From the IMG/VR virus record IMGVR_UViG_2541047167_000007: a stretch of DNA of 4,257 bases. One strand, written 5' to 3'. The notes under the pieces were generated by a model. It did not search any database. It saw nothing but the letters and a program-made list of their open reading frames with translations, and had not been told where the DNA came from. How positions within the stretch are numbered: position 1 is the first letter of the stretch; the number at the start of each line of letters is the position of its first letter. Shown here piece by piece: positions 1-4,257 of the stretch. Source of the DNA: a virus (Duplodnaviria > Heunggongvirae > Uroviricota > Caudoviricetes). Both the position numbers and the translations under genes were made by a program.

Positions 1-1
1 G

Positions 2-598
2 AACGTGAAAACGGATTTATCAGCAACGGAAACGGCCTGGAAGCTGTGGGAACTTATGGGGGAGGTGTATTCGAACCGCTGGACCCAGAAGAACGGGGCT
101 GCGCCGTCGAAGCTCTGGATTGCTCAGATTGGCGCGATGACTGAACAGCAAATCCGGCAGGTCTGCCGTCAGTGCATGGACCGCTGCCGGGCGGGTGAAA
201 CGTGGCCTCCGGACCTGGCTGAGTTTGTGGCGTTGATTTCGGAGAGCGGGGCAAATCCATTTGGCCTGACGGTGGATGCCGTGATGGAGGAGTACCGTCG
301 CTGGAGGAATGAATCCTGGCGGTACGACGGGAGTGATAAATACCCGTGGCCACAGCCGGTGCTGTACCACATTTGCCTCGAGATGCGTGACAGAGGGATT
401 GAGCGGCAGATGACGGAAGGTGAGTTAAAACGACTTGCAGAACGGCAACTGACGAAATGGGCAAAGCAAGTTGGTAACGGGATGAGTATTCCCCCGATCC
501 GGAGACAACTCGCATCGCCGAAGTGCCCGCAAGGGCCAACGCCAATTGAATTACTGAAACAGGAATACGAGCGCCGGAAGGCGGCTGGTTTTGTTTGA
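2..598 (+). CDS. Phage replication protein P-like (lambda P family, helicase loader); 5' end lies outside the window
   Basis: The frame is open from the window edge (codon phase 2-4) to TGA 596-598; the GTG at 5 is only the first in-window start. The translation carries lambda-P-like C-terminal motifs (PDLAEFVALI, DKYPWPQPVLYHICLEMRD, TEGELKRLAERQLTKWAKQV). Recognised from memory of lambda P, not searched. Confidence 0.65.
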   Translation, partial: NVKTDLSATETAWKLWELMGEVYSNRWTQKNGAAPSKLWIAQIGAMTEQQIRQVCRQCMDRCRAGETWPPDLAEFVALISESGANPFGLTVDAVMEEYRRWRNESWRYDGSDKYPWPQPVLYHICLEMRDRGIERQMTEGELKRLAERQLTKWAKQVGNGMSIPPIRRQLASPKCPQGPTPIELLKQEYERRKAAGFV

Positions 599-631
599 AT
601 CTGAGAAACGATTTTGTCGGAGGAAATTTTA

Positions 632-1348
632 ATGGAAACCGTATCTGACGCACTGAAAGCACTGAAAAGAGCCTCTTCACATGTGGTGGCAGCTCGCCTT
701 GGAATTAGTCGTGAAGAGGCTGTCAACGAACTGTGGAAACTGAAACGCCGTGGAGAAGCGGATAACAAGGGGGCGATATGGTGGCTGACTCAGGCTGGTG
801 AAAGTGAACCGGTGTCACCGGTACCGAAAGTGACGGCGCAAATGCTGACAGAGGCGATTGAACAACATGGCCCACAAACGGCGGATGAACTGGCATTGAT
901 GTTCGGAATTACCTCCCGCCGGGCGAATTCATCGCTGGCAATGGCAATCAGCAAAGGGTGTCTGATTCGCGTGAATCAGGATGGTAAATTTCGTTACTGC
1001 ATACCGGGCGTTGATTTACCGGCAGAGCCGAAAGCAGCATCCGTAGCTGAAACGGAGGGTAAAGCCCTTCCTCAGCCAGCTGGTGTTGCGTTACCAGTCC
1101 AGGAAACGGCTGCACAGGAAGAAATTAAAACAGAAGCGGTGGAGGACATTGTGAAGTTGCAGCAATCGTTCACTGAAGCGAAAGCAGATGACCTGATTCT
1201 ACCATCGCTGCATGTGGCTAACCGCGAGCTGCGCCGGGCGAAAAGTAATGTTCAGAAGTGGGAGCGAGTCTGTGCTGCGCTACGGGAACTGAACAAACAC
1301 AGGGATATTCTCCGGGATATTACCGCCACCAGAGAGCAGCAGCGGTGA
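632..1348 (+). CDS. Hypothetical prophage protein with two winged-helix-like repeats, an Ala/Glu/Pro-rich linker and a charged C-terminal helix (possibly DUF1627 family)
   Basis: ATG 632 follows SD GGAGGA (619-624) with a 7-nt spacer; the track start at 614 is TTG and lacks an SD. Stop is TGA 1346-1348. Two similar segments ([39 protein letters not shown] and [43 protein letters not shown]) look like wHTH units. Confidence 0.6.
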
Positions 1349-1662
1349 GTGGCTGGAAGAAGTGGCGCTGGGCTGAAATCCTGATACTCCGGCAGTGTGC
1401 GGGAACGATGAGAGTCGAAAGCATCGGTTATCTGATTGGCCGTAGTGAGTCAGCCGTCAGGACGAAAGCGCGGGAACTGGGTATCAGCATGATGTTACGG
1501 GGTGATTATCACCAGTCAGCCAAATGTTCACAGCGTGATATTGAGCTGGCGTGGCAACTGCATCAGCGTGGTGTACCCCGACGGGAAATTGCCGAAAAGT
1601 TTGGGATGAAGTTGGGCGCAGTGAATAACTACGTTTATTTCGACAGGAGGGTTCAGGAGTGA
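1345..1662 (+). CDS. Small putative helix-turn-helix DNA-binding protein (start uncertain: GTG 1345 or ATG 1408)
   Basis: GTG 1345 overlaps the upstream stop (GTGA), suggesting translational coupling; the alternative ATG 1408 has only a weak GGGA SD. Stop is TGA 1660-1662. HTH-like segments are [15 protein letters not shown] and [19 protein letters not shown]. The track's longer 1258 start would overlap the upstream gene by 90 nt. Confidence 0.5.
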
Positions 1663-1961
1663 GGGTGAGGGTTTATATCGCCGGTCCGATGACGGGATAT
1701 GAAAATTTTAACCGCGAGGCATTTCACAAAACGGAAGAGGTGCTGAAACGGGAAGGGCATACCGTTTTAAACCCGGCAGTACTTCCGGACGGGCTGACTC
1801 AGCCACACTACATGGATATTTGCATGGCAATGCTCCGTTGCGTGGATGCGGTTTACATGCTGAAAGGCTGGCAGCAGTCGGCAGGTGCAGGGGCTGAGCT
1901 GGCACTGGAGGAGAAACCGGGCCATGCGGTGATTTTTCAGGAGGTGGGCAGTGAATATTGA
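1659..1961 (+). CDS. DUF4406 family protein (nucleoside 2-deoxyribosyltransferase-like fold)
   Basis: GTG 1659 overlaps the upstream TGA (GTGA), with SD AGGAGG at 1645-1650; GTG 1665 is an alternative start. The N-terminal RVYIAGPMTG motif and the 100-aa length are typical of DUF4406 as I recall the family. Stop is TGA 1959-1961. Confidence 0.7.
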   Translation: MRVRVYIAGPMTGYENFNREAFHKTEEVLKREGHTVLNPAVLPDGLTQPHYMDICMAMLRCVDAVYMLKGWQQSAGAGAELALEEKPGHAVIFQEVGSEY

Positions 1962-2268
1962 CCCGGCGATAACGATTGATATGGCCCTGAACGCCGGCCT
2001 GGCACTTCTTGGTTATTTCTACATTATGTTCTGCAGCGGACGATGGCTGTCACTGTTGTTCATGAAAAAATGGAATAAACGCCGTAAGCAGGAGCAACGC
2101 CAGAAGGCAATGGATGCATTTTTCGAAGCCTTCGGAATTGACGGCATGGAACCAGGGGATCCAGCTCGCGCAATCAGCAGAGGGGGTGTAGTAATCCTTG
2201 TATATCGGAGTGAAGAGAAAAATGACGATCACAAAACAACGTGTAGAAGAAATCATATCCCGCATTGA
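1951..2268 (+). CDS. Small single-pass membrane protein, hypothetical
   Basis: GTG 1951 follows SD AGGAGG (1939-1944) with a 6-nt spacer and overlaps the upstream gene by 11 nt. A hydrophobic segment (LNAGLALLGYFYIMFCSGRWLSLLF) is followed by a basic cluster (KKWNKRRKQEQRQK). The last ~15 codons overlap the next gene out of frame, so the 3' end is uncertain. Confidence 0.45.
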   Translation: MNIDPAITIDMALNAGLALLGYFYIMFCSGRWLSLLFMKKWNKRRKQEQRQKAMDAFFEAFGIDGMEPGDPARAISRGGVVILVYRSEEKNDDHKTTCRRNHIPH

Positions 2269-2539
2269 AATGTATGGACATGGTGCAGGGTATATCGCAG
2301 ACGAGGTTAATGATCTGGCTATACTGGCGCTGAATTTATCAAATATCGCGAACCTGAAGCGATACGAGCTTGATATGGGAGGTTGCGACTCGTGCGGTCA
2401 GGATTGTGGCGCTGATATGACTGAAGATCCTGATGGTGATTATGTCCTGTTTGATGACGTGGTTAAGTTGTTTGAATTTGATACAACCACTCAAAAGTTA
2501 GAAATCCCGGCAAAGGAGGCAGCCAGTGGGCAAGATTGA
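2222..2539 (+). CDS. Hypothetical acidic protein with a CxxCxxxC cysteine cluster
   Basis: ATG 2222 is preferred over the track's TTG 2198; GGAG/GAAGAG lie upstream. Stop is TGA 2537-2539. It contains CDSCGQDCG followed by an Asp-rich stretch. No family recognised. Confidence 0.5.
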   Translation: MTITKQRVEEIISRIEMYGHGAGYIADEVNDLAILALNLSNIANLKRYELDMGGCDSCGQDCGADMTEDPDGDYVLFDDVVKLFEFDTTTQKLEIPAKEAASGQD

Positions 2540-2963
2540 CTATCAGGCACTGCGTGAGGCAGCACAAAACTATCAATCGACGCTGGCGTGGTATCAGGCT
2601 ACCCCGGACAGCCCAAATGCTGAACGGGATTGTGATGCGGCTCTTGCTGCGTTTAAGCGTCACATCCGTCATCGGGAAGCGGATATTATCGCTGATTTGC
2701 TGGATGGACTGGAAGAAGCAAAATCACAACTCAACGAGCAGCGTGAGTATTACGAAGGCGTTATCTCTGATGGGAGCAAGCGTATTGCTGAACTGGAAGC
2801 GCGGGAAGTTCAATTACCGACTCGCTACGACCTTCGATATGGACACCCGATAAATGCAGATGAGCGACATGTCATGATACCTAAAGAAAATGGCAGTTGG
2901 CTTTACCTGATTGACCTAGAACACGCATTACGCGTCGCTGGCATTCGCATCAAAGGAGAGTGA
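2526..2963 (+). CDS. Ead/Ea22-like family phage protein
   Basis: GTG 2526 follows SD AAGGAGG (2513-2519) with a 6-nt spacer. The N-terminal IDYQALREAA, the central LNEQREYYEGVISDGSKRIAELE and the C-terminal AGIRIKGE match my recollection of lambda Ea22-type proteins. Not searched. Confidence 0.6.
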   Translation: MGKIDYQALREAAQNYQSTLAWYQATPDSPNAERDCDAALAAFKRHIRHREADIIADLLDGLEEAKSQLNEQREYYEGVISDGSKRIAELEAREVQLPTRYDLRYGHPINADERHVMIPKENGSWLYLIDLEHALRVAGIRIKGE

Positions 2964-2964
2964 G

Positions 2965-3156
2965 ATGAACGGACAAATATCAATTGTTCGACCAGGAGCA
3001 TGTGACGATCGCGAAATACGAATGATTATTCGTCTGGCGATGGGGAAAACAATAACTGCTCTCATTACTCCAGAAAATCTCGCATTAGCATTAACAGGAA
3101 AGTCAGACATGCCAGTAGAGCTAAAGCTGCGAAATGTTGAGATTAAGGTGAAATAG
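2965..3156 (+). CDS. Hypothetical small protein (63 aa)
   Basis: ATG 2965 lies 1 nt after the upstream stop, with SD AGGAGA (2953-2958). Stop is TAG 3154-3156. No family recognised. Confidence 0.5.
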   Translation: MNGQISIVRPGACDDREIRMIIRLAMGKTITALITPENLALALTGKSDMPVELKLRNVEIKVK

Positions 3157-3158
3157 CT

Positions 3159-3716
3159 ATGACCACTATTACCAAAGATCGACTGCTGACAATCCAGCAT
3201 TGGCGCGAAACATACGGACCGGGTAGCAACGTTGTGCTTCCAGCAGAAGAAGCGGAAGAGCTGGCACGGATTGCGCTGGCATCACTGGCAGCAGTATCGG
3301 ATGAACGAGCAGCCTATGAATTATTTATGGAGAAGCGTTTCGGGGAATCTGTAGATCGCCGCAGAGCAAAAAATGGCGATAGAGAATACATGGCATGGGA
3401 TATGGCGCTTGGCTGGATTATCTGGTGTCACCGCGCCGCCATGCTTCAGGCTGGAAACTTTCGGGAAAATAAGGGTTCGTCAACCAATAATTTTCGGATA
3501 ATCTCGGAAACGTCAACCAACTCTCCGGCAATCCCTGATGAGGTGTTGTCCGCAATCCTGAAGGTCGCCAGGCTTCGTGCAGATTTCGATGCTTCTGAAG
3601 TGGACAGGCGAGGTATCGGTAGTTGTCTGGATGAGGCCGAGCAAGAACTTATCGTTACCATTAACGAATACGCCAGTCAGATCGCAGTAGAAGCGACACA
3701 GGGGGAGAACCAATGA
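3159..3716 (+). CDS. Hypothetical prophage protein (185 aa)
   Basis: ATG 3159 lies 2 nt after the upstream stop, with AAGGTGA upstream. Stop is TGA 3714-3716. Coding-like composition; no family recognised. Confidence 0.6.
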   Translation: MTTITKDRLLTIQHWRETYGPGSNVVLPAEEAEELARIALASLAAVSDERAAYELFMEKRFGESVDRRRAKNGDREYMAWDMALGWIIWCHRAAMLQAGNFRENKGSSTNNFRIISETSTNSPAIPDEVLSAILKVARLRADFDASEVDRRGIGSCLDEAEQELIVTINEYASQIAVEATQGENQ

Positions 3717-3790
3717 GCCGGCCAGATGCATTTGCAGGCGTTGCTATAGCTATTGCTTTTCTAGTATATGTTATTTGTCGGTGGGGGTAA
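3713..3790 (+). CDS. Candidate small hydrophobic peptide (25 aa: MSRPDAFAGVAIAIAFLVYVICRWG)
   Basis: ATG 3713 overlaps the upstream stop (ATGA), with a GGGGGAG SD at 3701-3707. One predicted transmembrane helix. Stop is TAA 3788-3790. Absent from the ORF track, presumably for length. Confidence 0.3.
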   Translation: MSRPDAFAGVAIAIAFLVYVICRWG

Positions 3791-3825
3791 AAACGTTCGC
3801 CGGGATTCACACCAAGGGAGGGAAT

Positions 3826-3930
3826 ATGTCGGATGATATTTCACTGGTAATGGAAGGCGCTCTGGCTGTTATTGCTGTTGTGGGTGTTTACTGCCTGGTT
3901 GTGTTTTTGATGGAGCGCCTGGGGAACTGA
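3826..3930 (+). CDS. Candidate small membrane peptide (34 aa: MSDDISLVMEGALAVIAVVGVYCLVVFLMERLGN)
   Basis: ATG 3826 sits 5 nt after a strong SD AAGGGAGGG (3813-3821). Acidic N-terminus followed by a ~20-residue hydrophobic helix. Stop is TGA 3928-3930. Absent from the ORF track. Confidence 0.4.
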   Translation: MSDDISLVMEGALAVIAVVGVYCLVVFLMERLGN

Positions 3931-3940
3931 ATTCATTCCG

Positions 3941-3956
3941 TATGGGAATTCCCATA
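3941..3956. repeat. Perfect 16-bp palindrome TATGGGAATTCCCATA, centred on GAATTC
   Basis: Read directly: 3941-3956 is its own reverse complement, and the flanks CCG / TCGG extend it imperfectly. It lies 11 nt after the 34-aa ORF stop and 15 nt before the candidate hok -35. Confidence 0.9.
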
Positions 3957-3970
3957 TCGGGCAAAACGGT

Positions 3971-3998
3971 TTGCTGTAAAGCGAGAGTTAAGTAGAAT
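3971..3998 (+). promoter_or_regulatory. Candidate sigma70 promoter for the hok/mok mRNA
   Basis: -35 TTGCTG (3971-3976), 16-nt spacer, -10 TAGAAT (3993-3998); this would give a ~115-nt leader before the mok-like ATG. Pattern match only. Confidence 0.3.
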
Positions 3999-4016
3999 TG
4001 CTGCGGGTGCTTGAGG

Positions 4017-4052
4017 CTGTCTGCCTCGGGCATGCCACCGTAAGGCAGACAG
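4017..4052 (+). other. Stem-loop in the predicted hok mRNA 5' leader (10-bp stem, 16-nt loop)
   Basis: CTGTCTGCCT (4017-4026) is the exact reverse complement of AGGCAGACAG (4043-4052). No U-tract follows on either strand, so it is not a canonical terminator. Confidence 0.5.
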
Positions 4053-4128
4053 AGAAAAGCCCCAGTTAACATTACGCGTCCTGCAAGACGCTTAACATTA
4101 ATCTGAGGCCCAATCTATATGAAAGACA
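4050..4128 (-). ncRNA. sok: Predicted Sok-like antisense RNA, complementary to the mok-like translation initiation region
   Basis: A minus-strand promoter is predicted just downstream. On the minus strand GCCUCAG (4109-4103) pairs with CUGGGGC (4065-4059), including one G-U wobble, followed by UUUUCUCU (4058-4051), a terminator-like structure. The RNA would cover the mok-like SD (4105-4108) and ATG (4119). Inference by analogy to hok/sok. Confidence 0.4.
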
Positions 4129-4257
4129 AATCTAGGTTAGCCTCTTACGCGCCGAAAGGCAAGGAGAAGCAGGCTATGAAGCAGCAAAAGGCGATGTTAA
4201 TCGCCCTGATCGTCATCTGTTTAACCGTCATAGTGACGGCACTGGTAACGAGGAAAG
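4119..4257 (+). CDS. mok: Mok-like upstream reading frame, in frame with hok (19-codon N-terminal extension: MKDKSRLASYAPKGKEKQA); 3' partial
   Basis: ATG 4119 follows GAGG (4105-4108) with a 10-nt spacer; the frame runs without a stop into the hok ATG at 4176. This mirrors chromosomal mok/hok pairs, which as I recall share frame and stop codon. Confidence 0.35.
   Translation, partial: MKDKSRLASYAPKGKEKQAMKQQKAMLIALIVICLTVIVTALVTRK
4134..4162 (-). promoter_or_regulatory. Candidate promoter for the sok-like antisense RNA
   Basis: Minus strand: -35 TTGCCT (4162-4157), 17-nt spacer, -10 TAACCT (4139-4134), predicting a transcription start near 4126-4128. The -10 is weak (TANNNT only). Confidence 0.3.
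4176..4257 (+). CDS. hok: Hok/Gef-family type I toxin (RelF/HokD-like N-terminus); 3' end outside the window
   Basis: ATG 4176 follows SD AAGGAGA (4161-4167) with an 8-nt spacer. The translation MKQQKAMLIALIVICLTVIVTALVTRK matches the conserved Hok/Gef/RelF N-terminal transmembrane region from memory. The frame is open to the window end. Confidence 0.8.
   Translation, partial: MKQQKAMLIALIVICLTVIVTALVTRK

What the first reader, a model, noticed from the sequence alone, without database searches (positions are those of the whole stretch)
1345..2268. Translationally coupled trio: small HTH protein, DUF4406 (nucleoside 2-deoxyribosyltransferase-like) protein and a small membrane protein
Three consecutive genes are joined by start/stop overlaps (GTGA at 1345-1348 and 1659-1662, and an 11-nt overlap at 1951-1961), implying stoichiometric co-expression. 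The middle gene has a nucleoside 2-deoxyribosyltransferase-like fold, so a phage-encoded nucleoside- or nucleotide-modifying or hydrolysing activity is plausible. Paired with a DNA-binding protein and a membrane protein in an accessory region, this is a reasonable candidate for an uncharacterised host-takeover, anti-defence or exclusion module. The function is entirely speculative.
Basis: inference. Interest (0 to 1): 0.5.

Follow-up and report, generated by a model that had tools for sequence, protein, structure and literature searches.

The report
Three unlinked prophage accessory genes
The three overlapping genes are real, but they are independent, freely reshuffled accessory genes of an E. 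coli O157:H7 lambda-like prophage, not a functional trio; the middle one is a small, uncharacterised enzyme-like protein of the nucleoside deoxyribosyltransferase/DNPH1 fold.

Summary
The gene overlaps at 1345, 1659 and 1951 are real. They are not special to these three genes: the whole run from 632 to 3716 (eight genes) is joined by overlaps of 4 to 47 nt or gaps of 1-2 nt. The window is a Rac/lambda-like prophage of E. coli O157:H7, between replication gene P and hokD.

- **Fold claim holds.** The middle gene matches Pfam DUF4406 (E 2e-33). Its model (pLDDT 86.7) matches deoxyribosyltransferases, DNPH1/Rcl and MilB. Ser74 and Glu80 are near-invariant and align with the DNPH1 phosphate-binding Ser98 and nucleophile Glu104.
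- **Module claim fails.** Of 78 viral loci with a close DUF4406 homologue, 14 hold both partners and 44 hold neither. In loci from about 80 other species' genomes, the HTH gene appears twice and DUF4752 three times, none in the trio order.
- **Partners travel separately.** DUF4752 travels with the next gene (53 of 71 loci), not with DUF4406 (15 of 71). HTH homologues in Salmonella, Pantoea and Citrobacter sit in another phage arm without DUF4406.
- **No match to any PADLOC defence-system model.**

Verdict: ordinary mosaic prophage genes that are already annotated. The only open question is what DUF4406 acts on.

The parts
632..1348 (+). DUF1627 gene. It lies upstream of the trio and shares the first GTGA overlap.
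   Evidence: Pfam DUF1627, E 2.3e-81. Annotated in RefSeq. Precedes the HTH gene in 73 of 73 HTH-anchored loci.
1345..1662 (+). Small tandem helix-turn-helix DNA-binding protein (105 aa).
   Evidence: Sub-threshold Pfam hits: Sigma70_r4_2, HTH_68, HTH_23. PHROG 323 'transcriptional regulator', E 1.8e-24. The AF2 model shows two three-helix bundles, pLDDT 77. The best Foldseek hits are bipartite HTH domains, none significant. The family is confined to Enterobacterales.
1659..1961 (+). DUF4406 protein (100 aa), a minimal member of the nucleoside 2-deoxyribosyltransferase/DNPH1 fold.
1951..2268 (+). DUF4752 protein (105 aa), with a probable N-terminal membrane anchor and a small conserved C-terminal domain. 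The last ~15 residues are a variable tail that reads into the next gene.
   Evidence: Pfam DUF4752, E 7.5e-39, residues 7-90. Hydrophobicity profile and C-terminal variants of 79-119 aa.
2222..2539 (+). 105-aa gene of unknown function. It is the usual travelling partner of DUF4752.
   Evidence: PHROG 3126, E 2.5e-66. Follows DUF4752 in 53 of 71 loci. The same 47-nt overlap is seen in another prophage.

Best explanation
The interval 1345-2268 holds three independent accessory genes. They lie in the rightward early operon of a Rac/lambda-like prophage of E. coli O157:H7, between replication gene P and the hok/sok and nin-like region. They are transcribed together with their neighbours, and the start/stop overlaps are the normal tight packing of that operon.

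The genes behave as separate mosaic cassettes that recombine at gene borders.

1. **HTH gene.** A tandem helix-turn-helix DNA-binding protein.
2. **DUF4406.** A roughly 100-residue minimal member of the deoxyribosyltransferase/DNPH1/MilB fold. It keeps the Tyr, the phosphate-type Ser and the nucleophile Glu. Most likely it cleaves the N-glycosidic bond of a nucleoside 5'-phosphate-type substrate through a covalent Glu-sugar intermediate, probably as an oligomer. This step is inferred, and the substrate is unknown.
3. **DUF4752.** A small protein with one probable N-terminal membrane anchor. It belongs with the downstream gene at 2222-2539, not with DUF4406.

Shown here: the gene structure, the fold, the conserved residues and the lack of linkage. 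Inferred: the enzymatic activity, the membrane topology and co-transcription.
For: **Context**
- The window is 99-100% identical to O157:H7 prophages. The gene order there is racR, ydaS/ydaT-like genes, a DnaT-like gene, P, DUF1627, HTH, DUF4406, DUF4752, and onward to hokD.
- There is no excess of promoter-like or terminator-like sites inside the run.
- Junctions across 632-3716 are -4, -4, -11, -47, -14, +1 and +2 nt.

**Lack of linkage**
- Of 78 DUF4406-anchored viral loci, 14 have both partners, 18 have HTH only, 2 have DUF4752 only and 44 have neither.
- In 80 loci from other species' genomes, HTH is found in 2 and DUF4752 in 3. The 144 flanking ORFs fall into 108 clusters.
- Only 15 of 71 DUF4752 loci have DUF4406 upstream, against 53 of 71 with the 2222 gene downstream (example).
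- HTH homologues of Salmonella, Pantoea and Citrobacter lie in the exo/recT-xis-int arm without DUF4406. E. coli O145 has DUF1627 then HTH with no DUF4406.
- Among 5426 complete E. coli genomes, the intact trio is in 382 (278 of them at 99% identity or more). DUF4406 is in 1115, HTH in 768 and DUF4752 in 570.
- Homology blocks break at gene borders: 1656-1947 alone, 1938-2258 alone, and 1938-3534 in Stx1a phages. GC content steps down at about 1950.

**DUF4406 enzyme-like features**. Residue roles in DNPH1 (Y24, D80, E104; phosphate held by S98 and S128') are taken from PMC10603095.
Against: - Within E. coli phages, the HTH gene is almost always next to DUF4406 (72 of 73 HTH-anchored loci). 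A functional pair cannot be excluded from close relatives alone.
- When HTH is absent, the same slot holds another DNA-binding-type gene, DUF977, which is also overlapped with DUF4406.
- The residue mapping to DNPH1 rests on low-probability hhalign alignments (E 0.16 and 0.064) plus fold matches. It is not a residue-level superposition.
- The general-acid Asp has no clearly conserved counterpart: D53 is Asp in only 67 of 147 representatives.
- The C-terminal extension that gives DNPH1 its second phosphate-binding Ser is missing.
- No expression or biochemical data were available.
Confidence: 0.78

Rival explanations
1. The three genes form one functional module for host takeover, anti-defence or exclusion. 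In this reading the DNA-binding protein, the enzyme and the membrane protein act together and are made in fixed ratios by translational coupling.
For: All three junctions overlap. The trio is intact in 382 complete E. coli genomes and in 14 of 78 viral loci.
Against: - Most trio copies are one clonal lineage (278 of 382 at 99% identity or more).
- Each gene occurs more often without the others.
- No co-occurrence in the trio order in loci from about 80 other species' genomes.
- DUF4752 is linked to a different gene.
- The overlaps extend to all neighbours.
- No PADLOC match.
Confidence: 0.05
2. The HTH gene and DUF4406 form a two-gene unit. The DNA-binding protein would either regulate the enzyme or direct it to DNA, and a DUF977 winged-helix protein would be an interchangeable alternative partner.
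For: - 72 of 73 HTH-anchored E. coli phage loci have DUF4406 immediately downstream.
- In loci without HTH, the same slot holds a DUF977 protein with weak winged-helix and Trp-repressor-like matches, also ending in a 4-nt overlap with DUF4406.
Against: - All HTH loci in that sample are close relatives (79% identity or more), so the linkage may simply be shared descent.
- HTH homologues at 60-68% identity in Salmonella, Pantoea and Citrobacter lie in another phage arm with no DUF4406.
- E. coli O145 has HTH without DUF4406.
- In the loci from other species' genomes, the genes upstream of DUF4406 include DnaB-like helicases, DNA methylases and RusA-like genes, not a recurring DNA-binding partner.
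Confidence: 0.1
3. DUF4406 is not an enzyme. It would be a truncated deoxyribosyltransferase/TIR-like fold used only for nucleotide binding or as an interaction scaffold.
For: - It has only 100 residues and lacks the C-terminal extension that completes the DNPH1 site.
- The Asp counterpart is not conserved.
Against: S74 is identical in 142 of 142 sequences and E80 in 139 of 141. Y6, G76 and A77 are also near-invariant across 147 sequences. This pattern is typical of a retained active site.
Confidence: 0.15

Closest known systems
DNPH1/Rcl (2'-deoxynucleoside 5'-phosphate N-hydrolase) and MilB/BlsM CMP hydrolases
   Different: About 100 residues against 130-160. There is no C-terminal helical extension (S128' in DNPH1) and no clearly conserved general-acid Asp. 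No sequence-level match to any PDB chain. Activity is untested.
Nucleoside 2-deoxyribosyltransferases (Pfam PF05014)
   Same: They are the top Foldseek hits (2a0k, 6evs) and share the conserved nucleophile Glu position. One family member has a weak PF05014 hit.
   Different: NDTs have an Asp six residues before the Glu. DUF4406 has an invariant Ser there, as in the nucleotide-specific DNPH1 (this NDT comparison is from my own knowledge of the L. leichmannii enzyme). DUF4406 is a separate Pfam family.
1t1j, an uncharacterised structural-genomics protein (I recall it as Pfam DUF1937; not checked here)
   Different: 18% identity, and its function is equally unknown.
Gene-border mosaicism of lambdoid phage early regions (for example the lambda nin region and ea genes)
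   Same: Tightly packed small genes with start/stop overlaps that are exchanged as single-gene or few-gene cassettes at gene borders. That this is the general pattern of lambdoid phages is from my own knowledge.
   Different: None found. The window is a typical example.

Membership tests
Pfam DUF4406 (PF14359) | Match to the family HMM above the curated cut-off | tested here: met
   115.1 bits against a cut-off of 22, E 2e-33, residues 4-92 on profile positions 2-90 of 91.
Nucleoside 2-deoxyribosyltransferase / DNPH1 superfamily | Shared alpha/beta fold | tested here: met
Nucleoside 2-deoxyribosyltransferase / DNPH1 superfamily | Catalytic nucleophile Glu after strand 4 (E104 in DNPH1) | tested here: met
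   E80 is present in 139 of 141 sequences. It aligns with E104 in two hhalign runs, both of low probability. The role of E104 is from PMC10603095.
Nucleoside 2-deoxyribosyltransferase / DNPH1 superfamily | General-acid Asp (D80 in DNPH1) | tested here: inconclusive
   D53 is invariant among close relatives but is Asp in only 67 of 147 representatives. D63 is Asp in 105 of 147. hhalign places D80 opposite C55. No residue-level superposition was possible.
DNPH1-type nucleotide N-hydrolases | Phosphate coordination by a Ser six residues before the Glu (S98) and a second Ser from the partner subunit's C-terminal extension (S128') | tested here: inconclusive
   S74 is identical in 142 of 142 sequences and aligns with S98. 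The protein ends at residue 100 and has no counterpart of the 128'-133' extension.
DNPH1-type nucleotide N-hydrolases | N-glycosidase activity on a nucleoside 5'-monophosphate | not testable with these tools
   Needs an enzyme assay.
Known anti-phage defence systems (PADLOC-DB v2) | Match to any defence-system protein model | tested here: not met
   No hit at E up to 0.01 for any of eight proteins across 632-3716.
Conserved three-gene operon (the proposed trio module) | Co-occurrence and conserved order of the three genes across related and distant genomes | tested here: not met
   14 of 78 close viral loci have both partners. No trio-order occurrence in 80 loci from other species' genomes. 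Each gene has other, more frequent neighbours.
Helix-turn-helix DNA-binding proteins (gene 1345-1662) | Recognisable HTH motif or fold | tested here: inconclusive
   Pfam HTH hits are below the curated cut-offs. The model shows two three-helix bundles. Foldseek hits are bipartite HTH domains, but the best E-value is 0.018. NCBI names its relatives 'DNA-binding protein'.

The most novel reading that the evidence does not exclude
DUF4406 on its own, not the trio, could be a minimal phage-borne N-glycosidase. It is a very large, uncharacterised family with 18,485 50%-identity clusters. It might destroy a specific nucleotide, such as a dNMP, NAD+ or a nucleotide immune signal, to favour phage replication or to counter a host defence. 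Its shared fold with TIR NADases and with retron and DNPH1-type N-glycosidases would then be mechanistically meaningful.
Probability: 0.12. Interest if true: 0.55.

Novelty: already known. Interest (0 to 1): 0.15.

Why it matters
As a trio it does not matter. It is a chance neighbourhood in one clonal prophage lineage, and start/stop overlaps in lambdoid early operons should not be read as evidence of partnership.

The useful residue is narrower. DUF4406 is a very common phage and prophage protein (18,485 clusters at 50% identity). It has a retained Ser/Glu active-site signature of the DNPH1 type, and no substrate is known for it. The DUF4752 plus 2222-2539 pair is a better candidate for a real two-gene unit than the trio. 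Both are modest leads for anyone screening prophage accessory genes.

Tried and rejected
- **Sequence searches of PDB chains** with the DUF4406 protein and with a 20-sequence profile found nothing meaningful.
- **hhalign against human DNPH1**, with both a shallow and a deep family alignment, gave the expected register but only E 0.16 and 0.064. The residue mapping therefore stays provisional.
- **Fusion partners.** I scanned 36 longer DUF4406-containing proteins for fusion partners that could hint at function. Pfam saw only DUF4406 plus isolated weak hits.
- **Apparent DUF4406-DUF4752 fusion protein (P0008).** It proved to be a frameshifted assembly.
- **NCBIfam and PADLOC** gave no hits.
- **Literature.** DUF4406 appears only in three annotation lists and DUF4752 in none. 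A preprint on deoxyribosyltransferases in diaminopurine phages concerns PF05014, not this family.
- **Foldseek of the HTH model** gave no significant match, probably because the two domains are flexibly linked.
- **Promoter and terminator scan** found no more sites than in shuffled sequence.
- **Hidden features.** I looked for an RNA or antisense feature inside 1345-2268. Rfam found only sok, at 4005-4181.

Full report
**1. What the window is**

The 4257-base window is 99-100% identical to a prophage in many E. coli O157:H7 chromosomes. In strain SS52 that prophage lies beside potC. The RefSeq gene order there is:

- integrase, excisionase, racR, an HTH gene, a YdaT-family gene, a DnaT-like gene, replication protein P;
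- then DUF1627, a 'hypothetical protein', DUF4406, DUF4752, a hypothetical protein, an Ead/Ea22-like gene, a hypothetical protein, a DUF551 gene and hokD;
- followed by DUF968, RusA and the lysis genes.

In window coordinates the genes are:

| Gene | Coordinates |
|---|---|
| P | 5-598 |
| DUF1627 | 632-1348 |
| HTH gene | 1345-1662 |
| DUF4406 | 1659-1961 |
| DUF4752 | 1951-2268 |
| 105-aa gene | 2222-2539 |
| Ea22-like | 2526-2963 |
| 63-aa gene | 2965-3156 |
| DUF551-like | 3159-3716 |
| small hydrophobic ORF | 3826-3930 |
| sok/hok | from 4005 |

**2. Checking the observation**

They do not set the three genes apart. The first overlap joins the HTH gene to DUF1627. The junctions that follow are -47, -14, +1 and +2 nt.

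Most starts have their own Shine-Dalgarno-like motif inside the preceding gene: AGGAGG before 1659, AGGAGGTG before 1951, AAGGAGG before 2526. The 1345 start has only a weak one. The overlaps therefore allow coupling but do not imply fixed ratios.

In the loci from other species' genomes, about 28 of 74 unrelated upstream neighbours also overlap the DUF4406 start by a few bases (my count). Promoter-like and terminator-like sites are no more frequent than in shuffled sequence. This fits one long transcript.

**3. The three proteins**

*HTH gene.* Pfam HTH hits are all below the curated thresholds (Sigma70_r4_2, HTH_68, HTH_23). There is a strong PHROG hit to a 'transcriptional regulator' family. 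Relatives are named 'DNA-binding protein' by NCBI and are confined to Enterobacterales. The AlphaFold model (pLDDT 77) has two three-helix bundles. Its best, non-significant Foldseek hits are bipartite HTH domains such as the Tc3 transposase and a CRISPR repeat-binding protein. A tandem HTH DNA-binding protein is the reasonable reading.

*DUF4406.*
- The Pfam match is firm (E 2e-33).
- The model is confident (pLDDT 86.7, pTM 0.81; a four-stranded alpha/beta fold).
- Foldseek against the PDB returns almost only nucleoside 2-deoxyribosyltransferases, DNPH1/Rcl and MilB, with TM about 0.7.
- The family is very large: 18,485 clusters at 50% identity with E up to 0.001.
- Across 147 sequences (the window protein plus representatives), the near-invariant positions include Y6, G9, N18, R19, F22, P39, P43, Y51, M58, S74, G76, A77 and E80.

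In DNPH1 the catalytic triad is Y24, D80 and E104, and the phosphate is held by S98 and by S128' from the partner subunit (PMC10603095). Two hhalign runs place Y6, S74, G76 and E80 opposite Y24, S98, G100 and E104. Their probabilities are low.

The Asp has no clear counterpart. D53 is invariant in enterobacterial relatives but is Asp in only 67 of 147 representatives. The protein also stops before the extension that carries S128'.

My reading is a minimal N-glycosidase of the DNPH1 type, probably acting on a phosphorylated nucleoside. The activity and the substrate are inferred, not shown.

*DUF4752.* The Pfam match covers residues 7-90. Residues about 8-37 are hydrophobic (19-residue Kyte-Doolittle peak 1.54) and are followed by a very basic stretch. 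This fits an N-out, C-in anchor but is borderline. The conserved core ends at '...VVILVYRSEEK'. The tail that overlaps the next gene varies, with total lengths of 79-119 aa.

**4. Is it a module?**

- **Anchored on DUF4406.** Of 78 viral loci with homologues at 85% identity or more and enough flank, 14 have both partners, 18 have HTH only, 2 have DUF4752 only and 44 have neither.
- **What replaces the partners.** Where HTH is missing, the upstream gene is a DUF977 protein of about 135 aa, also overlapped by 4 nt. Downstream is often the Ea22-like gene directly.
- **Other species.** In 80 loci from other species' genomes, with DUF4406 at 38-86% identity, HTH is found twice and DUF4752 three times, never in the trio order. 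The 144 flanking ORFs fall into 108 clusters. The largest, five members each, look like RusA and a DNA methylase. DnaB-like and exonuclease-like genes also appear.
- **Anchored on DUF4752.** Only 15 of 71 loci have DUF4406 upstream, but 53 of 71 have the 2222-type gene downstream. In E. coli NCCP15648 the pair sits behind Ant and a TraR/DksA gene with the same 47-nt overlap.
- **Anchored on HTH.** 72 of 73 loci read DUF1627 > HTH > DUF4406, but all are close relatives. Homologues at 60-68% identity in Salmonella, Pantoea and Citrobacter lie in the exo/recT-xis-int arm with no DUF4406. E. coli O145 RM9873 has DUF1627 > HTH followed by other genes.
- **Complete E. coli genomes (5426).** The intact trio is in 382, of which 278 are at 99% identity or more. 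DUF4406 is in 1115, HTH in 768 and DUF4752 in 570.
- **Breakpoints at gene borders.** Some genomes match only 1656-1947 and others only 1938-2258. Stx1a phages match 1938-3534. GC content falls from about 0.54 to about 0.47 at 1950.

**5. Comparison with known systems**

No protein from 632 to 3716 matches a PADLOC defence model or an NCBIfam model. DUF4406 appears in the searchable literature only in annotation lists, and DUF4752 not at all.

The closest characterised relatives of DUF4406 are DNPH1/Rcl, MilB and the deoxyribosyltransferases. It shares the fold and the Ser/Glu signature with them. It differs in size, in lacking the C-terminal extension and in the uncertain Asp.

Tightly packed small genes exchanged at gene borders are the standard picture of lambdoid early regions. 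That statement rests on my own knowledge.

**6. Verdict**

The fold assignment is right. The 'trio module' idea is not supported. What remains is an ordinary, already annotated stretch of mosaic prophage genes.

Two small leads come out of it:
- the unknown substrate of the very common DUF4406 family;
- the DUF4752 plus 2222-2539 pair, which is a better candidate for a real two-gene unit.

The interest score is low.

Noticed in passing
window 1951-2539: DUF4752 and the next 105-aa gene travel together with the same 47-nt overlap. This holds in 53 of 71 DUF4752-anchored viral loci and behind a TraR/DksA gene in E. coli NCCP15648 (L317 3515-4100). The pair looks like a real two-gene cassette.
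   Followed up: partly
L318 3115-3800; L137 3597-4004: In many E. coli prophages the slot between DUF1627 and DUF4406 holds a DUF977 protein of about 135 aa, with weak winged-helix-type matches, instead of the tandem-HTH gene. It also ends in a 4-nt overlap with DUF4406.
   Followed up: partly
window 4005-4257: The sok antisense RNA family RF01794 matches 4005-4181 on the + strand at 117.7 bits. The hokD toxin gene starts at 4176 and runs off the window end.
   Followed up: partly
window 632-1348: The DUF1627 gene directly follows replication gene P, which I recall is where lambda carries ren. It has a weak PHROG hit to 'Ren-like exclusion protein' (E 1.4e-4) and to MarR-type regulators.
   Followed up: no
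protein P0008: P0008 is listed with both DUF4406 and DUF4752 domains, which suggested a natural fusion. Its sequence shows frameshifted stretches from a read assembly, so it is an artefact.
   Followed up: yes
window 3826-3930: A 34-aa hydrophobic ORF (MSDDISLVMEGALAVIAVVGVYCLVVFLMERLGN) is annotated as a hypothetical protein in RefSeq. It has a good Shine-Dalgarno motif and no family match.
   Followed up: no
window 3159-3716: The last large gene has no Pfam hit in this window. The SS52 copy is annotated as DUF551 and is only about 93% identical over part of its length. This is a mosaic difference within otherwise 99% identical prophages.
   Followed up: no
window ~1938-1951: A recombination joint sits at the DUF4406/DUF4752 border. 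Stx1a-converting phages match 1938-3534 at 95.9% identity in a different genome position, and GC content drops at about 1950.
   Followed up: partly

What the first reader, a model, noticed from the sequence alone, without database searches (positions are those of the whole stretch)
3713..3930. Two unannotated tiny hydrophobic ORFs (25 aa and 34 aa) with good ribosome-binding sites immediately upstream of hok
Both are missing from the ORF track, but each has a start context typical of real genes: an ATGA overlap with an upstream G-rich SD for the first, and AAGGGAGGG 5 nt from the ATG for the second. Each encodes a single predicted transmembrane helix. Small membrane peptides of this size in prophages are often toxins, toxin modulators, or superinfection/host-takeover factors and are routinely missed by annotation. 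Their position next to a type I toxin locus makes them worth testing.
Basis: seen in the sequence. Interest (0 to 1): 0.6.

Follow-up and report, generated by a model that had tools for sequence, protein, structure and literature searches.

The report
Two real prophage membrane microprotein genes
Both tiny ORFs are genuine, selection-constrained genes for single-helix membrane peptides in E. coli lambdoid prophages; one is already annotated and ribosome-profiled, the other is missed almost everywhere, and their function is still unknown.

Summary
Both ORFs exist exactly as described: ORF1 at 3713-3790 (25 aa, ATGA overlap with the upstream gene) and ORF2 at 3826-3930 (34 aa, AAGGGAGGG 3 nt before the ATG). 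The window is an E. coli O157:H7 lambdoid prophage.

A diverged lineage keeps both frames, lengths, starts and stops. Synonymous changes are in excess only in the proposed frames: pN/pS is 0.30-0.41 for ORF1 and 0.22-0.31 for ORF2.

ORF2 is not unannotated. PGAP calls it (WP_001278460.1), and its Sakai paralogue ECs_5710 (XECs145) has published ribosome footprints in growing lysogens. It belongs to a 29-34 aa, Escherichia-restricted family. In all 238 evaluable loci that family lies 43-82 nt upstream of a hokD-type hok/sok leader, yet it shows no homology to Hok.

ORF1 belongs to a separate 27-aa family found in about 30% of complete E. coli genomes and in phage 933W, essentially never annotated. 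It is coupled to the upstream gene, not to hok: 26 of 157 loci have a terminator after it instead.

Function is unknown. The best reading is two single-span inner-membrane microproteins. A toxin role is unlikely for ORF2, and a Hok-partner role remains open.

The parts
3159..3716 (+). Upstream 185-aa ORF. Its C-terminal end resembles DUF551/EaA-type phage proteins. Its TGA stop overlaps the ORF1 start (ATGA).
   Evidence: PGAP WP_000137954.1, hypothetical protein; phrog_14306 at 1.5e-34; phrog_660; phrog_60; neighbouring copies annotated as DUF551/EaA.
3701..3707 (+). Shine-Dalgarno-like GGGGGAG, 5 nt upstream of the ORF1 ATG.
   Evidence: An SD-like purine run precedes the ORF1 start in every lineage, although the upstream genes differ.
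3713..3790 (+). ORF1: a 25-aa microprotein with one hydrophobic helix. It is a member of a 27-aa family with the motif M-x-W-P-[DE]-A-F...V-Y-x-I-C-R-W-G. The window copy has an in-frame 2-codon deletion and R3 in place of W3.
3785..3795 (.). First copy of the short direct repeat GGGTAAAAACG, which spans the ORF1 stop. It marks the left edge of the ORF2+palindrome segment that is absent from the phage 933W arrangement.
3814..3822 (+). Strong Shine-Dalgarno AAGGGAGGG for ORF2, 3 nt before the ATG.
   Evidence: The last 14 nt of the ORF1-ORF2 spacer are identical in the diverged lineage, while the rest of the spacer is only 48-52% identical.
3826..3930 (+). ORF2: a 34-aa microprotein forming a single helix. 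It is the type A member of the hok-adjacent family with the motif A-[IV]-Y-C-L-x-V-x-L-M-[DE]-R-L. It equals PGAP WP_001278460.1 and is a paralogue of Sakai ECs_5710/XECs145.
3941..3956 (.). 16-bp perfect palindrome TATGGGAATTCCCATA. Most other copies carry a 22-bp version, CGATATGGGAATTCCCATATCG. It sits between the ORF2 stop and the hok promoter. Its function is unknown.
   Evidence: It is also present upstream of hok in loci that lack ORF2 (L293, L339).
3959..3968 (.). Second, degenerate copy of the direct repeat (GGGCAAAACG here; GGGTAAAAACG in most other copies). It marks the right edge of the ORF2+palindrome segment.
3971..3998 (+). Inferred hok promoter: -35 TTGCTG at 3971-3976, a 16-nt spacer, and -10 TAGAAT at 3993-3998, which ends 7 nt before the leader start.
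   Evidence: Inference from the sequence and from the Rfam leader start at 4005. The consensus promoter scan did not call it.
4005..4181 (+). 5' leader of the hokD mRNA and the region complementary to Sok antisense RNA.
   Evidence: RF01794, 117.7 bits, E=2.5e-27.
4119..4257 (+). Mok-like in-frame leader ORF (ATG at 4119) and hokD (ATG at 4176; MKQQKAMLIALIVICLTVIVTALVTRK...). Both are cut off by the end of the window.

Best explanation
ORF1 and ORF2 are two genuine, independently evolved phage genes. Each encodes one hydrophobic alpha-helix of membrane-spanning length, and I infer that both insert into the inner membrane.

ORF1 is the last, translationally coupled cistron behind a DUF551/Ea-type gene. 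Its start always overlaps or abuts the upstream stop. It belongs to a widespread 27-aa family that occurs both with and without hok downstream.

ORF2 is translated from its own strong Shine-Dalgarno sequence. Together with a palindrome it lies on a segment of about 175 nt that is flanked by a short direct repeat. Compared with phage 933W, this segment is an insertion between ORF1 and the hok promoter. ORF2 belongs to a 29-34 aa, Escherichia-restricted family whose members always sit directly upstream of a hokD-type hok/sok locus.

What is shown: the coding status of both ORFs, purifying selection on both, the synteny, and translation of an ORF2 paralogue in growing lysogens.

What is inferred: both act as small inner-membrane accessory proteins that bind or modulate another membrane component, rather than as toxins. 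For ORF2 the most specific candidate partner is Hok or its membrane target. I put that at about 0.15-0.2, and a hok-unrelated membrane role at about 0.5. The confidence given here refers to the first part: real, selected membrane-microprotein genes with the described architecture.
For: - Close copies. Among 116 loci (31 haplotypes), ORF2 is never frameshifted. Its start changes only ATG to GTG and its stop only TGA to TAA. It has 12 synonymous and 11 non-synonymous changes, with 13 of 23 at third codon positions. ORF1 differs by an in-frame 6-nt indel.
- Diverged lineage (L128, L135). Both ORFs keep their length, start and stop, while the spacer between them, apart from the SD, is only 48-52% identical. 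pN/pS for ORF1 is 0.41 and 0.30 (Fisher p=0.008 and 0.0004). For ORF2 it is 0.22 and 0.31 (p=0.0002 and 0.006). The other frames give about 1, except the antisense frame that shares third positions.
- ORF1 family. Across 57 nucleotide haplotypes, 46 of 84 changes fall at third positions (p=4e-5). It is present in 1631 of 5426 complete E. coli genomes and in 90 phage records, including 933W.
- ORF2 family. An HMM search of 1.84 billion proteins and a profile search found a 29-aa type B. pN/pS between types A and B is 0.43-0.45 (p=0.007). Within type B there are 15 synonymous and 9 non-synonymous changes.
- Synteny. All 238 evaluable ORF2-family loci have the hok leader 43 or 75-82 nt downstream.
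- Translation. XECs145 (= ECs_5710, Sakai prophage Sp6) in LB has RNA RPKM 79, footprint RPKM 346, RCV 4.35 and coverage 0.99 (PMC5597208).
- Structure. ORF2 is one helix, residues 2-33, pLDDT 91. The apolar runs are 17-19 residues long.
Against: - There is no experimental evidence for ORF1 translation, and none for membrane localisation of either peptide.
- Among the close (about 90% identical) copies alone, ORF1 shows no synonymous excess (6 S to 15 N). A few copies are damaged: a stop at codon 3 in L029, a 1-nt deletion at codon 2 in L103, and W26 changed to a stop in 9 loci.
- The antisense frame across ORF1 is open in all 57 haplotypes and shares the third-position signal.
- The Ribo-seq data are for a paralogue, reads may multi-map among prophage copies, and the published ORF used a different upstream start.
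- The loci are non-independent samples of one recombining prophage pool.
- Function is entirely inferred. No family in Pfam, PHROGs, NCBIfam or PADLOC matches.
Confidence: 0.75

Rival explanations
1. ORF2-family peptides are protein-level partners of Hok. They would be an antagonist (immunity factor), a helper or a timer of the membrane toxin, making prophage hokD loci three-component modules.
For: - All 238 ORF2-family loci carry the hok leader immediately downstream, against 26 of 157 ORF1 loci without hok (Fisher p=1e-11).
- The adjacency is kept in two different junction architectures: type B at 43 nt, and type A at 75-82 nt with a palindrome in between.
- Both Hok and ORF2 are predicted single-helix membrane peptides.
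- HokW is produced on prophage induction and aids phage release (PMC8621323), so a membrane co-factor is plausible.
Against: - Most hokD-type loci lack ORF2, including 933W, and only about a quarter of an unselected sample of 120 hok leaders have it. Hok/Sok therefore works without it.
- In type B the last ORF2 codons lie over the upstream part of the hok promoter (the -35 starts 10 nt after the stop), and 3' remnants are retained in L262-type loci. This gives a structural reason for the linkage.
- The family is young and narrowly distributed, so there has been little time for the genes to separate.
- L135 keeps ORF1 and ORF2 after loss of the hok coding sequence.
- ORF2 is translated when Hok is not.
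- There is no interaction evidence.
Confidence: 0.17
2. One or both ORFs are themselves type I-like membrane toxins, or holin/Kil-like host-killing peptides, kept silent in the lysogen.
For: Their size and hydrophobicity resemble type I toxins. They sit in a prophage next to a known type I toxin. A sigma-70-like site lies on the minus strand at 3791-3763, inside the ORF1 3' end.
Against: - The ORF2 paralogue is strongly translated in exponentially growing cells (RCV 4.35 in LB and 1.14 in BHI).
- ORF2 has an unsequestered strong SD and net charge -3.
- hhalign against a Hok alignment gives probability 1.7%, and there is no Pfam HOK_GEF hit.
- Rfam finds no RNA family apart from the hok/sok leader.
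- Promoter-like sites occur at the chance rate (2 found, 1.5 expected) and no terminator-like site is present.
- ORF1 is translationally coupled to an ordinary upstream gene.
Confidence: 0.07
3. The ORFs are not functional genes. The conservation would reflect recent common ancestry or overlapping DNA/RNA signals (hok promoter context, RBS, processing hairpin). For ORF1, the coding signal could belong to the 49-aa antisense ORF at 3661-3810 (-).
For: - Close copies are about 90% identical across coding and non-coding parts alike.
- ORF1 shows no synonymous excess among the close copies.
- The antisense frame is open in all haplotypes and shares third codon positions.
Against: - In the diverged lineage and across the families, synonymous changes dominate specifically in the sense frames.
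- The ORF1 start and stop are fixed at the same codons in at least five unrelated flanking contexts: different upstream genes, and downstream either ORF2, the hok promoter or a terminator. An antisense ORF would have to begin and end in those unrelated sequences.
- An open antisense frame is an automatic by-product of a Tyr/His/Gln-poor hydrophobic sense ORF (inference).
- The ORF2 antisense frames contain stops.
- Ribosome footprints cover the ORF2 paralogue.
Confidence: 0.05
4. The two ORFs are joined by -1 ribosomal frameshifting at the G5/A5 run at the ORF1 stop (TGGGGGTAAAAA), giving a two-helix protein of about 75 aa.
For: The ORF2 frame is open from 3749 through the spacer (51-aa ORF at 3775-3930). 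Some database proteins are exactly such fusions (P0005 and P0008).
Against: - The fusions come from assemblies with 1-nt indels in homopolymers.
- The site is not a canonical X XXY YYZ slippery heptamer (inference).
- The spacer is poorly conserved and changes length in the diverged lineage and in L075.
- ORF2 has its own conserved SD and start codon.
- Type B ORF2 and ORF1-only loci exist separately.
Confidence: 0.02

Closest known systems
ECs_5710 / XECs145 of E. coli O157:H7 Sakai prophage Sp6 (Huecker et al. 2017, PLoS One, PMC5597208); PGAP proteins WP_001278460.1, WP_001278450.1 and relatives
   Same: It is the same gene family as ORF2 and about 91% identical: 34 aa, the same SD, and the same position between an ORF1 copy and mokC/hok. 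It is annotated as a hypothetical protein and predicted to be an inner-membrane protein with one TM segment.
   Different: It is a paralogous copy in another prophage (A8 and D30 instead of V8 and E30). The paper called a longer 53-aa ORF from a non-canonical upstream start. It assigned no function and reported no KA/KS value for this ORF.
Hok/Gef family type I toxins (Pfam PF01848) with Mok and Sok
   Same: These are small single-helix membrane peptides encoded in the same prophage module. The ORF2 family is always directly upstream of a hokD-type locus.
   Different: There is no sequence or profile similarity. ORF2 lacks Hok's C-terminal periplasmic domain. No antisense RNA, mok-like leader or fold-back elements were detected. 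ORF2 lies outside the hok transcript (the leader starts at 4005) and is translated in growing cells.
Bacterial small inner-membrane regulatory proteins, for example AcrZ, MgrB, MgtS, KdpF and CydX (established knowledge; review PMC12648545 was listed but not read)
   Same: They are 25-50 aa single-helix peptides that work by binding a larger membrane protein, and annotation often misses them.
   Different: There is no homology. ORF1 and ORF2 are phage-borne, and no partner is known. This is an analogy of kind only.
Unannotated ORF1 homologue of phage 933W (NC_000924, 58832-58912 minus strand), between ST933Wp77 and sokW/mokW/hokW
   Same: It belongs to the same 27-aa family (MTWPEAFANVGTVMAVVLVVYSICRWR), has the same ATGA overlap with the upstream gene, and sits directly upstream of the hok promoter.
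   Different: The 933W locus has no ORF2 and no palindrome. The window copy carries a 2-codon deletion and has S2, R3 and D5.

Membership tests
Hok/Gef toxins (PF01848) | Significant match to the family profile, or profile-profile similarity | tested here: not met
   No Pfam hit for ORF1 or ORF2 variants, even at E<=10. hhalign of the ORF2-family alignment against a Hok alignment gives probability 1.7%.
Hok/Gef toxins (PF01848) | About 50 aa, with an N-terminal TM helix followed by a conserved periplasmic domain containing Cys | tested here: not met
   ORF1 is 25-27 aa and ORF2 29-34 aa. Each ends 3-5 residues after the helix.
Type I toxin-antitoxin toxin (generic) | Small hydrophobic peptide | tested here: met
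   GRAVY is 1.24 for ORF1 and 1.40 for ORF2, with a single apolar run of 17-19 residues.
Type I toxin-antitoxin toxin (generic) | Cis- or trans-encoded antisense RNA antitoxin with its own promoter and terminator | tested here: inconclusive
   Rfam finds only the hok/sok leader. There is one promoter-like site on the minus strand at 3791-3763, at the chance rate, and no terminator-like site. No transcript data were available.
Type I toxin-antitoxin toxin (generic) | Translation repressed during normal growth, and toxic when expressed | tested here: not met
   The ORF2 paralogue XECs145 has RCV 4.35 and footprint RPKM 346 in exponential LB culture. Toxicity could not be tested with these tools. 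There are no data for ORF1.
hok-adjacent microprotein family (ORF2 family: ECs_5710/WP_001278460 type A and the 29-aa type B) | 29-34 aa with the conserved core A-[IV]-Y-C-L-x-V-x-L-M-[DE]-R-L | tested here: met
   Alignments A3 and A5. Invariant residues are A14, V18, Y22, C23, L24 and L28. The profile search E-value for the close type A representative P0013 (91% identical to the window ORF2) is 6e-18.
hok-adjacent microprotein family (ORF2 family: ECs_5710/WP_001278460 type A and the 29-aa type B) | Located 43-82 nt upstream of a hokD-type hok/sok leader, on the same strand | tested here: met
   In the window the stop is at 3930 and the leader starts at 4005. The same holds in all 238 evaluable loci.
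ORF1 family (27-aa, 933W-type) | Motif M-x-W-P-[DE]-A-F ... V-Y-x-I-C-R-W-G followed by a stop; 27 codons | tested here: met
   The window copy keeps P4, D5, A6, F7 and VYVICRWG, but has R3 instead of W3 and an in-frame 2-codon deletion, giving 25 aa.
ORF1 family (27-aa, 933W-type) | Start codon overlaps or abuts the stop codon of the upstream gene | tested here: met
   ATGA in the window. ATGA in other type A copies, in A30 and in 933W. TAATG in L135. TAAGTG in L329.
Curated protein families (Pfam, PHROGs, NCBIfam, PADLOC) | Match above the family threshold | tested here: not met
   Only sub-threshold hits to unrelated hydrophobic segments, with E between 0.0015 and 0.74.

The most novel reading that the evidence does not exclude
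The ORF2-family microprotein is a dedicated protein partner of the Hok toxin. It could be a membrane-embedded antagonist or a timing factor. Many prophage hokD loci would then be three-component systems (toxin, RNA antitoxin, microprotein). ORF1 would represent a second, unrecognised, very widespread phage membrane microprotein.
Probability: 0.15. Interest if true: 0.7.

Novelty: new member of a known kind. Interest (0 to 1): 0.42.

Why it matters
Phage-encoded membrane microproteins are under-annotated, and several known ones control host membrane proteins, exclusion or lysis.

Two such families are defined here. ORF1 is present in about 30% of complete E. coli genomes and in the reference Stx phage 933W, and is essentially never annotated. 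The ORF2 family has two types: type A in about 12% of genomes and type B in about 35%, and type B was not annotated by PGAP in any sampled copy.

The one-way, invariant synteny of the ORF2 family with hokD gives a concrete, cheap hypothesis to test on how Hok activity is tuned in prophages, where HokW is reported to aid phage release (PMC8621323). If no link to Hok exists, the result is still a useful annotation correction for EHEC prophages.

Tried and rejected
I used the 51-aa upstream-extended ORF and later a profile.
- Two degenerate-pattern scans of 185,579 species-representative genomes for type A ORF2 found nothing.
- Pfam, PHROGs, NCBIfam and PADLOC gave no family for either peptide.
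- 'ORF2 is a truncated Hok paralogue' was rejected: hhalign probability 1.7%.
- 'ORF1 belongs to the hok module' was rejected: 26 of 157 loci have a terminator after ORF1 instead of hok.
- The antisense 49-aa ORF across ORF1 was considered and rejected. Its ends would lie in unrelated flanks, and its open frame follows from the sense composition.
- The ORF1-ORF2 frameshift fusion was considered and rejected.
- I looked for a lysogenic promoter or transcription start site. The consensus scan found nothing on the + strand, and the supplements of the EDL933 TSS paper contain none of the query strings.
- Peptide strings were absent from the searchable literature and from the supplements of the Enterobacteriaceae microproteome preprint. 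ORF1 and type B strings were absent from the Huecker supplements; two of those files were cut when stored.
- The two hok papers, searched by keyword, returned no passage on upstream microproteins.
- The metagenome scan, the second structure job and fold searches were not used, because they could not add to a single-helix peptide.
Full report
**1. Observation**

ORF1 runs from 3713 to 3790 and encodes MSRPDAFAGVAIAIAFLVYVICRWG. Its ATG overlaps the TGA of the 185-aa ORF at 3159-3716 (ATGA), and GGGGGAG lies 5 nt upstream. ORF2 runs from 3826 to 3930 and encodes MSDDISLVMEGALAVIAVVGVYCLVVFLMERLGN.

Rfam places the hok/sok leader at 4005-4181 (RF01794, 117.7 bits), and hokD starts at 4176. Both ORFs therefore lie outside, and upstream of, the hok transcript and its inferred promoter (-10 TAGAAT at 3993-3998). 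ORFs of this size are common: 17 ORFs of at least 20 aa overlap 3400-4257. The question had to be settled by comparison with related sequences.

**2. Source and annotation status**

The region is 100% identical to many E. coli O157:H7 chromosomes. It lies in a lambdoid prophage between replication-type genes and a DUF968-RusA-Q block. About 677 of 5426 complete E. coli genomes carry this type of region, with a median of 2-3 copies each.

PGAP annotates ORF2 as a 34-aa hypothetical protein in every copy I opened (WP_001278460.1, WP_001278450.1, WP_001278454.1, WP_001278459.1, WP_077779993.1). In Sakai prophage Sp6 the paralogue is ECs_5710. ORF1 is not annotated in any of these RefSeq records. 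Only a few GenBank submitters called it (for example ETJ68712.1 and ASL59204.1).

**3. Close copies**

I compared 116 loci, which collapse to 31 haplotypes about 88-100% identical to the window.

- ORF2 is never frameshifted. Seven loci have GTG instead of ATG, one has TAA instead of TGA, and four have a stop two codons early.
- Substitutions in ORF2 are 12 synonymous and 11 non-synonymous, with 13 of 23 at third codon positions (binomial p=0.019).
- ORF1 differs between the two main haplotype groups by an in-frame 6-nt indel.
- At this shallow depth ORF1 shows no synonymous excess (6 S to 15 N). A few copies are damaged: a stop at codon 3 in L029, a 1-nt deletion at codon 2 in L103, and W26 changed to a stop in nine loci.
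- In strain A30 and in L075 the homology with the window begins a few bases before the ORF1 start, behind an unrelated upstream gene. That is what a gene boundary looks like in mosaic phages.

**4. A diverged lineage settles the coding status**

Two contigs, L128 (human gut metagenome) and L135 (IMG/VR), carry the whole module at much greater distance. ORF1 is 65% identical at the nucleotide level and ORF2 79-80%. The spacer between them, apart from the SD, is only 48-52% identical.

Both ORFs keep their exact lengths (27 and 34 codons), their starts and their stops. ORF1 still begins on the stop of the upstream gene (ATGA in L128, TAATG in L135).

Nei-Gojobori counts against the common haplotype are:

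| ORF | pN/pS (vs L128, vs L135) | One-sided Fisher p |
|---|---|---|
| ORF1 | 0.41, 0.30 | 0.008, 0.0004 |
| ORF2 | 0.22, 0.31 | 0.0002, 0.006 |

The other two sense frames and two of the three antisense frames give ratios near or above 1 and contain stops. The one exception is the antisense frame that shares third codon positions with the sense frame, which mirrors the signal as expected.

For ORF2 that antisense frame has stops. For ORF1 it is open (the 49-aa ORF at 3661-3810 on the minus strand). That ORF would have to start and end in flanks that are unrelated between lineages. An open frame there also follows automatically from a sense peptide poor in Tyr, His and Gln. I reject it.

**5. 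Two separate families**

*ORF2 family.* An exhaustive HMM search of 1.84 billion representative proteins found distant relatives of about 29-30 aa. A profile search then recovered 136 clusters, all named as Escherichia or 'Enterobacteriaceae'.

- The family has a 34-aa type A (MSDDISLxMEGALAV...) and a 29-aa type B ((V/M)LVLKCALAIAAVMAIYCLAVVLMDRLSD, with a GTG start).
- Both share the core A-[IV]-Y-C-L-x-V-x-L-M-[DE]-R-L.
- pN/pS between types A and B is 0.43-0.45 (p=0.007). Within type B there are 15 synonymous and 9 non-synonymous changes.
- Type B DNA is in 1915 of 5426 complete E. coli genomes, and no annotated feature lay under the match in any of the 12 listed records.
- No species-representative genome of GTDB matches the type A pattern.

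*ORF1 family.* This is a distinct 27-aa family (consensus MTWPEAFTTVGIAMAVALVVYSICRWG).

- It has 57 nucleotide haplotypes, with 46 of 84 changes at third positions (p=4e-5).
- It is in 1631 of 5426 genomes, with up to 7 copies per genome.
- It is in 90 phage records, including 933W, VT2-Sakai, Min27 and BP-4795.
- In 933W it sits unannotated between ST933Wp77 and sokW/mokW/hokW.

Neither family matches Pfam, PHROGs, NCBIfam or PADLOC.

**6. Relation to hok**

*ORF2 family.* Every evaluable locus (121 of type A and 117 of type B) has the hok leader at a fixed distance downstream: 75-82 nt for type A and 43 nt for type B.

The converse does not hold. In a sample of 120 hokD-type leaders picked without regard to what lies upstream, only about a quarter carry the family. 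The others have one of the following:
- ORF1 alone, as in 933W, with its stop 41 nt before the leader;
- a 3' remnant of type B;
- other genes, often ending in hydrophobic C-termini;
- unrelated sequence.

*ORF1 family.* Here 26 of 157 evaluable loci have an intrinsic terminator after the stop instead of hok. ORF1 therefore travels with its upstream DUF551/Ea-type gene, not with hok. The contrast of 0 of 238 against 26 of 157 gives p=1e-11, but the loci are not independent samples.

*Architecture.* Alignment with 933W shows that the type A arrangement differs by a segment of about 175 nt (spacer, ORF2 and a palindrome). The segment is bounded by the direct repeat GGGTAAAAACG.

In type B the hok -35 begins 10 nt after the ORF2 stop. 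Part of the linkage may therefore be structural. That does not apply to type A, where a 22-bp palindrome lies in between. One locus (L135) keeps ORF1 and ORF2 although the hok coding sequence has been replaced. One rearranged remnant (L132) has a degenerate ORF2 without ORF1.

**7. Expression**

Huecker et al. 2017 (PMC5597208) list XECs145, which contains the ORF2 paralogue of prophage Sp6, among the translated novel small genes of Sakai.

| Condition | RNA RPKM | Footprint RPKM | RCV | Coverage |
|---|---|---|---|---|
| LB | 79.1 | 346.1 | 4.35 | 0.99 |
| BHI | 121.3 | 150.1 | 1.14 | 0.84 |
| BHI stress | 73.3 | 1.1 | 0.01 | 0.37 |

The paper predicts an inner-membrane protein with one TM segment and reports no KA/KS value for this ORF.

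Three caveats apply. This is a paralogue, reads may multi-map among prophage copies, and the authors chose a longer ORF from a non-canonical start. ORF1 is shorter than any ORF listed in the parts of their table I read (shortest seen 93 nt), and no data for it were found. I found no start-site or TSS data.

**8. Physical nature**

ORF2 is modelled as one uninterrupted helix, residues 2-33, with mean pLDDT 91. Its apolar run is 19 residues. The N-tail is acidic (D3, D4, E10) and a single Arg follows the helix. By the positive-inside rule this suggests an N-out/C-in orientation (inference).

ORF1 has an apolar run of 17 residues (19 in the 27-aa form), flanked by R3/D5 and R23.

**9. What it is not**

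A profile-profile comparison of the ORF2 family with Hok proteins gives probability 1.7%. There is no HOK_GEF hit.

Several points speak against ORF2 being a silenced type I toxin:
- no conserved antisense promoter or terminator was found;
- the SD is exposed and strong;
- the net charge is -3;
- the paralogue is heavily translated in healthy cultures.

**10. Most likely mechanism**

*Shown:* two selected coding genes, their architecture, their synteny, and translation of an ORF2 paralogue.

*Inferred:* both peptides insert as single-span inner-membrane helices and act by binding another membrane component, as known bacterial microproteins do. ORF1 is made by translational coupling as the last cistron of its operon segment. 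ORF2 is made from its own SD and is expressed in lysogens.

My estimates for the function of ORF2 are:
- a hok-unrelated membrane accessory role, such as host-protein modulation or exclusion: about 0.5;
- a Hok partner or modulator: about 0.15-0.2;
- itself a toxin: about 0.07;
- no function: about 0.05.

**11. Novelty and value**

ORF2 as a gene is already in the databases, and its translation has been published. Four things appear to be new, since I found no mention of them in the searchable literature:
- the family definition, with types A and B;
- the evidence of purifying selection;
- the invariant hok synteny;
- the existence and breadth of the unannotated ORF1 family, including in 933W.

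This is a new member, or pair of members, of a known kind: phage membrane microproteins. It is not a new kind of system.

**12. Limits**

All loci come from one recombining pool of Escherichia prophages. Pattern-based retrieval fixes some codons; I give counts outside the fixed codons where relevant. No experiment here addresses function.

Noticed in passing
window 3938-3959 (core 3941-3956); also L004, L293, L339: A palindrome (22 bp, CGATATGGGAATTCCCATATCG, perfect in most copies; a 16-bp core in this window) sits between the ORF2 stop and the hok -35. It also occurs upstream of hok in loci without ORF2. No T-run follows it, so it is not a classic terminator. It could be a protein-binding site or an RNA-processing hairpin.
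   Followed up: partly
window 3785-3795 and 3959-3968; L423 (933W) 1575-1600: The spacer, ORF2 and palindrome (about 175 nt) are bounded by the direct repeat GGGTAAAAACG. Phage 933W lacks exactly this segment, and there ORF1 runs straight into the hok promoter. It looks like a small insertion or deletion cassette.
   Followed up: partly
L423 1501-1584 (phage 933W NC_000924, 58832-58912 minus strand): The reference Stx2 phage 933W has an unannotated 27-aa ORF1 homologue (MTWPEAFANVGTVMAVVLVVYSICRWR). It overlaps the stop of ST933Wp77 by ATGA and lies directly upstream of sokW/mokW/hokW.
   Followed up: yes
L424 1497-1589 (phage Tritos); L137 100-190; 1915 of 5426 E. coli genomes: The 29-aa type B relative of ORF2 (GTG start, ...AIYCLAVVLMDRLSD) is present in about 35% of complete E. 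coli genomes, with no annotated feature under the match in the 12 listed records. The hok -35 (TTGGCG) begins 10 nt after its stop.
   Followed up: partly
L262, L265, L267, L270, L271 and similar loci (cluster of 11): Some hok loci keep only the last 8 or so codons of a type B ORF2 (...MDHLSD, then TGA) fused to unrelated upstream sequence. This suggests that recombination preserves the region just upstream of the hok promoter.
   Followed up: no
L135 7600-7700 (minus strand): In this diverged copy the hok leader breaks off after about 105 nt and is followed by a gene whose product begins MKELNKFRVIDLFCGAGGLSYGF, which looks like a C5 cytosine methyltransferase (inference). ORF1 and ORF2 are intact without a Hok coding sequence.
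   Followed up: no
L258-type loci (24 loci) and L286/L261-type loci: Other hokD loci are preceded by different genes that end in hydrophobic C-termini. One type ends ...VFMAVMCIEYWR 89 nt before the leader. Another ends ...FTLPGDFYRKKARH, with its stop overlapping the hok promoter. Whether membrane-protein genes are enriched upstream of hok was not tested.
   Followed up: no
window 3781-3795; proteins P0005, P0008: The ORF1 stop lies in a G5-T-A5 run. Some public assemblies carry 1-nt indels there and so predict ORF1-ORF2 fusion proteins. These are probably sequencing or assembly errors.
   Followed up: partly
window 3791-3763 (minus strand): A sigma-70-like site (TTTACC, 17 nt, TATACT) points antisense into ORF1. 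Such sites occur at the chance rate in this region (2 found, 1.5 expected), and no terminator follows it.
   Followed up: partly
L132 2900-3110: In a rearranged prophage remnant, homology to the window begins about 25 nt upstream of the ORF2 ATG. An IS630-type transposase gene and a substrate-binding-protein gene lie further upstream. This copy of ORF2 carries disruptive changes (GGD inside the helix, and RQVN at the end), consistent with decay.
   Followed up: no
ORF1-family hits on plasmids (163 places); P7 upf89.5: ORF1-family DNA and the adjacent DUF551-type 3' end also occur on plasmids, and the DUF551-type 3' end matches phage P7 (upf89.5). The small gene is therefore not confined to lambdoid prophages.
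   Followed up: no

What the first reader, a model, noticed from the sequence alone, without database searches (positions are those of the whole stretch)
3960..4257. Apparently complete hok/mok/sok-type type I toxin-antitoxin locus at the distal end of the prophage operon
The Hok-family ORF is preceded by the expected regulatory pieces: an in-frame mok-like start 57 nt upstream, a predicted antisense RNA with its own promoter and terminator covering the mok initiation region, a candidate hok promoter, and a 10-bp stem-loop at the leader's 5' end. This suggests an intact, regulatable killer locus rather than a decayed remnant. A prophage-borne hok could act in prophage maintenance or phage exclusion.
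Basis: partly seen in the sequence, partly recalled or inferred. Interest (0 to 1): 0.6.

Follow-up and report, generated by a model that had tools for sequence, protein, structure and literature searches.

The report
Prophage hok/mok/sok toxin-antitoxin cassette
This is an ordinary, already catalogued hok/mok/sok killer-gene cassette (hokD/hokW type) inside a lambda-like E. coli prophage; its 5' control elements look intact, but the toxin gene is cut after codon 27 by the end of the window.

Summary
Window 3962-4257 is the 5' two-thirds of a hokD/hokW-type type I toxin-antitoxin cassette.

- **RNA and protein matches:** Rfam RF01794 scores 117.7 bits (cut-off 59) over 4005-4181. The 27 visible Hok codons pass Pfam HOK_GEF and match K-12 hokD at the DNA level.
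- **mok:** the ATG at 4119 lies 57 nt upstream of hok and in frame. Annotated mokC/hokC (K-12) and mokW/hokW (phage 933W) have the same layout.
- **Sok:** annotated sokW maps onto minus-strand 4127->4055, a 73-nt RNA with a 16-nt tail, a long G·U-containing hairpin and UUUU.
- **Relatives:** E. coli prophage loci 97-99% identical carry a full 51-aa HokD, the 3' fbi box and a terminator.

Two corrections:
1. The cassette is not at the end of the operon. DUF968, RusA and Q genes follow it in relatives.
2. The 3' half (Hok C-terminus, fbi) cannot be checked in this window.

The only unusual point is the 24-nt hypervariable patch (Sok tail and first mok codons). This window carries an allele found in no hok locus of the collections searched, with a 2-nt insertion.

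The system is known: annotated in 933W in 1999 and tested experimentally in 2021. Interest is low.

The parts
3971..3998 (+). Candidate hok promoter: -35 TTGCTG (3971-3976), 16-nt spacer, -10 TAGAAT (3993-3998). It is a weak promoter. The left boundary of the mobile hok cassette lies at about 3962.
   Evidence: Read directly from the sequence. TAGAAT sits at this fixed distance from GGGTGC in 104 of 120 prophage loci, even where the upstream flanks are unrelated. Homology to 933W starts at about 3962. The consensus scanner did not call it. It has not been tested experimentally.
4005..4016 (+). Predicted 5' end of the hok mRNA and the tac element (GGGUGCUUGAGG). tac pairs with the 3' fbi box in full-length mRNA and with ucb after 3' processing.
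   Evidence: Position 1 of the Rfam RF01794 match is 4005. The element aligns with the first bases of the R1-type and hokC leader matches to RF01794. In the fold of the composite full-length mRNA, nt 1-12 pair with nt 377-389, which is fbi supplied by a relative.
4017..4052 (+). 5' stem-loop of the leader, with a 10-bp stem (4017-4026 pairing with 4043-4052).
   Evidence: Fold energy -26.4 kcal/mol, z = -3.65. One pair in this stem shows A-U in 49 rows and G-C in 16 rows of the 73-row alignment, a compensatory change.
4057..4063 (+). ucb box (AAGCCCC), the alternative pairing partner of tac in the 3'-processed, active mRNA.
   Evidence: Rfam consensus structure. In the fold of the truncated composite mRNA, nt 1-8 pair with nt 53-59.
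4055..4127 (-). Sok antisense RNA gene, about 73 nt. It has a 16-nt 5' tail (4127->4112), a hairpin (4111->4059) and a U-tract (4058->4055).
   Evidence: Annotated sokW of 933W projects onto 4127->4055. Annotated sokC of K-12 overlaps its mok by the same 9 nt. Fold z = -5.5. All 40 distinct variants fold better on this strand than on the + strand, with means of -29.0 and -18.6 kcal/mol, and they share conserved G·U pairs.
4134..4162 (-). Sok promoter: -35 TTGCCT (4162->4157), 17-nt spacer, -10 TAACCT (4139->4134). The predicted transcription start is G at 4127.
   Evidence: Read directly from the sequence. The hexamers align with R1-type TTGCGC/TATCCT. Entropy is near zero in 71 relatives, although 4160-4162 were fixed by the search pattern. 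Mutations at the sokW -10 abolish antitoxin activity in Sp5 (PMC8621323).
4110..4133 (.). Hypervariable patch covering the Sok 5' tail, the loop and 5' arm of the target hairpin, the mok start codon and mok codons 2-5. The window carries a singleton allele.
   Evidence: Mean column entropy is 0.69 bits over 4112-4133, against 0.02-0.19 in the other segments. There are 23 alleles among the roughly 120 prophage loci. The window allele is absent from every hok locus in the collections searched.
4105..4144 (+). Sok-target hairpin (GAGGC...GCCUC). It contains the putative mok Shine-Dalgarno GAGG (4105-4108) and the mok AUG (4119-4121).
   Evidence: Fold energy -10.9 kcal/mol, z = -2.1, which is modest. 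This is Rfam helix 4, with 85% of cells paired across the 73 sequences. It forms in the truncated-mRNA fold.
4119..4257 (+). mok reading frame. It is in frame with hok and starts 57 nt upstream. It is open to the window end and would be 70 codons in relatives.
   Evidence: Translation MKDKSRLASYAPKGKEKQA followed by Hok. Annotated mokC/hokC and mokW/hokW have the same geometry. About 100 of 122 loci have it.
4176..4257 (+). hok toxin ORF, codons 1-27 only, cut by the window end. Its Shine-Dalgarno AAGGAG is at 4161-4166.
   Evidence: Pfam HOK_GEF 28.4 bits against a cut-off of 22. The DNA is identical to K-12 hokD from 4162 onward. Relatives give a 51-aa Hok, in 66 of 122 loci the exact HokD sequence.

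Best explanation
Window 3962-4257 is the left two-thirds of a roughly 460-bp mobile hok/mok/sok type I toxin-antitoxin cassette of the hokD/hokW subfamily. It sits in the region between the replication genes and Q of a Rac-like lambdoid E. coli prophage.

Mechanism, taken from the R1 and hokW paradigms:
1. A weak promoter (TAGAAT) makes a stable hok mRNA of about 415 nt starting at G4005.
2. In full-length mRNA the 5' tac box pairs with the 3' fbi box. This keeps the RNA closed to both ribosomes and Sok.
3. Slow 3' trimming removes fbi. tac then re-pairs with ucb (4057-4063), and the hairpin 4105-4144 that presents the mok start is formed.
4. The short-lived 73-nt Sok RNA (4127->4055) is made from its own promoter. 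Its 16-nt tail pairs with the mok start region, which blocks mok translation and leads to cleavage of the duplex by RNase III.
5. hok translation depends on ribosomes coming through mok, so hok stays silent while Sok is made.
6. When Sok supply stops (prophage loss, transcription shut-off or prophage induction), Mok and Hok are made and Hok depolarises the inner membrane.

In a prophage the most likely pay-off is helping lysis and phage release at induction, as shown for hokW-sokW. Prophage retention and exclusion of other phages are secondary possibilities.

Shown here: homology, element positions, RNA folds, strand asymmetry and conservation. Inferred from the paradigms: transcript ends, coupling, toxicity and biological role.
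For: - **RNA family:** Rfam RF01794 matches at 117.7 bits over its full length, 4005-4181.
- **Protein family:** Pfam HOK_GEF matches the 27-aa fragment, and scores 82.9 bits on the full protein of a 98.6%-identical relative.
- **Annotation in relatives:** PGAP annotates hokD at the matching position, with 659 genomes covering at least 80% of the 558-bp query.
- **Geometry:** annotated mokW/hokW/sokW in 933W have the same layout, and sokW maps onto 4127->4055. K-12 mokC/hokC/sokC also match.
- **Sok strand:** it is always the better folder, -29.0 against -18.6 kcal/mol in 40 of 40 variants, with conserved G·U pairs.
- **mRNA switch:** the composite mRNA folds into tac-fbi, and switches to tac-ucb plus the target hairpin after 3' truncation.
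- **Downstream parts in relatives:** fbi CCTCAACGCACCC lies near +374 in 93 of 122 relatives, and Hok is 51 aa in nearly all of them.
- **Promoter conservation:** the hok -10 is conserved in 104 of 120 loci across unrelated flanks.
- **Experiments on the homologue:** HokW is toxic, sokW neutralises it, sokW disappears after mitomycin C, and phage release halves without the locus (PMC8621323).
Against: - The toxin's C-terminal half, fbi and the terminator are outside the window, so intactness of this particular copy is unproven.
- This copy has a unique 2-nt insertion before the mok AUG. It widens the GAGG-AUG spacing to 10 nt, against 8 nt in the relatives read, and leaves a mismatch in the target hairpin.
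- Both promoters are poor consensus matches and were not called by the scanner.
- Structurally intact chromosomal hokA, hokB and hokC loci were reported unable to mediate post-segregational killing (cited in the preprint). Sequence intactness therefore does not guarantee activity.
- The NCBIfam Hok models score below their cut-offs.
Confidence: 0.9

Rival explanations
1. The cassette is a silent or decaying copy. Like most chromosomal hok loci of K-12, it no longer kills, either because of a lesion beyond the window or because mok translation is weakened in this allele.
For: - The 3' half is unseen.
- The unique 2-nt insertion lengthens the spacing between the putative Shine-Dalgarno and the mok AUG to 10 nt.
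- A few relatives carry truncated Hok, for example one of 37 aa.
- K-12 hokD is itself a truncated copy. Its homology starts only at window position 4162 and it has no Rfam leader hit.
- Intact chromosomal loci were reported inactive for post-segregational killing.
Against: - Every 5' element is present and matches conserved positions.
- Outside the patch, the aligned window part of the locus is identical to a relative that has a full 51-aa Hok, fbi and a terminator.
- The patch is variable in all loci, and it preserves the ATG and the 57-nt frame.
Confidence: 0.12
2. The cassette is active, but its main role is prophage addiction (post-segregational killing of cells that lose the prophage) or abortive-infection defence against other phages, rather than help with lysis at induction.
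For: - The 933W annotation calls the homologue 'prophage maintenance'.
- R1 hok/sok stabilises plasmids and reduces T4 plating (as cited in PMC8621323).
- The diversity of Sok-tail alleles (23 alleles) would fit private antidotes for separate elements.
Against: - The only direct experiment on a prophage homologue found a lysis and phage-release benefit. That paper reports no tests of maintenance or exclusion for it.
- hok genes are not enriched near defence systems (heading of section 8 of the preprint, and its discussion).
- Four same-genome locus pairs gave no sign that identical alleles are avoided: one of the four was identical.
Confidence: 0.3
3. The Rfam 'sok' hit on the + strand means the small RNA is encoded on the + strand, and the minus-strand RNA is an artefact of reading a palindromic region.
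For: RF01794 is named 'sok antitoxin' and matches the + strand.
Against: - In K-12 the same model hits the hokC sense strand (L005 minus strand, 602-754), while sokC is annotated on the opposite strand at 653-711. The model therefore describes the hok mRNA leader.
- G·U pairs make the hairpin stable only on the minus strand.
- sokW is annotated on the antisense strand.
Confidence: 0.02

Closest known systems
mokW/hokW/sokW of Shiga-toxin phages 933W and Sp5 (VT2-Sakai)
   Same: - 92.6% DNA identity over 99% of 3960-4257.
- The same 57-nt in-frame mok and the same 9-nt Sok/mok overlap.
- A nearly identical Sok hairpin, and identical DNA across the first 27 Hok codons.
- Shown experimentally to be a working type I toxin-antitoxin pair (PMC8621323).
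   Different: - The Sok tail and the first mok codons differ: GUCUUUCAUAUAGAUU here against GUUCAGCAUGGAUU, and MKDKS against MLNTC.
- This Sok is 73 nt rather than 71 nt.
- The HokW C-terminus (VFVDYESEK) differs from the HokD type (VFTAYEPEE) seen in this window's closest relatives.
- In 933W the cassette lies near one end of the genome record, at 58.5 kb of 61.7 kb, rather than between the replication genes and Q.
hokD (relF) of the Qin cryptic prophage, E. coli K-12
   Same: - The DNA is identical from 4162 to the window end.
- The downstream neighbours are the same in relatives (DUF968/ydfU, then Q/ydfT).
- PGAP names the relatives hokD.
   Different: K-12 hokD is a truncated cassette. 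Everything left of the hok Shine-Dalgarno (promoter, tac, ucb, sok, mok) has been replaced by relBE, and there is no Rfam leader hit. The window has all of these parts.
hokC (gef)/mokC/sokC of E. coli K-12
   Same: The same architecture, a 57-nt in-frame mok, and a Rfam leader hit of 118 bits.
   Different: - The Sok hairpin is 16-18 nt shorter (sokC is 59 nt).
- It is a chromosomal locus flanked by IS186, not a prophage locus.
- The Hok sequence differs (50 aa).
hok/mok/sok (parB) of plasmid R1
   Same: All named elements align: tac, ucb, the Sok promoter hexamers, the target hairpin, the hok Shine-Dalgarno and fbi. The Rfam hit is 88.9 bits.
   Different: - The leader DNA is much more divergent (Rfam 88.9 against 117.7 bits; alignment), and the Hok protein is only 44% identical to HokW-type Hok.
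- mok is in the +1 frame, 58 nt upstream.
- It is plasmid-borne, with a proven role in post-segregational killing.

Membership tests
[quoted passage not shown] | A small (about 50 aa) hydrophobic Hok/Gef toxin ORF | tested here: met
   The 27 codons in the window score 28.4 bits against a cut-off of 22. Their DNA is identical to K-12 hokD. The full 51-aa protein of a 98.6%-identical relative scores 82.9 bits. The C-terminal half, including Cys30, lies outside the window.
[quoted passage not shown] | The conserved hok mRNA leader fold (tac/ucb hairpin, Sok-complement hairpin, target hairpin) | tested here: met
   RF01794 matches at 117.7 bits against a gathering score of 59, over the full model length. 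The structure keeps 77% of cells paired across 73 sequences, against 32-42% for slid controls, and 8 pairs show changes on both sides.
[quoted passage not shown] | A mok reading frame that starts upstream of hok and overlaps it | tested here: met
   ATG at 4119, 57 nt upstream, with an open frame. Annotated mokC and mokW have the same geometry.
[quoted passage not shown] | A cis-encoded antisense Sok RNA with its own promoter that covers the mok start | tested here: met
   Supported by homology and structure only. sokW projects to 4127->4055, the fold has z = -5.5, strand asymmetry holds in 40 of 40 variants, and the promoter hexamers align with R1. No transcript data are available.
[quoted passage not shown] | A 3' fbi box that pairs with tac, followed by a terminator | not testable with these tools
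   This lies beyond the window end. It is present in relatives (93 of 122 exact). The composite fold gives tac-fbi pairing, but its 3' part is borrowed from L001.
[quoted passage not shown] | Hok is toxic and Sok neutralises it | not testable with these tools
   Shown experimentally for the homologue hokW-sokW (PMC8621323), and HokD is listed among previously characterised toxic controls (preprint). It has not been shown for this allele.
NCBIfam Hok family models (NF007279, NF007290) | A score above the curated cut-off | tested here: not met
   Even the full-length relative scores 48.5 bits against a cut-off of 73, and 40.2 against 89. These models are tuned to other Hok subfamilies. The Pfam family model is met.

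The most novel reading that the evidence does not exclude
The 24-nt patch (Sok tail, mok start and target loop) may be under diversifying selection, so that each of the several hok cassettes in one genome has a private antidote. E. coli genomes hold up to 10 matching places. On this reading the window carries a specificity allele not sampled before, with a 2-nt longer tail, and its Sok would not cross-protect against other prophages' hok mRNAs.
Probability: 0.3. Interest if true: 0.35.

Novelty: already known. Interest (0 to 1): 0.12.

Why it matters
It matters little beyond correct annotation.

- The window shows the intact form of the cassette that survives only as a truncated hokD (relF) in E. 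coli K-12.
- It adds one more allele to a very variable Sok-recognition patch.
- Prophage hok/sok cassettes are common, and one close homologue is already known to help phage release at induction.
- If the patch alleles prove to be mutually orthogonal, that would explain how many copies coexist in Shiga-toxin-producing strains. That question concerns the family, not this locus.

Tried and rejected
- **Exact-match hunts for the window's patch allele:** a 32-mer and a 20-mer against GTDB species genomes, a sensitive 55-nt search in 5,426 E. coli genomes (best 90.9%), IMG/VR and metagenomes. The single metagenome hit, L127, is an unrelated chance 20-mer with no hok context.
- **Consensus promoter/terminator scanner:** it found nothing relevant. 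I do not count this against the elements, because family promoters are weak by design and the Sok hairpin is bulged.
- **NCBIfam Hok models:** below cut-off even for full-length HokD.
- **Reading the Rfam hit as evidence for the Sok strand:** rejected, because the model is built on the hok sense strand.
- **Test for avoidance of identical Sok-tail alleles within one genome:** only four same-genome pairs were available, three different and one identical. The chance expectation is about 10% identical, so the result is inconclusive.
- **Minus-strand ORF 3869-4072 (67 aa):** treated as spurious, because it overlaps the conserved RNA elements.
- **Palindrome at 3941-3956:** considered as a terminator that would insulate hok, and rejected because neither strand has a U-run after it.

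Full report
**Observation.** The window ends inside an ORF that starts at ATG 4176 and reads MKQQKAMLIALIVICLTVIVTALVTRK. An in-frame ATG at 4119 lies 57 nt upstream, with no stop codon in between. The 27-residue fragment already passes Pfam HOK_GEF at 28.4 bits against a cut-off of 22. Rfam RF01794 matches 4005-4181 over its full length at 117.7 bits against a gathering score of 59, E = 2.5e-27. The 10-bp stem (4017-4026 with 4043-4052) folds as described. So does the minus-strand RNA, with a 16-nt free tail, a long hairpin and UUUU (-30.8 kcal/mol, z = -5.5). All parts of the observation are therefore real. The simple consensus scanner reported neither promoter nor the terminator, so those rest on comparative evidence.

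**Origin of the window.** The whole window is 99.1% identical over 95-96% of its length to a Rac-like lambdoid prophage of E. coli O157:H7. In that relative the gene order is racR, ydaT, O/P-type replication genes, a train of small genes, hokD, a small ORF, DUF968, RusA and Q. The hok cassette is thus in the middle of the rightward early gene train. The 'distal end' is only the window edge. The 558-bp segment 3700-4257 matches 659 complete E. coli genomes over at least 80% of its length. PGAP annotates hokD at the corresponding place.

**Comparison with annotated and tested systems.**
- *Phage 933W (annotated in 1999):* it carries mokW, hokW and sokW at 92.6% identity to 3960-4257. mokW starts 57 nt upstream of hokW and shares its stop codon. 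sokW is a 71-nt antisense RNA that overlaps the first 9 nt of mokW. Projected through a pairwise alignment, sokW lands on window 4127->4055, a 73-nt RNA.
- *K-12 mokC/hokC/sokC:* these show the same 57-nt and 9-nt geometry.
- *R1-type plasmid locus (L004):* it aligns element by element. This covers the 5' GGCGCUUGAGG box, the Sok promoter hexamers (TTGCGC/TATCCT against TTGCCT/TAACCT here), the hok Shine-Dalgarno and the 3' fbi.
- *K-12 hokD (relF):* it shares identical DNA only from window position 4162 onward and has no Rfam leader hit. The window therefore holds the intact form of a cassette that is truncated in K-12.

**Strand of the small RNA.** RF01794 is called 'sok' but matches the + strand here. 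In K-12 it matches the hokC sense strand, while sokC is annotated on the opposite strand. The model therefore describes the hok mRNA leader. It proves homology of the locus, not the existence or orientation of Sok. Independent support for a minus-strand RNA comes from folding. All 40 distinct variants of the 4051-4127 segment fold better as the minus strand (mean -29.0 kcal/mol) than as the plus strand (mean -18.6). Several invariant G·U pairs would be A·C mismatches on the plus strand.

**Population view.** A pattern scan of IMG/VR returned 120 loci, of which 118 are hok cassettes of this type.
- Among 122 loci analysed, Hok is 51 aa in nearly all, and 66 carry the exact HokD sequence.
- The fbi box CCTCAACGCACCC sits about 374 nt from the predicted mRNA start in 93 of them.
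- The hok -10 TAGAAT is kept at a fixed distance from GGGTGC in 104 of 120, even where upstream flanks are unrelated. This places the left edge of the mobile cassette at about 3962.
- Column entropy is near zero along the leader, except for a patch at about 4110-4133. Mean entropy over 4112-4133 is 0.69 bits, against 0.02-0.19 in the other segments. That patch is the Sok 5' tail, the mok start codon and the first mok codons.
- Part of the invariance at 4009-4017 and 4160-4169 was imposed by my search pattern.
- mok starts 57 nt upstream (in frame, 70 codons) in about 100 loci. It starts 56 nt upstream (19 codons, with TGA overlapping the hok ATG) in 15, and 58 nt upstream (68 codons out of frame, as in R1) in 7. 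The act of translating through the hok start therefore appears to be conserved, not the Mok protein.

**What is particular to this window.** Its patch allele, CCCAATCTATATGAAAGACAAATCTAGG, is a singleton among the 23 alleles seen. It was not found in a hok context anywhere:
- 5,426 complete E. coli genomes, best 90.9% over 55 nt;
- GTDB species genomes;
- IMG/VR;
- metagenomes, where the single hit is an unrelated chance match.

The allele is closest to the E. coli 042-type allele. It differs by a 2-nt insertion before the ATG and a few substitutions, while the rest of the leader matches the 14EC047/O157-type loci. The insertion lengthens Sok by 2 nt. It also widens the spacing between the putative Shine-Dalgarno GAGG and the mok AUG to 10 nt, against 8 nt in the relatives read. 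Sok and its target are copied from the same DNA, so complementarity is kept automatically. Whether mok translation is weakened is unknown.

**Mechanism.** I joined the window's 5' part to the 3' part of the 98.6%-identical relative L001 and folded the resulting 419-nt RNA.
- In the minimum-energy structure, nt 1-12 (tac) pair with nt 377-389 (fbi).
- After fbi and the terminator are removed, the 5' end re-pairs with nt 53-59 (ucb), and the GAGGC...GCCUC hairpin that holds the mok start forms.

This reproduces the switch described for R1. I take the rest from that paradigm and from hokW-sokW:
- Unstable Sok blocks mok, and hok is translated only through coupling to mok.
- RNase III cleaves the Sok-mRNA duplex.
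- Loss of Sok lets the stable mRNA pool produce Hok, which damages the inner membrane.

For hokW-sokW, toxicity, neutralisation by sokW and a partial dependence on RNase III and Hfq were shown experimentally. So were RecA-dependent loss of sokW after mitomycin C and a two-fold drop in phage release without the locus (PMC8621323). A 2025-26 preprint reports that hok genes are enriched about four-fold in prophages. It also recalls that intact chromosomal hokA, hokB and hokC loci failed to mediate post-segregational killing.

**Verdict.** The finding is correct and the system is already known. The open points are local ones: whether this copy's unseen 3' half is intact, and whether its private Sok-tail allele has any functional meaning. 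I rate identity as a hok/mok/sok cassette at 0.9. The specific biological role in this prophage is much less certain. Interest is low.

Noticed in passing
window 3941-3956: A perfect 16-bp palindrome, TATGGGAATTCCCATA (containing an EcoRI site), sits just left of the hok cassette boundary. The same flank occurs in 14 of 120 prophage loci. Neither strand has a U-run after it, so it is not an obvious terminator. It could be a protein-binding site or a recombination joint.
   Followed up: partly
window 3713-3790 and 3826-3930: Two very small hydrophobic ORFs (25 aa, MSRPDAFAGVAIAIAFLVYVICRWG, and 34 aa, MSDDISLVMEGALAVIAVVGVYCLVVFLMERLGN) lie directly upstream of hok. A CDS of the same size (105 nt) is annotated at the corresponding position in RefSeq relatives as a hypothetical protein. 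Neither ORF has a Pfam match.
   Followed up: partly
L005 602-754 (K-12 hokC locus) and window 4005-4181: Rfam RF01794, named 'sok antitoxin', is oriented as the hok mRNA leader. It is antisense to the annotated sokC, so a hit to it gives the wrong strand for the antitoxin RNA.
   Followed up: yes
prophage loci L007-L126, region equivalent to window 4119-4178: Among near-identical cassettes, mok occurs in all three frames relative to hok. It starts 57 nt upstream in about 100 loci, 56 nt upstream in 15 (a 19-codon ORF whose TGA overlaps the hok ATG), and 58 nt upstream in 7.
   Followed up: yes
L001 6639-6720 (3' end of the hok mRNA in a relative, beyond the window): A weak sub-threshold Rfam match to isrK (27.2 bits against a gathering score of 50) lies over the fbi and terminator region.
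   Followed up: no
L001 6610-6617 (Hok Tyr47 codon in relatives, beyond the window): The sequence CTTACGAA around the Tyr47 codon resembles the TadA editing context. [quoted passage not shown]
   Followed up: no
L042/L077, L049/L090, L053/L093, L065/L094: Prophage pairs from the same genome carry different Sok-tail alleles in three of four cases. The sample is too small to test whether co-resident cassettes avoid sharing an antidote.
   Followed up: partly
window 1258-3716: The upstream ORFs form a tight same-strand train with overlapping stop and start codons (for example 1659 against 1662, 1951 against 1961, and 3713 against 3716). This is typical of translationally coupled lambdoid early genes.
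   Followed up: no

Follow-up and report, generated by a model that had tools for sequence, protein, structure and literature searches.

A strand-asymmetric hairpin in a hokW/sokW-type locus of a lambdoid E. coli prophage as the presumed Sok terminator and a predicted switch element of the hok leader

The DNA analyzed here, referred to as the window, is a lambdoid prophage early region of 4,257 nucleotides. Across ~95% of its length it shares 99.1% identity with a prophage of E. coli O157:H7 SS52, which carries genes for replication protein P, DUF1627, ead/Ea22-like and DUF551 proteins and then 'hokD'. Positions 1-3930 hold small plus-strand early prophage genes that are tightly packed, with overlapping stop and start codons (e.g. 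GTGA and ATGA junctions), and the SS52 names for this run are replication protein P (C-terminal part), DUF1627, DUF4406, DUF4752, ead/Ea22-like and DUF551. A small hydrophobic ORF at 3837-3930, which encodes MSDDISLVMEGALAVIAVVGVYCLVVFLMERLGN, is hypothetical in SS52. The hok/sok module adjoins the 3′ end of this gene run, and between the stop codon of the hydrophobic ORF and the putative hok −35 lies a perfect 16-bp palindrome, TATGGGAATTCCCATA (3941-3956), which might bind a protein or form a small hairpin.

The last 250 nt of the window constitute a hok/sok-type type I toxin-antitoxin locus. A cmscan search matched RF01794 to the plus strand at 4005-4181 with 117.7 bits (gathering score 59, E 2.5e-27) over the complete model (1-157), and the closest annotated relative is hokW/mokW/sokW of Stx2 phage 933W (AF125520), with 92.6% identity across 295 nt. 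The 933W record annotates hokW, mokW and a 71-nt minus-strand 'SokW antisense RNA' (misc_RNA). What is described below on sequence features, membership in the family, energetics, conservation and the predicted switch was established in this analysis. The features of the sense strand are as follows.

3971 to 3998, plus strand: putative hok promoter read from the sequence, −35 TTGCTG (3971-3976), 16-nt spacer, −10 TAGAAT (3993-3998)
4005 to 4181, plus strand: hok mRNA leader (RF01794), comprising tac, 5′ hairpin, ucb, hairpin, Sok-target hairpin, and hok Shine-Dalgarno (SD) and start
4005 to 4016, plus strand: tac, the 5′ end of hok mRNA (GGGUGCUUGAGG), invariant among 72 leaders of the long form defined below
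4057 to 4065, plus strand: ucb or anti-SD box (AAGCCCCAG), 5′ arm of the outer stem, from the folds and homologous to R1 A70-U77
4105 to 4108, plus strand: mok SD GAGG, with A4106 as the mismatched base, homologous to R1 G105-G108
4105 to 4144, plus strand: Sok-target hairpin of the open hok mRNA, in which the mok SD pairs with dcb (GCCUC, 4140-4144) and which holds the mok start, from the Rfam consensus and the truncated-mRNA fold
4119 to 4257, plus strand: mok-like reading frame running past the window end, from translation, with mokW likewise annotated in 933W
4176 to 4257, plus strand: first 27 codons of the hok toxin gene (MKQQKAMLIALIVICLTVIVTALVTRK), cut by the window end, from translation

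The ATG at 4176 opens a Hok-family ORF, 27 of whose ~51 codons are inside the window, and identical or near-identical sequences are annotated as hokW in 933W and as hokD in SS52. The mok-like ATG at 4119 lies 19 codons (57 nt) upstream of the hok ATG and shares its frame, so that a 'Mok' made here would be an N-terminally extended Hok, as for 933W mokW. A 2-nt indel relative to 933W is offset by a shifted mok ATG, which keeps both the frame and the 57-nt distance. The mok SD precedes the ATG at 4119 by 10 nt. The putative hok promoter ends 6-7 nt upstream of 4005/4006 (the Rfam model start and the position aligned to R1 +1, respectively) and was not flagged by a generic promoter consensus scan of 3700-4257.

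On the opposite strand, the locus carries the elements expected of a Sok antisense gene.

4134 to 4162, minus strand: Sok promoter read from the sequence, −35 TTGCCT (4162 to 4157), 17-nt spacer, −10 TAACCT (4139 to 4134)
4055 to 4127, minus strand: predicted Sok antisense RNA of 73 nt, by alignment transfer of the sokW (AF125520) coordinates
4059 to 4109, minus strand: presumed Sok (SokW-type) terminator hairpin of 22 pairs, from folding and homolog conservation
4050 to 4058, minus strand: U-rich tail of the presumed Sok terminator (UUUUCUCUG on this strand), from the sequence; the 933W sokW 3′ end maps to 4055

By pairwise alignment the 71 nt of 933W sokW map to window positions 4127 to 4055, and it is from this correspondence that we infer the exact 5′ and 3′ ends of Sok. 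The minus strand from 4127 to 4050 folds at −30.8 kcal/mol into a 5′ tail followed by the hairpin (4109 to 4059) and the U-rich tail. The predicted tail is complementary to the mok start region; in the fold its first ~10-16 nt (4127 to ~4112) are unpaired except for a weak 4-bp closing helix, and up to the hairpin it measures about 16-18 nt (4127 to ~4110). This modeled order of 5′ tail, hairpin and U-rich tail is the classical Sok architecture and matches the 933W sokW annotation. The base of the stem is GC-rich (GCCUCAG/CUGGGGC), and the run directly after it, UUUUCUCU (4058 to 4051), holds 6 U in 8 positions; the U-tract that the preliminary description had placed behind the stem is indeed there, reading C-UUUU-C-U-C-U from 4058 to 4050. 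On the plus strand, 4050-4058 is an A-tract that pairs with the UU of tac. A generic terminator consensus scan of 3700-4257 returned 0 sites, for which the bulge, the mismatch, the 22-pair length and the interrupted U-tract are the probable reasons, and in the generic sigma-70 scan of the same interval the Sok promoter fell below threshold, its −10 TAACCT having 3/6 consensus bases. Given so weak a −10 and a bulged stem, both scans were uninformative. The Sok −35/−10 and the U-tract are conserved among homologous loci.

Evidence for SokW expression is taken from the literature on homologs. The RNA of sokW from the Sakai prophage Sp5 has been detected by northern blot, and mutation of the sokW −10 in Sp5 unleashes HokW toxicity (Takada et al. 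2021, PMC8621323). The northern probe is the equivalent of about 4097-4126 in the window, and the Sok −10 here (TAGGTTA on the plus strand) is the heptamer swapped by primer YO-421 for the sokW 'pro-less' mutant. By analogy with the 92.6%-identical Sp5 hokW-sokW, Sok would be expressed from the window locus and would neutralize the toxin. We suggest that the weak minus-strand promoter would yield a ~73-nt Sok antisense RNA whose single-stranded 5′ tail could pair with the mok translation-initiation region, and that the hairpin from 4109 to 4059 together with UUUUCUCU would provide both an intrinsic terminator and the structural body of the antitoxin. By the same homology, 4059-4109 on the minus strand is presumably the known Sok terminator stem-loop, at which Sok would end.

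The hairpin itself was first noted for its difference between strands, and the coordinates and bases in the preliminary description are all correct when read directly from the sequence. The outer stem (GCCCCAG, 4059-4065, with CTGAGGC, 4103-4109) contains a single C4062·A4106 mismatch on the plus strand, where the minus strand has a G·U wobble, and in the inner hairpin GCGTC (4076-4080) pairs with GACGC (4087-4091). As a minus-strand RNA the element forms a single, almost continuous stem of 22 pairs with a bulged A (4102), an A·G mismatch (4075/4092) and a UGCA loop. The wobble at 4062/4106, which the preliminary description names, is one of four in the minus-strand stem, the others being 4070/4097, 4071/4096 and 4081/4086, and all four positions are C·A or A·C mismatches on the plus strand. 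Folding of both strands did not give comparable energies, and the proposed asymmetry holds for the region as well as for the isolated hairpin. For 4040-4130, the minus strand folded at −33.1 kcal/mol (z −5.2, with 0/200 shuffles as good) and the plus strand at −20.8 kcal/mol (z −3.4); the 51-mer 4059-4109 by itself gave −26.6 kcal/mol on the minus strand vs −16.8 kcal/mol on the plus strand.

Having established the asymmetry in the window, we considered its conservation. A set of 183 homologous loci was collected from genomes and viral contigs, and the GCCCC...GAGGC hairpin was extracted from each, giving 39 unique variants in two size classes, a long form of 48-51 nt (the window type) and a short form of 28-33 nt. 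The exact 51-mer of the window is present in 66 of the 183 loci. The minus strand was the more stable in every one of the 39 variants (mean ΔΔG −8.9 kcal/mol). In the long-form stem (20 variants), 94.5% of cells were paired on the minus strand vs 78.4% on the plus strand, and, scored over the same column pairs on both strands, 78 wobble cells were minus-only vs 7 plus-only. The short-form stem behaved alike, with 93.6% of cells paired on the minus strand vs 72.5% on the plus strand and 48 minus-only vs 2 plus-only wobble cells.

Covariation, which had been put forward as a check on the stem, was found in one class and not in the other. In the short-form stem 15 cells had changed on both sides, a value that 0/500 shuffles reached and that is slightly conservative, as MAFFT sets the gap for the bulge in the wrong place in 3 of the short-form sequences. 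The long form (20 variants) did not exceed its shuffles because the variants are too similar: the mean column identity of the stem is 94%, with little independent variation, and the conservation of the long-form stem may partly reflect shared ancestry. A compensatory change from G-C to A-U at 4076/4091 does occur in 3 long-form variants. RNAalifold applied to the short forms recovered the outer 9 pairs and not the rest of the stem.

These data bear on two other readings of the hairpin. The first is that the repeat and hairpin are a chance arrangement devoid of function, for which the small size of the elements and nothing else can be cited. Against it are the minus-strand z of −5.2, with no fold as good in 200 shuffles, the RF01794 match at E 2.5e-27, the occurrence of the exact 51-mer in 66 loci and the fact that 79% of complete E. 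coli genomes have a sequence closely matching 4040-4145; conservation refutes this reading, and we give it practically no weight. The second holds that the hairpin acts only in the sense hok mRNA, that the stronger minus-strand fold is incidental and that the antisense RNA either is not made from this copy or has its end elsewhere. The plus-strand hairpin does form with P=0.99 in the predicted full-length mRNA and is part of the Rfam sense-strand consensus, and generic scans produced no minus-strand promoter or terminator. However, wobble cells in the long and short forms together favor the minus strand by 126 to 9, all 39 variants fold more stably on the minus strand, the Sok −35/−10 and U-tract are conserved, and sokW is annotated in 933W and was seen by northern in the 92.6%-identical Sp5/933W locus. 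We therefore regard a purely sense-strand role as very improbable and conclude with high confidence that 4050-4127 is dual-coded DNA and that the type I toxin-antitoxin locus around it, in a lambdoid E. coli prophage, is of the hokW/sokW type.

Other features of the homolog set are recorded here in their own right. In the 5,426 complete E. coli genomes, the median copy number of the close match to 4040-4145 is 2; none has this segment at ≥99% identity, the best full-length match being 94.3%. Within otherwise highly conserved long-form leaders, 4110-4133 is hypervariable. This segment covers the Sok 5′ tail, the mok start and the apex of the Sok-target hairpin, and it occurs in 27 variants among 119 loci, the window variant having been seen once. 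Such variability is consistent with diversified antisense specificity among the multiple hok/sok copies of a genome. A second variable patch in these leaders is 4034-4043, the loop of the 5′ hairpin between tac and ucb, with a mean column entropy of 0.77 vs ≤0.2 in the flanking stem (4015-4024 and 4045-4054). Loci of E. coli type were also found under other names: hok loci of 93-98% identity in PP818812.1, labeled Actinobacillus phage vB_Apl-pPE4, and loci L028 and L021 in very short contigs labeled Xanthomonas pisi (431 bp) and Acinetobacter idrijaensis (275 bp). These Actinobacillus phage, X. pisi and A. idrijaensis records are probably contamination or mislabeling.

We turn to the sense strand, for which the R1 locus provides the reference. 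R1 hok/sok is a plasmid-borne post-segregational killing system. The R1 reference sequence used here is identical to NC_004998.1 positions 124252-124583 (IncF plasmid). Like the window it has a tac element, ucb (GCCCC), a mok SD (GAGGC) and dcb (GCCUC), its leader holds an antisense promoter, and its hairpin shows the same asymmetry, with −21.8 kcal/mol on the minus strand vs −9.9 kcal/mol on the plus strand. R1 G71-C75 and G105-C109 align with window 4059-4063 and 4105-4109, and therefore R1 C74·A106 corresponds to C4062·A4106. The R1 hairpin differs from that of the window in being 39 nt long, with another inner stem and without the GCGUC/GACGC apical extension; R1 also has an additional 17-nt insertion in its 5′ hairpin, at the position of the 4034-4043 loop, and direct reading of its sequence places mok out of frame with hok, unlike in the window.

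In nascent and full-length 'closed' R1 hok mRNA the anti-SD/ucb holds the mok SD (GAGG, G105-G108) in a stem-loop, and trimming of the 3′ end leads to pairing of tac with ucb and of the SD with dcb (Le Rhun et al. 2022, PMC9841398, whose two-conformer account summarizes the Gerdes laboratory model). Each of the R1 mutations A106G and C74T closes the C·A mismatch, locks the mRNA in the closed state and abolishes Hok production (PMC9841398). Since the window ends inside hok, corresponding folds were computed with the window leader joined to a 3′ part taken from L180, the closest complete homolog, which carries an fbi-like CCUCAACGCACCC just upstream of its terminator that is complementary to tac. 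In the full-length fold tac paired with the fbi-like CCUCAACGCACCC and ucb with the SD (P=0.99). In the 3′-truncated fold the thermodynamic prediction was P=0.92 for tac/ucb, with tac pairing to 4057-4063, P=0.60 for SD/dcb and P=0.07 for ucb/SD. In these predictions ucb is paired with the mok SD region (4103-4109) as long as the mRNA is nascent or full-length and has tac as its partner once the mRNA is truncated. Introducing A4106G or C4062T in silico locked the truncated mRNA in the closed form (P about 0.85) and slightly stabilized Sok.

These folds correct one claim and qualify another. The outer stem had been considered stable only in the minus-strand transcript, which is wrong: on the plus strand it is the known mok SD/anti-SD (ucb) helix, with P=0.99 in the full-length mRNA. 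It had also been argued that the antisense strand is the one that folds and terminates here; the minus-strand fold is the stronger, and the end of Sok is expected at this site, but folding occurs on the sense strand too. Since the plus-strand outer stem is the ucb/SD helix of the closed mRNA, the C·A mismatch is a functional, tuned feature of the sense RNA and no evidence against sense folding. That C4062·A4106 would be needed for function is taken by analogy from the R1 homolog.

Based on the R1 model and these predictions, we suggest the following course of events. In nascent and full-length mRNA, ucb (GCCCCAG) would pair with the mok SD region (CUGAGGC) and block both mok/hok translation and Sok binding. 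Upon 3′ processing, tac would capture ucb and the SD would re-pair with dcb (4140-4144), giving an open mRNA that could be reached by ribosomes or by Sok and RNase III. The outer C4062·A4106 mismatch would keep the sense helix weak enough for displacement by tac, and with C·A or A·C on the sense strand vs G·U on the antisense strand at four positions, the antisense terminator could be strong and the sense helix weaker although one DNA sequence specifies both. We also considered whether the explanation for the outer mismatch extends to the inner C·A sites and rejected it, as C4070T and A4097G in silico hardly shifted the predicted switch. In these models, the SD/anti-SD switch does not account for the wobble bias seen in the inner stem.

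The inner part of the hairpin contains a direct repeat and a segment that is absent from much of the family.

4066 to 4074, no strand assigned: TTAACATTA copy 1, middle of the 5′ arm (plus), from a repeat search; pairs with copy 2
4092 to 4100, no strand assigned: TTAACATTA copy 2, middle of the 3′ arm (plus), from a repeat search; pairs with copy 1
4074 to 4091, no strand assigned: apical extension with the inner GCGUC/GACGC hairpin, extra vs the Rfam consensus in the cmscan alignment and absent from short forms

The window contains these two exact copies of TTAACATTA and no others; allowing ≤1 mismatch there are 5 matches vs 0.6 expected, a number that 0/200 shuffles reached. Both copies had been reported at these positions, correctly, as separate elements nested inside the stem. 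They are instead the two arms of the mid-stem. On the minus strand the 9-mers pair with a one-base offset, UUAAUGUUA with UAAUGUUAA, through 7 Watson-Crick and 2 G·U pairs, and they do so because TTAACATTAA is almost its own reverse complement, the sole difference being CA vs TG. The near self-complementarity of UUAAUGUUAA makes the stem arms look alike and so produces the TTAACATTA 'direct repeat'. The main hairpin was missed as an inverted repeat by the repeat search; its arms hold transitions and a bulge at the DNA level.

In the cmscan alignment ~16 nt at the apex (about 4076 to 4091) appear as low-confidence lower-case letters inserted relative to the family consensus, and short-form homologs have neither this apical insertion nor the TTAACATTA repeat. 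It could be proposed that the 9-bp repeats are a scar that resembles a target-site duplication and was left when a small palindrome (CGCGTCCTGCAAGACGC) inserted into a short ancestral Sok hairpin. Exact 9-bp repeats flanking a 17-nt palindromic core, the ~16 apical nt that are an insertion vs the family consensus, and the discrete hairpin classes of 28-33 nt and 48-51 nt would all fit such an event. Yet the repeats pair with each other and lengthen the stem, and among the 183 loci there is no empty-site homolog, GCCCCAG-TTAACATTA-ATCTGAGGC, with a single TTAACATTA copy. Moreover, in diverged long forms from Kluyvera and other Enterobacteriaceae the identity of the two 9-mer copies drops to 5-7/9, yet the minus-strand hairpin persists at −24 to −28 kcal/mol; copy identity thus decays while the stem is maintained, and therefore selection keeps the pairing and not the repetition. 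We consider an insertion scar improbable, and the idea concerns origin only and is compatible with function as a Sok terminator.

As for the extension itself, the 16-20 nt at the apex are specific to the prophage hokW-type clade and give SokW its almost continuous 22-pair helix. SokW is lost fast after prophage induction. If the extension were a selected module that tunes SokW, it could make free SokW an RNase III substrate or otherwise set a very short SokW life. Separately, the family-wide wobble bias in the inner stem may reflect a general design rule of cis-antisense pairs, by which the same DNA would encode an antisense terminator that is strong and a sense hairpin that is deliberately weak. 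We regard these proposals as speculative and on balance unlikely.

The closest known systems compare with the window as follows. In hokW/mokW/sokW of 933W and Sakai Sp5, the 51-nt hairpin differs from that of the window by one loop base (T4083 to G), and there is no difference in the Sok −10 (TAACCT), the mok SD, the ucb, the in-frame mok at a 19-codon distance or the location in a lambdoid prophage. The differences are in the Sok 5′ tail and mok start (4110-4133), which have diverged and contain the 2-nt indel, in the loop of the 5′ hairpin (4034-4043), and in the neighborhood, the window locus following replication/nin-like early genes. Judging from the diverged 5′ tail, antisense specificity probably differs between the window Sok and the 933W/Sp5 SokW. 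Short-form chromosomal hok loci (hokC-like in Escherichia, and those of Photorhabdus, Erwinia and Pantoea) share the invariant GCCCC...GAGGC outer stem, the C·A / G·U site and the minus-strand bias with the window, but their hairpins are 28-33 nt with a 12-13 bp stem and lack both the apical extension and the TTAACATTA repeat. RF01794, named 'sok antitoxin (CssrC)', holds the inner part of the window hairpin in its consensus, to which the window adds ~16 apical nt. The family matches the hok-sense strand, its consensus being the open truncated hok leader (tac/ucb and SD/dcb), and the Sok RNA is on the opposite strand.

We conclude that the hairpin is real but ordinary, an already known member of the thoroughly characterized hok/sok family. 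The locus is a textbook hok/sok module with a close homolog annotated in 1999 and characterized in 2021, and it therefore offers little novelty. The main value of the analysis is annotation, which places Sok, its promoter and terminator and the switch elements of the hok leader at exact coordinates in this prophage. For annotators it is important to note that the Rfam 'sok' match marks the sense strand and that its use at face value puts the antitoxin on the wrong strand. For the family as a whole, the G·U / C·A asymmetry is general, with two opposing RNA requirements met by one DNA sequence.
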